The notes beneath the pieces are model-generated. The model did not search any database, had not been told where the DNA came from, and was given only the letters and a program-made list of their open reading frames with translations. The position numbers and the translations under genes were made by a program. Shown here one piece after another: positions 1-64,000 of a stretch of 64,000 nucleotides of DNA. The DNA lies in assembly GCA_030532135.1 (NCBI GenBank), contig JAUNLT010000003.1, positions 68,423-132,422 on the forward strand, given 5' to 3'. The first letter of the stretch is position 1. Each line of letters opens with the position of its first letter. Source of the stretch: Lagierella massiliensis. GTDB taxonomy: Bacteria; Bacillota; Clostridia; Tissierellales; Peptoniphilaceae.

Positions 1-119
1 CTTCAGATTTAATGTGTAATATTTCAGGTAATACTGAATACGCCTACAATCGTTTAAATTGCAACTGTTATAACTTACTAAAACTTGCTAATAGATACTG
101 AGTTAAACGATAAATTTCT

Positions 120-167
120 ATTATAATTGCACAGCAAACGCACTGTAAATGCACAGCTTTTGCACAG
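120..167 (-). promoter_or_regulatory. Leftward promoter with four 11-bp-periodic CTGTGCA-like repeats just upstream of a TATAAT -10 box
   Basis: On +: TGCACAG at 128, CGCACTG at 139, TGCACAG at 150 and 161. On -: TATAAT at 125-120. Confidence 0.55.
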
Positions 168-181
168 TTTAAAATAAATTA

Positions 182-203
182 AAGGGGTCGAATTCGACCC
201 CTT
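182..203. terminator. Intrinsic terminator downstream of the GT2 gene
   Basis: Perfect palindrome AAGGGGTCGAATTCGACCCCTT with A/T flanks, 11 bp past the stop. Confidence 0.8.
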
Positions 204-214
204 ATTTTTAATAT

Positions 215-1135
215 CTAATTTTTTTTAAGTGTAACTCTATTAATTATTACAGTTTTCATAAATTTAGCAGCCTCTCTAGTACAAGCTATAGGTGCTTTAG
301 AAAATGCTACAAAAGAATATCCTAAAAATGACAAATACTTTTTATTTCTCTTTGAAGCCACTGCAAGTACTGCATAATGCCTCATATTAATAAACCTAAT
401 TTGTTCATTCGAAAGAATATGAAAATACTCTTTTTTCTTTTCCTGTAGTATTTTTTCTCCCTTTATTTTATTTTTACCTGTAGATATGGCCTCTCCTTTA
501 TGTCTGTAAACCACAACATCATATTCGTCAAAATACCCTATCTTAAATCCATTTTCTATGGCTTTTAGCATAAGGTAAAATTCCTGCCCCATAATAGCGT
601 GGTCAAATCCTCCAATTTGTTTAAGCTTTTCGGCTTTAAACATATAGGTGGGAGTACCTGTCGCATGACGTATTAGATGATATTTTAAAAATTCTTCATT
701 TTCAAAGGACCATATATCGTGATAGTCTCTAATGTCAATAATTGCGCCTTTAGAATTTTTAATTTCCATATTAGAAAAAATTAAATCATAATCATTGTTT
801 TCCATAAAGTTAACTTGTTTTAAAACTTTATCAGGCTTATATTCATCATCATCATCTAAAAAAGTGATATACTCTCCGGTAGATTTAAAAATACCTTTAT
901 TTCTAGCTAAAGCGCCTCCTAAATTCTCCTCATTTTGAATATATATAATTCTTTCGTCTTTTAAAGATTCTATGTATTTTTTTATATTTGCTCTTTTCGA
1001 ATAATTCTTAGGAGAGTCATCTATGATGATTATCTCCAAATTGTCATATGTCTGATTTCGTAAAGATTGTACTGCTCTGGATATATAGGGAACATCCCTT
1101 TTACAAGTAGGCATGATTACAGAAACTCTCTTCAT
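215..1135 (-). CDS. Glycosyltransferase family 2
   Basis: VSVIMPT, EIIIIDD, ARNKG and FLDDDD (DxD) motifs; RBS AAAGGGG. Confidence 0.9.
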   Translation of the reverse strand: MKRVSVIMPTCKRDVPYISRAVQSLRNQTYDNLEIIIIDDSPKNYSKRANIKKYIESLKDERIIYIQNEENLGGALARNKGIFKSTGEYITFLDDDDEYKPDKVLKQVNFMENNDYDLIFSNMEIKNSKGAIIDIRDYHDIWSFENEEFLKYHLIRHATGTPTYMFKAEKLKQIGGFDHAIMGQEFYLMLKAIENGFKIGYFDEYDVVVYRHKGEAISTGKNKIKGEKILQEKKKEYFHILSNEQIRFINMRHYAVLAVASKRNKKYLSFLGYSFVAFSKAPIACTREAAKFMKTVIINRVTLKKN

Positions 1136-1441
1136 AGCTTATCCCCTTTCAAAGTTTAATTATACCAGTTTTGAACAGGTTTTTCCATGAAGATTTAGAG
1201 TTATAGCGTATAAATAAACTTCTAGTTTTAGATTAATCTAGTGGTATAGATAGATTCCTTAAAACTAGTTATATTCTTCTTCTGTACTAAAAAGGTAGTC
1301 GGCAAATAGATATTAAAAACTAGGTCATAAGATTTTAAAACACTTTTAGAAAAGATCTATTAAAAAATAAGGAAAATCTCTTGCTTATACTAATATAAAA
1401 ATTTTAGTAATTTAATTTCATATGCAAAGTTTAAATTTAAA

Positions 1442-1475
1442 AATCGGCATAAAGGTAAATGTCTTCATGCCGATT
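1442..1475 (-). terminator. Probable terminator of the decarboxylase gene
   Basis: AATCGGCAT...ATGCCGATT stem followed by a T-run on the minus strand. Confidence 0.6.
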
Positions 1476-1517
1476 AAATATTTAGAAACAAAATTCCTAA
1501 TTAAAAGCCTATTCCTG

Positions 1518-2945
1518 TTATTTTAAATTTAATGTTTTTATATCTTCTTTTAGTTCTTCAACTACAGTCTTAATATCTTCTTTAGAAAGAAGAGGGTGAA
1601 TTGCACAGAACCTTAAAACTTTCTTTCCTCGAAGTTCTGTAGTATAGTAGATAGACTTATTTCTATCAGTTGCCATTTGTGAAAGTTTTTGGTTTATTTC
1701 ATTTAGTTTTTCATCAGAGTATTTTTCATTGTAATACCTTACGTTAATACAAGATAACATAGCTTCAGAAACTATTTCAAAATAACCTTCTTTTTTGAAC
1801 AACTCTTCAAAGTACTTTGCAGATTCAAAACCAGTATCTACAGCTTTTCTAATGCCTTTTTGCCCTACTCTTTGTAGAGTGTACCAAAGTCTCATTCCCC
1901 TTGCTGGAGATGTAAGTTCTATTCCTATATCCCAGAAATTTACTTTAGAATCTCCTGCAGCAACGTCTGAAAGATATTCAGGATTTGCATTAAAAGTTCT
2001 TGTCATAGCAAGTCTGTCTTTGCAAATTATCGCAGCACAACCATATGTCTGGAACAGCCACTTATGTCCATCCCAACTTACAGAGTCTGAACGTTCTATC
2101 CCACTATATAGGTCTTTATATGAAGATAGTACTCCAGTAGCACCATATGCCCCATCAACATGTAACCACACGTTATATTCTTCAGCTATGTCTGCAAGTT
2201 CATTTAAAGGATCAATAGCACCTGTATTAGTCGTTCCTGCCGTTCCAACTATTAAGAAAGGTATATATCCATCTTCAATATCTTTCTTTATTAGTTCTCT
2301 AAGTACATTAGGCTTTATTTTAAACTTTTCATCTGTTTCAATCTTTCTTATATTGGCTCTTGGAACTCCCATTATATGAAATCCTTTAGCTACTGAAGAA
2401 TGGGTTTGATCTGATATATAAACTGTACCCTTTAATATTTCTTCATCTTTTAACTTTTCATTTCTAGCAATTACAGAAGCAGTTAAATTAGCCATTGATC
2501 CACCTGAAACAAAAAGTCCCCCAAGTTCTTTAACAGAATACCCTATATTTTCTCCCATCCAGTTAAGCATCCACTTTTGTGCAGTTGCAATACCTTCTGA
2601 CAGTACATGTGATCCCCCATACGGAGAATAAATTGAATTTATAACTTCACCTACTACTGATACTGGAGATAGTGCCAAAGGAATAAAAGAGAAGAATTTC
2701 GGATGATGTTGTTGAGTTGAATACTTATAAAGCAAATCATTCATCTGCTTTATAACTTCTTCTGGGTCTCTAGGCTCTTCTCCAAATCCAATATTTTTAA
2801 TTTCTTCCTCTTTGTCTTTAGGAAGCGGATTGTCAATATCCTGTTCTAAAATCTCGGTCTGCTTATCTATTATTTTAGGCACGATATTGGTTATGATTTC
2901 TTTTGCTTCATTCCAATCATATAATATGTTCTTTTCATTTTCCAT
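1518..2945 (-). CDS. Group II PLP-dependent (probably aromatic) amino acid decarboxylase
   Basis: SGGSMAN, HSSV, GTAGTTNTGAID, HVDGAYG and PLP lysine in SWDGHKWLFQTYGC. Confidence 0.88.
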   Translation of the reverse strand: MENEKNILYDWNEAKEIITNIVPKIIDKQTEILEQDIDNPLPKDKEEEIKNIGFGEEPRDPEEVIKQMNDLLYKYSTQQHHPKFFSFIPLALSPVSVVGEVINSIYSPYGGSHVLSEGIATAQKWMLNWMGENIGYSVKELGGLFVSGGSMANLTASVIARNEKLKDEEILKGTVYISDQTHSSVAKGFHIMGVPRANIRKIETDEKFKIKPNVLRELIKKDIEDGYIPFLIVGTAGTTNTGAIDPLNELADIAEEYNVWLHVDGAYGATGVLSSYKDLYSGIERSDSVSWDGHKWLFQTYGCAAIICKDRLAMTRTFNANPEYLSDVAAGDSKVNFWDIGIELTSPARGMRLWYTLQRVGQKGIRKAVDTGFESAKYFEELFKKEGYFEIVSEAMLSCINVRYYNEKYSDEKLNEINQKLSQMATDRNKSIYYTTELRGKKVLRFCAIHPLLSKEDIKTVVEELKEDIKTLNLK

Positions 2946-2989
2946 TTTTTACCTCCCTATAGGATTATAACATTATTTTCAACATAAAA

Positions 2990-3010
2990 AAGAAGAGTTT
3001 TACTCTTCTT
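2990..3010 (-). terminator. Intrinsic terminator of the DUF853 gene
   Basis: AAGAAGAGT-ttt-ACTCTTCTT hairpin at the stop, followed by a T-run on the minus strand. Confidence 0.65.
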
Positions 3011-4526
3011 ATCTTTTTCTTTTAAAAGAACCCAATATTCCCCTTGCCAGTTCACGACCAACAGTTCTTGTAAAAGCACCCCAAATAGAGTTTATTGTCC
3101 TGTCTACATACTTGTATTTCTCTCTTCTTTCCCTTTCCTCTCTCTTCTTAAGCTTCTCTTGTTCTCTCTCAATTCTTTTCTCTTCTTTCAATTTAAGCTC
3201 TTCTTGTTTTATTCTAGCTTTTTCTAAAATAAGTTCTTCTTTTTTTTCATCTTCAACTCTAAATCTTTCAGAAAGAACTTCATAAGCTGACAAATTATCT
3301 AAAGTATCCCTATATTTCAGATAATTATCGGAATTTGAAACAATATAGTCTATATCTTCATCATTCAACGTATCAAACGAACTAAAAGGTGGTCTGATTA
3401 TAACTTTTTCCACTTCAGTAGGTGTGTTTTTCTCATCTAGGGTTTGAATTATAGCTTCTCCTACACTTAAATTTAATATCTCATTGTAAGTGTCTAGACC
3501 TTTGCGTTGCCTTAAAGATTGAGAGATTTCTTTGACAAATTTAACTTCCTTAGGAGAAAAAGCTCTTAACTGATGTATTATCTTTGTTCCCAATTGGGAA
3601 GAAATTTCATCGGGTATGTCCTTAGGATTTTGAGTAATAAAAAATATTCCTACGCCCTTTGACCTTATTAACTTTACAACGGTTGTAATTTTTTCAAGTA
3701 AAATATTTGAAATATTATTAAAAATAAGATGTGCTTCGTCAAAGAAAAAGACCATTACCGGTTTTTCAGGATTTCCAACTTCAGGCAATACTTCAAATAA
3801 CTCTGAAAATAAATATATTAAAAAGGCACTATACAATCTTTTATGATTAATCAACTTAGAACTATTTAATATGTTTATAAATCCATTTCCAAGTTCATCA
3901 ACTTGCAAAAAGTCCTTAATGTCCACTGAAGGCTCTCCAAAAAATTCATTTGCACCTTCCTCTTCTAAAACTAATAATTTTCTTTGAATTGCCGATATGG
4001 AAGCTTGTGAAATATTCCCATATTCTATGGAAATTTCTTTAGAATTTCTTCTTAAAAATTCAAGCATCTTAGTAAGATCTTTAAAATCCATTAAAAGTAG
4101 TCCTTCTTCATCAGCCACTCTAAAAAGCACATTTATAATACCCCTTTGAGTTTCATTTAACTGGAGGATTTCTGATAAAAGTACAGGTCCAAATTCAGAA
4201 ACTGTTACACGAAGAGGCAAACCCTTTTCTTTATATATATCCCAAATATTTATTGGGTAGTTTCTAAACTCAAAATGTTTAAATCCCAGTCTTTGAATCC
4301 TTTTATTTATATTTTCATTGAAAGTTCCGACTTTAGACAGATTGACAAGGTCTCCTTTGACATCACTTATAAATGTAGGAACTCCTATTTGAGAAAGCTC
4401 TTCACATAGGACTTTAACTGTTACAGTTTTTCCACTCCCGGTTGCTCCTGAAATAACTCCATGTTGATTTAACTTGTCTTCTCTAATGCCAAAGGACTCT
4501 ATACCTTTTCCTAAATACAATTTCAT
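3009..4526 (-). CDS. HerA-like ATPase (DUF853/YjgR family)
   Basis: Walker A GATGSGKT, DVKGDL, Walker B FFFDEAH, IRSKGVG, QLRAFSP; C-terminal coiled coil. Confidence 0.88.
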   Translation of the reverse strand: MKLYLGKGIESFGIREDKLNQHGVISGATGSGKTVTVKVLCEELSQIGVPTFISDVKGDLVNLSKVGTFNENINKRIQRLGFKHFEFRNYPINIWDIYKEKGLPLRVTVSEFGPVLLSEILQLNETQRGIINVLFRVADEEGLLLMDFKDLTKMLEFLRRNSKEISIEYGNISQASISAIQRKLLVLEEEGANEFFGEPSVDIKDFLQVDELGNGFINILNSSKLINHKRLYSAFLIYLFSELFEVLPEVGNPEKPVMVFFFDEAHLIFNNISNILLEKITTVVKLIRSKGVGIFFITQNPKDIPDEISSQLGTKIIHQLRAFSPKEVKFVKEISQSLRQRKGLDTYNEILNLSVGEAIIQTLDEKNTPTEVEKVIIRPPFSSFDTLNDEDIDYIVSNSDNYLKYRDTLDNLSAYEVLSERFRVEDEKKEELILEKARIKQEELKLKEEKRIEREQEKLKKREERERREKYKYVDRTINSIWGAFTRTVGRELARGILGSFKRKR

Positions 4527-4582
4527 ATCCTCCTATCAATATTATAAAAATATTATATCATCTATACCCTGTTATTAAATAA

Positions 4583-4612
4583 AAAAAGACCCTAAACATA
4601 TTAGGGTCCTTT
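4583..4612 (-). terminator. Terminator of the opp operon
   Basis: GACCCTAA/TTAGGGTC stem plus T-run just past the oppA stop. Confidence 0.75.
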
Positions 4613-4618
4613 TAAAGA

Positions 4619-6445
4619 CTATTTTTCTAATGGTTTTTCAGAAGTAAGTTCCCAATCTCCTGGATCTGTTAAAACTTCACCATTACCATAACCAGCATCA
4701 AAGTTTTTAACACGGTTATTAAGAATTACCCAATCAGTTCTCCATTGTAGAGGAATAGCTGGACATTCTTCAAATACAGCTTTTTGGAAATCTTTATAAG
4801 CTTGAGCCATAAATTCAGGATCAGCTGCTTCTGCACTTGAAATTCTGTCTATAGGTTCTTGTAATGTGTCAGAAGTATATCTTGACATATTAAACGCTGC
4901 ACTATTTCCATAAGTTTCTTTAGGGTTAGGGTTAGTTCCAACTCCCCAAGCTGCAGCAAACACGTCTATTTCAGGGTCTTCTGCTTCTACCTTATCATAG
5001 AATGAGTTAAATTCCATTAAGTTTCCTGTTGCAAGTTGAGACTTAAGACCTATTTTTTCCCAACATTGTAGATAGTATTGAGAAAGTGGCTCTTGAGTGT
5101 CTCCACCTGCCATCATAGCTAGGTTAATTACTAGAGGTTCTCCCTTTGGATCTTCTCTAAATCCGTCACCGTCAACGTCTTTATATCCTGCTTCATCAAG
5201 TAATTCCATTGCCTTGTCAGGATCATATACATATCCTTCTATACTATCATCGTAGAATTCAGTAAATATAGGAAGTATAACTGATTTAGCTAATTGATTA
5301 TGTCCTTTGTAGAATTTTTCAGCTACAGCATTTTGATCCAAAGCGTAACCAAGTGCTTTTCTCAAGTTTACATTTGCCATCTTCTTATTAGGATCAGGTG
5401 TTATAGTACCTTCGTCTTGATCATAATGTCCTAGAGCAAATCCTAAATAACTGTAGTAGAAATCTCCTTTACCTACCATCTTATATCCTGGAATTTCCAT
5501 TAATTCGTCTACAGATTTTGAAGGAACTGATGAAATCATGTCATACTTATGAGCCTTCATAGCTGAAACGATATTTGAACTTGGAACAACTTCCATATTT
5601 ATCTTCTCAATCTTAGGTTTTCCTTTGTAATAATGTTCATTAGCTGAAAGTTCTACCTTTTGACCTTGAACGTAGTTTGAAATGTAGTAAGGTCCTGCAG
5701 AAAGAGGTCTAATACGAATTTCGTCAGATTCTTCTAACTCTCCAATAGGTATATCTTTTAAATAGTGATAAGGTGACAAGTCCACACGAATTCCTGAACC
5801 CCAGTGAGTTGCAGGAGTTAGTTCTGTGTATTGTACAACAACTGTATGATCATCAGGAGTAGTTATACCTTCAATCTTGTCAGTTGTTCCTTCATGATAC
5901 TCCTTCATTCCAACGATTCTTTCGTCTTCTGATTTGTCATAACGAACTCCTGTGTAATCAGGGTGTCCAACTATATAGTATGGATAAGCAAGGTCCATAG
6001 CTGTTACTGGAGTACCATCATTCCATGTTAAATCAGGATTTAATTTGAAAGTTACTTTATTTCCCTCTTCATCATAGTTTATTTCAACTTTGTCTGAAGA
6101 TATTAGACGGAAACTGTCATCTGAACCATATAAGTTTCCACCTTGATACATACCTATAACAACATAGTCATTTGAGTCAGTATATAAAGATACATCAAAA
6201 ATACCTTTAATAGGTGAGTCTGAAACTATACCATATTCAAGTGTACCGCCTTCAATGGCTTCTCCGTCATTTTCAACAAGTTGTGATTTTGCATCCCAAG
6301 TAATTTCTGATTTCTTACTAGATACAGCATCAGTTGAACCGCTGTTTCCTGAATCGGTAGAATCACTTCCGCCGCTAGGTTTACATGCTGTCAAAGTCAA
6401 GCCTAGTGCAAGACCAACAGCTAAAATACGAGCAAATTTTTTCAT
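4619..6445 (-). CDS. oppA: Oligopeptide ABC transporter substrate-binding lipoprotein
   Basis: Lipobox LTAC; SBP family 5 motifs WNDGTPVTA and GPY; operon context. Confidence 0.92.
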   Translation of the reverse strand: MKKFARILAVGLALGLTLTACKPSGGSDSTDSGNSGSTDAVSSKKSEITWDAKSQLVENDGEAIEGGTLEYGIVSDSPIKGIFDVSLYTDSNDYVVIGMYQGGNLYGSDDSFRLISSDKVEINYDEEGNKVTFKLNPDLTWNDGTPVTAMDLAYPYYIVGHPDYTGVRYDKSEDERIVGMKEYHEGTTDKIEGITTPDDHTVVVQYTELTPATHWGSGIRVDLSPYHYLKDIPIGELEESDEIRIRPLSAGPYYISNYVQGQKVELSANEHYYKGKPKIEKINMEVVPSSNIVSAMKAHKYDMISSVPSKSVDELMEIPGYKMVGKGDFYYSYLGFALGHYDQDEGTITPDPNKKMANVNLRKALGYALDQNAVAEKFYKGHNQLAKSVILPIFTEFYDDSIEGYVYDPDKAMELLDEAGYKDVDGDGFREDPKGEPLVINLAMMAGGDTQEPLSQYYLQCWEKIGLKSQLATGNLMEFNSFYDKVEAEDPEIDVFAAAWGVGTNPNPKETYGNSAAFNMSRYTSDTLQEPIDRISSAEAADPEFMAQAYKDFQKAVFEECPAIPLQWRTDWVILNNRVKNFDAGYGNGEVLTDPGDWELTSEKPLEK

Positions 6446-6499
6446 GTCTACACTCCTTCTTTATAATATTTTTAACATGCTAAGCATGAAAAATAACTT

Positions 6500-7414
6500 T
6501 TATACCCTTCTTTGCTTTGCATCAGACGCTCTTCTCAAAGCTTGTCCAACATAGTTTATAGATAGGGTAAATACTAATACCAATAGTACTGCTGGAACCC
6601 AAATATAAAGCTTATCCGCTATAACTTCAGGATCTCTTGCATATGCAATTAATGTTCCTAAAGATGGTTGTGATGGTGGAAGCCCAAAACCTAGGAAAGT
6701 AAGTCCTGTTTCAATTCCTATATTTGCTGCCAATGCCAAAGTACTATCTACTATTATAATTGAGCTAATATTTGGAAGTATCTCTCCAAACATTATCTTT
6801 ATTGGGGAGGTCCCCATTGTCTTAGAAGCACTTATATAGTCTTTTCTACCCTCTGAAAGAGACTTGGATCTTACAAGTCTTGCTATACCCGTCCAGTAAA
6901 AAGCTGACATTATAAGCACAAACTTCCATTTATTATATCGGGGAATTATCGTTACAAGTACAATTATAATCATGGTAACAGGAAGTACTTGTAAAAAGTC
7001 TATAATCCTCATGATTACATTGTCCACAACTCCACCATAATAACCTATTATAAGTCCGACTGTTACACCAATTGCCGTTGTTAAAAGAGTTACTAAAACA
7101 CCTATTTGAACCGAGTTATACGCTCCCAGTATCAATTGTCCTAGCAAATCTCTTCCACCCTTGTCAGCTCCCATTATATAACCTGCTTCTCCAGGTCTTG
7201 CATAAGAGTTAAATATATCTACAGTCATTACCTCTTTAACATCTAAAAAGAAAGAAGCAATGATTATTCCAAGTATCAAGATACATAGTATAAAAAATGA
7301 TATAAGAGCAAACTTGTCGTTAACAACTTCGTTTACAATTACTTTAAAACCCATTGGTTTTTCAGATTTTTGTATATCCTTATTTAATCCTTTATTTTTC
7401 TTTTTTAACGCCAT
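6500..7414 (-). CDS. oppC: Oligopeptide ABC permease
   Basis: GADKGGRD, EAA-like loop, PSLG motif, hydrophobic helices. Confidence 0.92.
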   Translation of the reverse strand: MALKKKNKGLNKDIQKSEKPMGFKVIVNEVVNDKFALISFFILCILILGIIIASFFLDVKEVMTVDIFNSYARPGEAGYIMGADKGGRDLLGQLILGAYNSVQIGVLVTLLTTAIGVTVGLIIGYYGGVVDNVIMRIIDFLQVLPVTMIIIVLVTIIPRYNKWKFVLIMSAFYWTGIARLVRSKSLSEGRKDYISASKTMGTSPIKIMFGEILPNISSIIIVDSTLALAANIGIETGLTFLGFGLPPSQPSLGTLIAYARDPEVIADKLYIWVPAVLLVLVFTLSINYVGQALRRASDAKQRRV

Positions 7415-7426
7415 TTACATAACCCC

Positions 7427-8386
7427 CTAGTCTATTCTTATTCTAGGGTCAACTATAGTCATAATGATGTCAGATAGTAATGAACCTAATAGTGTTAATA
7501 ATCCATAAAGTAAAACCAATGTAGTAATTACCGAATAGTCTCTTGACGATATACTATCAATGAAAAGCGAACCCATACCTGGATATGCAAATACAGTTTC
7601 AATCATTACTGATCCACCAAGTAGACCTGTTATTTGAAATCCGAAAAAGGCAGCTATTGGAAGTAGAGAATTTCTAAAAATGTGATGAGTATACACCTTT
7701 TTAGTTGGAACTCCCTTTGCCCTTGCAGTTCTTACATAGTCTTGAGTCTTTGCATCAATAATTTCGTTTCTCAAATACTGTACAGTACCAGTAGTAGCAA
7801 TCAAGCCATAGGATAAAGCTGGTAATAACATATGATAAATTCTAGAAGCTATATAGGAAAGTCCCCCTGAAGCTCCTATAGAAACTGTACCTCCTGTTGG
7901 AAACCACTTTAACCTGTAACCAAATATTAATAAAGTGACCAAGTACATTACAAATCCCGGAATTGAAAGGGTTAGGAAATTATATAGGTTTATTGCCTGA
8001 TCCAGCCGCGATCCGTTATACCTGCCTGCCAGTATTCCAAGGGGTAAAGATATAGCATACATGATAAGCATAGATAAAAGTGCTAGCCAAAAAGTATTTT
8101 TAGCTCTTTCTCCTATAACTCTATTTACTGGCATCTTCATGGTATATGATTTACCAAAATCACCTTTCATTGCATTTTTCAGCCATCTAGTATATTGCAC
8201 TGGTATAGGATCATTAAGTCCCGCTTTTTCCCTCAACTCCTCAAGTCTTTCTTTAGGAGTATTAGGATCTATCATTCCTGTAAAAGGATCCCCAGGCATA
8301 AACTTTGCTAGTACAAAGACAAATATTGATAATATCAACAGCTGAGGTATCATAATTAAAACTCTACGCAATACTGTTTTCCACAT
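7427..8386 (-). CDS. oppB: Oligopeptide ABC permease (start re-assigned to MWKTVLRR)
   Basis: MPGDP, DYVRTARAKG, HIFRNS; RBS GGAGG before ATG at 8386. Confidence 0.92.
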   Translation of the reverse strand: MWKTVLRRVLIMIPQLLILSIFVFVLAKFMPGDPFTGMIDPNTPKERLEELREKAGLNDPIPVQYTRWLKNAMKGDFGKSYTMKMPVNRVIGERAKNTFWLALLSMLIMYAISLPLGILAGRYNGSRLDQAINLYNFLTLSIPGFVMYLVTLLIFGYRLKWFPTGGTVSIGASGGLSYIASRIYHMLLPALSYGLIATTGTVQYLRNEIIDAKTQDYVRTARAKGVPTKKVYTHHIFRNSLLPIAAFFGFQITGLLGGSVMIETVFAYPGMGSLFIDSISSRDYSVITTLVLLYGLLTLLGSLLSDIIMTIVDPRIRID

Positions 8387-8387
8387 T

Positions 8388-9332
8388 TTACAATACCTCC
8401 TTATTTTTAATTGCAGCGTAGTGATTATCTCCAACGGAAACTAAATCGTAAACTCTTCCATCGGGGGAATAAAATTCACCTTTTTCTTCGTTATATAAAT
8501 TGTCAACTTCAACCCTATTTTGTCTAACTTCTTTCCTAATATTAGGATTTACTTGAGGAATTGCAGCTATAAGTCTTTTCGTGTAAATGTGAATAGGCTC
8601 ATTATAAATTTCGTCCCTATTTCCCTTCTCTACAAACCTACCTCTGTGCATGATGTAAATGTAATCACACATGTGTTTAACGACTCCAAGGTCGTGGGAA
8701 ATGAAGAGATAAGCAAGTCCAAAAGCTTCTTGTATATTTTTCATATAGTTCAAAACCTGTGCCTGAACTGATAAATCAAGTGCTGAAACAGGTTCATCAG
8801 CTATTATAAGTTTTGGCTTTAATGCAACTGCCCTTGCAACTCCTATTCTTTGTCTTTGACCTCCTGAAAATTCATGAGGATATTTATACAGTGCATCATG
8901 GGGCATCCCAACAATGTCAAGAAGTTCTAAAACTCTATTTTTTCTTTCATCGGGAGTTAAAGTTTTTTCAAAGTTATCAAGTGGTTCTGCAATTATATCT
9001 AAGACCCTTCTCTTAGGATCTAATGATGATGCAGAGTCTTGAAAAATCATTTGCACATCTTTATTAAAACCTATACTTTTTCTAATTCTCTTATTTGAAA
9101 CATCTTCTCCATTATATAAAATGCTTCCCTCTGTGATTTTTTCAAGACCTACAATAGTTTTACCAATAGTAGACTTTCCACTACCACTTTCTCCAATTAG
9201 TCCATAGGTTTTCCCTGGTTCTATATTTAAGTTAACTCCATCAACAGCTCTAACATAATCCTTAATTGTGTTGAAAAATCCTCCCCGTATTGGATAGTGT
9301 ATTTTAAGGTCCTTAATTTCTAAAAAACTCAT
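8388..9332 (-). CDS. oppF: Oligopeptide ABC ATPase
   Basis: GESGSGKS, YPHEFSGGQRQR, DEPVSALD. Confidence 0.93.
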   Translation of the reverse strand: MSFLEIKDLKIHYPIRGGFFNTIKDYVRAVDGVNLNIEPGKTYGLIGESGSGKSTIGKTIVGLEKITEGSILYNGEDVSNKRIRKSIGFNKDVQMIFQDSASSLDPKRRVLDIIAEPLDNFEKTLTPDERKNRVLELLDIVGMPHDALYKYPHEFSGGQRQRIGVARAVALKPKLIIADEPVSALDLSVQAQVLNYMKNIQEAFGLAYLFISHDLGVVKHMCDYIYIMHRGRFVEKGNRDEIYNEPIHIYTKRLIAAIPQVNPNIRKEVRQNRVEVDNLYNEEKGEFYSPDGRVYDLVSVGDNHYAAIKNKEVL

Positions 9333-10330
9333 TACTTCACCTCTTCTTCAAAGTAGAAATTCTTATAACAAGTACATCTTACAAAGTGACCTTCTGAAAC
9401 TTCATGCAGTTTTGGATTTTCTTCGTGAGCTTCATCTGGAATCCAAGGTATTCTAGGAGAAAACCTACAACCTGTCTTAGGCATATTCTTAAGAGATGGA
9501 ACCATCCCCTGTATCACGTGAAGGTCTTCGCCGACAAAATCATCTTGAGGTACTGAATTTAAAAGAGATCTAGTGTATGGGTGAAGAGGATTGTTAAATA
9601 GCTCTTCAACCTGTGCAAGCTCTACAATCTGTCCCGCATACATAACAGCTACCCTATCTGCAGTTTGAGCTACAACTCCTAAGTCATGAGTAATTAAAAT
9701 AATTCCAGCGTTGATTTTTTTTCTCAACTTCGCAATAAGATCTAGGATTTGAGCCTGTATAGTTACATCAAGTGCAGTGGTAGGTTCGTCTGCTATTAAA
9801 ACATTTGGACTACATGAAAGTGCAATGGCAATGATTACACGTTGTCTCATTCCACCTGAAAGTTCGTGTGGAAATTGTCTATAGCACCTCTCTGGATTTT
9901 CAATCCCTACTTGGTCTAAAAGTTCAATTGCCTTTTTCTTTCTAGCTTCCTTATCCAGTTTAGTATGATAAATAAGCGCCTCTTCTATTTGTTCCCCAAT
10001 CCTATGAAGTGGATTTAGAGAAGCTAGAGGGTCTTGAAATATCATTCCAATCTCTCCACCACGGATTTCTGTAAATTGTTTTTCATCAAAATTTAGAATA
10101 TTCTCATTATTATAGATTACTTCTCCACTAACTTTCGTATATACCATGTTGTGAAGCCCCATAATAGTTGTGGCAATTGTCGACTTACCACACCCAGATT
10201 CACCTACAATAGCAAGAACTTCATCAGAATAAAGGTCTAAATTAACCCCGTCTACCGCATCATAGTATTCACCATCGATACGAAAGGCAGTGTGTAGATC
10301 CTTTATTTCCAATAGTTTTGTTTTCTCCAT
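9332..10330 (-). CDS. oppD: Oligopeptide ABC ATPase
   Basis: [34 protein letters not shown]. Confidence 0.93.
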
Positions 10331-10857
10331 ATTTTCTCCATTCTAATAAAATATCGGTTATAAATACTTATATACTCTGCATTTAACTTTTTAGATTTTA
10401 TCCCAATTCTTTCAAATAAACTTAACTTTTTTCTTCAAAAAACTTTAAATAAACGTTAATTTTTTTGTAAAATTATACATTAATAATTAAAAAATTATAT
10501 AGGATACTTTTATCACAAAATTATCCTAACACTTTAATATATTTTACTTATGATACCATAAATCATTAACGTGTGGCAAATTATTATTAACCATTTTAAA
10601 GTCTTAACTTGATTAATATTGGATTTATCAGTATTAGTAATCATAAATTAAATTAAAAAAGTTTTAAAATTTACTCCTTAAAAAATAAAAAATCAGAGCA
10701 ATTCTACTTGTAATTTAAAATTCATTTGTTCTCAACTGAAAATTTTAAGAAAAAATGAATATCATCTTAAGATTATTAACAATTTTTGTATATTTATCAC
10801 AATTAAACTATAGTATCATAACTCTCGTCCTATCTTTACAGGATATATACAATATAT

Positions 10858-10894
10858 CAGTTTCAGAAAAATATGTCCAATTTTTCTGAAAATT
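10858..10894. promoter_or_regulatory. Tandem CodY-like boxes between oppD and the oligoendopeptidase
   Basis: ATTTTTCTGAAAATT (10880-10894) matches AATTTTCWGAAAATT at 14/15; CAGTTTCAGAAAAAT (10858-10872) at 12/15. Confidence 0.6.
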
Positions 10895-11055
10895 TAAATC
10901 CGGTTTATATACTCTTTTTGTTTTCCTTTTATGATAAATGTATTTTAATATCCCCTATAATATTAATTTTAAACTTGTATTTTATTTTTTAGTTTAAGGA
11001 AAGTCCTTGAATTTATCAGCCTACTACTTTAATATAGAAAGCAGGAGGGGATTTA

Positions 11056-12741
11056 ATGAAATTTAATGAAATGAAATATGAAAGACCTAATCTAGATGAT
11101 ATAAAAGATAAATTTGAGTCTTTTGTAGACAGATTTAAAAACGCATCCAATGGACAAGAATTAGTTAAGGCGATAAAAGAGTTCTCCCAATTTCAAAAAA
11201 AATTAGGAACTGCTTCTGCCTTAGTAAGCGTTAGACATTCCATCGATACGAAAGACGAATTTTATAAAAAGGAAAACGACTTCTGGGACGAAGTGGGCCC
11301 TGTATTTTCAAACTACTATTCCCTAGCCTCTAAAGCTATTTTAGAATCGGAATATAAAAATGTAGTAGAGAAGAAAATAGGAAAACACTATTTAGATCTA
11401 TTAGAGTGTTCTCTTGTAGTTGAAGAAAAAGCCATACCTTATATGCAAAAGGAAAACGAATTAATAAGCAAGTACAATAATTTAATTGCAAATTCTAAAA
11501 TAGAATTTGAAGGTAAAATTTACAGTTTAACTCAAATGGGACCTCTTCTTCAAGACACAAATAGAGAAAGACGAAAAGCTGCTTATGAAGCAAGATGGAA
11601 TTTCTTTAAGGAAAATATGGAAACCATTGACAATATTTATGACGAGATGGTAAAAGTTCGTCATGAAATGGCAATTGCACTAGGATATAAGGATTATATT
11701 GAATTTAGATATAAAGAACTTTCAAGAACCGACTACGGTAGAGAAGAAGTTTCTATGTATAGAGAAAAAATCCTTAAGAACATAACTCCTCTTGTGGTGG
11801 AATTAAATAAAACTCAAGCTGAAGGGTTAGGTCTTTCAGACTTTAAGTTTTATGATAAACCCATTGAATTTAAAGACGGAGCACCAAAACCTATAGGCGA
11901 TAAGGACTATATAGTTGAAAAGGCAAAACACATGTATGAGGATTTGTCTAAGGAAACTGGCGAGTTTTTCAACTTTATGATAGACAACGATTTAATGGAC
12001 TTAGTTGCAAAACCTGGAAAAATGGGGGGAGGATATTGTACATCTTTTAATGAATATAAAGCTCCGTTTATTTTTGCAAACTTCAACGGAACAAAACACG
12101 ATGTTGAAGTTGTAACCCATGAAGCGGGACACGCATTCCAAAACTTCATGTCCCAGGATAAAGAGATTGATGAATATATATGGCCGACTTATGAATCTTG
12201 TGAAATTCACTCCATGTCAATGGAATTTTTAACATGGCCTTGGTTAAAAGACTTCTTTGAAAATGAAGACAAGGCTAAGTTCTCTCATTTAAAAGGTGCA
12301 ATTTCATTCCTACCTTATGGAGTTACAATTGATCACTTCCAACACTGGGTTTATGAAAATCCTAACGCTACACCTGAAGAAAGAAGAAATAAATTCCATG
12401 AAATAGAGATGATTTATCAACCTGATTTAGACTATGACAATGAATTTTTAAATAATGGTGGATACTGGTTTACACAAAGCCATGTTTTTTCAGCTCCTTT
12501 TTACTATATTGACTATACTTTAGCTCAAGTGCTTGCTTTTGAATACCTAATTAAATATCTAGAAGACGATAAAAAGACTTTAGGCGAGTATATAGAGCTA
12601 TGTAAAGCAGGGGGTTCTGAATCTTTCTTTAAGTTGATTGAAATAGGAAAACTTGAAAATCCTATGACAACAGATGTACTAGATAGAATCAAACCTAAAC
12701 TTGAAAGCATCTTAAAAGAATTAAAAGAAAAAATTTCTTAA
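11056..12741 (+). CDS. M3-family oligoendopeptidase (PepF-like)
   Basis: Zinc motif HEAGHAFQ, EIHSMSME, PFYYIDY; strong RBS. Confidence 0.92.
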   Translation: MKFNEMKYERPNLDDIKDKFESFVDRFKNASNGQELVKAIKEFSQFQKKLGTASALVSVRHSIDTKDEFYKKENDFWDEVGPVFSNYYSLASKAILESEYKNVVEKKIGKHYLDLLECSLVVEEKAIPYMQKENELISKYNNLIANSKIEFEGKIYSLTQMGPLLQDTNRERRKAAYEARWNFFKENMETIDNIYDEMVKVRHEMAIALGYKDYIEFRYKELSRTDYGREEVSMYREKILKNITPLVVELNKTQAEGLGLSDFKFYDKPIEFKDGAPKPIGDKDYIVEKAKHMYEDLSKETGEFFNFMIDNDLMDLVAKPGKMGGGYCTSFNEYKAPFIFANFNGTKHDVEVVTHEAGHAFQNFMSQDKEIDEYIWPTYESCEIHSMSMEFLTWPWLKDFFENEDKAKFSHLKGAISFLPYGVTIDHFQHWVYENPNATPEERRNKFHEIEMIYQPDLDYDNEFLNNGGYWFTQSHVFSAPFYYIDYTLAQVLAFEYLIKYLEDDKKTLGEYIELCKAGGSESFFKLIEIGKLENPMTTDVLDRIKPKLESILKELKEKIS

Positions 12742-12746
12742 TATCA

Positions 12747-12771
12747 AGGACCAGAGTTAAACTCTGGTCCT
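12747..12771 (+). terminator. Hairpin/terminator after the M3 peptidase
   Basis: AGGACCAGAGTT-a-AACTCTGGTCCT. Confidence 0.7.
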
Positions 12772-13072
12772 AAAATTATATATTAAATTTTTCTTATCAG
12801 TTTAATTGTTAACCTTTGGATGTTTTTTAATGAAAAATGCTATATCAGTATATTTACAAAATTTATTAAAAATTTTAAGAAAAACTGTTTATAACACTTT
12901 AAAATATATTCAGTTTCATAGCTTTTTCATTGTACATATATACTTTAGTTCTAAACCTATTTTAAAAACATTTCTAAACTACTTGAAAGATTTTATTGCC
13001 TTTTATTATAATAACCTATACATATATCTATATAAAATTATCAGTTCATATAAATCATATGTTTTGCATTAG

Positions 13073-13108
13073 AATAGAGAAGATCTACCCAGGAATTTCT
13101 TCTCTATT
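13073..13108 (-). terminator. Hairpin downstream of the nitroreductase
   Basis: AATAGAGAAGA...TCTTCTCTATT inverted repeat 5 bp past the stop. Confidence 0.55.
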
Positions 13109-13113
13109 TAAAA

Positions 13114-13626
13114 TTAAATATAAGTAACAGTTTCTTTCAGATCTTTTCTCCTAAAGTGATTTACTCCAGGTCTATGACCTTCCACCGCATATCCAAGATC
13201 TATAAAAGTTAAAACTTCTTCATTGTCAGGTAAATTGAAACTTTCCATCACTTTATCTGGGTCAAAAAAATTTACCCAACAACTCTCAACTCCAACGCTT
13301 TTTGCAGCCAATAACATATGAGTTGCAACTATTGAAGCATCTTCAATTCCTGAATCATATTTTTGTCCAGGATAAGTAAATGTATTGTTTTTATCAAATG
13401 CAATAAGCAAAACTGTTGGTGCATTATACCTACAAGGGGTAAGTTTGTCCACCTTTGAAAGTCCTTCCTCTGACTGAATAACATAAATATGTTGTTCTTG
13501 ATTATTTTTAGCAGTAGGTGCAAGTCGTCCTGCTTGAAGTATAGTATCTAATTGATCTTTTGAAATCTGTTTTTTATCGTAATCCTTACAAGAATATCTT
13601 TCTTTTAGAAGTCCTATAAAATCCAT
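13114..13626 (-). CDS. Nitroreductase family protein
   Basis: RYSCKDY, LAPTAKNNQ, GVESCWV motifs. Confidence 0.9.
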   Translation of the reverse strand: MDFIGLLKERYSCKDYDKKQISKDQLDTILQAGRLAPTAKNNQEQHIYVIQSEEGLSKVDKLTPCRYNAPTVLLIAFDKNNTFTYPGQKYDSGIEDASIVATHMLLAAKSVGVESCWVNFFDPDKVMESFNLPDNEEVLTFIDLGYAVEGHRPGVNHFRRKDLKETVTYI

Positions 13627-13740
13627 ATTTTCCTCCTTTTTATGTATTTCTTTATATAATTATATCCTAAAGTTTCAATGATTCATTAAATTTAAAATTG
13701 TATTCTCAAGTAAATTTTTTTCTTAGATTATTTAAATATT

Positions 13741-13772
13741 AAAAAAGCCTTCTTTAAATAAGTAAAGAAGGC
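13741..13772 (-). terminator. Terminator of the marR-pirin operon
   Basis: GCCTTCTTTA/TAAAGAAGGC stem plus T6 on the minus strand. Confidence 0.75.
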
Positions 13773-13790
13773 GTATACTATCTAAATTTT

Positions 13791-14333
13791 TTATTTTGTA
13801 AGTCTTTCAATGTGGTCTTCAAATGCCTTTACAGCTTTTTTAAGGTAGTTTTTAGTTCTATCTGTCATATTTCCATTTTCATCAAATGAATCTTGAACTT
13901 TAGCTAAGTAAATTTCTGGTTGTTGCATTGGTATTAAATCTACATAAACTAAAGACTGTCTTAATGAAAGATTACCTGCCATAGCTCCAAATCCACTTAT
14001 TGAAGCTGAAAATACTGCTGCTGGTTTTTTTGCCCAAACATTACCACCAGGTGCTGTTGAGCCTATATCAATAGCATTTTTTATTGCAGGAGTCATAGTC
14101 CTATTGTATTCAGGTGTAATAAATAAAAATGCGTCATGTTCTTTTGCAGAATTTCTCAATTTTGTATACTCCTCATGAGCATTTTCTCCGTCTAAATCTG
14201 AATTGTATAGCGGAAGATTTTTTATATCTATAATATCAGCTTCTGCATTTTCAAACATTTCCTTAACTTCTTTTGCTACTTTCATATTCCATGATTCTTT
14301 TCTTAAAGAACCTACAATTATTCCAACTTTCAT
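13791..14333 (-). CDS. NAD(P)H-dependent FMN/quinone reductase (FMN_red family)
   Basis: GSLRKESWN, TPEYN, KNAID motifs. Confidence 0.9.
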   Translation of the reverse strand: MKVGIIVGSLRKESWNMKVAKEVKEMFENAEADIIDIKNLPLYNSDLDGENAHEEYTKLRNSAKEHDAFLFITPEYNRTMTPAIKNAIDIGSTAPGGNVWAKKPAAVFSASISGFGAMAGNLSLRQSLVYVDLIPMQQPEIYLAKVQDSFDENGNMTDRTKNYLKKAVKAFEDHIERLTK

Positions 14334-14346
14334 CTATTTACCTCCA

Positions 14347-15639
14347 TTAATTTAAATATCTTTCTATATTACTTGTGTCTACTAATCCATTATTTTCAAT
14401 GGAAACTTCTTTTGATTTATTACTTGCTTGGATTTTTCCTTTTAATCTAAGCTGTTTTACTTCTCCTTTATCTATATGAAGACTAACCACATTTTCTCCC
14501 TTTGTAATTAAGTCTCCACCGATTTCAAGTCTTTCTATTACTCCGTCTTCAAGTACACTTATAGCATCAGCATTGAGAGTTTTTATAACTCCCTTTACAA
14601 GAGTTTCACCTACAGAACCTTCAGTAACTACATTCTCATCTATGATAATTTCTCCAACTGGTTTAGAAAACTGCATTCCAATTGATCCGTCACCTACAGT
14701 TTTAATATTTTTAAACCTTGCTTTTTCAATAGTTCCGTCATATTGATTAAAACCTCTAGCACCTGGTCCATAAGTTTTTATGTCTGCATATGAATCAAAA
14801 TTCTTAACTGTTCCAAAATTTACAAATCCAATTGCACTAGGTCCATAACTTTCTACTTCCCCATGAACAGTCCAGTTTTCAACTTCTCCCCATACATCTA
14901 AAACCATATCGTTGGTGCCATAAGTTTTTACAACTCCGTTGGACTTAATATTTTTTGCAAGAGCTCCATAAACTATAAATATTGCCCCTGTTATTAAATT
15001 CGGCTGACCTGTAGGAATCATACCGTTTGAAAATATATCATGTGTAACCAAATTATTAACTATAACTTTTCCTGTATCGTCATTAAAGCCAGACACGAAC
15101 AAGCCTGAACCAATTACTGGAGCATTTTCTCTACCAATAGAAACTCTATTAATATCAGCTTCAATTAAACTCTCCTTATCGGGACTGAAATTGTAAACTG
15201 TTAGAGCACCTTGATAAACATTAACTCCATATTTCATAGGTCTTTCTGGATAAATCCTTGTATCTGCAGATACTATATCCAACTTGTCAATTAAAATCTT
15301 AGTTCTCTTATTCTTACCCCTTGTCAACAGCTGTACCATACCAGTTACAGTTAAATTTTTAAGAACCAAATTTCCAAGATCTTCTTCATCTGAATTTATA
15401 AAAATAGCTCGTTTGTTTTGAGAAGTCTGTATTGAAATATTTGATATTTCATTATCCTTTGTAAGACCTATACCATCGGTGCCAATGAAAGATAAGAAAA
15501 TATTTTTATTGTCACCAATAATTCTCTTGCCTTCAGTAAGTTTTATAGGGAAAGGAGAGCTTATAGAATTTATAAGCTCTATGGTACTTTCCTCTGAATC
15601 AAGGGCTTGTATTAGGTCTTGATAGTTACCTACTTTCAT
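14347..15639 (-). CDS. Hypothetical protein, predicted parallel beta-helix
   Basis: 430 aa rich in G/N/I/V with recurring (I/V)-x-T-x-G units; RBS GGTGGGG; embedded in an operon; no signal peptide seen. Confidence 0.75.
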   Translation of the reverse strand: MKVGNYQDLIQALDSEESTIELINSISSPFPIKLTEGKRIIGDNKNIFLSFIGTDGIGLTKDNEISNISIQTSQNKRAIFINSDEEDLGNLVLKNLTVTGMVQLLTRGKNKRTKILIDKLDIVSADTRIYPERPMKYGVNVYQGALTVYNFSPDKESLIEADINRVSIGRENAPVIGSGLFVSGFNDDTGKVIVNNLVTHDIFSNGMIPTGQPNLITGAIFIVYGALAKNIKSNGVVKTYGTNDMVLDVWGEVENWTVHGEVESYGPSAIGFVNFGTVKNFDSYADIKTYGPGARGFNQYDGTIEKARFKNIKTVGDGSIGMQFSKPVGEIIIDENVVTEGSVGETLVKGVIKTLNADAISVLEDGVIERLEIGGDLITKGENVVSLHIDKGEVKQLRLKGKIQASNKSKEVSIENNGLVDTSNIERYLN

Positions 15640-15651
15640 AAAACCCCCACC

Positions 15652-15930
15652 TTATTTCTTTAGAACGTCTTCGTATTCCTTATTTTTTTCAAATTCTTTT
15701 TTTGCATAGGGACATAAAGGAATAATCTTCATGTCTTTTTCTCTTGCAGCCTTTACTATTTCAAAAACTAATTTCTTTGCAATTCCCTTTCCCCTATATT
15801 CTGGTTCAACTCCAGTATAATTAATAATCATTACACCGTTAGCATTGGAAAAAGTACATTCTCCAACTAGTTTATCTCCTTCATAAGCTGCTGATCTCTT
15901 ATTTTCAAATTCAAAAACTATTTCAACCAT
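15652..15930 (-). CDS. Small YjdJ-like GNAT acetyltransferase
   Basis: TGVEPEYRGKGIA and IIPLCPYA motifs, 92 aa. Confidence 0.88.
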   Translation of the reverse strand: MVEIVFEFENKRSAAYEGDKLVGECTFSNANGVMIINYTGVEPEYRGKGIAKKLVFEIVKAAREKDMKIIPLCPYAKKEFEKNKEYEDVLKK

Positions 15931-15931
15931 T

Positions 15932-16777
15932 TTATGCGTTAAACTCCAATTCTTCTTTTATAAAAGTTCTATTTCTTAAATCTGCATAAGCTTGTTTTAT
16001 TTCTTCCTTAGTATTCATAACAATAGGACCTGCCCATGCAATAGGCTCATCTAATTTTCTGGACTTCATATAAAGAACTTGAGCAAATTCTCCTTCATTC
16101 TTAATAGTAAGTTTGTCACCATCAGTTAATTTAACCGCTGTTTTTTCTTTGATTTTTTCTCCTCCAACAGAAACTTCACCTATTAAAGTAAAGATCATAA
16201 CAGAGTCGTCTTCTTCCATATCTAGTGTGATACTTCCACCTTCATTAATGTGAATATCATAATAATCTAGAGGAAGATGCTCTCCCTTATATCCTTCGTG
16301 ATCCTTGTAAGAACCTGCAAGAAGTCTAATTTTACCTGACTCATAATCTATCTCTTCAATTTCATCTCTTTTTATACTTCTATAAGTTGGTGTAGACATT
16401 TTCTCATCTTTAGGTAAATTTAACCAAAGTTGAACTCCTAGAAGTCTGTCAGCTGCTGGAACTTTTTCTTCGTGTTCTATACCTGAACCTGAGTTCATCC
16501 ATTGTATTTCTCCATCGCCGATTGCATCTTCATTTCCTAAAGTGTCTTTGTGAACCATTTTACCTTTATATAGATAAGAAATTGTTTCAATTCCTCTGTG
16601 AGGGTGCATAGGGAAACCTGCTGTATATTCATCAGGATTTAAACTATCAAATGAATCCAACATTAAAATTGGGTCAAACTCTTCTGTAGTTTCATGACCT
16701 AATACCCTTACTAAACTTACACCTGCACCGTCTCTAGTTCTAAAACCTTCCACCATTGTTTTTACTTTTCTTTCCAT
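15932..16777 (-). CDS. Pirin family bicupin
   Basis: GFPMHPHRGIET, GIEHEE, GVQLWLNLP, GPIVMN. Confidence 0.93.
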   Translation of the reverse strand: MERKVKTMVEGFRTRDGAGVSLVRVLGHETTEEFDPILMLDSFDSLNPDEYTAGFPMHPHRGIETISYLYKGKMVHKDTLGNEDAIGDGEIQWMNSGSGIEHEEKVPAADRLLGVQLWLNLPKDEKMSTPTYRSIKRDEIEEIDYESGKIRLLAGSYKDHEGYKGEHLPLDYYDIHINEGGSITLDMEEDDSVMIFTLIGEVSVGGEKIKEKTAVKLTDGDKLTIKNEGEFAQVLYMKSRKLDEPIAWAGPIVMNTKEEIKQAYADLRNRTFIKEELEFNA

Positions 16778-17196
16778 TATTTTTTTCCTCCTAGTTTTTT
16801 TAATAAATATAGCAATTCTTTTTTCTCACTATCGGTGAGATTTGTCATACTCTCTTTTATAAGCTTTATATTTTTGGGAAGAACTTTTTCAATTTTTGCT
16901 CTTCCTTTATCCGTTAAAGATAAAATTCTAATTCTTCTATCGTTCTCATCCCCTTGTCTTAAAACAAGTCCCTGCTTTACAAGATTATTTACAATCAAAG
17001 GAATAGTTCCAATACTACTTAAAATTCTATCTCTTACTTCTCCAACTGTCATATTGCCTTTACTATAAAGGGCTTCAAGTACCATAAATTGACTTAAGGT
17101 TAAACCATTGTCTTTAACAAGTCTTATGGTCTTTCTATCAATCGTATTTACATTTTTGTGAAGTCCTATTAAAATTTTTAATTCAATATCCTGCAC
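16777..17196 (-). CDS. MarR-family regulator (MhqR-like)
   Basis: LTLSQFMVLEALY, DRR wing motif; GTG start with GAGGTG RBS; overlaps the pirin start. Confidence 0.9.
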   Translation of the reverse strand: MQDIELKILIGLHKNVNTIDRKTIRLVKDNGLTLSQFMVLEALYSKGNMTVGEVRDRILSSIGTIPLIVNNLVKQGLVLRQGDENDRRIRILSLTDKGRAKIEKVLPKNIKLIKESMTNLTDSEKKELLYLLKKLGGKK

Positions 17197-17226
17197 ATAG
17201 CCACCTCAATTATCTCTATATAAGTA

Positions 17227-17242
17227 ATATCTATATAGATAT
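17227..17242. promoter_or_regulatory. Candidate MarR operator
   Basis: Perfect 16-bp palindrome ATATCTATATAGATAT about 30 bp upstream of marR; AT-rich, so may be chance. Confidence 0.4.
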
Positions 17243-17254
17243 ATCTTGGATAAA

Positions 17255-17276
17255 AAAAACTCAATATTGAGTTTTT
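17255..17276 (-). terminator. Hairpin between the two marR genes
   Basis: AAAAACTCAA-ta-TTGAGTTTTT. Confidence 0.55.
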
Positions 17277-17700
17277 ATTTAACTTCTTTTCTAAACTTAT
17301 TTAAAAGTTTTATGAGCTGTCTTTTTTCTTCTTCTGTCCAAATAGAAATGAACTCGTCAATATGATTTCTATTTTCCGGCACCAACTCACACATAAGTTT
17401 ATACCCACTCTCACTTAAATCTAACATAAACTTTCTTCTATCTTTTTCGCTTTGCCTTCTAGTAATATATCCTTCTTTTTCTAAATTCTTAACTATTACA
17501 GGAATGTTCCCGCTAGTAGTAAGAACTTTTTCCATCACCTCTCCTGTGGTTAATTCTCCCGCTGTATATAGAGCTTCTAAAACGGCAAATTGGCTTAGTG
17601 TAAGATTATATTGTGATATTAATTTGTAATTTTCTCTCTTCAGTTTATTTATTACCCTATTCAGTAAAATATAAACCAACATTGAACTTTTTGTATTCAT
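17275..17700 (-). CDS. MarR-family regulator (MhqR-like), paralogue
   Basis: LTLSQFAVLEALY, TSGNIPVIVKNLE, DRR. Confidence 0.9.
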   Translation of the reverse strand: MNTKSSMLVYILLNRVINKLKRENYKLISQYNLTLSQFAVLEALYTAGELTTGEVMEKVLTTSGNIPVIVKNLEKEGYITRRQSEKDRRKFMLDLSESGYKLMCELVPENRNHIDEFISIWTEEEKRQLIKLLNKFRKEVK

Positions 17701-17859
17701 AAATTATTTTTATAATATCATCAGATAAAAATATTTTCAATTTCTATTTTAAATCTATAAGAAATAATTTTTATATAAGAACAACAAAACTATTTCTTAC
17801 GAATAATTATATACCCAATAAAAAATTTTTAAATTCTACAATCTAAAATTTTTCATTTC

Positions 17860-18858
17860 CTATCTCTTATTTACAATTGAGTTTGAATTTCCAGTTTTTA
17901 AAAAATTTATCGACTCATCAAGTGCAAAGCTCAATAAATTGTCAAGGGCTGTTTCAGTATAAAAAGCTATATGTGGAGTATAAATTATATCGTCTCTTTT
18001 AATAATTTCTTCAATTATAGGATCATTTAGTTTCTCTTTGCTTCTGTCTTTTTTAACTAAATCAAATTCATTTTCGTATACGTCAAGAGCTACACCTTTT
18101 AGTTTATTTTCATCTAACGCCTTTAAAACCGCTTTAGTGTCCATAATACTTCCTCTTGCAGCATTAATCAATACAGCACTATCTTTCATCTTGTAAATTG
18201 CCTCATCGTTTATCATATGAAAATTATCTTTCGTAGCAGGTACATGAAAACTTATAACATCACTTCTTTCATATAGCTCATCAAGAGAAACATAGTCTAA
18301 AATTTCTTTTGCCTCTTTTGACGGATACATGTCATAACCTATAATTTTAGCTCCAAGTCCCTTAAATAGCTTCCCAGCTTCTCTACCTATATTTCCAGTT
18401 CCCACAATTCCTACAGTTAGTGTTCTCATTTCCTTAGATAAAAAAGATACATCCCAACTAAAATCTTGCTTTTTTACATTTTTAAAAATTTTATTTAAAT
18501 TCCTCGTAAAATACATTGCAGTTGCAACTACATATTCAGCAATTGCATAAGGAGAATACCTTGGTACATTTATTAAAGTCATGGAAAGTTCATTTAACTT
18601 ATCTAGGTTGTACATATCAAATCCTGCCGATCTTTGAGAGATAAGACTTATACCCATATCCTTTAACTTATAATAGACTTCATTGTCAATTTTTGAAACT
18701 GTGGATAGACTAACCGTATCAGCACCTTTTAAAAGATTTACATTGTCAAGTTTTAAAGATTCTTTATAAGCGTCTACTTCAACATCACTATGTGTTTTTT
18801 TCCACTTTTCTAGTAAATTTTTTTCATCATCTCTTAGATTAAATACTACTATTTTCAT
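17860..18858 (-). CDS. D-2-hydroxyacid dehydrogenase (D-lactate dehydrogenase-like)
   Basis: NVPRYSPYAIAE, GTGNIG, NAARG, LDVYENE, TPHIAFYT. Confidence 0.9.
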   Translation of the reverse strand: MKIVVFNLRDDEKNLLEKWKKTHSDVEVDAYKESLKLDNVNLLKGADTVSLSTVSKIDNEVYYKLKDMGISLISQRSAGFDMYNLDKLNELSMTLINVPRYSPYAIAEYVVATAMYFTRNLNKIFKNVKKQDFSWDVSFLSKEMRTLTVGIVGTGNIGREAGKLFKGLGAKIIGYDMYPSKEAKEILDYVSLDELYERSDVISFHVPATKDNFHMINDEAIYKMKDSAVLINAARGSIMDTKAVLKALDENKLKGVALDVYENEFDLVKKDRSKEKLNDPIIEEIIKRDDIIYTPHIAFYTETALDNLLSFALDESINFLKTGNSNSIVNKR

Positions 18859-19034
18859 TAAATTCCTCCTTTTATATCTACAGTAACTATAAAATTAAAC
18901 TCATCTCTTTTTTAATTAGATCAAAGAATTATATTCTAATTAAGTTTTTTATTTCCATCCAAAATCTTAAAATCTAAAGCAAAAATATAAAGCTAATAGA
19001 ATTTACTCAGTAAAATAACAAAAATCTTCTAATA

Positions 19035-20114
19035 CTACTTATTAAAATCATTTAAAAAGTCTAACACTACTTTATTTATTTCTAAAAGTGTTTCCTGGGG
19101 TTTTCTCTTATTTAATCCCCCGTCAATCCTGTCGGTTAAAAACGGAGAAGATAAAGAAAGATTTGTTAACCCTACATGCCCAACCCCCTTAATATGTTTA
19201 TTTACAAATTTTGGGTTTTTATTTTTAATCATTTTATCATTCAAATCATAGGTGGTAATTTTATCCAACTTATCCCACAGTGCATCAGAGTAAATGTGTA
19301 GCACAGGGTTTGGGTATTCTTCTTCTCTAAATACATAGTGGTCTTTTTTTATTGAGAGAATATCTTTTGCAAATGGTGATTCTAACACAACTAATGCTTT
19401 AATATCTTTTGCCCTTTCCCGTCCCACAGCTAACATGGAAGAGCCTCCAAGGGAATGCCCTGAAAGCACAATCCTTTTTTCATCAACTCTACCCTCATAA
19501 ATATTATCATCTACACCATCTAATATTTTATCTAAAACATAATTAATATCCTCAATTCTTGGATCTATCCAACGATTTAAATCTTCTAAAGTCTTCTCTA
19601 AATCCTTTGAACCTTCTGAATTTACAACTTCTTTAAAAAAGTTTTTATCTACAAATACGGTTTTCCCTGAAGACAACCTTGTAAAAAAAGAATGGTGTGG
19701 GTGATCCAACGACATTACAATATACCCTTGAGAAACCAATTCCTGATATAGGGTTTCATTGGAACTTCCTATTCCAAAGGAACCATGTGAAAAAAGAAAT
19801 AGCGGATAAGAATTTTCTTCTAAATTTTCTGGATAATACACATGTACAGGAATTTCTCTCAACAGGTCATTAGTTGCCATATTAGGATACTTTGTTTCAT
19901 GTTCATAATAGACCATATCTGTTTTAACTTTAAATTGACCAGTGGGTTTAGGTCCATCTAAACTTGGGAAAATAGCTTTGAATACAAAAAACAAAATCAA
20001 AACAATCTCAATAAATATAACAATTAATTTAATCCACATATTGGAAAATTTTTTCTTAACTGTAAAGACAATTAAAAAAGCAAAAAATACTGAAATGACA
20101 ATCCAAATAAACAC
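19035..20114 (-). CDS. Membrane-anchored alpha/beta hydrolase (PAF-acetylhydrolase-like)
   Basis: Two N-terminal hydrophobic helices, PTG motif, FSHG, nucleophile elbow GHSLGG. Confidence 0.82.
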   Translation of the reverse strand: MFIWIVISVFFAFLIVFTVKKKFSNMWIKLIVIFIEIVLILFFVFKAIFPSLDGPKPTGQFKVKTDMVYYEHETKYPNMATNDLLREIPVHVYYPENLEENSYPLFLFSHGSFGIGSSNETLYQELVSQGYIVMSLDHPHHSFFTRLSSGKTVFVDKNFFKEVVNSEGSKDLEKTLEDLNRWIDPRIEDINYVLDKILDGVDDNIYEGRVDEKRIVLSGHSLGGSSMLAVGRERAKDIKALVVLESPFAKDILSIKKDHYVFREEEYPNPVLHIYSDALWDKLDKITTYDLNDKMIKNKNPKFVNKHIKGVGHVGLTNLSLSSPFLTDRIDGGLNKRKPQETLLEINKVVLDFLNDFNK

Positions 20115-20216
20115 AATTTTTCTCCTATTTTTTTAATATCAAACTATCCTATACCAGATTAAAAATATACCGTCTTATAATTTACTTTAATAGCAACTGA
20201 TTTTTAGTAATATTAC

Positions 20217-20780
20217 CTAACCTTTTAATAATTCATCACCTTTAATAATTTGTAAGTATCTTTTTACAATAGGTTCTAAAGTGTTAAAATCTTCAAAATT
20301 AACTTCTTTGTTATATGTAGAAAGAAATCTCTTTGTTTCTTCATTTTGCTTTTCAATAGGTGTTTTCTTTAAGGAGTAATATAAAAATTTCATCATGATT
20401 TTATGCTTAAAACTTAACTTAGAATAATTTAATATACCCATTAAATTAAATACCTCAACAGTTCTGTGCAATTTTTCAGGAGTCTGTCTGTAGACTTTTT
20501 CTTTTATATTTTTTGAATTTTCTACACTTTTAGGATCTGCAATACCGACAGTTATAATTAAAACCTTCTTTAAATTATTCTCCTTATATAAATTCAAAGT
20601 CTTAGATAACCCTACGACTGTGCCTGCATACAATGCTCCCACGTATATAAGTATATCCATATCATTATCTAATTTAAGATTTCTAAAATCAACCAAGTCC
20701 ACATTTAACTTTTTTGATAATTTCTTTGCATATTTTTTTGAACTTCCATACTTACTTCCATATACAATTAAAGATTTCAT
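20217..20780 (-). CDS. Flavodoxin-domain protein (HemG/Flavodoxin_5-like)
   Basis: IVYGSKYGSSKKYA phosphate loop, GALYAG. Confidence 0.82.
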   Translation of the reverse strand: MKSLIVYGSKYGSSKKYAKKLSKKLNVDLVDFRNLKLDNDMDILIYVGALYAGTVVGLSKTLNLYKENNLKKVLIITVGIADPKSVENSKNIKEKVYRQTPEKLHRTVEVFNLMGILNYSKLSFKHKIMMKFLYYSLKKTPIEKQNEETKRFLSTYNKEVNFEDFNTLEPIVKRYLQIIKGDELLKG

Positions 20781-21024
20781 TTTATTACTCCATTTAAATA
20801 AATTTTAAAATAAAGTTTTAGTTTATTTATCTACTAAAACATCTAAGACTTTAAGACTAAAGTCAATATAAATTATTAGTCAATAAAATCCCTCTTATTC
20901 TTATTACCCTATATATAAAGAAAGCTTCTAAACTATGGACAAATTTACCTTTAAAACTAACTTTAAAATACAACTTTATTAAAAATGTCCTACTTTAAAC
21001 TTTACTTATTTTTATACAAAAAAA

Positions 21025-21043
21025 GCATCTACAAAGTAGATGC
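21025..21043 (-). terminator. Terminator ending the bacteriocin/protease cassette
   Basis: GCATCTAC-aaa-GTAGATGC followed by T8 on the minus strand. Confidence 0.75.
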
Positions 21044-21093
21044 AATAAAACAATTTAAAATCCAAATCGATAACTATTAATATTTAATTAAAA

Positions 21094-21681
21094 CTAATAT
21101 ACTTCTTTACTTTCATTAAGTTTAAACCAATATGAAGATGTTCCTATAATATAAGTGTAAGAATTTTTAGGCATTTGAACGATAATATTAAATACATTGT
21201 AATAATCTCCTGCACCCATACCTATTGTAAAAACAGCCATAGAACCAAGAAGATACATTTCCCTATTCATTAAAAATATTAAAAATGGTACAAACCCAAA
21301 TACAATGTTTGGCAACAAATTCATAAAAATCGCTCTTTTTTTACTAATATTTTCTGTCCCTGTAACAAAAAGCATTCCCTTTGAAAGATTAGTGAATAAA
21401 TATACGTCTTCCTTAAAACAAATAGCGTGTAATAACTCATGGGGGAAAAGTGTTAGTATCGCCAGTATTGCTCCACTTGTATTAAAATTTTTAATACTTC
21501 CAGTATGTATTGTGAAGAACAACAAACCTAAACCTGTCAATAAAATGGCCATTATATTTATTGCAATAGAAAATTTTTCTAAATTATCAGGTTCATTAAA
21601 TTCAACATAATTATCCTCGTGTTCTCTAGTAGGTAATTTACTATTATCACCGTCAAACTTTCCTCGAAAATGTAATTTCAT
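21094..21681 (-). CDS. Membrane zinc metalloprotease (DUF3267-like)
   Basis: PHELLHA (HExxH) within a hydrophobic segment, LLP and GAGD motifs; RBS AAGGAG. Confidence 0.8.
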   Translation of the reverse strand: MKLHFRGKFDGDNSKLPTREHEDNYVEFNEPDNLEKFSIAINIMAILLTGLGLLFFTIHTGSIKNFNTSGAILAILTLFPHELLHAICFKEDVYLFTNLSKGMLFVTGTENISKKRAIFMNLLPNIVFGFVPFLIFLMNREMYLLGSMAVFTIGMGAGDYYNVFNIIVQMPKNSYTYIIGTSSYWFKLNESKEVY

Positions 21682-21700
21682 ACTTACTCCTTAAAATAAT

Positions 21701-21732
21701 AAGATAAACCTATGATAACATAGGTTTATCTT
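21701..21732 (-). terminator. Hairpin between the peptide genes and the protease
   Basis: AAGATAAACCTATG-ataa-CATAGGTTTATCTT (14-bp stem). Confidence 0.7.
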
Positions 21733-21738
21733 TTGTTG

Positions 21739-21894
21739 TTAGTTTTTCATGTTATAAATCATTTTTCCTATCTTTTCACCACTTTTATAAGATATAAATA
21801 CTAAAAAACAAATAGTTATGACAGATACTAAAATAGTGAAATACGGAAATTCTTTATATAATTCATGAAAACTCATGTACAAGATTTTATCCAT
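21739..21894 (-). CDS. Putative bacteriocin immunity peptide, 51 aa (not in ORF track)
   Basis: MDKILYMSFHELYKEFPYFTILVSVITICFLVFISYKSGEKIGKMIYNMKN; one TM helix; start overlaps the end of the upstream precursor. Confidence 0.65.
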   Translation of the reverse strand: MDKILYMSFHELYKEFPYFTILVSVITICFLVFISYKSGEKIGKMIYNMKN

Positions 21895-22033
21895 TATTCT
21901 TTGAGCCATTATACACGCCTAATCCAAAAGCGCCTACACATAGTACTCCAAGTCCTATTAAAAGTACAACTCCGCCACCATCTACCATCATTAATTCTTC
22001 ATTGCTCATGCAAACAAAATTTTGATTTTCCAT
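21887..22033 (-). CDS. Double-glycine bacteriocin-like precursor B, 48 aa (not in ORF track)
   Basis: MENQNFVCMSNEELMMVDGG|GVVLLIGLGVLCVGAFGLGVYNGSKNNG; RBS GAGG; GxxxG motif. Confidence 0.82.
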   Translation of the reverse strand: MENQNFVCMSNEELMMVDGGGVVLLIGLGVLCVGAFGLGVYNGSKNNG

Positions 22034-22046
22034 ATCTTAACCTCAA

Positions 22047-22220
22047 TTAGTTGTTCTTATAGTTGTAGATAGCTTTTCCTACAGCTACGCCTGCTTTATA
22101 GCAAACTGAAAGAGCAGCTCCAACTCCAGCAACAGCAGCACATGCTGCTAAAAATCCAATACCACCTTCTACTAATTCCAATTCCTTTGAATCTAAACAC
22201 TCAAATTTTTCTAATTGCAT
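22047..22220 (-). CDS. Double-glycine bacteriocin-like precursor A, 57 aa (not in ORF track)
   Basis: MQLEKFECLDSKELELVEGG|IGFLAACAAVAGVGAALSVCYKAGVAVGKAIYNYKNN; RBS AAGGAG. Confidence 0.88.
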   Translation of the reverse strand: MQLEKFECLDSKELELVEGGIGFLAACAAVAGVGAALSVCYKAGVAVGKAIYNYKNN

Positions 22221-22293
22221 ATTTCTCTCCTTAAAATTTTATTTAATCAATAATAATATGTGTCGACCCAAATTATTATTAATAACACAGTTA

Positions 22294-22746
22294 TTACATT
22301 TCTACATAAATATCAACGTCTACATAAACTCCCAACTGCACATTATTGTCTCTCTTTGTTACTATAAGAAACGGTGATTTCGGGACAATATTATTACTTT
22401 TAATATAATCTGTTAACTCTATAAAAGATTGGTTAAGTCCCATCATAGGACCTTTATAATTTGTCATTAGTGCATTTTCAATATTGAACTCATCAACCCA
22501 TTGCATATCGTCTATTAGTTCAATTTTTTTACTAACTGGAATTATAAACTCAGTGTCAATTAATTTTTCATCTCCTGATTCTTCAATAGCATATGTAACA
22601 GAAATAGTACAATCTACAATTTCAGCTCCCATATCTTTAATGTAATTTTCAATTTCATTGGATTTTGAATTTAATTCTATTTGAGTTAATTTTTTTCTAT
22701 AACTGATAGCATTTTTTATAGAAAAGCTTTTATTCTTATATATCAT
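22294..22746 (-). CDS. GyrI-like small-molecule/peptide-binding protein (DUF5085-like); start re-assigned to MIYKNK
   Basis: Internally duplicated pattern ...DTEFIIPV...YKGP...LTDYIKSNNI...VDIYVE; RBS GAGG before ATG at 22746. Confidence 0.65.
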   Translation of the reverse strand: MIYKNKSFSIKNAISYRKKLTQIELNSKSNEIENYIKDMGAEIVDCTISVTYAIEESGDEKLIDTEFIIPVSKKIELIDDMQWVDEFNIENALMTNYKGPMMGLNQSFIELTDYIKSNNIVPKSPFLIVTKRDNNVQLGVYVDVDIYVEM

Positions 22747-22794
22747 TTCTACCTCAACTATAATATATTTTAAATTTATTTTTGGTACAATGCT

Positions 22795-22900
22795 AATATA
22801 CAAGTTAAATTTCTCCCTGTCAATGCTTTAGCACACTTCTTTCAAAGATTTAACTTGTGTTTAAGATGCTTAACATGTGCTTTATAATGCTTAACATTTT
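22795..22900 (-). promoter_or_regulatory. Sigma-A promoter with upstream ~21-bp-periodic repeats (LytTR-type architecture)
   Basis: TTGACA (22823-22818)-N17-TATATT (22800-22795). On +, TTA(A/G)C cores at 22828, 22850, 22870, 22891; ATGCTTAACAT occurs twice exactly. Confidence 0.7.
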
Positions 22901-23061
22901 TACTCCATTTTCTGTATAAAATTCCAATTAATTTTTTTTATTTCTATAAACTTTTTTAGACTGAAAATAAAAACTTTGTAGAATAATTAAAAAAATAAGA
23001 AGAAATTTCTTTAAAAATAATTTAAAACTATCAATATTTTTATATCCAAATAAAAAAATCC

Positions 23062-23095
23062 CTATGAATGTCCAAAAATTTTTAGATATTCATAG
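23062..23095 (-). terminator. Probable terminator of peptidase E
   Basis: CTATGAATGTC...GATATTCATAG stem plus T-run on the minus strand. Confidence 0.5.
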
Positions 23096-23201
23096 AGACT
23101 TCTTATAAAATTAAAAAAATTACATATTATAGTTTCTACAATTGTAAATATATTAAATTAGGTATTAAAAAGATTTTTTAAGCTCCATAAGGTTAACTTA
23201 A

Positions 23202-23882
23202 TTATTCTAAAATTCTCTTTTTTAAAGCCCTATCAACTATAGATAATTCATACACATTTTTGTTTGGATTTGAATTAATAACATATAATTGTCCCTTATC
23301 CCAAACCAATGCCGTTTGATTTTCTAAAGCAATCAAGGAAGTATTTTCTTTTAAGTAATATTTGTCAAATTTTTCAGGTTCCACCTTATCATAATGGGGA
23401 CAATTCAAATAAGGAACAATTCCAAGCCCTTGAATCTTAGGATATTTTAAAGATTTTTCTGCATCTGAAACCTCATAATCAAACCCTGCAATAAACCAAC
23501 AAATTGAACCTGCACTAAGTCCAGAAAGTACCTTGTCTTTCTTATATGCTTCAATTAGAAATTTATCCACTTGGAACTCTCTCCACTTATTCATCATAAA
23601 TTCAGTATCGCCACCACCAACATAAATAATGTCAGCATTTTCAATTTTCCCTTTAGCAGTTTCTACAGTCATATCTTCACTACATAAAAATAACGTGTCC
23701 ACCTCACAACCAAGGTCGCCATAGAGTCTTTTGATTGTATCCACATAGAAGGGATTATCCCTACTTGCTGTCGGAATAAAAAGAAGAGTTGGCTTTTCCT
23801 TTTCAGATTGTTCAACAATAAATTTGTCAATTGCATAAGTTTCATTTTTTCTAACCTCGCCACCACCAATTGCAATAATCAT
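23202..23882 (-). CDS. Peptidase E (S51 family)
   Basis: AIGGG, FIPTAS, IYVGGGDT, GLSAGS, CPHY. Confidence 0.88.
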   Translation of the reverse strand: MIIAIGGGEVRKNETYAIDKFIVEQSEKEKPTLLFIPTASRDNPFYVDTIKRLYGDLGCEVDTLFLCSEDMTVETAKGKIENADIIYVGGGDTEFMMNKWREFQVDKFLIEAYKKDKVLSGLSAGSICWFIAGFDYEVSDAEKSLKYPKIQGLGIVPYLNCPHYDKVEPEKFDKYYLKENTSLIALENQTALVWDKGQLYVINSNPNKNVYELSIVDRALKKRILE

Positions 23883-24311
23883 ATTTTATACCTCCTTTAA
23901 ATTAAAATCCTTGAACTATCTACAGTATATTTGCACACTTTTAAAACTGTAATATAACAAATCTTGTTTTATATAGTTAAATTTCAAGTCTAAAGCTAAT
24001 TATTTTTATTAAAACCACTTTAATAAAACCGTTTTAACTGTACTATATAAAAAAACTACAACTATGTAAAATATATAATAATATTTTTCCTATAAAATAG
24101 CTAGTAATTTCCATTTACTACGATTTGGGTATAAAAATAAATGTGTCTAGATAAAAAATTAAGCTTTTTTCTTAATCACAATTTTGATACTTATGCTTAT
24201 TAAGTCTATTATTAAAATTTCATATTATACTTAAATAATTATTGACTGACTTTTTCTATTGAAATACAATACTAATAATTGCGTTTTAAAAAAGAAATTA
24301 AGGAGGCGAAC

Positions 24312-24737
24312 ATGAAAAAATTTTTATTAAAAATTCTTGGAGGAATTTCAGTGGTACTTGGAACCATAGGAATTTTCCTACCAGTTATACCCACCACTCC
24401 ATTTTTACTATTAGCAGCTTGGGCATTTTTAAATAGCTCCGACACTCTTTACAACTGGCTTATGAATCACAGAGTTTTTGGACTATATATTAGATCCTAT
24501 GTAGAATTTAGAGGAGTAAGCAAGTTTCACAAAATTTTTGCTATAACCACTCTTTGGATTACTATGATCATATCCATATTACTTATAGATAAGTTTCCCG
24601 TTAAAATCTTACTTGGTATAATAGCAGTTCTTGTAACTATCCACCTTTTGAAATTAAAGACCTTAACTAAAACACAAATGAAAGAGTTGGAAGAAATGAG
24701 AAGACTTCATCAGGAAAAAATAACAAGTGAAGAGTAA
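24312..24737 (+). CDS. YbaN/DUF454 membrane protein
   Basis: GIFLPVIPTTPFLLLA signature; RBS AGGAGG before ATG at 24312. Confidence 0.9.
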   Translation: MKKFLLKILGGISVVLGTIGIFLPVIPTTPFLLLAAWAFLNSSDTLYNWLMNHRVFGLYIRSYVEFRGVSKFHKIFAITTLWITMIISILLIDKFPVKILLGIIAVLVTIHLLKLKTLTKTQMKELEEMRRLHQEKITSEE

Positions 24738-24742
24738 AACCC

Positions 24743-24786
24743 AATAAAAAGCAAGGTTTAAAGTACTTTAAACCTTGCTTTTTATT
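24743..24786. terminator. Bidirectional terminator
   Basis: Perfect 44-bp palindrome between convergent genes. Confidence 0.85.
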
Positions 24787-24834
24787 TTCATATTTTTTTA
24801 ATTTATCTATGCTTTAATATTAAGAAAAAACCCC

Positions 24835-25185
24835 TTAGGACCTTAAGATATTTTCCATTTTCTTTCCCCTTGCTAGTTCATCAACAAGTTTATCTAAATA
24901 TCGAATTTTTTGCATTAGAGGATCTTCTATATCTTCTACCCTGATTCCACATACAACACCTTTTATCTTATTAGTGTTTGGATTCATCAGTGGTGCATTT
25001 TCAAAAAATTCCCTGTAAGAAATTTTCTTTTCTAAAATTTTTTCCAAATCTTTTTTATCATATCCTGTCAACCAGTAAATAATCCTATCTACTTCTTCCC
25101 TGGAAGAACCTTTTTTCTCTACCTTTTTTACCAAAAGTGGATATACTTTTGCAAATGGCATTTCAAAAACTTTTTCTTTTTTCAT
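24835..25185 (-). CDS. DUF2200 family protein
   Basis: [34 protein letters not shown]. Confidence 0.88.
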
Positions 25186-25297
25186 TTACTCCCCCTCAAA
25201 TTATTTAGGGTATTTTAAGATATTATTTTAAATTTATCCTAAAATAAAATCTCGATACAACCAAATTTTTAATATTCTGTACTCCACAATTGTCTGC

Positions 25298-25612
25298 CTA
25301 TCGTCTTTTTAAAGGCAAAGCTACTACATTTCCGATAATAGCCAAAGCAGTATATACTACTGTATAGATCCATGCACTAAAGTTATAAAAAACGAATATT
25401 GATGGTATAAATAAAATTGCTACAATCAAAACATACCAAATATCAAATCCATTTCTCATTCCATAAAAAAAAGATATTATAAAACATATGACAGGGATAA
25501 TTATCATAAGTACAAACATTGCGCTTCCCGTATCTTTTATGAAATTTGGAAGTACATAAAAATCTATAAGAAGTAGTATATAAAATATAATATTATTTTT
25601 TAACTTTTCCAA
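25298..25612 (-). CDS. Small four-TM membrane protein (DUF2651-like)
   Basis: Four hydrophobic segments; FYNFSAWIY motif; TTG start with GAGG. Confidence 0.7.
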   Translation of the reverse strand: MEKLKNNIIFYILLLIDFYVLPNFIKDTGSAMFVLMIIIPVICFIISFFYGMRNGFDIWYVLIVAILFIPSIFVFYNFSAWIYTVVYTALAIIGNVVALPLKRR

Positions 25613-25804
25613 AACAAAACCTCTTAATCAGTTTTCATCCAAAACATAACACTGTCAGGTCAATTTGTAATTATATATGATAATATAATCAAAAAAAGGT
25701 ACATTGTCAGACTAATTGTAAAAAATTTTTATTTATTATAGGTGTAGTCTGTATTAAGGAATATGATTATACTTCTATTCTCCAATTCGTCTATTATATT
25801 TTAT

Positions 25805-26782
25805 TTAACCTTCTACAAGATACTTTGGTTCTTTTCCGTCTAATACCCTAACTAAATCTTTTGCTGCTGTATTTGCCATTTCAACCCTAGCTTCATAAGT
25901 GTCATTACCTATGTGAGGAGTTAAAACTACATTGTCAAGTTTCATCAAGTCTTCGTTAATTTTAGGCTCTTCTTCATGAGTGTCAATTGCAGCACCTTTA
26001 ATTTTTCCTACTTCTAATGCTTTATACAGGGCTTTTTCATCAACTATTCCACCTCTTGCAGTATTTATTAAATAGGCAGTTTCTTTCATCATTTCAAGTT
26101 CTTTTTCTCCTATTAGGTGGTGATTGTCCTTTGTATAATTCATTTGTAAAACTATATAGTCGGCATTTTTTAATCCTTCTTCAAATTCTACAAACTTTGC
26201 CCCTATTTCTTCCTCTGCTTCTTTAAACTCAGATCTATCTTTTATATCATAGTAGAAAATATCCATATGAAGACCCTTTGCCATTCTGGCAATCTCTTTA
26301 CCTATATTTCCAAAGCCATCTATAAACAATTTTTTATGAGAAACTTGATTGCCTCCTAAAAATCCCATAACTTGCCAGCCTTCAAAGGAATTTTCTTTTA
26401 CCATTTTCTGATTTTTCAAAATTCCCCTAGACAGTGTAAGCATTAGAGCTATAGCAGTTTCTGCTGTGGACGCAACGGAATTTTGTCCAGGTGTATTTGT
26501 TAGTAAAACATTGTTTTCCTTAGCACTTTCAATATCAATATTATTTACACCAGCTCCCACATTTGCTATTATTTTAAGATTTTTGCTAGACTCAATTATC
26601 TTTTTAGTTACTGTAACATTAACCCCCGTAATAATTGCATCTACATCTTTTACATTTTCTATAATCTCTTCTTCAGATGGCGTATCTAACTTGTCAAACA
26701 TATTTAATTTGATATCTGCATCTTCTAAAATTTTGATAGTTTCTTCTGGTAGCTTAACAGCTGAATAAACTTTTTTTGTCAT
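25805..26782 (-). CDS. D-2-hydroxyacid dehydrogenase (glyoxylate/glycerate reductase-like)
   Basis: TNTPG, GFGNIG, INTARG, EEEP, LTPHIG. Confidence 0.88.
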   Translation of the reverse strand: MTKKVYSAVKLPEETIKILEDADIKLNMFDKLDTPSEEEIIENVKDVDAIITGVNVTVTKKIIESSKNLKIIANVGAGVNNIDIESAKENNVLLTNTPGQNSVASTAETAIALMLTLSRGILKNQKMVKENSFEGWQVMGFLGGNQVSHKKLFIDGFGNIGKEIARMAKGLHMDIFYYDIKDRSEFKEAEEEIGAKFVEFEEGLKNADYIVLQMNYTKDNHHLIGEKELEMMKETAYLINTARGGIVDEKALYKALEVGKIKGAAIDTHEEEPKINEDLMKLDNVVLTPHIGNDTYEARVEMANTAAKDLVRVLDGKEPKYLVEG

Positions 26783-27147
26783 CTAAACACTCTCCTTCTA
26801 TTCTTTTCCTTTAATAACCAACTATTAAACTTATACCCAAATATAAGAACATTTAATATTAATCTTTAATTAATATTGTCATTATATTAATTATGATCAT
26901 AAATCTTTTTATAAATTGGTTTACTGAATTTAACAAACTTGATTTTACTTTAATATAACGAATGTTAATATCTATTTTACGTAATAAATTTATATTTTGA
27001 TTCGTGTAGTAATGTAGCTCATAAGTATCGAAGTGAGTTTTAATAATATTTTAAAAACTACAATTTAATTTCATAAATTAGATTGCAGAGGAATACGTTG
27101 TACTATTAAAAATAGTTGTTATGATTAATTGAAGTAGGTGACTAGAA

Positions 27148-27579
27148 ATGTACAAATTCCCAAAGCAGAAGATAATTACTAATACTCTAATTTCAATAAT
27201 TCCATTTATCGTCCTACTATTAATTATAGTAGCTGATATTATTTTATATGCTGTAGATATAATGGTAACACCTTATATAATGATTTTATTTTATCTTTTA
27301 ATAGTTTTTTTTAATCACAATGATCGAAATTTGGTACTCGGTTATATACTTGTTTTAGTCAGTTTAATATCATTCCTTTATTTAAAACCTAACTATACCA
27401 TTAATCAAGCAACACAAGCACTCAAAAAAAGTGCTATCACAAATATAAAATTAGAACAGTTAGGATATGTAAAAAGGAAAAATATATTAATTAGAGGTGC
27501 ATATGTGTTTTGCACAGAAGATGGAAAATTAATAATTTTCGATAATATCAATGGTAAGTTTCATATGGCAAATAATTAG
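27148..27579 (+). CDS. Hypothetical membrane protein
   Basis: Three hydrophobic segments; RBS AGGTGA; downstream terminator. Confidence 0.65.
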   Translation: MYKFPKQKIITNTLISIIPFIVLLLIIVADIILYAVDIMVTPYIMILFYLLIVFFNHNDRNLVLGYILVLVSLISFLYLKPNYTINQATQALKKSAITNIKLEQLGYVKRKNILIRGAYVFCTEDGKLIIFDNINGKFHMANN

Positions 27580-27596
27580 AATTTAGAAGAGTTTTG

Positions 27597-27622
27597 CAGG
27601 TGATACATTTATGTATCACCTG
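27597..27622 (+). terminator. Intrinsic terminator
   Basis: CAGGTGATACAT-tt-ATGTATCACCTG plus T6. Confidence 0.8.
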
Positions 27623-27671
27623 TTTTTTATTGGTTTAAAAAAATCCCCCACAGATATTATAAAACCAAAAT

Positions 27672-28148
27672 TTATTCATCAACACTATTTAGTATAGAAC
27701 CAAATAAAACATCTGACTCTAAATTTTTCTTTAAAAATTTAACTAATTGAGGTGCCAATCTCACATTATATTGTTGTAGAAATTCATAACTGAAGGCTTT
27801 GATTTTTAAGTAGATTTTATTATTCTTTTTACTTATTATTATCTTTACTACTTGATCATAAGGTACTGATAAAATCACTATAGAATTTGCCATAAAACAA
27901 TTAAAATATTTTTCATTAATACCGATAGCCGAAAAAAAAGATATAAAAAATATAACAGCATTAATAACAGTGATAAGTCCTATAATTGATTTATCTTTTA
28001 AAAACCAAATTATTAGTCCAATTATTAGAAATATAATCGCAACTATAATTGAGGATTTAGGAACAAGAGCTTTAAATAAATTTTGTTTTCTTTTGATAAG
28101 ATTATAGATGGTTACGCTTAAAAAAAATATATTAATTAATATATACAT
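27672..28148 (-). CDS. Hypothetical membrane protein
   Basis: Three TM segments and a soluble beta-rich tail; AAGGAGG upstream. Confidence 0.65.
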   Translation of the reverse strand: MYILINIFFLSVTIYNLIKRKQNLFKALVPKSSIIVAIIFLIIGLIIWFLKDKSIIGLITVINAVIFFISFFSAIGINEKYFNCFMANSIVILSVPYDQVVKIIISKKNNKIYLKIKAFSYEFLQQYNVRLAPQLVKFLKKNLESDVLFGSILNSVDE

Positions 28149-28341
28149 AGATATAATAATCCTCCTTAAAGAAGAGTTATTAGTATAAAATTAGTTCTGA
28201 AAATACGCAAGAAGTTTAATAACCGTATTTATCATACTTTTATAAAAAATTCCCTATAAAAAACTTTTCCTTTAAATTCACTTGGTATATTATTGACAAC
28301 TTCTGGACTTTTAGCAAAAAGACTGAACTTCTTTATATCTT

Positions 28342-28548
28342 CTATTTTTTTAGTTCGTAACGTAAAGCCTTAGATGGACAGCGGTCGATGACTTCCATAA
28401 TCTTTTCTTCTGTGGCGTTTTCAGGCATAATCCAGGGTCTTCTGTTAATATCAAAGACTTCTGGAGCTCCTTGTACACAAAAGCCAGCATGCTCACACTT
28501 TTCTGGCTCCCAATAAATTATTAATCCTTCACTTTCATATGTTTTCAA
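28342..28548 (-). CDS. YjdI-like divergent 4Fe-4S mono-cluster protein
   Basis: CEHAGFCV...PEVF...RPWI...CPSKAL pattern. Confidence 0.85.
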   Translation of the reverse strand: MKTYESEGLIIYWEPEKCEHAGFCVQGAPEVFDINRRPWIMPENATEEKIMEVIDRCPSKALRYELKK

Positions 28549-28653
28549 TTTATCATCTTTCCTTTCTTCCTTTGCATGAATACTTTAATCTCAACATAAT
28601 TGAGAAAACAGTATGAATAAACCTTGTATTTGGGAATAGGTCTATTTATTATT

Positions 28654-28702
28654 ATACCATTATCTTTAAGTACAAAAACAGCCCTGCCTCTAGAGCTGTT
28701 TA
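28654..28702. repeat. Terminator/promoter junction repeat, left copy
   Basis: ATACCATT-N10-ACAAAAACAGC-N10-GAGCTGTTTA; same blocks and spacing as 33632-33680. Confidence 0.7.
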
Positions 28703-28711
28703 TCATAAACT

Positions 28712-28905
28712 TTAAATTACTTTATGCTATTTCTTTATACTAAATACCATTCCCATAAGACCTATAGCGGGACATAGGAACATGGGTGAAAGACCTGTGG
28801 GTTTTAAGTTTGTAAAACTATTAAACAGATTTACAGGTATTAGATAAGAGATAATAAATACCACTAACCTGCTATAAATAAAATTCTCCCGGTTTTCTTT
28901 TTCAT
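28712..28905 (-). pseudogene. Frameshifted small membrane protein
   Basis: RBS plus MKKKTGRILFIAG then TAG. Restoring one T gives LVVFIISYLIPVNLFNSFTNLKPTGLSPMFLCPAIGLMGMVFSIKK*. Confidence 0.6.
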
Positions 28906-28929
28906 CTTCTTCCTTATAATTGAATTTAT

Positions 28930-31341
28930 TTAAATTGTTCTAATTAAATCTATGGTCGGTCTGTTCAATATTCCCTTTAGTGAGAAATGGTAGATAAGAA
29001 TGTTTATACCATATACAACCATGGAAAATATAATAAAGGACCTATAATCATAGTAACTTAGTAAAATCCTCAGGTATAAAGATGGGGATAATAGTGATAT
29101 GACGCACATTACCACGAAGCTCACAAGTACAGAAAGGATAAAGGACTTTATCTGCTCAGAAACGAATTCTTTTTGGTAGATACTTTTTAATTCATCTAAA
29201 TCCATGCCACAGGAATAAAGGCTTCCAATTTCCTTCTTTCGACTCATTAAACTTAAATTAATAGAGGAATAGCCATTGGTAATATTTAACACAAAGATGA
29301 TTGAAGCAATCCCCATTGCAATTTTTATTAAACTGTTTAAATCATTATATTCATTTTTTGCTATTTCTTCACCTGTTATGATATTAAAACGATCCTCTGG
29401 TGAGATTTTACTTCTAATCATGGCTTCTACATATTCTTTTGTATCTTTGATATTGGAATCTTTTATTTTCATATTTAATGTAAAGGCATATTGTTTATAT
29501 TTTTCATCACCCGATTCATTCATAAGATTAAAAAATGTATCGAAGTCAGTATATATTTTTACATCAAATGGCATGGTTCTCGACTTATATTTTCCCAAAT
29601 CTGTTATTGTTTTTGAAATTTTAATAGTTCTTTTGTGGTCATTTCCGAAATTTAAATCTAAACTTTGAGGGTTTTCAAAATATGGAATATATTTTGCCTT
29701 AGATATAGGTATTGACGAATCTTCTTGTATCATATTGTAGAGTATAAACTCGCCTTTATCCCCTCCTAGCTCTTTTAAGTCATCTTCTTCCAAGGCTATA
29801 ATAAAACCATCCATTCCTTTTGTTTTATATTTTTCTATATTTTTTCTAGCTTCTTGGTCTAATCCTATTTCCTTGGCTTCTTTTGAGAATTCATTTGTGT
29901 TTCCCACCTGAACATATTTTTGTTTTGTAATATATGACTTCTCGTTAGGAATTTTTTCTACAATTTCTTTTAATATTTTTGGCACTTGATTATTTTCACT
30001 AAAATAATCTACAGTAAAATTATATCCAGTATCGTAATGAGAATAATCCCTGTAATAATTGGAGATGCCCATGGTAATTATAAACACTGAAATAATTATT
30101 ATTCCTATGGCGGAAATATATCTCTGTGATTTTATTGATGCCAAGTTGTTGAGTTTTAATTCCTTCCAAAAATCTTTGGCTCTTTTCTTCTTTGATTTGG
30201 AAAAATCGATATTCCCTCTTATGCCATCTATAATGTTTATTTTAGAAATCTTTTTCCCAGGAGATTTAATGGCTAGTGCCACAATAATGAAAGAAACCAA
30301 AACTATTACCAAATTTAATAAGGGATTAAATTTTACTACCTTTTGTATATTTTTATACAAAAGATATATAAAGGAAAAGCCTGCAACATTGCCTAAAACT
30401 ATTGGAATTGCAGATATAATAAGTCCTTCTTTTAGGAGCAATAAATAAATTTGCCTATCTGTAGAGCCTATGGACTTATAAATAGAAAGTTCTCTGATTT
30501 TCCTTATCTCCCAAACCCAAAAGATATTTTTTGTAAAAAACACAAAAAGTACAATACAGCCTATAACTGAAAAAACGATAATAGCCTTAGACATAAAATT
30601 TTGTAAAGGTTCGTTTTCTACACTATAAAAAGTTATTAAACTTTCTGAAAATTCTAAATCAATATCTTTGCCCAGTTTCTCATCAATTTTTGATTGAATC
30701 ATCTCTTTATTTTTGTAAGCATCTTCAAAGGAATTAAACTTTACAAAGGTTTTAAATGAAGTCATTTCTTCTTGCAATCCCATTGCAAAATTCAATTTAC
30801 TATACTTATTATAAACATCTCCATAAATTCCGACTATAGTATATTTCTTTGTTTCATCTTTTTGGAATTTCTCCCTATCAGTATAAGCGCTAGTCGGTCC
30901 AACCTCTTCACCATTCATTATTCTTTTACCAATGTCTAGACTTATCTTATCTCCAAGTTTTAAATTGTTTTTATTGATAAAACTTTCAGATAAAATTAAT
31001 TCGTCTTTATTTTCAGCAAAACGTCCATCAGTTAATCTGGAGTACTCCCTCATTTTATTTATATCTTCATCTTGATAATTAACTACAATCATGTCATTTT
31101 TATATTTCGCAGAATCCTGTTTTAAAGACATTTTTCCTACAATGGCTACATCATCAATGGGCTTTATCTTTTCAATATCTTTATTTGTTAAATCACCTTT
31201 AAGTTCCCCATGGTAAAAACTTGAAGTCATATAGTAATCATAATTGGCTCTCATATTTGTATATCCATAATAAAAAACCATAGTAAAAAACAAACTTACA
31301 ATAAATAAGGAAATAAAAATAGGAAAATTTTTCTTATTCAT
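28930..31341 (-). CDS. FtsX/MacB-like ABC transporter permease
   Basis: Two FtsX-type repeats (IRELSIYKSIG; RKKEIGSLYSCG) and large extracellular loops; overlaps the ATPase stop. Confidence 0.88.
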   Translation of the reverse strand: MNKKNFPIFISLFIVSLFFTMVFYYGYTNMRANYDYYMTSSFYHGELKGDLTNKDIEKIKPIDDVAIVGKMSLKQDSAKYKNDMIVVNYQDEDINKMREYSRLTDGRFAENKDELILSESFINKNNLKLGDKISLDIGKRIMNGEEVGPTSAYTDREKFQKDETKKYTIVGIYGDVYNKYSKLNFAMGLQEEMTSFKTFVKFNSFEDAYKNKEMIQSKIDEKLGKDIDLEFSESLITFYSVENEPLQNFMSKAIIVFSVIGCIVLFVFFTKNIFWVWEIRKIRELSIYKSIGSTDRQIYLLLLKEGLIISAIPIVLGNVAGFSFIYLLYKNIQKVVKFNPLLNLVIVLVSFIIVALAIKSPGKKISKINIIDGIRGNIDFSKSKKKRAKDFWKELKLNNLASIKSQRYISAIGIIIISVFIITMGISNYYRDYSHYDTGYNFTVDYFSENNQVPKILKEIVEKIPNEKSYITKQKYVQVGNTNEFSKEAKEIGLDQEARKNIEKYKTKGMDGFIIALEEDDLKELGGDKGEFILYNMIQEDSSIPISKAKYIPYFENPQSLDLNFGNDHKRTIKISKTITDLGKYKSRTMPFDVKIYTDFDTFFNLMNESGDEKYKQYAFTLNMKIKDSNIKDTKEYVEAMIRSKISPEDRFNIITGEEIAKNEYNDLNSLIKIAMGIASIIFVLNITNGYSSINLSLMSRKKEIGSLYSCGMDLDELKSIYQKEFVSEQIKSFILSVLVSFVVMCVISLLSPSLYLRILLSYYDYRSFIIFSMVVYGINILIYHFSLKGILNRPTIDLIRTI

Positions 31342-32014
31342 TTCTTTCATCTCCTACAATTTTTCCATCTACGATTGTGATTATCCGGTCTGTCTGTAAG
31401 GCTATCTCTTCGTCATGAGTGATTAAAATAATGGTCTGTTTTAAAGTTTTATTGAAGTATTTAAAAATTTCTATAATTTCCTTAGAGTTTTTCCTGTCTA
31501 AATTTCCCGTCGGTTCATCTGCAAGTATTATAGCTGGATTGTAGATAAGACTTCTAGCTATGGCAACTCTTTGTTGTTGTCCACCTGAAAGTTCACTGGG
31601 AAAACTTTCAAGTTTCTTTTCTATACCTAGTTTATTTACTATATCTAAAAAAGACTTCTCATCAATTTTTCTTTTATCAAGTTTTAATGGAAGTTCTATG
31701 TTGTGACGAACTGTTAAGTTGGGAATTAAATTATAAAATTGGTAAATTAAACCCACCTTTCTCCTGCGAAAATAAGCCAGCTCCTTTGAAGAATACTTTG
31801 AAATGTCGTTACCGTCTATATAGACCTTACCAGCATTAGGACTGTCCACACCTCCAATAATATGTAAAAGTGTTGATTTTCCAGATCCACTTGGACCAAC
31901 AATGGCGACAAATTCTCCTCTTGCTATTTCAAGGTCGACACCATTTAAGGCAATGACCTTATTAACACCCTCGCCATATTCTTTTCTTAATTTTTCTACT
32001 TTTAATATTTCCAT
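31334..32014 (-). CDS. ABC transporter ATPase (LolD/MacB-like)
   Basis: [25 protein letters not shown]; RBS GGAGG before ATG at 32014. Confidence 0.93.
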   Translation of the reverse strand: MEILKVEKLRKEYGEGVNKVIALNGVDLEIARGEFVAIVGPSGSGKSTLLHIIGGVDSPNAGKVYIDGNDISKYSSKELAYFRRRKVGLIYQFYNLIPNLTVRHNIELPLKLDKRKIDEKSFLDIVNKLGIEKKLESFPSELSGGQQQRVAIARSLIYNPAIILADEPTGNLDRKNSKEIIEIFKYFNKTLKQTIILITHDEEIALQTDRIITIVDGKIVGDERNE

Positions 32015-32056
32015 ACCTGCCTCCTTTTCTTGTGTCAAGGTAAGCATATAAAAACA

Positions 32057-32074
32057 AAGTGATTTTTAAGTGAC
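32057..32074 (-). promoter_or_regulatory. Candidate OmpR-family binding direct repeat upstream of the ABC genes
   Basis: Minus strand GTCACTT-aaaa-ATCACTT (11-bp period), 43 bp upstream of the ATPase start. Confidence 0.5.
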
Positions 32075-32926
32075 ATTATAAAATTTTATTTCAAATTTTG
32101 CTCCGTTATCAGTGTTTGAAACAGAAATTTCTCCATTGTTCTTCTCTGTAATTGTCTTAACCATAGCAAGGCCTATGCCAAAACCATTTGAGTCAGGGGT
32201 CTTGTAAAAACGTTTAAAGATCTTTTTAATATTTTCTTTTTCAATCCCTCCCCCATTGTCCTCAATGATTAAGCTTGTATAAAGTGGGTTTTTGTAAGAT
32301 GAAATTGAGATTTTATCACAAGTAGGCCTATTATCTGCATTTTTTATAATATTGATAAGAGCTTCTGCCAGCCAATAAAAATCTCCAAAAACAATATTTT
32401 CCTTTAAACTCTCCCCTATTTCTACCTTGGTAGATCTCTTTAAATCTAAACTGTCTAAAGCATAATCCACCAATTCATCTAAAGAAACTTCCTCTTTTTT
32501 CATAAGATTTTTATTTGCATCAAGGCTTGATAGTTTAAGCAAAATATCTGATAAGGAGTTTAATCTTAAGATTTGTCTTTTTAAAATTCCTATATCTTCA
32601 TTGTTAGGATAGGTCAATTCCAAATTTTCTATAGAAAAAAGCATAGATGTAATAGGAGTTTTTATTTGATGGGCGATGTCTTCTAGATATTCTATTTGCT
32701 TTTCGCTATTTTTTCTACTTGTCTCCTTAGCTTCCACTATTTCTATAAAAAGTTTGTAAATTTCATCTTCTAATATTGAAAAATCATCTTGCTTCATTGG
32801 AATTTTGTATTCTTGATTTTTCATGTTTTCTATTAGAACTATAAGTTCATTTATCCTGCTTTTCTTTCTTTTTTCTAAAAAATAATAAAGAAGTCCAAGA
32901 CTTATTATCCAAAATACATATATCAT
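32066..32926 (-). CDS. Sensor histidine kinase with no extracellular sensor domain
   Basis: H-box IAHQIKTP, N-box NIIKNA, DNGGG, GFGIGL; one short N-terminal TM. Confidence 0.92.
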   Translation of the reverse strand: MIYVFWIISLGLLYYFLEKRKKSRINELIVLIENMKNQEYKIPMKQDDFSILEDEIYKLFIEIVEAKETSRKNSEKQIEYLEDIAHQIKTPITSMLFSIENLELTYPNNEDIGILKRQILRLNSLSDILLKLSSLDANKNLMKKEEVSLDELVDYALDSLDLKRSTKVEIGESLKENIVFGDFYWLAEALINIIKNADNRPTCDKISISSYKNPLYTSLIIEDNGGGIEKENIKKIFKRFYKTPDSNGFGIGLAMVKTITEKNNGEISVSNTDNGAKFEIKFYNVT

Positions 32927-33577
32927 CTAATCCATCCTATATCCAATTCCTCTAACCGTTGTGATAACTTTTCTATCAAGCTTTTCTCTGATTCTCTTTA
33001 TAGTTGATGTGAGAGTGTTGTCATTAACAAACTTATCCCTATCTTCCCAAAACATTTCCAAAAGCCTACTTCTAGTATAAACCCTGTGAGGATTTTTAAT
33101 AAATAAGACTAATATCTCATACTCAAGGGGAGTTAGGTCTATTTGTTCACCTTTAAAATAAACTTTTGAATCATTTATATCTATTTTGATATCCTTATAA
33201 GTAATTTTTTTATCTTGACTTAGAGGGATCGTCCTTAAAACTGCGTCAATTCTCGCCCTTAAAATCGCAAGGGAAAATGGCTTTGTGAGATAATCATCTG
33301 CTCCCCTATCAAGAGACGAGATAATAAAATCTTCATCGTTTTTAACTGTTGTCACAATTACTCTTATGTCCTTGTCTTTTAACTTTTCTATCAAATAATG
33401 ACCGTCTTTATCTGGAAGATTTATGTCCAAAAGAGCCACATCCATATCTACATTCATCTTATAACTTGCTTCATAAAAAGACGATGCAATCACTACTTCA
33501 TAACCATTATTAACTAAATATTTTTTAATTTGTCGAGCAATTTCCGTATTATCTTCTATTATTAAGACTCTTCTCAT
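32927..33577 (-). CDS. OmpR-family response regulator
   Basis: IIED, LLDINLPD, GADDYLTKPF, TVRGIGY; RBS before ATG at 33577. Confidence 0.93.
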   Translation of the reverse strand: MRRVLIIEDNTEIARQIKKYLVNNGYEVVIASSFYEASYKMNVDMDVALLDINLPDKDGHYLIEKLKDKDIRVIVTTVKNDEDFIISSLDRGADDYLTKPFSLAILRARIDAVLRTIPLSQDKKITYKDIKIDINDSKVYFKGEQIDLTPLEYEILVLFIKNPHRVYTRSRLLEMFWEDRDKFVNDNTLTSTIKRIREKLDRKVITTVRGIGYRMD

Positions 33578-33631
33578 ACTACTCCCTTCATCAATCAACA
33601 TATTATATTAAATCTACTCTTCATATTTATG

Positions 33632-33680
33632 ATACCATTTTAATCCAAAACAAAAACAGCTCCCTAATATGAGCTGTTTA
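33632..33680. repeat. Terminator/promoter junction repeat, right copy
   Basis: ATACCATT-N10-ACAAAAACAGC-N10-GAGCTGTTTA. Confidence 0.7.
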
Positions 33681-33689
33681 CTAAGCAAT

Positions 33690-34240
33690 CTCAATCTAAA
33701 CTTCAGATTTAAATAACACCTTCAGATTCTATTCATTTTTCGCTTGCAAAATCTATATAGTCTTCCTTCTTATAATCTACTTTTAAAGATCTTCTAAAGA
33801 AATTAATATATTAATTTCTTGCTTTACAACATATGAATATTCTTTTAATAATCAATTAATTCAAACCCATAGCTTTTAAGATACTCGTAGGTTTCTTTAT
33901 ACATTTGTTTTGTTTCTAAATTATTGACAAGTAACTTAACCTCTTTTGGGACAAAATAATCATCCCCTATGCTATCTAGTTAACAGCACCCTATATTCAT
34001 TTTTTATATTAGTTTTTCTTTCCTCTTGATTGATGCGGTTTCAGTTTTCTCTTCTGTTTTTTAAGCAGTCCTTAAAAGAGTTTATTTAAGTATATCTTAA
34101 TTTTTTACGTATTAACCTTATTTCAAAATATCTGTTTATTGCTATTTATCTTCTCCTATATGACTTTTGCGTCTTCAGCTAGGAATTTTTATATGGATTC
34201 GTTACAATAATCGTTCACATTATTATCTCTTTATTTATTA
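33690..34240 (-). pseudogene. Degenerate coding remnants of unknown identity
   Basis: Start-less protein-like segments, e.g. LDSIGDDYFVPKEVKLLVNNLETKQMYKETYEYLKSYGFELIDY* and KVDYKKEDYIDFASEK*. Confidence 0.35.
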
Positions 34241-34248
34241 GAAAGCCT

Positions 34249-34794
34249 CTATTTTTTCTTAACATCAATACTACAGTCTCTATATAACTTACTTTCAAAA
34301 TACTTATCTTTTGTTAATACTATGTGATGAATATTCTCATCTTCAGTTTCCATATCTTTAAAGCCCACAGCTTTATGAATATGATATGCTGCTTTTCTTG
34401 TGGTTTCAAAGGTGTTATGAAGTCTAGTAATTTTTTTTGTTTTAAATGCTTGATCTACTAGAAGAAAAAGTCCTTCTTTGCCATAGCCTTTACCACGCTC
34501 ACTGCCAAGTATTACAATTCCCATATCCCACCAATCTTTTTCAGAATTATAATAATAGTTAACATACCCAACAAAGGTTCCAGCTTCTTTCAGACGTAAA
34601 TAAGCAAAAAAATTCCTTGGCACTTGATTAACCCACTTATAGTACCAATTTTTCCATTTATTCTTAGGAAAATCTATGCAACCATCCGGAGGAAACCAGG
34701 AAGCATTATATGCCATTGTTTCTGAATCTGCCAACATCTTTTGATAAAAATATAAATCATCTATTTTGGGAATATATAAGAGCAAATCGTTCAA
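34249..34794 (-). CDS. RimJ/RimL-type GNAT acetyltransferase
   Basis: ERGKGYG motif A, HKAVGF; likely TTG start at 34794 after AGGAGG. Confidence 0.82.
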   Translation of the reverse strand: MNDLLLYIPKIDDLYFYQKMLADSETMAYNASWFPPDGCIDFPKNKWKNWYYKWVNQVPRNFFAYLRLKEAGTFVGYVNYYYNSEKDWWDMGIVILGSERGKGYGKEGLFLLVDQAFKTKKITRLHNTFETTRKAAYHIHKAVGFKDMETEDENIHHIVLTKDKYFESKLYRDCSIDVKKK

Positions 34795-34822
34795 TTTAGC
34801 TTCCTCCTTAAATTTTAATTTT

Positions 34823-35149
34823 TTATCCTGGTCTCCCATAGCTTGTCTTTATCGTTCCATCTATATTTCCAAAAATATCATTAAAATTGGCAATAATAAT
34901 ATCTAACGATTTCATCTCAGGTTCAAATAACCTAGCAGTTCCTACTTGATTTGAAGAAGTTTCGCCATCTTTGTTTTCCAATACTATATTAAGTTCATTT
35001 TCTTGAATAATAAAATTATCAATAGACGTTCTTACACTACGATAGATGAGTTTAAGATGATTTACTTGAATATATTGAATGCTTTTACAATACAAGACAT
35101 CTTTTAATTTTTTACATTTTTTGATGTCTATTTTATTTAGTATATCCAC
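34823..35149 (-). CDS. Hypothetical protein, possibly a fragment
   Basis: 108-aa ORF, GTG start without clear RBS, no motif recognised. Confidence 0.35.
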   Translation of the reverse strand: MDILNKIDIKKCKKLKDVLYCKSIQYIQVNHLKLIYRSVRTSIDNFIIQENELNIVLENKDGETSSNQVGTARLFEPEMKSLDIIIANFNDIFGNIDGTIKTSYGRPG

Positions 35150-35168
35150 TATGGCATGTGAAATTTAA

Positions 35169-35915
35169 TTATTTCCTAAATACAAACAAATATTCATGTG
35201 CTATTAATAAAAAGTTATACTTCACACTATTCGTTTTCCAAAAACCCGTTGCACGACAATTGTGTTGCTCTTTAATAATCAATTCTTTAAGTTTAAATCC
35301 TGCACTTTGAAAGATTTTCATTACTTCAAAAGACATAGGTATCATATGACCTTTTTGACGGGTATCTCCCATTAGGACAGCGCAAAACTTGTCTTTTTTC
35401 AAAACTCTATAACTTTCAGAAGCTACTGACTTCATCTCTTTTAAAAAATCTTTCACTTTTAGCAAAGATAAATCCTCAGATATATCTTCACTATATTTGA
35501 TAATATCGGCATAAGGTGGATGTGTGCAAATTAAATCAACACTTTCATCTCTAATAAAATCTAAGTTACGTGCATCTCCCTTGCGTAAATAAACCTTACC
35601 ATTTGTACCCTCATGCTCAAAATCTGTTTTTTCTTTGCATCTTGCAAGTGCTATATCATTCACATCTACACCAATAATATTTCGATTAAGTAACTTTGCT
35701 TCTACAAGCGTAGTTCCTCCGCCAGCAAATTGATCTAACACTAAATCATTTTCCTTTGAATATCTAAGTAAAATATTACGAGGAATATACGGTGACCAAT
35801 TGCCTCTCCACTTTGCGTCGTGAGTTGCCCAGTTACCACGCTTTGGAAAGGACCAATGCGTAGTCATTTCAAGTTCAAAATCATCTGGTTCCCATTTTGT
35901 GATTTTTTTCGCCAC
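35169..35915 (-). CDS. Second DNA methyltransferase of a DpnII-type system (DpnA-equivalent position)
   Basis: SAM motif LDQFAGGGTT, catalytic THPPY, HEYLFVF; translationally coupled to the nuclease. Confidence 0.8.
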   Translation of the reverse strand: MAKKITKWEPDDFELEMTTHWSFPKRGNWATHDAKWRGNWSPYIPRNILLRYSKENDLVLDQFAGGGTTLVEAKLLNRNIIGVDVNDIALARCKEKTDFEHEGTNGKVYLRKGDARNLDFIRDESVDLICTHPPYADIIKYSEDISEDLSLLKVKDFLKEMKSVASESYRVLKKDKFCAVLMGDTRQKGHMIPMSFEVMKIFQSAGFKLKELIIKEQHNCRATGFWKTNSVKYNFLLIAHEYLFVFRK

Positions 35916-36793
35916 TATTTAAACACCTCACTAATGATTTCGTCTTCTAAATCTTTAATATTATAAATGTGTTCCATAACATCAAAAGTTTCTTCAAGAT
36001 TATTACGAGCGCTTATCCAACCTTTCCCGTCAGTAAACCACACAAACGTAAAACCATTTATGGTGTTTGCTTCAATAGCAAGCGTTTTGTAGCTGCGAGC
36101 TGTTTCATTTAATTTACTTCCACCACTTGTATAAAAGTTAGTTTCAATACCATAAATCATACTTGGTGTCTTTATAACAAAATCAAAGCGTTTTTCCATC
36201 TTACCCTGATTAGAAATAGCAGATAAATCAACATTCCATTTATCTGTAATTTGATGAATGTACATTTCTTTAAAATAATTTTCATCTTTTACAAATCCTG
36301 CTTTACGAATAAAGCTTTCAACTAAATCTTCCATAAGATGTCCACCACGATTTTTACGACCGTTCGAATCAAGTCCTGTTTCAACACCTGTAACATAATC
36401 TACTAAATTATTGATAATATGTTTTCCCAACAAATCAAATAGACCTGTTTCTCTCATGAAATATTTATATCTTTCATAGTCAAGGTGACTATTGGGTGGA
36501 TATTTACCAAAGTCAAATTTGTATAAAAATCCACCATTTTCATCTTGGCAATAAATTTCATTTGTCCTCACTGCCAAAAGTAAAGGAATACATTTCATTA
36601 TTTCAGGATACTTTCTCATCAATCCATCAAAATCATTTTCTATGTTTTGAGAACCAATAAGAGAGTTCAAAATATTTAATTCCACTTTTATTGTATCAAC
36701 ATTTCTATGCACTTTTTCAAAATTTATATAGTATCCATAATCAGCTATACTATTACGAAAACCTGATAACCAATCTATAAAATTTCTTCTCAT
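35915..36793 (-). CDS. dpnB: DpnII-family type II restriction endonuclease (GATC)
   Basis: GVETGLDSNGRKNRGG, KRFDFV, IETNFY.SGGSKLNETARSY, WFTDG.GW. Confidence 0.9.
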   Translation of the reverse strand: MRRNFIDWLSGFRNSIADYGYYINFEKVHRNVDTIKVELNILNSLIGSQNIENDFDGLMRKYPEIMKCIPLLLAVRTNEIYCQDENGGFLYKFDFGKYPPNSHLDYERYKYFMRETGLFDLLGKHIINNLVDYVTGVETGLDSNGRKNRGGHLMEDLVESFIRKAGFVKDENYFKEMYIHQITDKWNVDLSAISNQGKMEKRFDFVIKTPSMIYGIETNFYTSGGSKLNETARSYKTLAIEANTINGFTFVWFTDGKGWISARNNLEETFDVMEHIYNIKDLEDEIISEVFK

Positions 36794-36806
36794 TTATTAT
36801 TTCTCC

Positions 36807-37333
36807 TCATCTTTTTTTCAGTACAGCTAGTCCCAATTTTATTAATGTTATGTATCCAAAGTAATATTGACAATTCATACTAATAATATAATCCAGTACA
36901 TCTTTATATTTATAATCCATAAAACAATCAGACAACAACTAAATGTATCCCTTATCAACATTCAGAAGTGCCATTAATTTCTGATACTGTTTGCTTTTAA
37001 AATCGCAGGTTTGCCATTATATATCTACTAAACCTGCGATATGCTGATACTTTCATTCAATTATAAATAATGTATTATTAACTATTATATAAATACTATC
37101 ATTAGGTAAAAGCTGTTTAGAAATTATTTTTTTCGAATCAATCCCAACTTCTTCTAAACATCTATAAAATCTATGCTTTTTAAAAATTTCGTTCTAATTC
37201 TTCTCCGTTATAAAAAATTATATCATTAATCACTAGTTATTCGTTTTAATTATTTAAGAAAGTATCCTAACCCTTTTCCCTCAAATACAAGCCTTGTTTT
37301 GTTGTTTACCCCACCTTTTCCGTTCTTTATCAT
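36807..37333 (-). pseudogene. Degraded PD-(D/E)xK nuclease gene inside the R-M operon
   Basis: Reconstructed MIKNGKGGVNNKTRLVFEGK...ISKQLLPNDSIYIIVNNTLFIIE*KYQHIAGLVDI*WQTCDFKSKQYQKL...YKDVLDYI...KLGL; several stops and frameshifts. Confidence 0.72.
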
Positions 37334-37347
37334 AATACTGCTTCTTC

Positions 37348-38418
37348 TTAAAAATTAGATATAAGTAATTCTTTAATTTTACCTCTTGATTTACCATTGC
37401 TATTAATCATTCTTGTTGCTTCCACCCTTTTGATTTTATGAGCAGAATAAATATCATCAAAAAAGTCATCATCTGTATTTGAATTTTTCGGATCTGAATT
37501 GCTCACTACAATCTTTGCTCCCTTTTTATTCAATTCGTCAACATAATCTGCCAATTCTTTCTGACTTTCATCGTTAAACAAGTTTTCCGTATATGCTGTA
37601 AAACTTGCTGTATCTGAAAGCGGACGATATGGTGGATCAAAATATACAAAAGTATGTTCATCAATAAAATCTTTTGATAATCTATAATCACCACAAACAA
37701 TGTTTATCTTTTGCAACTTCTTAGATACCTCTCGAAGATTATTTTCATCACAAATCATTGGATTTTTATATGAACCCATCGGAACATTAAATAAGCCTTT
37801 TTTATTCACACGAAAAAGTCCATTAAAGCAAGTCTTGTTCAGAAATATCATCAATACCGCTTTTTCGATATTAACATCTTCATCGCCATTGATTTTTAAA
37901 TCATTAAAGCGTTCTCTCTTTGCCATATAGTAAACTTTACGGTCGTCTTTGTCCATTGTAATAAATTCATCTTGCATAACTTGTAACATAGAAACAAGAG
38001 TGTCAATATCATCTCTAATAATACGATATGTATTAATAAGTTCTGCATTAGTATCACTAATATAAACTTTTTTCAAATCATACTTACTTAATATATCAAA
38101 AAGAACGGCTCCACCACCGACAAAGGGTTCTGCATATTTTGTAAAATTCTCATTATCAAAAGGATAATATTTTTCTATTTCTTTAAGGAGTTGTCCTTTA
38201 CCACCTGCCCATTTAAGAAATGGTTTGATAGTTTTTTCTCCTTTTTTGTTGTATCGAGTACTTCTTGCATCTTTGGGTTTTTCTGCAGTTTTAGGAATAA
38301 TCCACATATTACCTAATATAGTTGCATTATTAATTCTACCCTCAGAACAAAGAACAGCCACTCGCCTTTGTGAAATTCCCCATTTATTAGCAGCTTCTCT
38401 TGCAGACATATATTCCAT
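37348..38418 (-). CDS. dpnM: Dam-family adenine methyltransferase with N-terminal HTH
   Basis: KPFLKWAGGK, EPFVGGGAV, FNGLFRVN, DPPY; about 60-aa N-terminal HTH_17-like domain (EAANKWGISQRRV...GRI...W.IP). Confidence 0.9.
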   Translation of the reverse strand: MEYMSAREAANKWGISQRRVAVLCSEGRINNATILGNMWIIPKTAEKPKDARSTRYNKKGEKTIKPFLKWAGGKGQLLKEIEKYYPFDNENFTKYAEPFVGGGAVLFDILSKYDLKKVYISDTNAELINTYRIIRDDIDTLVSMLQVMQDEFITMDKDDRKVYYMAKRERFNDLKINGDEDVNIEKAVLMIFLNKTCFNGLFRVNKKGLFNVPMGSYKNPMICDENNLREVSKKLQKINIVCGDYRLSKDFIDEHTFVYFDPPYRPLSDTASFTAYTENLFNDESQKELADYVDELNKKGAKIVVSNSDPKNSNTDDDFFDDIYSAHKIKRVEATRMINSNGKSRGKIKELLISNF

Positions 38419-38446
38419 AGTGTTCCCTCCATTTTTTAGTATTTTT

Positions 38447-38475
38447 ATTATATTCTAATTCTCGAACAATAGCAA
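38447..38475 (-). promoter_or_regulatory. Promoter of the R-M operon with an imperfect inverted repeat in the spacer
   Basis: TTGCTA-N17-TATAAT; TATTGTTC-gagaatta-GAATATA overlaps the spacer and -10. Confidence 0.55.
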
Positions 38476-38943
38476 TATTATTCTAAGATTTTTTAAGTTT
38501 GCGGTGGCTGAGATTTAAATTTTTTCCACCATCTCTTTGTTGTTACATATAAATTAATTAACCCTTGAACACTTCCTTTACGCACTCCTCAATGTTACTC
38601 ATTATGCTAATTCATTAATACCGATTCTCTACCTTCATCTTTTTAGTAATTCCTTGCCTTTGGAACATATCTAAAATAGTAGATATTAATTCATAAACAT
38701 TCTTTCTATTAACCAAAATCATTAGTACAAGCTCTCAATTAGAGGAACCTTAGTTTTTTATTTGATAATATTTTGTTTGTACATAAAATTTTTTACTCGC
38801 ATACCTCCATATACATTTTTACTTATAGTATTCAATTAAAAAAAGTGGACCATTTTCGACCACAAATTGTCAATTAAGGAACCACTTTTAGATTATCATT
38901 TATATTCTCTTGTTAAATAAAAAAATTTTTAAAGGAGCAGAGA

Positions 38944-39834
38944 TTAATCAAAAACATTTATTGACTTTAAGTTTTTTTCTAATTCCTTGATTTTAACATT
39001 AATCTCTACTAATTTTCGATATATTTCAAGTAATTCATTTTTTAAATATTCTGGTATTAAATTTTTAGTATTCTTTTTTATATGATTAGTTACAGTAACC
39101 AATACCTTGCATATTATATTTGCATTATAAGAGCTTATTTCCATAATATAAATATATTCTATTATGGTATTATCAATTTCGAATTTCTTATCTAACTCAT
39201 CAAATATTAAATTTAAATCTTCTACATCATCAGGATAAATCAACAATAAATTCAAAATTAAATTTTTTTCATAATCGGTTATAGGTGTTTGATAACTTTT
39301 TATTCTATTTTCTAAAAACTGTAATATCCATTTATCAAAAATTTGTTTTTTCCCTTTGATATCTAATAATTCCACTTGCCTCTTTAATTCAAAATAGAAC
39401 ATTTTGATTGTTTCTTCTAAAACATTTATTGAAAAAATATTTGGTATATAATCTTTAATAGGATTATCTGAAATATTAAACATTAAAACAATATATAATA
39501 CTATCATTTCTTGCCTAACTTCTCTACTTCTCAATTGATTAATATTTTTTATTGCTTCATGAAATAGAGGCTCCATTGCTACAGATAATTCCTCGTACAT
39601 GTATGAATTATCTGTGAACCCTTCCCAGGCTATATTAAACAAGTACTGATTACTTGGATCAAACTTATTTAATATATATTTTTTGCACCACTCTTCATCC
39701 AATGAATATAAAAATGATACATTCCCCAGTAAAATTACTAGTGAATCATTATAATCTTTTTCATAAAGTATTTTTTCTAGAAATTCCTTATATTTATTTT
39801 CTAATATTCTTTCACCAGAATTTTTTTTGAAAAA
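38944..39834 (-). pseudogene. 5'-truncated C-terminal fragment of a large helical protein (resembles SIR2/DUF4020-type protein tails)
   Basis: Frame stays open 44 codons upstream of the TTG with no ATG/RBS; motif VILLGNVSFLYSLDEEWC...AWEGF; very low GC. Confidence 0.5.
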
Positions 39835-39880
39835 CTATTTCTAAAAGCCCTTGTTTTCAACATTTTTATAGTCTATTATG

Positions 39881-41224
39881 TTATTTCCTTACCATCATGG
39901 CAATGCACTCCAAATGTGAAGTTCTAGGAAATTGATCTAATATCTCTAAATTTTCTATACTATATCCATTTTCTAACATTATCTTTAAATCTCTTGCCTG
40001 TGTTACGGGATTACAGCTAATGTATACAAACTTTTCAGGTTTTATATTGAGTATCTTCTTTATTGCCTTTGGATGTATTCCTTCTCTTGGTGGATCTAGT
40101 ACGATTATATCTGCCAAGGATTTTAGTTCTTCAATCTTTTCTAGTACATCTCCTTGTATAAATTCACAGTTTGTAATATTATTCAGTTTGCATGTTTCTT
40201 TTGCTTTTTCTACAGCTTCTTCTACAATTTCTATTCCGTAGACTCTTTTTGCCTTTTTAGAAAATATCTGTCCTATTGTTCCTGTTCCTGAATAAAGATC
40301 AAATACAGTTTTATCTGATATGTCTCCTGCTAATTTTAAGGCTCTCGTATAAAGTACTTTTGCCATATTGGGGTTTGGCTGAAAGAATGAAAATGGGCCA
40401 ATGTGAAACTTTAGTCCTAATAGTTCTTCTTCTATATATCCTTTCCCAAATAATATTTTTATTTCATCTGCTTGTACCGTATCTGATAGTCCGTCATTTA
40501 TCGTGTGTATGATTGTTGAAATTTTACTTTTTAATGAAATGTTTTTTAAATAATTGACAAATTCTCTTTCGTCTAAATCGTCTTGTGATGAAGTGACTAG
40601 ATTAATTAAAAATTCATCTTTTGAAAAGGAATACTTTAAAACTAAATGCCTTAAAAATCCCTCATGTCTTCTGGATTTATAAAACTTTTTGCCTTTTTGT
40701 CTAAAGTACTGTTCTAAATTCTTTCTTATAATTTCAAAACCTTCTACCACAATATTGCAATTTGTAGTAGGTGTGATTTCATAGTATCTTCCTCTAGAAT
40801 GTAATCCAAGTACTAAAGGTCCGTCTTTAACCTTATCTCCAAAACTATATTCCATCTTATTTCTGTACGAATTTGTACTTATGGCTGGATTTACTTTAAT
40901 TTCTTTGTCGTATATATCTTTGTAGAGATCTTTTATGCCTTCTATTTTGATTTTTATCTCTTCTTCATATGGTATTGACTGATAACTACATCCTCCACAT
41001 ACTCCAAACACATCGCATGTTTTATTTGTCTCAAGCTTTGACTTTTCTAAAACTTCTATTAATTTTGCTTCCACATAGTCGTTTTTTCTTCTCTTATGGG
41101 CTATCTTTACTTTTTGTCCTGGTATTCCACCTTTGAATTTATATATATTATCTTTATCTATAAGTATAGATTTATTGGGAAATTCTATTTTTTTAATTTC
41201 TCCTATTATTTCTTTTTTTCTCAT
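39881..41224 (-). CDS. rlmD: 23S rRNA (uracil-1939-C5)-methyltransferase
   Basis: CDVFGVCGGC Fe-S motif, YRNKMEY, SFFQ, DLYSGTG, LDPPREG, YISCNP, DQFPRT.HLE. Confidence 0.93.
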   Translation of the reverse strand: MRKKEIIGEIKKIEFPNKSILIDKDNIYKFKGGIPGQKVKIAHKRRKNDYVEAKLIEVLEKSKLETNKTCDVFGVCGGCSYQSIPYEEEIKIKIEGIKDLYKDIYDKEIKVNPAISTNSYRNKMEYSFGDKVKDGPLVLGLHSRGRYYEITPTTNCNIVVEGFEIIRKNLEQYFRQKGKKFYKSRRHEGFLRHLVLKYSFSKDEFLINLVTSSQDDLDEREFVNYLKNISLKSKISTIIHTINDGLSDTVQADEIKILFGKGYIEEELLGLKFHIGPFSFFQPNPNMAKVLYTRALKLAGDISDKTVFDLYSGTGTIGQIFSKKAKRVYGIEIVEEAVEKAKETCKLNNITNCEFIQGDVLEKIEELKSLADIIVLDPPREGIHPKAIKKILNIKPEKFVYISCNPVTQARDLKIMLENGYSIENLEILDQFPRTSHLECIAMMVRK

Positions 41225-42597
41225 CTTTTCTTTCTATACCTTTCCATATTATTTCTATATCCATTGGTTTTCTTTTCTATATAAGCCAATATAGAAAGCA
41301 TAAATATTCCCTTTAACGCTTGTGAGGTGGACATTGATATCCAAATTCCTCTAAGTTCAAAAATCTTCATAAAAAAATATGCCATTGGAATTCTAAGTAG
41401 ATTAAACGCAGTTGATACTAGTGCTGGATATTTTGTAAGTCCAAGTCCATTTAACATTCCTGATGTACCTATCTCTTGTGACATCAATATGGTTGTAGCT
41501 CCTAGTATTAAAAGATATATTCTTCCTTCTGCTATGACTCTCGGGTCGTTTGGTGTAAATATTTTAAATAAAAAACCTGAACCAAGCATCAATATAGCTG
41601 TTGCGATTAGTCCAATTATTAAAGTCAGTTTTATACAAACCCATTTTCCCTTTTTAAGTCTTTCGTAGTTTTTTGCACCGTAATTTTGTCCAAAAAAAGT
41701 TGTAAAAGCTGTCGCAAACCCTTCTGAACTCATCCACGATATGGACTCTATTTGTGAACCTATAGTGTATGTTGCAATTCCTACTGCACCGTAGATTGCA
41801 ATGTACTTGTTCAATTTAATTGATACTAAGTTGTGTATTAAACTCTGTCCACAAGGTGCAATTCCAAGTTTGAAGATTTCTTTTGCATTTTTAAATTCTA
41901 AAGTCTTAAAATAATGGTACTTCATATACTCTTCTCTATACTTTAATCCAATGTAAATGTACATAAAAACTCCAAGAGCTTGTGCAAGTATTGTAGCAAG
42001 TGCTGCACCTTTAATTCCCATTTTGGGAATGGGTCCTAGTCCAAAAATTAAAATAGGATCCATTATTATATTGAAAATAAGTGCTATTATTGCCGTCTTA
42101 AATGGTGTTGAACTATTTCCTTGAGCATAGAAATGGGAACCAAAGAATGGTATAAAAAATGTAAATAAAAGTCCTATTGATATTATTAAGTGATAGTCTA
42201 AGGCAAGTTTAAATACCGATTTTTCTAAGTTGAAATATCCATAAATTTCTTTTCTAAATACTATAAAAGCTGTTGTTAAAATGGCCCAAAGTAATAAGTT
42301 TAGTTGAAAACCTCCTATAGTAATCTTTCTTATTTCTTCCCTATCTCCTTTTCCATGAGCTTGTGCAAGTTCCACTGACATACCTGTTTTTACAATAAGG
42401 GTTATAGCATTTGCCATCCACATAAAAAAACCTACTGTTCCAACTGCTGCAACTGCATCAGTGGAAAGTCTCCCTATCCATATTAAATCTACAAGGCTAT
42501 AAGCCATTTGTACAAAAGCTATTCCCATTAAGGGCATTGCCATTTTAGCAAGGGCAGAACTTATATCCCCTTGAAGTAAATTTTGAGATTTTAACAT
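41221..42597 (-). CDS. MATE family efflux transporter
   Basis: VDLIWIGRLS, NIIMDPILI, GAALAT, GQNYGA; about 12 TM. Confidence 0.92.
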   Translation of the reverse strand: MLKSQNLLQGDISSALAKMAMPLMGIAFVQMAYSLVDLIWIGRLSTDAVAAVGTVGFFMWMANAITLIVKTGMSVELAQAHGKGDREEIRKITIGGFQLNLLLWAILTTAFIVFRKEIYGYFNLEKSVFKLALDYHLIISIGLLFTFFIPFFGSHFYAQGNSSTPFKTAIIALIFNIIMDPILIFGLGPIPKMGIKGAALATILAQALGVFMYIYIGLKYREEYMKYHYFKTLEFKNAKEIFKLGIAPCGQSLIHNLVSIKLNKYIAIYGAVGIATYTIGSQIESISWMSSEGFATAFTTFFGQNYGAKNYERLKKGKWVCIKLTLIIGLIATAILMLGSGFLFKIFTPNDPRVIAEGRIYLLILGATTILMSQEIGTSGMLNGLGLTKYPALVSTAFNLLRIPMAYFFMKIFELRGIWISMSTSQALKGIFMLSILAYIEKKTNGYRNNMERYRKKR

Positions 42598-42607
42598 ATT
42601 TGCTCCT

Positions 42608-44902
42608 TTATAAAAAATTATCTAAATCTCTCAAAGTAAATATTGACCTTATATTCTTCCAATGTCTTGGAATTAGGTTTTTATAAGGATAATTAAAAAA
42701 TCTATCGTCTATTAATATACAATCTCCCACATCAGATGCAGTTCTTATAACTCTTCCTCCTGCTTGTTGTACTTTATTCATACCAGGATAAATATAGGCG
42801 TAATCAAAACCTAATTTGTCTCTTTCACAATAATAATTTTTAATTAAATCTCTTTCAATTGAAATTCCTGGAAGTCCAACAGATACCACAGAAACTCCTT
42901 TGAGTCTATTTCCTGCAAGGTCAATTCCTTCAGAAAAGACTCCCCCAAGTACCACAAATCCTATGATATTTGACTTTGTGGTAAAAAGTGCCAAGAAGTC
43001 CTCTCTTTCTGTTTCAGTCATTAACTTATTTTGAACTGCTATTTTTTTATCTTTTACATTAAATTTATTATACACTTCCATCATAAATTTATATGACGGA
43101 AAAAATAATAAGAAGTTTCCCTTCCTATTAGTATATTTTTGTAAAACTTTAGTAATTATATCATAATTTTTATCTCTGTCCACATACCTTGTAGAAATTG
43201 GCAATACGCCAACTTTAAAATTTTTCGGATCAAATGGTGAAGGTAGTTTTAGTTTGTAATACTTTGAGTTAAAACTTCCAAAAAGATCCACATAAAAGTC
43301 CATAGGTGACAGTGTTGCTGAAAAAAATATCGTACTCTGTGCCCTTTTTAATATGTCTTTGAAGATTGGAGAGGTATCTAAACATAAAATCTTCATAATT
43401 TTATCATGTTCTTCTTCAATAAAAAGTGTATTGTAATTGGTTGAATAAAAATCTGTAATTTTGAAGAATCTCTTTAATTCAAAATAAATATCCAGTATCT
43501 TATCGTAACTTTCAAATTCTTTATTTTTAACAAGAAATTTCTCAAGTCCTTTTAAACATATATTCAAGTCTTCTAAAAATTTTATATCTAAAGTTTTTTT
43601 AACAGAAATTTTATTTTTTAATTCTATTGAATTTATATATTTTATAAGTTTTGCAAGTTTTAAAGATAGTTTATAGTGTTTTTCTTCTAGAATTTCCCTA
43701 ATTTCATCAATCATATTTCTTGAAATTTCTGAAGAATACATATTTCTTCCTCTATCTACTAAATTATGTGCTTCATCAACTAAAAAACTATAATTCTCCA
43801 CAGATGAATCAAAAAACCTTCGCAGATAAACCGTTGGATCAAAACAATAATTATAGTCGCAAATTATCAAGTCTGAAAAATTCGCCATATCTAGTTGAAA
43901 CTCCATGGGACAAACTCTATGTTTTCTTGCATATGCTATGATGGTCTCTCTATTTAAAAAGTCTTCGTTTTCATATATATCAAAAATTGCTTCATTGACT
44001 CTGTCAAAATGTCCCTTTGCATAGGGACAATCCTTAGGATTACATTTTATAATATCATTTATACATATTTTTTCTTTTGCAGTAATTGTCAAAGTTTTAA
44101 GAATAAGTCCCTTATCCATAAGTCTTAAAATTGCTTTATTTGCTTCATTTTTAGTTGTAGAGCGGGCTGTTAAATAGAATAATTTATCAGTTATTTTATT
44201 TCCCAAGGCTTTAATAGCAGGATAAATTGTGGACATTGTTTTTCCAATTCCCGTTGGTGCTTCGACAAATAGCCTAGATCTGTCTTTTAGTACATTGTAT
44301 ACAGAAATGGAAAGCTCTCTTTGACCCTTTCTATAAATTGTGTAGGGAAATGGAACCGATTTTATTTTTTCATCTCTGTTTTTTCTAAAATTAACTATCA
44401 TAATAGAAAAATCTAAGTACAAATCCAAAAGATTAAGATAAAACTCTTCTAGTTCTAAAAAAGAAAAATTTTTTACAATTCGTTTTATCTCGCTATTTTC
44501 TACGTTAAAGTAGGTTAGTTGAATATCTATACTTTCAAGACCTTCTTTTAAAGCATAGAAATATCCATAACACTTGCCCTGTGCCCAGTGAAGGGGGTTT
44601 GTGTTATATTCCAGTTGTTCCAAAGGTCTTGTTGTAGTCTTAATCTCATCTATTAAAGCATAGTCACCTTTACGGTAAATACCGTCAGCTCTTCCTTCAA
44701 CTCTAAATAAAAGTTCCTTATGAAAAGTTTCATTTTTTAAAAAGACTTCTTTTTCATGATTTTTTCCGTATTCTCTTTGAAGTTTCGAGTGAATCCTTTG
44801 TCCCTCTTTCATTCTGCCTTTGTCTATAAATGAATTGTCTATATCTCCACTTCTCATGACAAATTCTATTAGACCTCTTACAGATAATTTAAAATCTTCC
44901 AT
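42608..44902 (-). CDS. DinG/Rad3-like Fe-S helicase with N-terminal PD-(D/E)xK nuclease domain
   Basis: GRADG...IDEIKT; APTGIGKT; four Cys; DEAH; SATL; SEGID; QAGGRVIR. Confidence 0.88.
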   Translation of the reverse strand: MEDFKLSVRGLIEFVMRSGDIDNSFIDKGRMKEGQRIHSKLQREYGKNHEKEVFLKNETFHKELLFRVEGRADGIYRKGDYALIDEIKTTTRPLEQLEYNTNPLHWAQGKCYGYFYALKEGLESIDIQLTYFNVENSEIKRIVKNFSFLELEEFYLNLLDLYLDFSIMIVNFRKNRDEKIKSVPFPYTIYRKGQRELSISVYNVLKDRSRLFVEAPTGIGKTMSTIYPAIKALGNKITDKLFYLTARSTTKNEANKAILRLMDKGLILKTLTITAKEKICINDIIKCNPKDCPYAKGHFDRVNEAIFDIYENEDFLNRETIIAYARKHRVCPMEFQLDMANFSDLIICDYNYCFDPTVYLRRFFDSSVENYSFLVDEAHNLVDRGRNMYSSEISRNMIDEIREILEEKHYKLSLKLAKLIKYINSIELKNKISVKKTLDIKFLEDLNICLKGLEKFLVKNKEFESYDKILDIYFELKRFFKITDFYSTNYNTLFIEEEHDKIMKILCLDTSPIFKDILKRAQSTIFFSATLSPMDFYVDLFGSFNSKYYKLKLPSPFDPKNFKVGVLPISTRYVDRDKNYDIITKVLQKYTNRKGNFLLFFPSYKFMMEVYNKFNVKDKKIAVQNKLMTETEREDFLALFTTKSNIIGFVVLGGVFSEGIDLAGNRLKGVSVVSVGLPGISIERDLIKNYYCERDKLGFDYAYIYPGMNKVQQAGGRVIRTASDVGDCILIDDRFFNYPYKNLIPRHWKNIRSIFTLRDLDNFL

Positions 44903-44947
44903 AATACCACCAAAAAACCTTCAACTTTTACAATTGAAGGTTACAAA

Positions 44948-45808
44948 CTATCTTATTGAAATGTTCCAAATATCTCTAATAAATTTAACTATATCTCTAT
45001 CTGCCCTCTTAGGATATTCATAACTCAAGATTTCTGCAACTTCAAGTCCTTCTTTTCTAAAGAGGGTACACGCACTAAATAGACTATTCCACAACTGTTC
45101 TCTTTCTGGATTTGGATACATTTGTAAGAATTTATCGTAATGTTCTTTTTCCAAATAGGTTTTAAATGACTTAAACCTTGGTCCTATATTAACTGCAAAG
45201 TCGTATTTTGCACCAATATAGTACTCTGTCATAAGATTTAATTGATATCTCAAATCGTCAAAGAGGTTGCTGGCGTAGAAAAACTCATTCCTATTTAAAG
45301 CTTTAGTTATTTCCACAGATTTTATAAAAAACTCGTTGCAACATTGGACGTACTCTTTTTGTGTAGGTTTTAATTGTCTATATTTAGCATCTGTTATTTT
45401 AGAGTTGGAAACCAACATATTTTCTTTGTCTAAATGTAGCTTACATAAACTATCTACGTTTATATAGGACTGTAAATCAGTATTTTTCATAAAAGTAAAG
45501 TCTACTTTGGTAATGTCTTCTAAAATTACCACATATCTTAATACATTACTAAAATAATTACTCATCATACTTAGACCCTGTCTTTTCTGAAGAATCCTGC
45601 TACTTTCTATAAGCTCTTGAAATGTCTCGAGAAGACCAAGTTCATTTAAATCTTTTACTCCTATAATCACTTTAAAATCTGGCATATCGTCTTGTCTTAA
45701 AGAAAGGTTCATTCTTCTTCCAGTTTCTAAAAGTGCAGTTAAATTTTTATTGTTAAGAACTACTCTCATAAGGTAGCCCATTAAATTGTCTTTATTCAAA
45801 AAAATCAC
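44948..45808 (-). CDS. Aminoglycoside 6-adenylyltransferase-like protein with a divergent active site
   Basis: C-terminal half follows the ANT(6)/AadK pattern (CCNEFF...W..LF...LFR....EVA..L.Y.YP); N-terminal NTase motifs altered. Confidence 0.7.
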   Translation of the reverse strand: MIFLNKDNLMGYLMRVVLNNKNLTALLETGRRMNLSLRQDDMPDFKVIIGVKDLNELGLLETFQELIESSRILQKRQGLSMMSNYFSNVLRYVVILEDITKVDFTFMKNTDLQSYINVDSLCKLHLDKENMLVSNSKITDAKYRQLKPTQKEYVQCCNEFFIKSVEITKALNRNEFFYASNLFDDLRYQLNLMTEYYIGAKYDFAVNIGPRFKSFKTYLEKEHYDKFLQMYPNPEREQLWNSLFSACTLFRKEGLEVAEILSYEYPKRADRDIVKFIRDIWNISIR

Positions 45809-46043
45809 ACCTTGTAATCAATTTTACCTACCTTTATTTTATAGGATTGTATGGACTTAATCAAATATAAATGTTTGTATTTCAACTTTTATAAATAGTT
45901 ATAAAAATAATTATATGTCATTTAAATTTAAACTGAATAAATAGCATTAATAATTAAATTTTTATAAATTTTACTTTTAAACTTTAACTTAAGATATGTT
46001 TTGTGTTATAATGGTTGCAATTTTAAAAATGAAGGAGAATAAT

Positions 46044-47627
46044 ATGAAACTATTTCGTAAAATTACAGTAGTTCTTTTAGGAGCCTTTTTTATTCTAAAT
46101 TCCTTCGCAAATAACTCTATGGCTGTTGAAACAGAAACACCTGGAGTTTTTAGAGTTGGTATGGAAGTAAATTATGCCCCTTTCAATTGGACACAAGTTA
46201 ATGGTGAAAACAAAGCTTATCCCGTTTTAAATAGTCCCGGTGAGTTTGCCAATGGATATGATGTAGAAATGGCAAAAAGAATATCACAGGGCTTAGGACT
46301 GGATTTAGAAATTGTAAAAATCGAATGGGATGGACTAATTCCTGCACTTCAGTCGGGAAAAATCGATGCTATAATTGCGGGTATGTCCCCTACCGAGGAG
46401 AGGAAAAAGGAGATTGACTTTTCTACTAATTACTATACTTCAGACCTTGTAGTAGTTTTAAAGAAAGGATCAAAATACGAAGATGCTAAATCCATTGAGG
46501 AATTTGAAAATGCAAAACTTACGGCACAATTAAATACTTTTCACTATGAAGTTCTAGATCAGATGAAAGGTATTGATAAACAAGAACCTCTAGACACCTT
46601 CTCAACCTTAATTCTAAATACTAAAACCGATAAGATAGACGGTTATGTATCTGAAAGACCTGGAGCTTTGTCTGCGGTAAACGCAAATAGCGACTTGACT
46701 TTTGTAGATTTTGAAGATGGAATGGGTTTTGACACTTCTGAAGAAGATACTGCTGTTGCGGTAGGTTTAAGAAAGGGTACTTCTTTAACTGACGATGTCA
46801 ACAAGGTATTAAAAGATATTTCTGAAGAAGAAAGACAGTCTATAATGGAGGATAAAGTTTCTCTACAAACTGATGAAAATTCAGAAGAGAAAAATTTTTG
46901 GGCAGATTTAAAAGATATTTGGTCAACTTACAAATCTTTATTTCTAAAGGGAATAGGCCTAACTTTAGCTTTAGCCGTAGTTGCAACCTCTATAGGCTTT
47001 CTAATAGGACTTGTCGTTGCCATGCTAAAGACAATGGAAGTTTCTAGAGATAAAACTTTCGCATATGTACTTAAAAAAATACTCGACTTTATACTTACCG
47101 CATACATTGAAATCTTTAGAGGTACTCCTATGATGGTTCAGGCAATACTTGTTTTCTATGGTATTCCCTACCTCTTTGATATTCAGACAAATGCAATGGT
47201 AACAGCTTTTGTCGTAGTTTCTGTAAATACTGGAGCCTACTTATCTGAAGTTGTTCGTGGAGGAATTAATTCCATTGACAAAGGACAGGCTGAAGGTTGT
47301 AAAGCTCTTGGTATGAACCACGCACAGGCTATGAGATATGTTATTTTACCTCAAGCTGTAAAAAACATCATACCTTCAATTGGGAATGAACTTGTGGTAA
47401 ATATTAAGGATACCGCCGTTCTTTCAGTAATTTCAGTTACAGAGTTGTTCTTTATGGCAAGATCTGTTTCAGGAACTACAAATAAGTACTTTCAAACTTA
47501 TATAATCGTACTTGTCATCTACTTCATTATTACATTTACAATGACAAGATTAATTAGATTTATAGAATATAAATTATTTAAAGTATCTAACTTTAAAATT
47601 CAATCTGTCACTGGAGGTGAAAAGTAG
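46044..47627 (+). CDS. Polar amino acid ABC transporter, fused substrate-binding/permease subunit
   Basis: YAPFNW, GYDV, IAGMSPTEER; FRGTP, GQAEG..ALG; RBS AAGGAG before ATG at 46044. Confidence 0.92.
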   Translation: MKLFRKITVVLLGAFFILNSFANNSMAVETETPGVFRVGMEVNYAPFNWTQVNGENKAYPVLNSPGEFANGYDVEMAKRISQGLGLDLEIVKIEWDGLIPALQSGKIDAIIAGMSPTEERKKEIDFSTNYYTSDLVVVLKKGSKYEDAKSIEEFENAKLTAQLNTFHYEVLDQMKGIDKQEPLDTFSTLILNTKTDKIDGYVSERPGALSAVNANSDLTFVDFEDGMGFDTSEEDTAVAVGLRKGTSLTDDVNKVLKDISEEERQSIMEDKVSLQTDENSEEKNFWADLKDIWSTYKSLFLKGIGLTLALAVVATSIGFLIGLVVAMLKTMEVSRDKTFAYVLKKILDFILTAYIEIFRGTPMMVQAILVFYGIPYLFDIQTNAMVTAFVVVSVNTGAYLSEVVRGGINSIDKGQAEGCKALGMNHAQAMRYVILPQAVKNIIPSIGNELVVNIKDTAVLSVISVTELFFMARSVSGTTNKYFQTYIIVLVIYFIITFTMTRLIRFIEYKLFKVSNFKIQSVTGGEK

Positions 47628-48365
47628 ATGGATAATACAATATTAAAACTTTCCCATATAAAAAAAGAATTTGGAGAAGTAAAAGTCTTAAAAGATATTA
47701 ATTTGAATATTAAAAAAGGTGAGGTAGTATCTGTAATAGGTCCTTCTGGTTCTGGTAAGTCCACCATGTTAAGGTGTATTAATCTACTGGAAAAACCAAC
47801 AGCTGGAGATATACTATATCATGAAAAGTCTATTCTAGATCCTAATTTTGATCTGTGTCAGTATAGAAGTAAAGTTGGCATGGTGTTTCAACAGTTTAAC
47901 TTGTTTAATAATATGTCTGTTATTGAAAATTGTGTTATTGGTCAAGTAAAAGTCCACGGGGTTAAAAGATCTACTGCAATAAAAAATGCTGAAAAATTCT
48001 TAGATTCTGTTGGTATGCTGGACAGAAAAGACGCCATGCCTTCTCAAATATCCGGTGGACAAAAACAAAGGGTTACAATTGCAAGAGCTTTATGTATGAA
48101 TCCTGAAGTGCTTCTCTTTGATGAACCCACTTCCGCCTTAGACCCTCAACTTGTAGGAGAGGTACTTGAGGTTATGACTTCTCTTGCAAAGTCAGGAATG
48201 ACAATGGTAGTTGTAACCCATGAAATGGACTTTGCAAAAGATGTATCTAATAGAGTTTGTTTTATGGATGGGGGTATAATATTAGAAGAGGGTAACCCTC
48301 AAACACTTTTCGAAAATCCAAAAGAGGATAGAACTAAAGAATTTTTACAAAGAATTATTAGATAG
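47628..48365 (+). CDS. Polar amino acid ABC ATPase (GlnQ-like)
   Basis: [30 protein letters not shown]. Confidence 0.93.
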
Positions 48366-48373
48366 GAGTTTTA

Positions 48374-49015
48374 ATGGAGAAGTATATACTTTTTGATTTA
48401 GATGGAACTTTAACAGATTCTGGACAGGGTATAAAAAATGCAATTAAGTACGCCATGGATGAGATGAATCTAGGCGAATGTAGTGAAGAAATTTTAAATA
48501 GTTTTATAGGCCCTCCCCTAATTGACTCATTTAAAAAACACTTTGATTTAGATTCTGAAAAAGCCTTAAAAGCTGTAGAAACATATAGGATTTACTACAA
48601 AGAAAAAGGTAAATTTGAAAATATACCTTACGATGGTATTGAAAAGACCTTAAAGACTTTAAAGGAAAAAAATAATCACTTATTATTAGCTACTTCTAAA
48701 CCTGAAGTATTTGCAAGAGAAATTTTAAAACACTTTAATTTGGACAAGTATTTTGATCACATTGCCGGTGCAACTCTAGATGGCAAAATTAGTGAAAAAT
48801 CAGATGTTATTAAGTACTGTTTAGAAAACTATCCCCACAATATCAAAGAAACCTATATGATTGGAGACAGATTTTACGATATTGATGGAGGCAAATTTTG
48901 GGGACTTAAAACAATTGGCGTTACCTATGGATATGGGAGTCGTTTAGAACTTGAAAATGCAGGTGCCGATTTTATCGTTGACAGTCCTTTGGAAATACTG
49001 AATATATTAAGTTAA
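48374..49015 (+). CDS. HAD-superfamily phosphatase
   Basis: FDLDGTLTDS, ATSK, MIGDR..D. Confidence 0.9.
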   Translation: MEKYILFDLDGTLTDSGQGIKNAIKYAMDEMNLGECSEEILNSFIGPPLIDSFKKHFDLDSEKALKAVETYRIYYKEKGKFENIPYDGIEKTLKTLKEKNNHLLLATSKPEVFAREILKHFNLDKYFDHIAGATLDGKISEKSDVIKYCLENYPHNIKETYMIGDRFYDIDGGKFWGLKTIGVTYGYGSRLELENAGADFIVDSPLEILNILS

Positions 49016-49043
49016 AAAGAGAAGACAAAAGTCTTCTCTTTTT
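49014..49043. terminator. Bidirectional terminator
   Basis: AAAAAGAGAAGAC-aaaa-GTCTTCTCTTTTT between convergent genes. Confidence 0.85.
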
Positions 49044-49782
49044 AATAATACACTTTCATTAAGTATAGCCCCGAAGGCGAAATTGTAGGTCCTGCGGTTT
49101 TTCTATTCGCTTTTAAAATTGCATCTTCAAGCCATTTCAAATCTTTTTTTCCTCTACCTATTTCTACAAGTGATCCTACAATAATCCTAACCATATTTCT
49201 TAAAAAGGACTCTGCTTTAAATTCGAAAATAAAGTCCTCTCCTTCTTTAAAAATTTCTAGACTATCTAAAGTTCTTTTTGTGTTAATGGGTTCACTAGGT
49301 TTAGAATTTGTAAATGACTGAAAATCATGATGCCCTATAAGTATCTTTGCACCTTGTCTCATCAATTCTAAGTCAATATTATGAATTGTATTACCCTTAT
49401 AGTTTCTATACATAGGATGCATAAATCTATTATTATTTAAAATGTATTTATAGTATTTTCCCTTTGCAGAAAAACGTGCATGAAAATCTTTACTTACTTC
49501 TTCTACTTTAGTAATCAGTATTTCATCTTCTGTTAAAAAAGAGTTCAATCCTCTTCTCACATTGTCTTCCGTGTAGTTGTTAGGAACAAAGAAGTTGAAA
49601 ACTTGTCCATACGCATGAACACCTTTATCAGTTCTTCCAGCAGTTGCAAGTTTTACATCCATCTTTGTTACTATCTTAATCGCTCTAAGTATACTTTTTT
49701 CAACAGTTCTATAACCATCTTGTTTTTGCCAACCATAATAATTAGATCCGTCATATGAAACGGTTACTTTCATATTCTTCAT
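49042..49782 (-). CDS. truA: tRNA pseudouridine(38-40) synthase
   Basis: YDGS.Y.GWQ, GRTDKGVHA, FHARF, FLRNMVR, GLYL. Confidence 0.95.
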   Translation of the reverse strand: MKNMKVTVSYDGSNYYGWQKQDGYRTVEKSILRAIKIVTKMDVKLATAGRTDKGVHAYGQVFNFFVPNNYTEDNVRRGLNSFLTEDEILITKVEEVSKDFHARFSAKGKYYKYILNNNRFMHPMYRNYKGNTIHNIDLELMRQGAKILIGHHDFQSFTNSKPSEPINTKRTLDSLEIFKEGEDFIFEFKAESFLRNMVRIIVGSLVEIGRGKKDLKWLEDAILKANRKTAGPTISPSGLYLMKVYY

Positions 49783-50567
49783 AGCAACACTCTATGCAAA
49801 ATATATACACCTAGGAATAATAACATAAGTATTATAGTAATATAATCTCTTTTTTCATAGGATAATTCATTTAACCTAGTTCTTCCCTCTCCACCATGAT
49901 AACACCTTGCTTCCATAGCAATAGCAAGCTCATCAGCTCTTCTAAAAGAATTTATAAAAAGGGGAACTAAATTTTTTGCTCTTTTAAAAATATTTCCCGA
50001 CTCAAAATCTGCTCCTCTAGCTGTTTGAGACTTCATTATCTTTGTTGCCTCATCAAAAAGTGTTGGTATAAACCTAAGTGCAATAGTCATCATCATAGCA
50101 AGTTGATGACTTGGAAACCCTAATTTTGACAGTGGTTTCATAATTTTTTCAAGTCCATCAGTAAGTGCAATTGGAGATGTGGTTAATGTTAGTAATGAAC
50201 TTGAAGTCACTAAAAATATCAACCTTAGTGCCATAAATAACGCAAACCTAATTCCTTCTCTAGTTATATTAAAAATCCAAAATTTAAAGATTATTTCTCC
50301 AGGAGTTGCAAATATATTTATTACAAATGTCAAAATTATGATAAATCTTAAGGATTTTATTCCATTTAAAATCAACCTTACAGGAACCTTTGAATTGTAC
50401 ATTATAAGCCATAGTACAAACGCCAGTGGTATATACATATAAAGGTCTTTAACTGTAAATATTGCTATTAAAAAAATTGCAAGTCCATGTATCTTAACTC
50501 TTGGATCCAGTTTGTGGACAAAAGAATCGCCGGGAAAATACTGGCCCAATGTTATATCTTTTAGCAT
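49779..50567 (-). CDS. ecfT: ECF transporter T component
   Basis: LDPRVK, IALRFIP, ARG and AMEAR motifs. Confidence 0.93.
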   Translation of the reverse strand: MLKDITLGQYFPGDSFVHKLDPRVKIHGLAIFLIAIFTVKDLYMYIPLAFVLWLIMYNSKVPVRLILNGIKSLRFIIILTFVINIFATPGEIIFKFWIFNITREGIRFALFMALRLIFLVTSSSLLTLTTSPIALTDGLEKIMKPLSKLGFPSHQLAMMMTIALRFIPTLFDEATKIMKSQTARGADFESGNIFKRAKNLVPLFINSFRRADELAIAMEARCYHGGEGRTRLNELSYEKRDYITIILMLLFLGVYILHRVLL

Positions 50568-51421
50568 TTGGACCTCCTTAAATACTCTCTTAATACAGAC
50601 TGTGCTTCTTCTACAGTTATTATATCCGTTGGAACTTCAAGCCCTCTGTCTTTTAGTTTTATCATAAGCTCTGTGATTTGAGGAACATCAAGTCCAACAG
50701 ATCTTAACTCTTTATACCTGGAAAACACTTCTTTAGGTTTGTCATCCATAATTACTTCGCCCTTATCTAAAACCACAATTCTATTTACAAGTCTTGCAAT
50801 TTCTTCCATACTATGGGAAACTAGGATGATTGTCATATCTTCTTTTTTATATAAATTATTAATATTTTCTAAAATAGCATCTCTACCTTTAGGATCTAGC
50901 CCTGCGGTTGGTTCATCTAAGACTAAAAACTTTGGCTTCATAGCCAAAACTCCAGCAATTGCAGCTCTTCTCTTCTGACCTCCTGAAATGTCAAATGGAG
51001 AAACTTCCTTAGTTCTATCATATTCTAAGTTAACCATTTCACATGCCCATCTAACTCTTTCATCTACTTCTTCTTCAGAATACCCCATATTTATGGGACC
51101 AAATGCTATATCCTTATATATGGTCTCTTCAAAAAGTTGATATTCAGGATATTGAAAGACCAGCCCTACATTTTTTCTAATATTCCTTTTATTCTGTCCA
51201 TCTTCCTTAGTATTTATTCCATTTACTATAACATCACCTGAAGTTGGCATAGCTAATGCGTTTAAATGTTGTACCAAGGTGGATTTTCCACTTCCTGTAT
51301 GTCCTATTATTCCCACAAACTCACTTTCTCCAATGGTTAGAGTTATATTATTAAGTGCTTTTTTTTCAAATGTATTTCCCCTATTATAAGTATGGGATAA
51401 ATTTTTTAATTCAATTTGCAT
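50561..51421 (-). CDS. ecfA2: ECF transporter ATPase A'
   Basis: GHTGSGKS, FQYPEYQLFEET, DEPTAGLDP. Confidence 0.93.
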   Translation of the reverse strand: MQIELKNLSHTYNRGNTFEKKALNNITLTIGESEFVGIIGHTGSGKSTLVQHLNALAMPTSGDVIVNGINTKEDGQNKRNIRKNVGLVFQYPEYQLFEETIYKDIAFGPINMGYSEEEVDERVRWACEMVNLEYDRTKEVSPFDISGGQKRRAAIAGVLAMKPKFLVLDEPTAGLDPKGRDAILENINNLYKKEDMTIILVSHSMEEIARLVNRIVVLDKGEVIMDDKPKEVFSRYKELRSVGLDVPQITELMIKLKDRGLEVPTDIITVEEAQSVLREYLRRSKC

Positions 51422-52236
51422 ATAGCCTCCACCATCTCGTCAATGGAAAGGATGTCCTCTGGTAACTGTACTCCGTCTTTTCTAAGCCTGTACGAAAGTT
51501 CTGTAACCTGTGGCACATCTAAACCAAGTTCTCTTATCTTTTCGAACTTAGAAAACACTTCTCTAGGACTTCCCTGTAAACTAATCTCACCTTCATTAAA
51601 CACAATAACTCTATCTGCTAAAATAGCTTCATCCATAAAGTGAGTAATTAGTACAATAGTCTTTCCCCTCTCGTTTAATTTAAGCATGGTATTTACAATT
51701 TCTTCTCTTCCCACAGGATCCAACATGGCTGTAGGCTCATCCATTAAAAGACAATCTGGATCCATTGCTAAAATACCAGCAATTGCAACTCGCTGTTTTT
51801 GTCCCCCTGATAGAAGAGCAGGAGAGTGTCTCTTATAATCTGACATTTCCACAATATCCAGTGCATCATCTACCCTCTGTCTAAGTAAAGGCATGGGCAC
51901 TCCTAAGTTTTCTGGTCCAAAAGCAACGTCTTCTTCTACAATTGTTGCAACTATTTGATTGTCTGGGTTTTGAAACACCATTCCACAGTTTTTTCTAATA
52001 TCCAGAATATTTTCATCGTCCTTAGTAGAAAGACCCTCTACTCTAATTTCTCCCTTTGTAGGTTTCATCTGTCCATTTATAAGTTTTGCCAAGGTGGATT
52101 TACCCGATCCATTATGTCCAAGTATCGCTACAAACTCTCCTTTTTTAACTTCTAGATCCACATCTGTTAAAACAAATCTAGAATCTTCCTCATATCTGAA
52201 ACTAACCTTGTCCACCTTTATTAAAATATCTTCCAT
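51406..52236 (-). CDS. ecfA1: ECF transporter ATPase A
   Basis: GHNGSGKS, FQNPDNQ, DEPTAMLDP. Confidence 0.93.
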   Translation of the reverse strand: MEDILIKVDKVSFRYEEDSRFVLTDVDLEVKKGEFVAILGHNGSGKSTLAKLINGQMKPTKGEIRVEGLSTKDDENILDIRKNCGMVFQNPDNQIVATIVEEDVAFGPENLGVPMPLLRQRVDDALDIVEMSDYKRHSPALLSGGQKQRVAIAGILAMDPDCLLMDEPTAMLDPVGREEIVNTMLKLNERGKTIVLITHFMDEAILADRVIVFNEGEISLQGSPREVFSKFEKIRELGLDVPQVTELSYRLRKDGVQLPEDILSIDEMVEAICKLN

Positions 52237-52247
52237 CAGTACTCCAT

Positions 52248-52784
52248 TTAAACGTATTTAGCTCTTTCACCACCGATTAATTTTGGTCTTCTCCTCGCTC
52301 CTGAAACAAAAGTTTTTCCAACCTTATTAGGTTTTAGTCTAACAGGAATACAAACGTGTTTCATATGCATACCTATCATAGTCTGACCAATATCTAGTCC
52401 ATAATCTGCTTTTATAAATTCAACACATACAGGATCTTTCATAAGCTTATAAACTTCTGTTGCAAAGGATCCCCCAGCTTTTTTTTGTGGGACAACAGAA
52501 ACTATTTCAAAACCATATTTCATAGCACATTCTCTTTCTACTACAAGGGCTCTGTTTAAGTGTTCACAGCATTGAGCTGCTAAAAATAAATTTTCTTCTT
52601 CACAAAGCTCAATCATAGTGCTTGCAACTTCATGACCCACATTTATATCTGAATTTGTTCCTATTTTATCCCCTTGAATTTCACTTGACGAACAACCTAC
52701 CACAAGTATTTTTCCCTCTTCAAAATTACTTTGTTCTTTTAGGGATTTAAAAGCATCAATTATTTCTGTTCTTAGATTTTCCAT
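52248..52784 (-). CDS. YwlG/DUF436 (TIGR01440) family protein
   Basis: GCSSSE, QCCEHLNRALVVE, AGGS, DIGQTMIGMH, RPKLIGGERA. Confidence 0.92.
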   Translation of the reverse strand: MENLRTEIIDAFKSLKEQSNFEEGKILVVGCSSSEIQGDKIGTNSDINVGHEVASTMIELCEEENLFLAAQCCEHLNRALVVERECAMKYGFEIVSVVPQKKAGGSFATEVYKLMKDPVCVEFIKADYGLDIGQTMIGMHMKHVCIPVRLKPNKVGKTFVSGARRRPKLIGGERAKYV

Positions 52785-52802
52785 AGTTCCTCCTAAAGAA
52801 AA

Positions 52803-52821
52803 GCCGGGCTTTTGGCCCGGC
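52803..52821 (-). terminator. rpoBC terminator
   Basis: GCCGGGC...GCCCGGC stem plus TTTTCTTT on the minus strand. Confidence 0.8.
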
Positions 52822-52826
52822 GTGCA

Positions 52827-55800
52827 TTATTTTTCTACAGTTTCAGCTTCTTCATCTTCAATTACTTCTGTAACTTCAGCTTCTTCTTCAGCCATACCAT
52901 CGTAGTCTATTTTTATTGTGTTATACTGTTTAACTCCAGTTCCTGCAGGAATTAGTTGACCTATTATTACATTCTCTTTAAGTCCAAGAAGGTCATCTTC
53001 CTTACCCTTAATTGCAGCTTCTGTTAGAACTCTTGTAGTCTCTTGGAAACTTGCAGCAGATAAGAATGATTCTGTCGCAAGAGATGCTTTTGTAATTCCA
53101 AGAAGTACTGTTGTTCCATCAGCTGGTTGTTTACCTTCTTTTATTAATCTGTCGTTTTCAATTTCAAACTCTCTAAGTCCTACCATAGACCCTTCCAAAA
53201 ATTCAGAATCATTAGAAGCTTCTATTTTTACCTTAGAAAGCATTTGCTTAATTATAATCTCAATATGTTTGTCGTCAATGTCTACCCCTTGAAGACGGTA
53301 AACTTTTTGAACCTCTTTGATTATATAATCTTGAACTCCCTCAGGACCTTTTACATCTAAAATGTCATGTGGGTTTACAGATCCTTCTGTAAGAAGATCT
53401 CCCTTATTGATGAACTCTCCTTCTTTAACTTTAATTCTAGCACCATAAGGAATAGCATAAACTCTCTCTTCCCCATCTTCTCCAGCCACTAGAATGTCAT
53501 GTCTTTTTTTATTGTCAACTATTGAAACCTTACCGTCAATTTCAGTTATATATGCAAGTCCTTTTGGCTTTCTTGCTTCAAATAACTCTTCAACCCTCGG
53601 AAGACCTTGAGTAATTCCAACCCCTGCAATACCACCGGAGTGGAAAGTTCTCATGGTCAACTGTGTACCCGGTTCACCTATGGACTGTGCTGCAATTATC
53701 CCTACAGCTTCTCCAACATTAACAGGTTTTCCAGTTGCTAAGTTTCTTCCGTAACACTTTGCACAAACTCCATGTTCACATTTACATCCAAGCACTGATC
53801 TGATCTTAACTTCTTTAATTCCTAATTTTTTAATCTTTTCAGCAATCTCTTCAGTTATAATCTCATTTTTCTGAACAATTAATTCTCCAGTATCTAGATT
53901 TAAAATATCTTCAAATGCTGTTCTACCAATTATTCTTGAAGTCATATCTTCAATGAGCTCTTTGCCTTCCATAAAGTCAGTAGCTACAATGTAACGATCG
54001 GTACCACAGTCATCTTCTCTAACAATTATATCTTGAGAAACATCTACAAGACGTCTTGTAAGATATCCTGAGTCGGCAGTTCTAAGAGCCGTATCGGAAA
54101 GACCCTTTCTAGAACCATGAGTTGAAATAAAGAACTCTTGTACTGAAAGACCCTCCCTAAAGTTTGCTTTAATAGGAATTTCTATAGTTTTACCCGATGC
54201 TGAAGACATAAGTCCCCTCATACCAGCTAATTGACGAATTTGATTTGTAGAACCTCTGGCTCCTGAATTTGCCATGATAGCTAGGTTGTTTCTTGGGTCT
54301 AAATCTTCAAGTAGTGCATCTGTTACATTATCTGTAGTCTTATTCCATATATCTATAACAAATTCATATCTTTCTTCTTCAGATACTAAACCTTTACGAA
54401 GTAGTTTTTCATACTTTTTAACTTCTTCGTCAGCAGTCTTTAATATATCTTCTTTCGCATCTGGAACTTCAACATCTGACATTGAAATTGTTATAGCTGC
54501 AATAGTAGAGTATTTGTATCCAGTTGACTTAATATAGTCAAGAAGTCTAGCAGTTCCAATGTTTCCATGTTTTCTAAAACATCTGTCTATTATATCTCCA
54601 AGTGTCTTTTTGTCCACAATTTTATCTACTTCTAGTGAATATGGATCTGAACTTCTATCCACATATCCTAAGTCTTGTGGAATACCACTATTAAAGATAA
54701 ACCTACCAACTGTAGATTTAACTAGTTTACCCCTGTCAGTTTCATCTTTTTTGATTCTAACCATAACTATGGAATGAGTGTGAATAATCTTATTTTCATA
54801 AGCTCTAATCATCTCGTCATAGTCTTGATAAATTCTAACTTTCTCCTCTTCTTCTCCGTCATATGTCAAATAATAAGAACCTAGTACCATATCTTGAGAA
54901 GGGGTAGTAATTGGTTTACCATCCTTTGGAGCAAGAATATTATTAGTTGACATCATTAAAAGTCTTGCTTCAGCTTGAGCTTCTACAGAAAGAGGTAAGT
55001 GTACCGCCATTTGGTCTCCGTCAAAGTCCGCATTATAAGCAGTACATGCTAGAGGATGAAGTTTAATAGCTTTACCTTCTACAAGTACCGGTTCAAACGC
55101 TTGAATACCAAGTCTGTGTAGAGTCGGAGCCCTATTTAAAAGCACAGGATGATCTTTAATTACTTCTTCAAGAATATCCCAAACTTGTTCACTTTCCCTC
55201 TCAACCATTTTCTTTGCGTTCTTTATATTATGGGCTACACCTTGAACCACAAGTTCTCTCATTACAAAAGGTTTAAACAGTTCAAGTGCCATTTTCTTAG
55301 GTAGACCACATTGATAGAATTTCAAATTAGGTCCAACCACAATTACAGAACGTCCTGAATAGTCTACACGTTTACCAAGAAGGTTTTGTCTAAATCTACC
55401 AGTTTTTCCTTTAAGCATATCTGAAAGAGATTTTAACGGTCTATTTCCAGGGCCTGTAACAGGCTTTCCTCTTCTTCCGTTGTCAATTAAAGCGTCAACC
55501 GCTTCTTGAAGCATTCTCTTTTCATTTCTTACTATAATTTCAGGAGCTCCTATATCTAGAAGTCTCTTCAATCTGTTATTTCTATTAATAACCCTTCTGT
55601 AAAGGTCATTTAAATCAGAAGTTGCAAATCTTCCACCTTCAAGTTGAACCATAGGTCTTAAATCTGGTGGTATTACAGGAATTGCTTCCAGTATCATCCA
55701 TGATGGGTCATTTCCAGACTCTAAGAAAGCGTCTACAACTTCAAGTCTTCTTAAAATTCTAACCTTCTTTTGTCCTGTAGCTCCCTGTAAATCCTCTTTT

Positions 55801-56378
55801 AATTCATCATATTCCTTTTGTAAATCTATATTTAAAAGAAGTTCTTTAACAGCCTCTGCACCCATACCAGCTTTAAAATCAACACCATCTGTGTATTTTT
55901 CACAAGCTTCCATATATTCATATTCAGTTAGAAGTTGTTTTTTATACATATTAGTGTCCCCTGCATCTATTACCACATAAGATGCAAAGTACAAAATCTT
56001 TTCCAAAGCTCTTGGACTCATGTCAAGTAAAAGTCCCATTCTAGATGGTATTCCTTTAAAATACCAAATATGAGAAACAGGAGCTGCCAATTCAATATGC
56101 CCCATTCTCTCACGTCTAACTTTGGATTTTGTAACTTCAACTCCACACTTTTCGCAAACTACGCCTTTATATCTTACTCTTTTATACTTACCACAATTAC
56201 ATTCCCAGTCCTTAGTAGGCCCGAAAATCTTTTCGCAGAAAAGTCCTTCTTTTTCTGGTTTTAAAGTTCTATAATTTATAGTTTCAGGTTTCTTAACCTC
56301 ACCATAAGACCATTGTCTAATCTTTTCAGGAGAGGAAAGACCTATTCTCATTGAGTCAAAAGTATTTAATTCTTCCAA
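52827..56378 (-). CDS. rpoC: RNA polymerase beta' subunit
   Basis: NADFDGD, zinc-finger cysteines, GKRVDYSGR. Confidence 0.99.
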
Positions 56379-56401
56379 AGAGTATCTCCCTTCTTAACTC
56401 A

Positions 56402-59400
56402 CTAATCTTCTAAATCCTCATCTTTTTCTACGAATGAAAATCCTAAATCAGCATTGTCTTTCGCCTTTTCAAAGTCATTTACAACTTTTTCGCCCTTTTC
56501 ATACTCAACAGAATTAAAATCAAGCACATCGTCTATGTTTTCCTTAAATTGGACTTCTTCATGTGTATTGTCCAAAAGTTTTACATCCAATGCCAATGAC
56601 TGCAATTCTTTGATTAAAACTTTAAATGATTCAGGAATACCTGGCTCAGGAATATTTTCACCTTTAACGATGGATTCATAAGTTTTAACACGACCTACCA
56701 CATCATCAGACTTAACAGTTAATATCTCTTGAAGTGTATGGGATGCACCATATGCTTCCAATGCCCAAACTTCCATCTCACCAAATCTCTGTCCACCAAA
56801 TTGAGCTTTACCACCAAGTGGTTGCTGTGTAACAAGAGAATAAGGTCCTGTTGAACGAGCGTGAATTTTTTCATCAACTAAGTGGTGAAGTTTTAACATA
56901 TACATATAACCAACAGTTACAGGATTGTCAAAAGGCTCTCCCGTTCTACCGTCTCTAACTCTTAATTTACCATTAGTTGGATAACCCGCTTCTTCTAAAG
57001 CTTCCAAAATATCCTGGTCTGAAGCTCCATCAAATACAGGTGTTGCAACCTTCCAATTAAGTTTTTTAGCCGCAAGACCTAAGTGAACTTCAAGAACTTG
57101 TCCAAGGTTCATACGAGAAGGTACACCTAGAGGATTTAGAACTATTTGAATTGGAGTTCCATCATCTAAATACGGCATATCTTCAACAGGTAACACTCTA
57201 GAAACTACACCTTTATTACCGTGACGACCACACATCTTGTCACCAACTTGTATTTTTCTCTTTGTAGCTACATATACTCTTACAACTTGGTTTACACCTG
57301 GAGAAAGTTCATCTCCATTTGCTCTTGTATATACTTTAACATCAACTACTATTCCCGTTTCTCCATGAGGTACCCTTAGAGATGTATCTCTAACTTCTCT
57401 AGCTTTTTCTCCAAATATGGCTCTAAGAAGTCTCTCTTCGGCTGAAAGTTCTGTCTCCCCCTTAGGAGTAACTTTTCCAACCAATATGTCTCCACTTGTA
57501 ACCTCTGCACCGATACGAATAATTCCTCTATCGTCTAGATTCTTCCTCATATCTTCTCCCACATTAGGAATATCCTTCGTGATTTCTTCAGGTCCAAGCT
57601 TAGTTTCTCTAGCTTCACTTTCATGTTCTTCAATGTGAACAGAAGTTAACACATCATCTATTACAAGTTTTTCATTTAGTAACATGGCGTCTTCAAAGTT
57701 ATAACCTTCCCATGTCATAAATGCAATTAATATATTTTTACCAAGTGCAATTTCACCGTTTTCCGTACTAGGACCATCGGCAATTACATCTCCTACTTTG
57801 ACTCTTTGTCCCTTGTTTACAATAGGTCTTTGATTAAAAGTAGTACCTTGGTTTGATCTTTTGAATTTTAAAATTTTGTAGTATTCTACTTTCTTATTGT
57901 CATCTCTTGTGATTTGTACTTCATCACTTGAAACTTTAGTAACCACACCATCACATTTAGAAAGAACCACTACACCCGAGTCTTTAGCAGCTCTATGCTC
58001 AATACCTGTTCCAATTATTGGCGCATCGGTTTTTAATAGAGGAACTGCCTGTCTTTGCATATTAGATCCCATTAGCGCTCTTGTTGCGTCATCATTTTCC
58101 AAGAACGGTATCATAGCTGTACCTATAGAAACTATCTGTTGAGGACTTACGTCCATATAGTCTACAGATTCCCTTGCATATATATCATTTTCACCATAAT
58201 ATCCACGACCTAATACCCTCTCGTTGATAAGATTTCCTTCTTCATCAAGAGGCTCATTAGCCTGAACTATAATGTATAAGTCTTCTTGATCCGCTGTAAG
58301 CTTGTGGATTTCATCAGTTACTCTACCATTGACAACCTTTCTGTAAGGAGTTTGAATAAAACCATATTCATTAAGACTCGCATAGGTTGTCATAGAAGTA
58401 ATAAGACCGATATTTGGTCCTTCAGGTGTCTCTATTGGACAAATTCTTCCATAGTGAGAATCGTGAACGTCACGAACTTCCGCCCCTGCTCTATCCCTTG
58501 AAAGTCCTCCAGGTCCAAGTGCAGACATCCTTCTCTTATGAGTAAGCTCTGCTAGAGGATTTGTTTGATCCATAAACTGTGAAAGCTGAGAAGAACCAAA
58601 AAATTCCTTAATAGATGCAACAACAGGTCTTATGTTAATAAGAGCTTGAGGAGTTGCAAGATCCGGGTCTTGAGTTGACATTCTCTCTTTTACAACTCTT
58701 TCCATTCTAGAAAGACCAATTCTAAATTGATTTTGTAAAAGTTCACCAACAGCTCTAACCCTTCTATTTCCAAGATGATCTATATCGTCAACATTTCCAA
58801 CGCCATAAAATAAATTAAATTCATAAGAAATACTAGCTAAAATGTCCTGAGGAGTAATATGCATAGGACTAAGTTCATTTACAGATTCTTTAATTGCATT
58901 GTAAATTTCTTCATCAGTTTCATACTCTTCTAAAATTTCTTTCATCTTAGGATAATATACTTTTTCAGATAACCTAAGAACACTAAAGTCCATATCAAGT
59001 CCAAAAGAGTCCAAACTTACAAACCTATTAGAAATTACTCTAACTCTTTCATTTTCAGACATTATATCGAGATAGTAAATTCCTGAATTTTCTATCTCTC
59101 TTGCCAATTCTGGAGAAATAAAATCTCCTGCAGAACCAAGTATTTCACCAGTTTCTTCATTTACTACATCATCTGCTAAATAATGCCCAGTAATTCTATT
59201 TACTAATGAAAGCTTTTCATTGTATTTGTATCTACCTACTTTTGCTAAATCATATCTTCTTGGATCGAAGAATAAATTATTAAGTAAAGGTTCGGCAGAT
59301 TCTAGTGAAGCAGGATCACTAGGTTTTAATTTTCTGTAAATTTCAAGGATAGCTTCCTCTCTTGTATTGGAAACTTCCTTTTCTAAAGTTGCTTTAAGTT

Positions 59401-60040
59401 CCTTTGTATCACCTAAAGCCTCAATTATCTCATCATCAGTAGGGTAAATCAAAGCCCTTAATAAAGTGGTAACAGGAAGTTTTCTAGTCCTGTCAATCCT
59501 TACACTAATCACTCCGTTAGAATCAGTATCATATTCCAACCAAGCACCACGGTTAGGTATTACAGTTGATGAAAACAACTTATTACCTGACTTGTCAATT
59601 TCTTGTGCAAAGTAAACCCCGGGAGAACGTACAAGCTGACTGACGATAACTCTCTCAGCTCCGTTGATAATGAATGTACCACTATCTGTCATCATTGGGA
59701 AATCTCCCATAAATACCTCTTGTTCCTTAACCTCGCCCGTGTCCTTGTTAATAAGTCTAATCTTAACCTTTAACGGACATGAGTAGTTAGCGTCCCTATC
59801 CTTTGCTTCTTGTTGGGAATACTTTGGAGTTTCTTCCAAATAATAGTCAACAAATTCAAGTACTAAAGAACCTGCATAGTCAGAAATAGGACTTACGTCA
59901 TCGAAAACTTCTCTAAGTCCTTCTTCTAAAAACCAATTATAACTATCCTTTTGTACTGCTATTAAATTTGGAAGATCTTGAACTTTTTGAATACGAGAGT
60001 ACGTAACTCTTTCAGTAGTTCCATACTGTTCATTGTGCAT
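56402..60040 (-). CDS. rpoB: RNA polymerase beta subunit
   Basis: [37 protein letters not shown]. Confidence 0.99.
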
Positions 60041-60388
60041 TAGCGACCCACCTCTCTATGATTAAAAAGACAAGTAAATATGAAAAATATAATTATAGCA
60101 TACTTACCCATTTTCCAATATTACATTCCAGTATTTTAACATAAAACATTTAGAAAATCAAGAAAAATGTTATTTATTTATTATAACACGAAAAAACCTT
60201 CAATAATCACTATTTTTCAAGTTTTAATCCCTTATTGAAATGTTTTTTACGATAATTTTTTAATTAGAAAGAATTACATAGGTTTAAAAGTATATAAAAT
60301 TTAATAGTAAACCTAATTTCAAAATTTATAAGAATAAAGTCATTAATATAGTAAAGAAAAAATAAATTTGTATTAATCTTAAAAATAT

Positions 60389-60417
60389 AAAAATGCTCAG
60401 GTAACCTGAGCATTTTT
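60389..60417 (-). terminator. Terminator after fhs-yerC
   Basis: AAAAATGCTCAGG-taa-CCTGAGCATTTTT. Confidence 0.85.
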
Positions 60418-60419
60418 TA

Positions 60420-60740
60420 TTATTTGTTTCGTTTTGCTTCCAAATCTCTTTTAATCAATTCGTCTAATACCAATTCATAGCCTTCAGCTCCATAGTTTAG
60501 ACTTCTATTTACTCTACTAATTGTAGCAGTGGAAGCTCCCGTTTCCTTTTCTATTTCATTATAAGTTTTTCTTATTTTAAGAAGTTTTGCAACTTCGAGC
60601 CTTTGAGTAATTGAATGAAGTTCTCTAACCGTACAAACATCTTCAAAGAACTTGTAGCAGTCATCTCTGTCTTTTAACATCATGACAGCATCAAAGAAAT
60701 CATCTAATTGCTTACTCTTAAGCCTAGATTCGTTACTCAA
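60420..60740 (-). CDS. YerC/YecD TrpR-related protein
   Basis: FFEDVCTV.E, GASTATISRVNR.L.YG..GY. Confidence 0.92.
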   Translation of the reverse strand: MSNESRLKSKQLDDFFDAVMMLKDRDDCYKFFEDVCTVRELHSITQRLEVAKLLKIRKTYNEIEKETGASTATISRVNRSLNYGAEGYELVLDELIKRDLEAKRNK

Positions 60741-60754
60741 AATATCACTACTCC

Positions 60755-62428
60755 TTAGAACAGGCCAACTATCTCTCCTGATTCCAATACGTCTATGTTA
60801 TTAGCCGCTGGAACCTTTGGAAGACCAGGCATTGTCATAATATCTCCAGTTAGGGCAACAATGAATCCGGCTCCTCTAGAGATTCTTAAATCTCTAACTG
60901 TAATGTGGAAGTCATTTGGTGCTCCTAATAGTTTAGGATCATCAGAGAAAGAGTATTGTGTCTTAGCCATACATACTGGGTAGTTATCTAATCCCAATTT
61001 GCTAATTTCAGCTAATTTCTTCTTAGCCTTAGTAGTAAACTCAACACCATTTCCTCTATATACTTCTTTAACTACTTTTTCTATTTTTTCTTGAACATTT
61101 AAGTCTTCTTCATATAGGTAATGGAAGTTATTTTCGCTATCGTCAATTTTCTTAACTACTGCTTTTGCTAAGTCTATAGCACCATCTCCACCTTTTGCCC
61201 AAACGTCTGCAAGAATTGCCTCACTACCTGATTCAGTAGTTAATTTATTTAATAATTCCAATTCAGCATCTGTATCTGTTGGGAAACGGTTGATAGCTAC
61301 TACACATGGGATACCAAATTTGTGCATATTTTCAATATGTCTTCCCAAGTTTTCAAATCCAGCTTTTAAAGCCTCAAGGTTTTCTTCACCTAATTGATCT
61401 TTAGCTACTCCCCCGTGATGTTTTAAAGCTCTTACAGTAGCTACAATAACTGTACAGTCTGGAGTTATTCCACCTAGACGACATTTAATATCAAAGAATT
61501 TTTCAGCCCCTAAGTCTCCACCAAAACCTGCTTCTGTAACAGTATAGTCTGCAAGCTTCATAGCAAGTTTAGTTGCAACTACAGAGTTACATCCGTGAGC
61601 TATATTTGCAAAAGGTCCACCGTGAAGAATTGCAGGTGTGTTTTCTAGAGTTTGAACTAAGTTAGGATTTATAGCGTCTTTCATGATAAGAGCTACAGCA
61701 CCTTCTGCTTTAATGTCCTTAGCATAAACTGGTTCCCCTTGATAGTTATAAGCTATAAGTATGTTTCCTATTCTTTCCTTTAAGTCTTCAAGACTTGTAC
61801 TTAAGCATAGGATAGCCATTACTTCAGAAGCAACAGTTATATCAAAACCGTCTTCTCTTGGAACTCCATTTGGTTTTCCACCAAGACCTACAACTATATT
61901 TCTTAACGCTCTATCGTTCATATCAAGAACTCTCTTCCAAAGAATTCTTCTAGGGTCTATTCCCAAAGCGTTACCTTGTTGTAGATGGTTATCCAATAAT
62001 GCAGCTATTAGGTTGTTAGCTGTAGTTATTGCATGGAAATCGCCTGTAAAGTGCATGTTGATGTCTTCCATAGGTACAACTTGTGCATATCCACCACCAG
62101 CAGCTCCACCTTTAATACCAAAGCTTGGTCCAAGAGATGGTTCTCTAAGAGCAGATATAGCAGATTTACCAATCTTGTTAAGTCCCATTGAAAGACCAAC
62201 GTTTACTGTAGTTTTACCTTCCCCTGCAGGAGTTGGGTTAATAGCAGTAACAAGAATTAACTTACCGTCTTCTTTATCTTTGTACTTTTCTAAAAGTCCT
62301 AAATCCAATTTTGCCTTATAATTACCATAAAGATAAAGATCCTTTTCCTCAAGACCCAAGCGTTTACCAACTTCAACTATAGGATCCATTTTGGCTTCTT
62401 GTGCTATTTGTACGTCAGTTTTCATCAA
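60755..62428 (-). CDS. fhs: Formate--tetrahydrofolate ligase
   Basis: [41 protein letters not shown]. Confidence 0.98.
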
Positions 62429-62663
62429 TAAATAACCTCCTAATTTACTTTTTAACTATAATACATCAACTTTTATGATTTATTTACACAGCAAAAATCC
62501 ATTAAAAGTTCTTTATATTATTTACCCAGTAGATTAAACTTTAATCAGTTAATACCTAAAAAGATTTACTCTTTAGAACATTAAAAAACACAGTTTAAAC
62601 ACTACTTATCTATTATACTTTAAACAAATTTTTTTTACAAAACTATCAAAGTATTTTCAATAT

Positions 62664-64000
62664 TTAGTACTTGAACTTTTTAGATTTATATCTAAGTTCC
62701 GAATTTAATATTTTCTTTCTAATTCTAAAGCTAATTGGAGTCACTTCCACAAGTTCATCCTCTTCTATAAATTCCAAGATTTCTTCAAGACTCATTATCT
62801 TTGGAGGAGAAAGTCTCAACGCATCATCAGATGCTGAAGATCTAATATTAGTTTGAGCTTTCCTCTTACAAACATTAACCTCAATATCAAGTCCCTTAGG
62901 ATTTTCACCCACAACCATTCCCTCATAAACTTCCTCTCCAGGCTTAACAAACAAAACTCCCCTCTCTTGGGCAGCGTTAAGTCCATAAGCTGTTGTGGTT
63001 CCTGTCTCAAAACAAATTAGAGAACCAGTAGCTCTTCCGGGAATGTCTCCTTTTTTAGGCGCATACTCTTTAAGTTCAGAATTTATTACCCCAGTACCTT
63101 TAGTATCTGAAATAAATTCCTGTCTATAACCTATAAGCCCCCTTGTAGGTATTTCAAATACAAGTCTTGTATATCCACTCTTGGAAGGCTTCATATCTAT
63201 AAGCTCTCCCCTTCTCATACCTAATTTTTCAATAATTGAACCCACATATACCTCATCCACATCAATAGTTACATTTTCTATGGGCTCTAAAGTTTTTCCA
63301 TCTTCTTCTATATATAAAACCTCTGGCTTTGAAACTTGAAATTCATAGTTTTCTCTTCTTAAATTTTCAATTAAAACCGATAAGTGAAGTTCTCCCCTTC
63401 CGCTTACTCTAAAAGCGTCAGTGCTGTCCGTTTCTTCAACCCTTAAACTAACATCAGTCTCAAGTTCTTTAAAAAGTCTATTCCTTATTTGTCTACTAGT
63501 TACATACTTTCCTTCACGACCTGCAAAAGGACTGTCATTTACAAGGAAGTTCATTGATAGAGTTGGTTTTGATATTTTTACAAAAGGTATGGCCTCTACA
63601 TGTTCTTCATCACATATGGTATCTCCAATACTTATACCTTCAACCCCTGTAACAGCAATTATATTACCTGCTGTAGAGGACTTTACTTCCACCCTATTTA
63701 GTCCTTGAAACTCGTATATTTTAGTAATTGTAACCTTTTTGTTTTTAGACTCGTCATTGTAATTTACAATTTGAACCCTATCATTTAACTTAATCGTACC
63801 CGAGTCGATTTTACCAATTCCAATTTTTCCTACATAATCATTATAATCTGTTGTGGAAATTAATAATTTAAAAGGATCGTCATCATTTCCCTTAGGCTGA
63901 GGAATATAATCGATGATAGTATCTAAAATATATGACATATCCTTGGCATCTACATTTTTATAGTCCTTACAAGCATAACCTTCTCTTGCAGAAGCATAAA
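62664..64000 (-). CDS. typA: Translational GTPase TypA/BipA, partial (5' end lies outside the window)
   Basis: GRGELHL, RRE.YE, RGLIGY, VYEGMVVG, EVTP; frame open to the window edge. Confidence 0.96.
   Translation of the reverse strand, partial: YASAREGYACKDYKNVDAKDMSYILDTIIDYIPQPKGNDDDPFKLLISTTDYNDYVGKIGIGKIDSGTIKLNDRVQIVNYNDESKNKKVTITKIYEFQGLNRVEVKSSTAGNIIAVTGVEGISIGDTICDEEHVEAIPFVKISKPTLSMNFLVNDSPFAGREGKYVTSRQIRNRLFKELETDVSLRVEETDSTDAFRVSGRGELHLSVLIENLRRENYEFQVSKPEVLYIEEDGKTLEPIENVTIDVDEVYVGSIIEKLGMRRGELIDMKPSKSGYTRLVFEIPTRGLIGYRQEFISDTKGTGVINSELKEYAPKKGDIPGRATGSLICFETGTTTAYGLNAAQERGVLFVKPGEEVYEGMVVGENPKGLDIEVNVCKRKAQTNIRSSASDDALRLSPPKIMSLEEILEFIEEDELVEVTPISFRIRKKILNSELRYKSKKFKY

What the first reader, a model, noticed from the sequence alone, without database searches (positions are those of the whole stretch)
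21094..22900. Unannotated two-peptide bacteriocin-like cassette with a GyrI-like protein and a HExxH protease
Seen: three small ORFs missed by the ORF track. A (22220-22047) and B (22033-21887) each have an RBS and a 20-aa double-glycine leader (F.C...EL..V[ED]GG). Their cores are hydrophobic with GxxxG motifs: IGFLAACAAVAGVGAALSVCYKAGVAVGKAIYNYKNN and GVVLLIGLGVLCVGAFGLGVYNGSKNNG. An overlapping 51-aa TM peptide follows. All lie between a clear promoter (22823-22795) and a terminator (21025-21043), together with a GyrI-like gene and a membrane metalloprotease. Known: this layout is that of class IIb (lactobin A/cerein 7B-like) bacteriocins. I do not recognise these peptides as a described bacteriocin. 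Inference: the five genes form one antagonism or signalling system. This is the best candidate for a novel system in the window.
Basis: partly seen in the sequence, partly recalled or inferred. Interest (0 to 1): 0.88.

Follow-up and report, generated by a model that had tools for sequence, protein, structure and literature searches.

The report
Two-peptide bacteriocin cassette, three protectors
This is a real, previously undescribed two-peptide bacteriocin operon of a known class whose three accessory genes (a cytoplasmic GyrI-like protein, a small membrane peptide that copies one toxin peptide, and a membrane zinc protease) recur in similar loci elsewhere and probably protect the producer, though none of these roles has been tested.

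Summary
Two adjacent small genes on the minus strand carry canonical double-glycine leaders. Both pass NCBIfam TIGR03949 (class IIb, lactobin A/cerein 7B family). Neither has a relative in a 5.8-billion-protein word-index search, so the peptides are new members of a known kind.

The accessory genes are the more interesting part:
- **GyrI-like lead gene.** It folds confidently as a GyrI-like double SHS2 domain and is nearest to Pfam DUF5085. That family holds TipE and ExiB, which sequester glycine-zipper T7SS toxins in the cytoplasm. Homologues occur in 28 of 80 loci picked only by similarity to this genome's exporter. In 23 of those 28, leader peptides follow on the same strand.
- **DUF3267 gene.** It is an S2P-clan membrane metalloprotease with intact catalytic residues. 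Homologues sit directly upstream of the exporter in four loci, and beside lantibiotic-immunity genes in another genome.
- **Third peptide.** It aligns collinearly with peptide A but has no cleavage site. Its tail matches its own toxin here and in Anaeromicropila populeti, and the two loci differ from each other.

The exporter lies on another contig.

The scan reached the GyrI-like reading before on other DNA (e1-2530176). All mechanisms are inferred. I class this as a new variant of a known kind, interest 0.6.

The parts
22860..22897 (-). Two 17-nt direct repeats 21 bp apart, upstream of the promoter; candidate regulator binding site
   Evidence: One search found the repeat pair. Its 11-nt core occurs only at these two places in the whole assembly. 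No LytTR regulator was found in the 65%-complete genome.
22795..22823 (-). Sigma-70-type promoter, TTGACA-17-TATATT
   Evidence: 11 of 12 matches, the best site in the region. This is a consensus match only; there is no transcription evidence.
22294..22746 (-). GyrI-like (DUF5085-related) cytoplasmic protein, 150 aa, first gene of the operon; proposed pre-export binder of the hydrophobic peptide precursors
   Evidence: The AlphaFold2 model has pLDDT 94.9 and pTM 0.86 with a duplicated strand-helix-strand-strand topology. Foldseek matches GyrI-like folds at TM about 0.7. The Pfam DUF5085 match is E 1.3e-4, below the cut-off. Of 78 homologues, 39 hit DUF5085. Homologues are found in exporter loci.
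22047..22220 (-). Peptide A precursor, 57 aa: 20-aa double-glycine leader plus a 37-aa core with a small-xxx-small zipper and a cationic tail
   Evidence: TIGR03949 at 27.9 bits (cut-off 21.5) and PF10439 at 28.8 bits (cut-off 27.1). No homologue by word search. A distant relative lies in L065 at 7236-7400.
21887..22033 (-). Peptide B precursor, 48 aa: 20-aa double-glycine leader plus a 28-aa glycine-rich hydrophobic core
   Evidence: TIGR03949 at 26.0 bits (cut-off 21.5). No homologue by word search. Weak relatives lie in L061, L049 and L008.
21739..21894 (-). Third peptide, 51 aa if it starts at the ATG overlapping the end of peptide B; one transmembrane helix; leader-dead paralogue of peptide A; proposed immunity decoy
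   Evidence: BLASTP against peptide A gives 27.7 bits, E 5e-7, ungapped and in register. The same relation holds in L065. Tails match within a locus but differ between loci. The start codon is uncertain (21909, 21894 or 21876).
21701..21732 (-). 14-bp hairpin between the third peptide and DUF3267; possible partial terminator or 3' stabiliser
   Evidence: -18.2 kcal/mol, z -7.8, followed by an interrupted U-run.
21094..21681 (-). DUF3267/PF11667 four-helix S2P-clan membrane metalloprotease, 195 aa; proposed immunity protease
   Evidence: PF11667 E 1.8e-21 over the full model. H81, E82, H85 and P124 are invariant, and D161 is present in 5 of 6 homologues. TmcP is the characterised member (PMC13712780).
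21025..21043 (-). Intrinsic terminator ending the operon
   Evidence: 8-bp stem, -10.4 kcal/mol, z -4.6, followed by a run of seven U.

Best explanation
This is one operon for a class IIb-type two-peptide bacteriocin, with three proposed layers of producer protection.

**Shown:**
- The genes, the leaders and the family memberships.
- The GyrI-like fold of the first gene.
- The intact HExxH, Pro and Asp residues of DUF3267.
- The paralogy between the third peptide and peptide A.
- The recurrence of both accessory genes in exporter loci.
- An intact peptidase-containing ABC exporter plus HlyD-type partner on another contig.

**Inferred, step by step:**
1. A promoter with two 21-bp-spaced repeats drives GyrI-like, A, B and the third peptide. 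A strong hairpin lets only part of the transcripts reach DUF3267.
2. The cytoplasmic GyrI-like protein binds the hydrophobic, zipper-bearing cores of pre-A and pre-B. This keeps them from inserting into the producer's membrane from inside, or from aggregating, until export. DUF5085 proteins TipE and ExiB do this for T7SS glycine-zipper toxins.
3. The exporter, acting in trans, cuts after GG and secretes A (37 aa) and B (28 aa).
4. A and B pair through small-xxx-small motifs and permeabilise the membranes of related bacteria.
5. The third peptide stays in the producer membrane because its leader site is dead. It keeps the tail of A but has bulky residues in place of A's zipper, so it acts as a decoy.
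6. DUF3267 cleaves peptides that enter the producer membrane.
For: **Peptides**
- Curated family cut-offs are passed.
- The leaders have hydrophobic residues at -4, -7, -12 and -15.

**Exporter**
- A C39 ABC transporter of 736 aa and a 513-aa HlyD-type protein lie on contig C14.
- Leaders next to an 80%-identical exporter in G102 resemble these leaders.

**GyrI-like protein**
- The model has pLDDT 94.9 and a GyrI-like fold.
- A profile search found 430 relatives of about 150 aa. Of 78 tested, 39 hit DUF5085.
- The ESM Atlas places it beside GyrI-like and DUF5085 clusters.
- It is present in 28 of 80 exporter loci, with leader peptides downstream in 23 of 28.
- It overlaps the exporter and HlyD genes in L035, and the HlyD gene in L037, L013 and L017.
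- All specific hits in the family and phylum samples lie in such loci.
- TipE and ExiB bind glycine zippers (PMC10434224, PMC12744356).

**Third peptide**
- Small single-helix immunity proteins are known for this class: CbnZ 42 aa, BrcI 53 aa (PMC6957408).

**DUF3267**
- Catalytic residues are conserved.
- It sits upstream of the exporter in L073, L081, L074 and L055.
- A 62%-identical homologue lies next to lantibiotic-protection ABC genes.
- It lies beside a LanM cluster on C. perfringens plasmids.
Against: - There is no expression, peptide or activity data.
- The exporter is not linked in the assembly and does not share the promoter repeat. No regulator was found, but the genome is only 65% complete.
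- The window protein's own DUF5085 score is below Pfam's cut-off (22.8 against 30 bits).
- Zipper content of leader-peptide cores is the same in exporter loci with and without a GyrI-like gene (61% against 60%). The proposed ligand specificity therefore has no comparative support.
- No complex could be modelled.
- The decoy idea rests on two loci plus one borderline case.
- The only characterised DUF3267 protein is a maturation protease, not an immunity protein.
- The hairpin might fully insulate DUF3267.
Confidence: 0.62

Rival explanations
1. DUF3267 is a maturation enzyme, as TmcP is in TMcin biosynthesis. It would cut the membrane-inserted third peptide, or trim A or B. On this reading the third peptide is a third toxin component matured in the membrane rather than an immunity factor.
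For: TmcP, the only characterised DUF3267 protein, removes the leader of a membrane-integrated precursor (PMC13712780). The third peptide is a single-helix membrane peptide encoded directly upstream of DUF3267.
Against: The locus has no TmcE-like escort, no TmcD and no TmcBC. The third peptide has one Cys, not the two conserved ones, and no long leader. The closest DUF3267 homologue (62% identity) has no peptide gene beside it and sits next to lantibiotic-immunity ABC genes. In L055 DUF3267 follows two CPBP immunity-type proteases.
Confidence: 0.13
2. The GyrI-like protein is not a peptide binder. It would be a small-molecule-binding or regulatory module, for example a sensor domain working with an unlinked DNA-binding partner, or a general drug-sequestering protein.
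For: Most solved GyrI-like domains bind small ligands: BmrR, EcmrR, CTR107, CtaZ. The zipper-content test was null. Generic GyrI-like proteins occur in unrelated contexts (L029-L032).
Against: There is no DNA-binding domain. The gene overlaps the exporter or HlyD genes in L035, L037, L013 and L017. It lies directly before leader peptides in 23 of 28 loci. The nearest sequence family is DUF5085, whose tested members bind toxin helices.
Confidence: 0.12
3. The peptides are exported double-glycine peptides with a role that is not bactericidal, such as signalling or colonisation fitness. Alternatively the cassette is a silent orphan that is no longer exported.
For: The exporter is unlinked, and no regulator or inducing peptide was found. 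The pneumococcal rtg locus, which also has a GyrI-like gene, has not been shown to kill (PMC7018657).
Against: Both cores are long, hydrophobic and rich in small-xxx-small motifs, and both score in a bacteriocin family. An immunity-like paralogue and a membrane protease make sense only for a membrane-active product. All five ORFs are intact, with good ribosome-binding sites for four of them.
Confidence: 0.1

Closest known systems
Class IIb two-peptide bacteriocins, lactobin A/cerein 7B family (NCBIfam TIGR03949; review PMC2850506)
   Same: Two adjacent genes in one operon, 20-residue double-glycine leaders, GxxxG-type motifs, a small membrane immunity-like gene next to them, and export by a peptidase-containing ABC transporter with an accessory protein.
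   Different: The sequences have no close relative. The exporter is unlinked. A GyrI-like gene leads the operon, and a DUF3267 protease ends it. The immunity-like peptide is a paralogue of peptide A.
DUF5085 cytoplasmic immunity proteins TipE (S. gallolyticus) and ExiA/ExiB (S. aureus ST398) of T7SSb LXG glycine-zipper toxins (PMC10434224, PMC12744356)
   Same: Soluble proteins of about 150 aa with a GyrI-like double SHS2 fold, encoded beside a membrane-depolarising toxin that carries a glycine zipper. They act before secretion.
   Different: Here the partners are short leader peptides exported by an ABC transporter, not LXG proteins exported by T7SS. No LXG or WXG100 gene was found in the assembly. 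There is a single gene, not a heterodimer pair. It lies upstream of the toxins. Its Pfam score is below the cut-off.
RtgX, the 'GyrI-like hypothetical protein' of the pneumococcal rtg exporter locus (PMC7018657)
   Same: A GyrI-like gene inside a locus of a peptidase-containing ABC transporter and double-glycine peptides.
   Different: RtgX has no assigned function. I could not compare sequences, because none was available through the tools.
TmcP, the DUF3267 leader protease of TMcin biosynthesis (PMC13712780, PMC12328743)
   Same: PF11667, about four transmembrane helices, HExxH plus distal Pro and Asp, encoded in a bacteriocin locus.
   Different: No TMcin-type precursor, escort, disulfide enzyme or TmcBC is present here. 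In this locus the leader would be removed by the C39 domain of the exporter.
Abi/CPBP membrane proteases and small single-helix immunity proteins of class IIb loci (CbnZ, BrcI, AbpIM; PMC6957408)
   Same: Same position in the operon and same proposed role. Sizes of 42-55 aa match the third peptide.
   Different: DUF3267 is a zinc S2P-clan protease, not a CPBP glutamic protease. I did not find toxin-immunity paralogy described for these proteins in the papers searched.

Membership tests
Class IIb bacteriocin, lactobin A/cerein 7B family (TIGR03949) | Score above the curated cut-off of the family model | tested here: met
   Peptide A scores 27.9 bits and peptide B 26.0 bits against a cut-off of 21.5.
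Class IIb bacteriocin, lactobin A/cerein 7B family (TIGR03949) | Two different peptides encoded next to each other in one operon, each with a 15-30-residue double-glycine leader and GxxxG-type motifs | tested here: met
   The genes are 13 nt apart. Both leaders are 20 aa. Both cores carry small-xxx-small runs. The definition is from PMC2850506.
Class IIb bacteriocin, lactobin A/cerein 7B family (TIGR03949) | [quoted passage not shown] | not testable with these tools
   This needs synthetic peptides and an activity assay.
Class IIb bacteriocin, lactobin A/cerein 7B family (TIGR03949) | Dedicated peptidase-containing ABC exporter and accessory protein | tested here: inconclusive
   Both are present and intact on contig C14. 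They are not linked to the cassette, and the promoter repeat is not shared.
GyrI-like superfamily (duplicated SHS2 fold) | Two strand-helix-strand-strand modules forming a cleft | tested here: met
   The model has pLDDT 94.9 with topology E-H-E-E twice. Foldseek gives TM about 0.7 to CTR107, the BmrR C-domain, CtaZ and SbmC.
Pfam DUF5085 (PF16895; TipE/ExiB family) | Score above the gathering threshold of 30 bits | tested here: not met
   The window protein scores 22.8 bits, E 1.3e-4, covering model positions 15-140 of 141. Of 78 homologues, 39 match at E<=0.001, the best at 1.7e-9. I read it as a related sister group, not a formal member.
Pfam DUF5085 (PF16895; TipE/ExiB family) | Binds and neutralises a glycine-zipper toxin in the cytoplasm | not testable with these tools
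   No multimer modelling was available. The comparative zipper test was null.
Pfam DUF5085 (PF16895; TipE/ExiB family) | Encoded with a T7SSb LXG toxin | tested here: not met
   No LXG or WXG100 match was found in the assembly, which is 65% complete. The neighbours are double-glycine peptides.
DUF3267 / PF11667, S2P-clan intramembrane metalloprotease | Score above the gathering threshold, HExxH motif, and distal Pro and Asp | tested here: met
   77 bits against a cut-off of 27.1, covering the full model. H81, E82, H85 and P124 are invariant, and D161 is present in 5 of 6 homologues.
TMcin biosynthetic gene cluster | Precursor with a long leader, a transmembrane helix and a two-Cys loop; plus TmcE escort, TmcD and the TmcBC transporter | tested here: not met
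   Only the DUF3267 gene is shared. The third peptide has one Cys and no long leader. The neighbouring genes are a flavodoxin and a hydrolase. The defining features are from PMC13712780.
Abi/CPBP bacteriocin immunity proteases | CPBP family membership (the EXXXR and FXXXH motifs) | tested here: not met
   The window protein matches PF11667 only. CPBP genes accompany DUF3267 in L055.

The most novel reading that the evidence does not exclude
Holding glycine-zipper membrane toxins in the cytoplasm with a GyrI-like/DUF5085-type protein may be a general solution that does not depend on the secretion system. It would be shared by T7SS LXG toxins and by ABC-exported double-glycine bacteriocins. In addition, the immunity peptide of this bacteriocin lineage may have arisen by duplicating the toxin alpha-peptide gene, losing the leader cleavage site and replacing the zipper. 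The result would be a membrane-resident decoy whose tail is kept matched to its own toxin.
Probability: 0.35. Interest if true: 0.78.

Novelty: new variant of a known kind. Interest (0 to 1): 0.6.

Why it matters
How producers of two-peptide bacteriocins protect themselves is still unknown; PMC6957408 calls the mechanism 'a mystery'. This cassette and its relatives give three concrete hypotheses that can be tested with small proteins:
- a cytoplasmic GyrI-like holder for the hydrophobic precursors;
- a decoy immunity peptide derived from the toxin itself;
- an S2P-type membrane protease acting as immunity.

If the first holds, it links recent T7SS immunity biology to the very large world of ABC-exported peptides. 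It would also give genome-mining tools such as BAGEL and antiSMASH a new marker gene for finding unannotated small peptide genes.

If the second holds, the specificity of immunity could be read, and re-programmed, from the peptide tail.

The peptides themselves are new sequences from a little-studied anaerobe lineage. The exporter's closest named relative is in Helcococcus bovis.

Tried and rejected
The contexts of the 430 profile hits could not be read. I used the genome search and the search for related loci instead.

**Searches that found nothing**
- Word-index searches for peptide A, peptide B and the GyrI-like protein found only themselves.
- The GyrI-like protein has no match on plasmids.
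- PF16895 was searched in 400 genomes of the phylum and in the controls and matched nowhere, so that search is uninformative.
- No LytTR regulator was found in the own genome.
- The promoter 11-mer is absent upstream of the exporter.

**Tests that were null or uninformative**
- Synteny with the five same-genus genomes gave nothing. Only the S51 peptidase gene matches, at 58% protein identity, with different neighbours. No insertion site could be defined.
- The zipper-enrichment test between exporter loci with and without a GyrI-like gene was null.

**Rejected hits and readings**
- A 1558-aa profile hit (P0007) is a repetitive surface protein and is spurious.
- High non-cognate tail scores were antisense shadow ORFs of the conserved exporter gene.
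- I rejected the TMcin cluster reading, T7SS orphan immunity, and a lanthipeptide reading. No LanM gene is adjacent to the cassette; the rest of the genome was not searched for one.
Full report
**1. What is in the sequence**

On the minus strand, between a promoter-like site and a terminator, lie five ORFs. The promoter reads TTGACA-17-TATATT at 22823-22795. The terminator lies at 21043-21025 (-10.4 kcal/mol, z -4.6). The ORFs are:
- a 150-aa protein (22746-22294);
- peptide A (22220-22047, 57 aa);
- peptide B (22033-21887, 48 aa);
- a small membrane peptide (ORF 21909-21739, most likely 51 aa from the ATG at 21894, which overlaps the end of B);
- a 195-aa membrane protein (21681-21094).

Four of the five have clear Shine-Dalgarno sequences. 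The third peptide has none and probably depends on translational coupling, so its start is uncertain.

A 14-bp hairpin (21732-21701; -18.2 kcal/mol, z -7.8) lies between the third peptide and the last gene. No promoter-like site lies between them. The last gene is therefore probably read by partial read-through.

Upstream of the promoter are two 17-nt direct repeats 21 bp apart. Their 11-nt core occurs nowhere else in the assembly.

**2. The two peptides**

- Both leaders are 20 residues long, end in GG and have hydrophobic residues at -4, -7, -12 and -15.
- Both peptides exceed the curated cut-off of NCBIfam TIGR03949, the class IIb lactobin A/cerein 7B family (27.9 and 26.0 bits against 21.5). 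Peptide A also passes Pfam PF10439.
- Both cores are hydrophobic with small-xxx-small runs.
- A regex scan of every small ORF in the 1.23-Mb, 65%-complete assembly gave twelve matches. Only these two look like genuine leader peptides.
- Neither has a relative in a 5.8-billion-protein word-index search. Peptide A has no match in 60 related genomes.
- TIGR03949 matched in only 2 of 150 other genomes of the same family.

The peptides are therefore new sequences of a known class.

**3. The exporter**

The window has no exporter. Contig C14 of the same assembly carries an intact 736-aa C39-peptidase ABC transporter and a 513-aa HlyD-type accessory gene.

Its closest named relative is in Helcococcus bovis (89% protein identity). 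At the DNA level it is 82% identical, against 64-71% for three flanking chromosomal stretches of that H. bovis locus. This suggests either horizontal spread or strong constraint.

Relatives at 54-81% identity are widespread in Lachnospiraceae and other Clostridia.

**4. The lead gene**

- **Fold.** With a 78-sequence alignment, AlphaFold2 gives pLDDT 94.9 and pTM 0.86, with strand-helix-strand-strand twice. Foldseek finds GyrI-like domains at TM about 0.7: CTR107, the BmrR and EcmrR effector domains, the albicidin-resistance protein STM3175, the closthioamide self-resistance protein CtaZ, and SbmC.
- **Sequence family.** The nearest Pfam family is DUF5085, below the cut-off for this protein (22.8 against 30 bits). 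A profile search of 1.84 billion representatives found 430 relatives, mostly about 150 aa. Of the 78 best, 39 match DUF5085 and 9 match GyrI-like. The ESM Atlas places the protein beside GyrI-like and DUF5085 clusters.
- **What DUF5085 proteins do.** TipE and ExiA/ExiB are the cytoplasmic immunity proteins of the T7SSb glycine-zipper toxins TelE and EsxX. ExiB holds the zipper helix in a hydrophobic groove of this fold (PMC10434224, PMC12744356).

**5. Is the lead gene tied to the peptides?**

Yes, by comparison with other loci.
- In G102, a different genus of the same family, a 32%-identical homologue (E 4e-22) precedes two leader peptides, a small membrane peptide and an exporter 80% identical to ours. 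Truncated 3' copies of the gene lie elsewhere in that genome, one of them directly upstream of a second peptide pair, which suggests cassette shuffling.
- In a 400-genome sample of the phylum, the two strong hits (E 2.4e-62 and 1.5e-51) and two weaker ones (L035, L037) lie in leader-peptide and exporter loci. L036 has no leader peptide in view. The remaining weak hits are generic GyrI-like proteins in unrelated contexts.
- Among 80 loci fetched only by similarity to our exporter, 28 contain a family member (E<1e-15), all but one on the exporter's strand. In 23 of those 28, a leader-peptide ORF follows within 2.5 kb on the same strand, usually as the next gene.
- In a second arrangement the gene overlaps the HlyD gene, and in L035 also the exporter gene (L035, L037, L013, L017).

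The only published trace I found is 'rtgX, GyrI-like hypothetical protein' in the pneumococcal rtg locus (PMC7018657). No paper in the library links DUF5085 or GyrI-like proteins to double-glycine bacteriocins.

An earlier follow-up in this scan reached the same reading on another genome (e1-2530176). That is a lead, not independent evidence. I re-derived the reading here.

One test failed to add support. Zipper content of peptide cores is the same in exporter loci with and without the gene (61% against 60%).

**6. The last gene**

- **Family and residues.** It is a full-length PF11667/DUF3267 match (E 1.8e-21). H81, E82, H85 and P124 are invariant, and D161 is present in 5 of 6 homologues.
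- **Characterised member.** The only one is TmcP, an S2P-clan intramembrane protease. TmcP removes the leader from the membrane-integrated TMcin precursor and needs a two-helix escort (PMC13712780). None of the other TMcin components is present here.
- **Contexts of homologues.**
  - Directly upstream of the exporter in L073, L081, L074 and L055, where it is frameshifted.
  - L081 has the full order: GyrI-like, five leader peptides, DUF3267, exporter, HlyD.
  - In L055 it follows two CPBP proteases.
  - The closest homologue (62% identity, G007) has no peptide genes nearby. It sits directly upstream of a lantibiotic-protection ABC transporter whose ATPase, MutE and MutG subunits all score above their cut-offs.
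  - On C. perfringens plasmids it lies beside a LanM and exporter cluster.
  - L035 carries a Peptidase_M50 gene among its leader peptides.

Orphan copies beside immunity genes fit an immunity role better than a maturation role. Even so, the only biochemical precedent is maturation.

**7. The third peptide**

It aligns with pre-peptide A without gaps and in register, residues 22-56 of both (27.7 bits, E 5e-7). Where A has small zipper residues, the third peptide has bulky ones. It also has no GG site.

The tails are YKAGVAVGKAIYNYKN in A and YKSGEKIGKMIYNMKN in the third peptide.

In Anaeromicropila populeti (L065) the order is: GyrI-like, a peptide A homologue, two more leader peptides, a small membrane ORF, then the exporter. 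There too the small ORF aligns with its own peptide A, and the GG site falls opposite a degenerate RGN (28.1 bits, E 5e-7).

| Tail comparison | Identity (of 17) |
|---|---|
| A against third peptide, this window | 10 |
| A against small ORF, L065 | 9 |
| Toxin tail against the other locus's immunity tail | 4-5 |
| A against A, the two loci | 7 |

Nucleotide identity within loci is about 60%, so this is not recent gene conversion.

Only 3 of 182,258 non-cognate pairs scored as high. All three were antisense artefacts of the conserved exporter gene. L051 is a borderline third case.

Small single-helix immunity proteins are known in this class (CbnZ, BrcI, AbpIM; PMC6957408). I did not find toxin-immunity paralogy described in the papers searched.

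The tail's net positive charge would place it on the cytoplasmic side. That is where the lactococcin G model puts the cationic end of the alpha-peptide (PMC2850506). This point is inference.

**8. Verdict**

- The peptides are new members of a known family.
- The operon architecture is a new variant: GyrI-like lead gene, toxin-derived immunity peptide, and an S2P-type protease behind a hairpin.
- All mechanisms are inferred from homology and gene neighbourhood.
- No regulator was identified. No LytTR, LXG or WXG100 gene was found in the 65%-complete assembly.

Noticed in passing
L007 (G102:C1:1210000-1224000), about 7189-7332; also G102:C1:1209103-1209240: Truncated 3' fragments of the GyrI-like gene (positions 109-156 of the profile) lie elsewhere in this genome. 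One sits directly upstream of a second pair of leader peptides. This looks as if peptide cassettes were swapped by recombination within the lead gene.
   Followed up: partly
G000 contig C14:1265-2843 against L090 (Helcococcus bovis): The exporter gene is 82% identical at DNA level to that of H. bovis. Three flanking chromosomal stretches of that H. bovis locus match this genome at only 64-71%. This suggests horizontal spread or unusual constraint on the exporter. The 1.3 kb upstream of the exporter on C14 has no leader-peptide gene, unlike its relatives.
   Followed up: partly
window 22160-22220 and 21973-22033: Both leaders carry a Cys at position -13. This is unusual for double-glycine leaders, and its meaning is unknown.
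   Followed up: no
L073:1000-1485: Two adjacent leader peptides in a Herbinix MAG share an identical proline-rich C-terminal tail (PCPAPTPPPG) but have different cores.
   Followed up: no
L035:12445-13596: A 383-aa Peptidase_M50 (S2P) protein is embedded among several leader-peptide genes. It is a second kind of S2P-clan protease in such loci.
   Followed up: partly
L007:4590-4784 and L008:7550-7744: A nearly identical 64-aa two-helix membrane peptide follows the leader peptides in two different genera of the family. It is a candidate shared immunity gene and has no Pfam match.
   Followed up: partly
L051:7373-7863 (Lachnospira multipara ATCC 19207): A 33-aa membrane ORF resembles the C-terminal half of a neighbouring leader-peptide core (score 47). 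It is a possible third case of toxin-immunity paralogy.
   Followed up: partly
window 22793-22865: An 18-nt inverted repeat (83% complementary, arms 37 nt apart) spans the promoter's -10 and -35 elements and reaches the lower end of the first direct repeat. It could be an operator.
   Followed up: no

What the first reader, a model, noticed from the sequence alone, without database searches (positions are those of the whole stretch)
21739..22110. Putative immunity peptide mimics the C-terminus of toxin peptide A
Seen: peptide A ends YKAGVAVGKAIYNYKN(N) and the leaderless 51-aa peptide ends YKSGEKIGKMIYNMKN. That is 10 of 16 identical, including the GxxxG, with charged E-K replacing V-A. Inference: it is a membrane-tethered decoy of A that captures peptide B or occupies the receptor in a non-productive complex, possibly evolved by duplication of the toxin gene.
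Basis: partly seen in the sequence, partly recalled or inferred. Interest (0 to 1): 0.75.

Follow-up and report, generated by a model that had tools for sequence, protein, structure and literature searches.

The report
Bacteriocin immunity-like protein sharing toxin's tail
A two-peptide antibacterial toxin operon is followed by a tiny membrane protein whose last 16 residues copy the tail of one toxin peptide, so it is probably the producer's self-protection protein, but nothing has been tested at the bench.

Summary
Peptide A (22047-22220, minus strand) and the leaderless 51/56-codon ORF "I" (21739-21909) share 10 of 16 C-terminal residues. This is far above chance: 0 of 20,000 shuffles reach it, and the next-best 16-mer in the whole assembly scores 36 against 56.

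A and B pass the NCBIfam model for class IIb bacteriocins. A peptidase-ABC exporter with a HlyD partner lies on another contig.

I has no sequence homologue in 5.8 billion proteins. A motif scan and a profile search nevertheless showed that the tail, YKxGxxxGKx[IV][YA]N, is an older shared module. It also ends a second leader-bearing A-type peptide from a metagenome. It also ends leaderless 43-45-residue one-helix proteins. One of these overlaps the stop of a B-type gene in another genus. Others are stand-alone accessory genes.

The motif holds the only GxxxG of A and of I, and its variable positions fall on one helical face.

Best reading: I is a small one-helix immunity protein (like CbnZ, BrcI, AbpIM, GIP), possibly competing with A. 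A recent duplication of the toxin gene is not supported, and co-variation could not be tested.

Immunity by mimicry was already proposed for gallocin A. This scan noted similar mimic proteins in at least five other genomes.

The parts
22795..22823 (-). Promoter-like site (TTGACA, 17 nt spacer, TATATT) in front of the operon
   Evidence: 11 of 12 consensus matches, the best in the region. This is a consensus match only.
22294..22803 (-). First gene of the transcript. It has a weak DUF5085/GyrI-like hit and its role is unknown. The likely true start is the ATG near 22746.
   Evidence: PF16895 E 1.3e-4, 22.8 bits, below the cut-off of 30.
22047..22220 (-). Peptide A precursor, 57 aa. Leader is residues 1-20, ending GG. 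Mature peptide is 37 aa at 22050-22160. Tail YKAGVAVGKAIYNYKN is at 22053-22100 and contains A's only GxxxG.
   Evidence: PF10439 28.8 bits (cut-off 27.1); TIGR03949 27.9 bits (cut-off 21.5).
21887..22033 (-). Peptide B precursor, 48 aa. Leader is residues 1-20. Mature peptide is 28 aa, with its only GxxxG (GVYNG) five residues from the end.
   Evidence: TIGR03949 26.0 bits (cut-off 21.5). It is 50-54% identical in the mature part to the B-type peptide of G039.
21739..21909 (-). ORF I, the putative immunity protein. It has 56 codons from the first ATG. The probable start is the ATG at 21894 (51 aa, begins MDKI like the 43-aa relatives), which overlaps the end of B by 8 nt. There is no leader. 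The hydrophobic helix is at 21790-21849. The tail YKSGEKIGKMIYNMKN is at 21742-21789.
   Evidence: AlphaFold2 with 9 sequences, mean pLDDT 76, one helix over residues 17-50.
21701..21732 (-). Terminator-like hairpin (14-bp stem, T-rich tail) directly after I
   Evidence: 3 terminator-like sites found, against 0.3 expected.
21094..21681 (-). DUF3267 (putative zincin, HExxH) membrane protein behind the hairpin. It is probably a neighbour rather than a conserved part of the system.
   Evidence: PF11667 E 1.8e-21. None of 37 loci that encode homologues in other genomes has a double-glycine peptide nearby.

Best explanation
The locus is a class IIb (two-peptide) bacteriocin operon: promoter, GyrI-like gene, A, B, I, terminator.

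I is most likely the cognate immunity protein, of the small one-helix type. It stays in the producer's membrane because it has no export leader and carries a 20-residue hydrophobic anchor. Its anchor is followed by the same 16-residue helical module that ends toxin peptide A.

That module carries the only GxxxG helix-packing motif of both proteins. B carries its own single GxxxG near its C-terminus.

Inferred mechanism: I offers B, or the unknown membrane receptor, the same packing face as A. It lacks A's small-residue (Gly/Ala-rich) membrane segment. It would therefore form a non-conducting complex and keep A and B from assembling in the producer's own membrane.

Shown here:
- the genes and the operon layout;
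- the family membership of A and B;
- the significance of the shared tail;
- the recurrence of the tail in other A-type peptides and in leaderless one-helix proteins, one of them coupled to a B-type gene.

Inferred: the immunity function, binding to B or the receptor, and the topology.
For: 1. A and B exceed the curated cut-off of TIGR03949, the class IIb lactobin A/cerein 7B family. A exceeds the cut-off of PF10439. A C39-peptidase ABC exporter and a HlyD-family partner are present on contig C14.

2. I is the third gene. It overlaps B and ends 7 bases before the hairpin terminator (stop codon ends at 21739, hairpin begins at 21732). PMC2850506 states that the immunity gene shares the operon with the two peptide genes. 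PMC6957408 shows that the 42-aa one-helix CbnZ, encoded directly after cbnXY, gives 250-fold protection, and it lists BrcI (53 aa), EnkIaz (52 aa) and AbpIM (55 aa).

3. The tail likeness is highly non-random.

4. The motif recurs.
- Metagenome locus L081 encodes a B-type and an A-type peptide with long leaders. The A-type ends CYKLGEGLGKFIYN.
- G039 has a B-type gene overlapped (ATGA, GGAGG site) by a 43-aa leaderless one-helix protein ending YKFGYLFGKFAAN.
- Pairwise z-scores for I are 10.3 against A, 8.8 against L081-A, 7.9 against L067 and 7.2 against G190.

5. Y1, G4, G8 and K9 of the tail are invariant in eight sequences. The variable positions 3, 6, 7, 10 and 14 fall at 140-240 degrees of a helical wheel, which is one face. 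AlphaFold2 predicts the anchor plus tail as one continuous helix.

6. GxxxG-mediated helix pairing is the accepted model for class IIb peptides (PMC2850506).

7. GIP of gallocin A is necessary and sufficient for immunity. Its authors proposed that it acts by resembling GllA1/GllA2 (PMC10100652).

8. The stand-alone 43-aa relatives are accessory genes in relatives of the producer. They are present in 5 of the 34 species of genus g54 that were sampled. They are missing from the same site in three others. This is what is expected of orphan immunity genes.
Against: No experiment exists, and no RNA data could be listed.

I has no detectable homologue by sequence search. Conservation of the gene itself therefore rests on the motif and on weak full-length similarity. 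A profile of the seven 43-aa proteins alone scores I at only 10.4 bits: rank 3 of 20,871 ORFs, E 0.54 per genome. With tails removed, only I against G190 reaches z 3.4.

The ribosome site of I is weak.

The positive-inside rule (N-part -1, tail +3) puts I's tail in the cytoplasm, whereas CbnZ has its C-terminus outside. A decoy on the inner side works only if A's tail also crosses the membrane, as proposed for lactococcin G-alpha.

G039 has a B-type and an I-type gene but no visible A-type gene. The tail may therefore serve B, or the membrane, independently of any mimicry of A.

Beyond the family motif, A and I share only K-N, so there is no sign of locus-specific co-evolution.
Confidence: 0.45

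Rival explanations
1. I is the immunity protein, but the shared tail is not a decoy of A. The Tyr/Lys-flanked GxxxG helix is a general interface or oligomerisation module. Both A-type peptides and these small membrane proteins use it for positioning or self-association. Protection works in another way, for example by shielding a receptor or plugging the pore from the cytoplasmic side.
For: G039 pairs the motif-bearing small protein with a B-type peptide and has no A-type gene. Stand-alone copies exist without any double-glycine peptide within 18 kb. The charge distribution suggests a cytoplasmic tail. Pediocin-type immunity proteins act from the cytosolic side on the bacteriocin-receptor complex (PMC2850506).
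Against: The motif is the only GxxxG in A and in I and is their most conserved feature. B-type peptides keep a matching single GxxxG. The interference idea has a published precedent (PMC10100652).
Confidence: 0.2
2. I is not an immunity protein. It belongs to a family of small accessory membrane proteins with another role, such as helping insertion, export or stability of B-type peptides, or an unrelated membrane function. A-type toxins evolved from, or borrowed a module of, that family.
For: The leaderless 43-aa proteins sit in non-bacteriocin contexts: HGSNAT-like acyltransferase | 43 aa | DUF4230 | trmB in genus g54, and next to a PqqD-like gene in G160. A further 64-aa two-helix protein follows in G039 and could be the real immunity protein there.
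Against: The gene position and size match proven class IIb immunity proteins (PMC6957408). The window operon holds no other candidate immunity gene in front of the terminator. The DUF3267 gene behind it is not linked to such peptides elsewhere. The patchy, accessory distribution of the 43-aa genes fits orphan immunity genes.
Confidence: 0.2
3. I is a third, leaderless toxin component, or a leaderless substitute for A, that acts together with B.
For: It shares A's presumed B-binding module. G039 has B-type plus I-type genes only.
Against: It has an uninterrupted 20-residue bulky hydrophobic segment typical of a membrane anchor. It has no leader and no dedicated exporter. Known leaderless bacteriocins are amphipathic and cationic rather than anchored (general knowledge). 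If I were a toxin component, no immunity gene would be left in the operon.
Confidence: 0.05
4. The ORF is not expressed. The likeness is a decaying partial duplicate of the 3' end of gene A, or chance.
For: The ribosome site is weak, sequence homologues are absent, and no expression data exist.
Against: The frame is open for 56 codons in 31% G+C DNA. Chance is excluded. Four of ten conserved residues have synonymous codon differences. A clean hydrophobic helix sits upstream of the tail. The same architecture, with a strong ribosome site, is seen in G039.
Confidence: 0.03

Closest known systems
Gallocin A operon gllA2-gllA1-gip of Streptococcus gallolyticus (PMC10100652)
   Same: It has two double-glycine peptides followed by a small third gene. 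GIP was shown to be necessary and sufficient for immunity. Its predicted structure resembles the mature toxin peptides, and the authors proposed immunity by competition or interference.
   Different: The GIP resemblance was described as structural: helical hairpins with disulfides. Here the likeness is a 10-of-16 sequence match in a single helical tail, with no hairpin predicted. No sequence relation to GIP was tested, because no GIP sequence was on hand.
Small one-helix immunity proteins of class IIb bacteriocins: CbnZ (42 aa), BrcI (53 aa), EnkIaz (52 aa), AbpIM (55 aa) (PMC6957408)
   Same: They share the size, the single membrane helix, the absence of a leader, and a gene directly after the two structural genes.
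   Different: CbnZ has its C-terminus outside, whereas the charge bias of I suggests the opposite. That paper reports 'very little similarity' between class IIb immunity proteins and mentions no likeness to their toxins. Homology to I was not tested.
Class IIb bacteriocins of the lactobin A/cerein 7B family (TIGR03949) and the lactococcin G model of GxxxG helix pairing (PMC2850506)
   Same: A and B pass the family model. Each has a GxxxG motif. The exporter is on a separate locus, as for enterocin 1071 and the plantaricins.
   Different: The mature sequences have no close relatives in 5.8 billion proteins. The C-terminal YKxGxxxGKxIYN module matched no Pfam or NCBIfam model searched here.
Phage holin/antiholin pairs (e.g. 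lambda S105/S107); comparison drawn from general knowledge
   Same: It is a concept-level analogue: a membrane-resident near-copy of a pore-forming partner blocks productive assembly.
   Different: Antiholins are nearly full-length isoforms from the same gene. Here only a 16-residue module is shared between separate genes.

Membership tests
Class IIb two-peptide bacteriocin (TIGR03949 / PF10439) | Profile match above the curated cut-off | tested here: met
   TIGR03949 gives A 27.9 and B 26.0 bits (cut-off 21.5). PF10439 gives A 28.8 bits (cut-off 27.1), but B only 22.5, which is below it.
Class IIb two-peptide bacteriocin (TIGR03949 / PF10439) | Double-glycine leader of 15-30 residues on both peptides, with the genes adjacent in one operon | tested here: met
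   both have 20-residue leaders ending GG, with L(-12), E(-8), L/M(-7) and V(-4). The genes are 13 bp apart.
Class IIb two-peptide bacteriocin (TIGR03949 / PF10439) | GxxxG motif in each mature peptide | tested here: met
   there is one GxxxG in A (GVAVG) and one in B (GVYNG).
Class IIb two-peptide bacteriocin (TIGR03949 / PF10439) | Dedicated C39-peptidase ABC exporter with an accessory protein | tested here: inconclusive
   a 736-aa C39+ABC protein and a 513-aa HlyD-family protein lie on contig C14 of the same 65%-complete assembly. They are not linked to this locus, and no functional link is shown.
Class IIb two-peptide bacteriocin (TIGR03949 / PF10439) | Antibacterial activity that needs both peptides | not testable with these tools
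   This needs synthetic peptides or a culture.
Small one-helix class IIb immunity proteins (CbnZ/BrcI/EnkIaz/AbpIM/GIP type) | Gene directly downstream of the structural genes in the same transcript | tested here: met
   I overlaps B by 8 or 23 nt, and the terminator hairpin follows I.
Small one-helix class IIb immunity proteins (CbnZ/BrcI/EnkIaz/AbpIM/GIP type) | About 40-55 residues, one membrane helix, no export leader | tested here: met
   51/56 aa, a 20-residue hydrophobic segment, a predicted helix over residues 17-50, and no GG motif.
Small one-helix class IIb immunity proteins (CbnZ/BrcI/EnkIaz/AbpIM/GIP type) | Confers protection when expressed alone | not testable with these tools
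   This is a bench assay.
Small one-helix class IIb immunity proteins (CbnZ/BrcI/EnkIaz/AbpIM/GIP type) | Sequence homology to a proven member | not tested
PMC6957408 says these proteins share very little similarity with each other anyway.
Unnamed 43-aa leaderless membrane-protein family (G039, G160, five species of genus g54) | C-terminal Y-K/R-x-G-x-x-x-G-K-x-x-x-N/H ending 16 residues after the Tyr, directly after the helix | tested here: met
Unnamed 43-aa leaderless membrane-protein family (G039, G160, five species of genus g54) | Full-length profile match | tested here: inconclusive
   10.4 bits, rank 3 of 20,871 ORFs (E 0.54 per genome, about 3e-5 per sequence); with tails removed, only I against G190 reaches z 3.4.
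DUF3267 protease as a conserved partner of such peptides | Homologues elsewhere lie next to double-glycine peptides | tested here: not met
   0 of 37 loci.
Leaderless bacteriocins | A secreted, amphipathic cationic peptide without a long uninterrupted hydrophobic anchor | tested here: not met
   there is a 20-residue bulky hydrophobic stretch. Secretion itself is not testable.

The most novel reading that the evidence does not exclude
The YKxGxxxGK tail is a portable partner-binding module. Immunity proteins for this bacteriocin family would be membrane-anchored carriers of the module that toxin peptide A uses to dock onto B. Orphan copies in non-producing relatives (genus g54, G160) would give them cross-protection. 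Together with gallocin GIP and the other mimic proteins noted by this scan, this would point to a general rule: small class IIb immunity proteins work as dominant-negative copies of a piece of their own toxin. A strain's resistance spectrum could then be read from the tail motif.
Probability: 0.2. Interest if true: 0.7.

Novelty: new variant of a known kind. Interest (0 to 1): 0.45.

Why it matters
How producers of two-peptide bacteriocins protect themselves is still largely unknown. The small immunity proteins share no recognisable features with each other. The only mechanistic idea for them, competition by resemblance, rests on predicted structures of gallocin GIP.

This locus gives a clean sequence-level case. 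The module is 16 residues long, holds the single GxxxG of both proteins, and has a conserved and a variable helical face. The hypothesis can therefore be tested with a few point mutants, a tail deletion and a synthetic tail peptide.

The same module also occurs in stand-alone accessory genes of related species. If it is functional, this would offer a way to predict cross-immunity from genomes.

Tried and rejected
- Homologue searches for I and A found nothing but the query. This covers word-indexed searches of 5.8 billion proteins, full phmmer on 1.84 billion representatives for I, and six-frame searches of 200 same-family genomes.
The closest DUF3267 relatives (63-74% identity) could not be placed in their contigs.
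- Synteny through DUF3267: 37 loci, none with double-glycine peptides. My first leader regex had the wrong spacing and was corrected.
- Same-genus DNA synteny was too diverged to use.
- A strict 10-residue motif scan gave 0 hits in metagenome and viral contigs. A relaxed scan gave 25 hits, of which only L081 and L067 are relevant. The others are an unrelated ~120-aa protein family, non-coding DNA (L070) or fragments.
- tblastn of I, B and the 43-aa protein against plasmids gave no match.
- The ESM Atlas gave no usable hit.
- A class-level profile scan of 400 genomes gave only Fic-domain proteins and a repeated element at contig ends.
- Complex prediction of B (30 aa) with I gave no verdict: score 0.13, below the mark of 0.32. 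It is evidence neither way.
- For sequencing runs, none was listed and no RNA holder was listed.
- A recent duplication of gene A was rejected. Nothing aligns outside the tail, and tail DNA identity is 62%.

Full report
**Anatomy**

On the minus strand the window holds a compact transcript.
- A strong promoter-like site at 22823-22795 (11/12 consensus matches).
- A 150-169-aa protein with a weak GyrI-like/DUF5085 hit.
- Peptide A (22047-22220) and peptide B (21887-22033).
- A small ORF, called I here (21739-21909).
- A hairpin with a 14-bp stem and T-rich tail (21732-21701).

A DUF3267 HExxH membrane protein (21094-21681) follows, with a good ribosome site of its own and a second terminator.

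A and B each have a 20-residue leader of the double-glycine type. I has none.

The assembly is a 1.23-Mb, 65%-complete, 31% G+C metagenome-assembled genome. The closest named relative of its DUF3267 protein is labelled Tissierellia.

**The observation**

The tails of A and I are identical at 10 of 16 positions.
- The local alignment scores 58, against 19.3 +/- 3.5 for shuffles, with none of 20,000 reaching it.
- In every six-frame 16-mer of the assembly, the next-best match to either tail scores 36, against 56. The Lys/Asn/Tyr richness of an AT-rich genome therefore does not explain the match.
- In ten other loci with double-glycine peptides, no toxin-neighbour pair exceeds z 4.2, against 12.7 here.
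- The two 48-base stretches are only 62% identical. Four of the ten conserved residues use different codons. The match is maintained at protein level and I is translated sequence, not a fresh DNA copy.

**What A and B are**

Both exceed the curated cut-off of NCBIfam TIGR03949, the class IIb lactobin A/cerein 7B family. A also exceeds the cut-off of Pfam PF10439.

Each mature peptide has exactly one GxxxG, near its C-terminus.

A C39-peptidase ABC exporter (736 aa) with a HlyD-family partner lies on contig C14. A separate exporter locus is described for enterocin 1071 and the plantaricins (PMC2850506).

**Relatives**

Neither I nor A has a homologue in 5.8 billion proteins. I also has none in a full phmmer search of 1.84 billion representatives, and neither has one in 200 genomes of the same family.

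I therefore back-translated the shared positions into a degenerate DNA pattern. The strict form found nothing. The form YKxGxxxGKxIYN found 25 metagenome contigs, two of them informative.
- L081 encodes a B-type and an A-type peptide with long Nif11-like leaders. The A-type ends CYKLGEGLGKFIYN, four residues before its stop.
- L067 encodes a leaderless 45-aa one-helix protein ending YKDGYKLGKSIYNRNK.

A TIGR03949 scan of 401 genomes of the order then turned up genome G039. There a B-type gene, 50-54% identical to B in the mature part, is overlapped by a 43-aa leaderless one-helix protein ending YKFGYLFGKFAANINL. The overlap is ATGA, with a GGAGG site 10 nt upstream.

A profile of these sequences found the same 43-aa protein in two further settings.
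- G160 carries it at 93% identity, in another genus, beside a PqqD-like gene and mobilisation-like genes. No double-glycine peptide lies within 18 kb.
- Five species of genus g54 carry it between an HGSNAT-like acyltransferase gene and a DUF4230 gene.

In g54 the gene is accessory. Three other species have the same two neighbours 55-64 bp apart without it, and a fourth has an insertion sequence there.

A class-wide sample of 400 genomes gave only spurious hits.

**How solid is the link of I to these proteins**

Pairwise, I is significantly similar to all of them: z is 10.3 against A, 8.8 against L081-A, 7.9 against L067, 7.2 against G190 and 5.2 against G039. Almost all of the signal is in the tail.

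With tails removed, only I against G190 is suggestive (z 3.4). A profile of the seven 43-aa proteins alone ranks I third of 20,871 ORFs, at 10.4 bits.

I therefore treat I as carrying the same C-terminal module, and as at most a divergent member of that family. The MDKI start shared with the g54 proteins favours the ATG at 21894 (51 aa) as the true start.

**Reading of the module**

Across eight sequences Y1, G4, G8 and K9 are invariant, and K2 and N13 nearly so. The variable positions 3, 6, 7, 10 and 14 fall on one side of a helical wheel.

AlphaFold2 with the nine-sequence alignment predicts anchor plus tail of I as one helix over residues 17-50, with pLDDT 81-88 in that part.

The module holds the only GxxxG of A and of I. 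B-type peptides keep an invariant G-x-Y-x-G.

GxxxG-mediated helix pairing is the accepted model for class IIb peptides and is supported by mutagenesis for lactococcin G and plantaricin JK (PMC2850506). The conserved face is therefore a good candidate for the contact with B or with a receptor.

**Function**

Position, size and architecture match the proven small immunity proteins CbnZ, BrcI, EnkIaz and AbpIM (PMC6957408). The operon offers no other candidate in front of the terminator.

The DUF3267 gene is not associated with such peptides in 37 other loci.

For gallocin A, the third gene, gip, is necessary and sufficient for immunity. Its authors proposed immunity by competition because GIP's model resembles the toxin peptides (PMC10100652).

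This locus adds a sequence-level example.

**What is not supported**

A recent duplication of the toxin gene is not supported. Nothing outside the tail aligns, and the module exists in genomes without A-type genes. Beyond the family motif, A and I share only the terminal K-N. The direction of descent is open.

Topology is also uncertain. The charge bias of I (N-part -1, tail +3) points to a cytoplasmic tail, unlike CbnZ. That fits a decoy only if A's cationic tail crosses the membrane, as proposed for lactococcin G-alpha (PMC2850506).

The complex prediction of B with I gave no verdict, and no sequencing run could be listed.

**Verdict**

An immunity role is likely (about 0.65). The tail-competition mechanism is plausible (about 0.45 for the combined statement).

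The case is a new sequence family and a clear variant of a known kind of system, not a new kind. Notes of this scan describe similar leaderless mimic proteins next to double-glycine peptides in at least five other genomes. I did not check those loci.

Noticed in passing
G000 contig C14 (locus L155) 1311-5059: A complete C39-peptidase ABC transporter (736 aa) and a HlyD-family protein (513 aa) lie on another contig.
   Followed up: partly
window 21094-21681: A DUF3267 HExxH membrane protein sits behind the operon terminator. It has more than 1,000 homologues at 40-74% identity across Firmicutes, and none of 37 fetched loci carries a double-glycine peptide. It is therefore probably not a dedicated immunity or processing gene.
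   Followed up: yes
L100 (G039) 7189-7744: A B-type double-glycine peptide with a 15-residue C-terminal extension whose codons hold the ribosome site of the next gene. It is followed by the 43-aa tail-motif protein and then a 64-aa two-helix protein. No A-type gene is visible, but 1 kb just upstream is withheld (reads N).
   Followed up: partly
L103/L139 (G160) 1495-1626 of L103: The 43-aa protein of G160 is 93% identical to that of G039, although the genomes are in different genera. It lies next to a PqqD-like gene, an OPT-type transporter and mobilisation-like small genes. This suggests horizontal transfer.
   Followed up: partly
L104-L108 (genus g54), about 1474-1632 in each: There is a presence/absence polymorphism of the 43-aa gene between an HGSNAT-like acyltransferase gene and a convergent DUF4230 gene next to trmB. 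The gene is absent in G200, G085 and G178, and G106 has an insertion sequence at the site.
   Followed up: yes
L081 243-923: A metagenome variant of the same A/B peptide pair carries 72-75-residue Nif11-like leaders, in the order B then A. The following 107-aa ORF is not membrane-like, and the contig ends there.
   Followed up: partly
window 22101-22103 and L081 867-869: A Cys directly precedes the YK of the tail in both A-type peptides. I has Ser there, and the other leaderless proteins have Leu/Val/Ile/Phe. B-type peptides keep one invariant Cys, so an intermolecular A-B disulfide is conceivable.
   Followed up: no
L141-L144, L147, L151 (several Clostridia genera): A conserved stretch near several contig ends translates to ...LILILVLYKFRILIGKSVYN... 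and recurs across genera. It looks like a repeated element rather than a gene and gave false profile hits.
   Followed up: no
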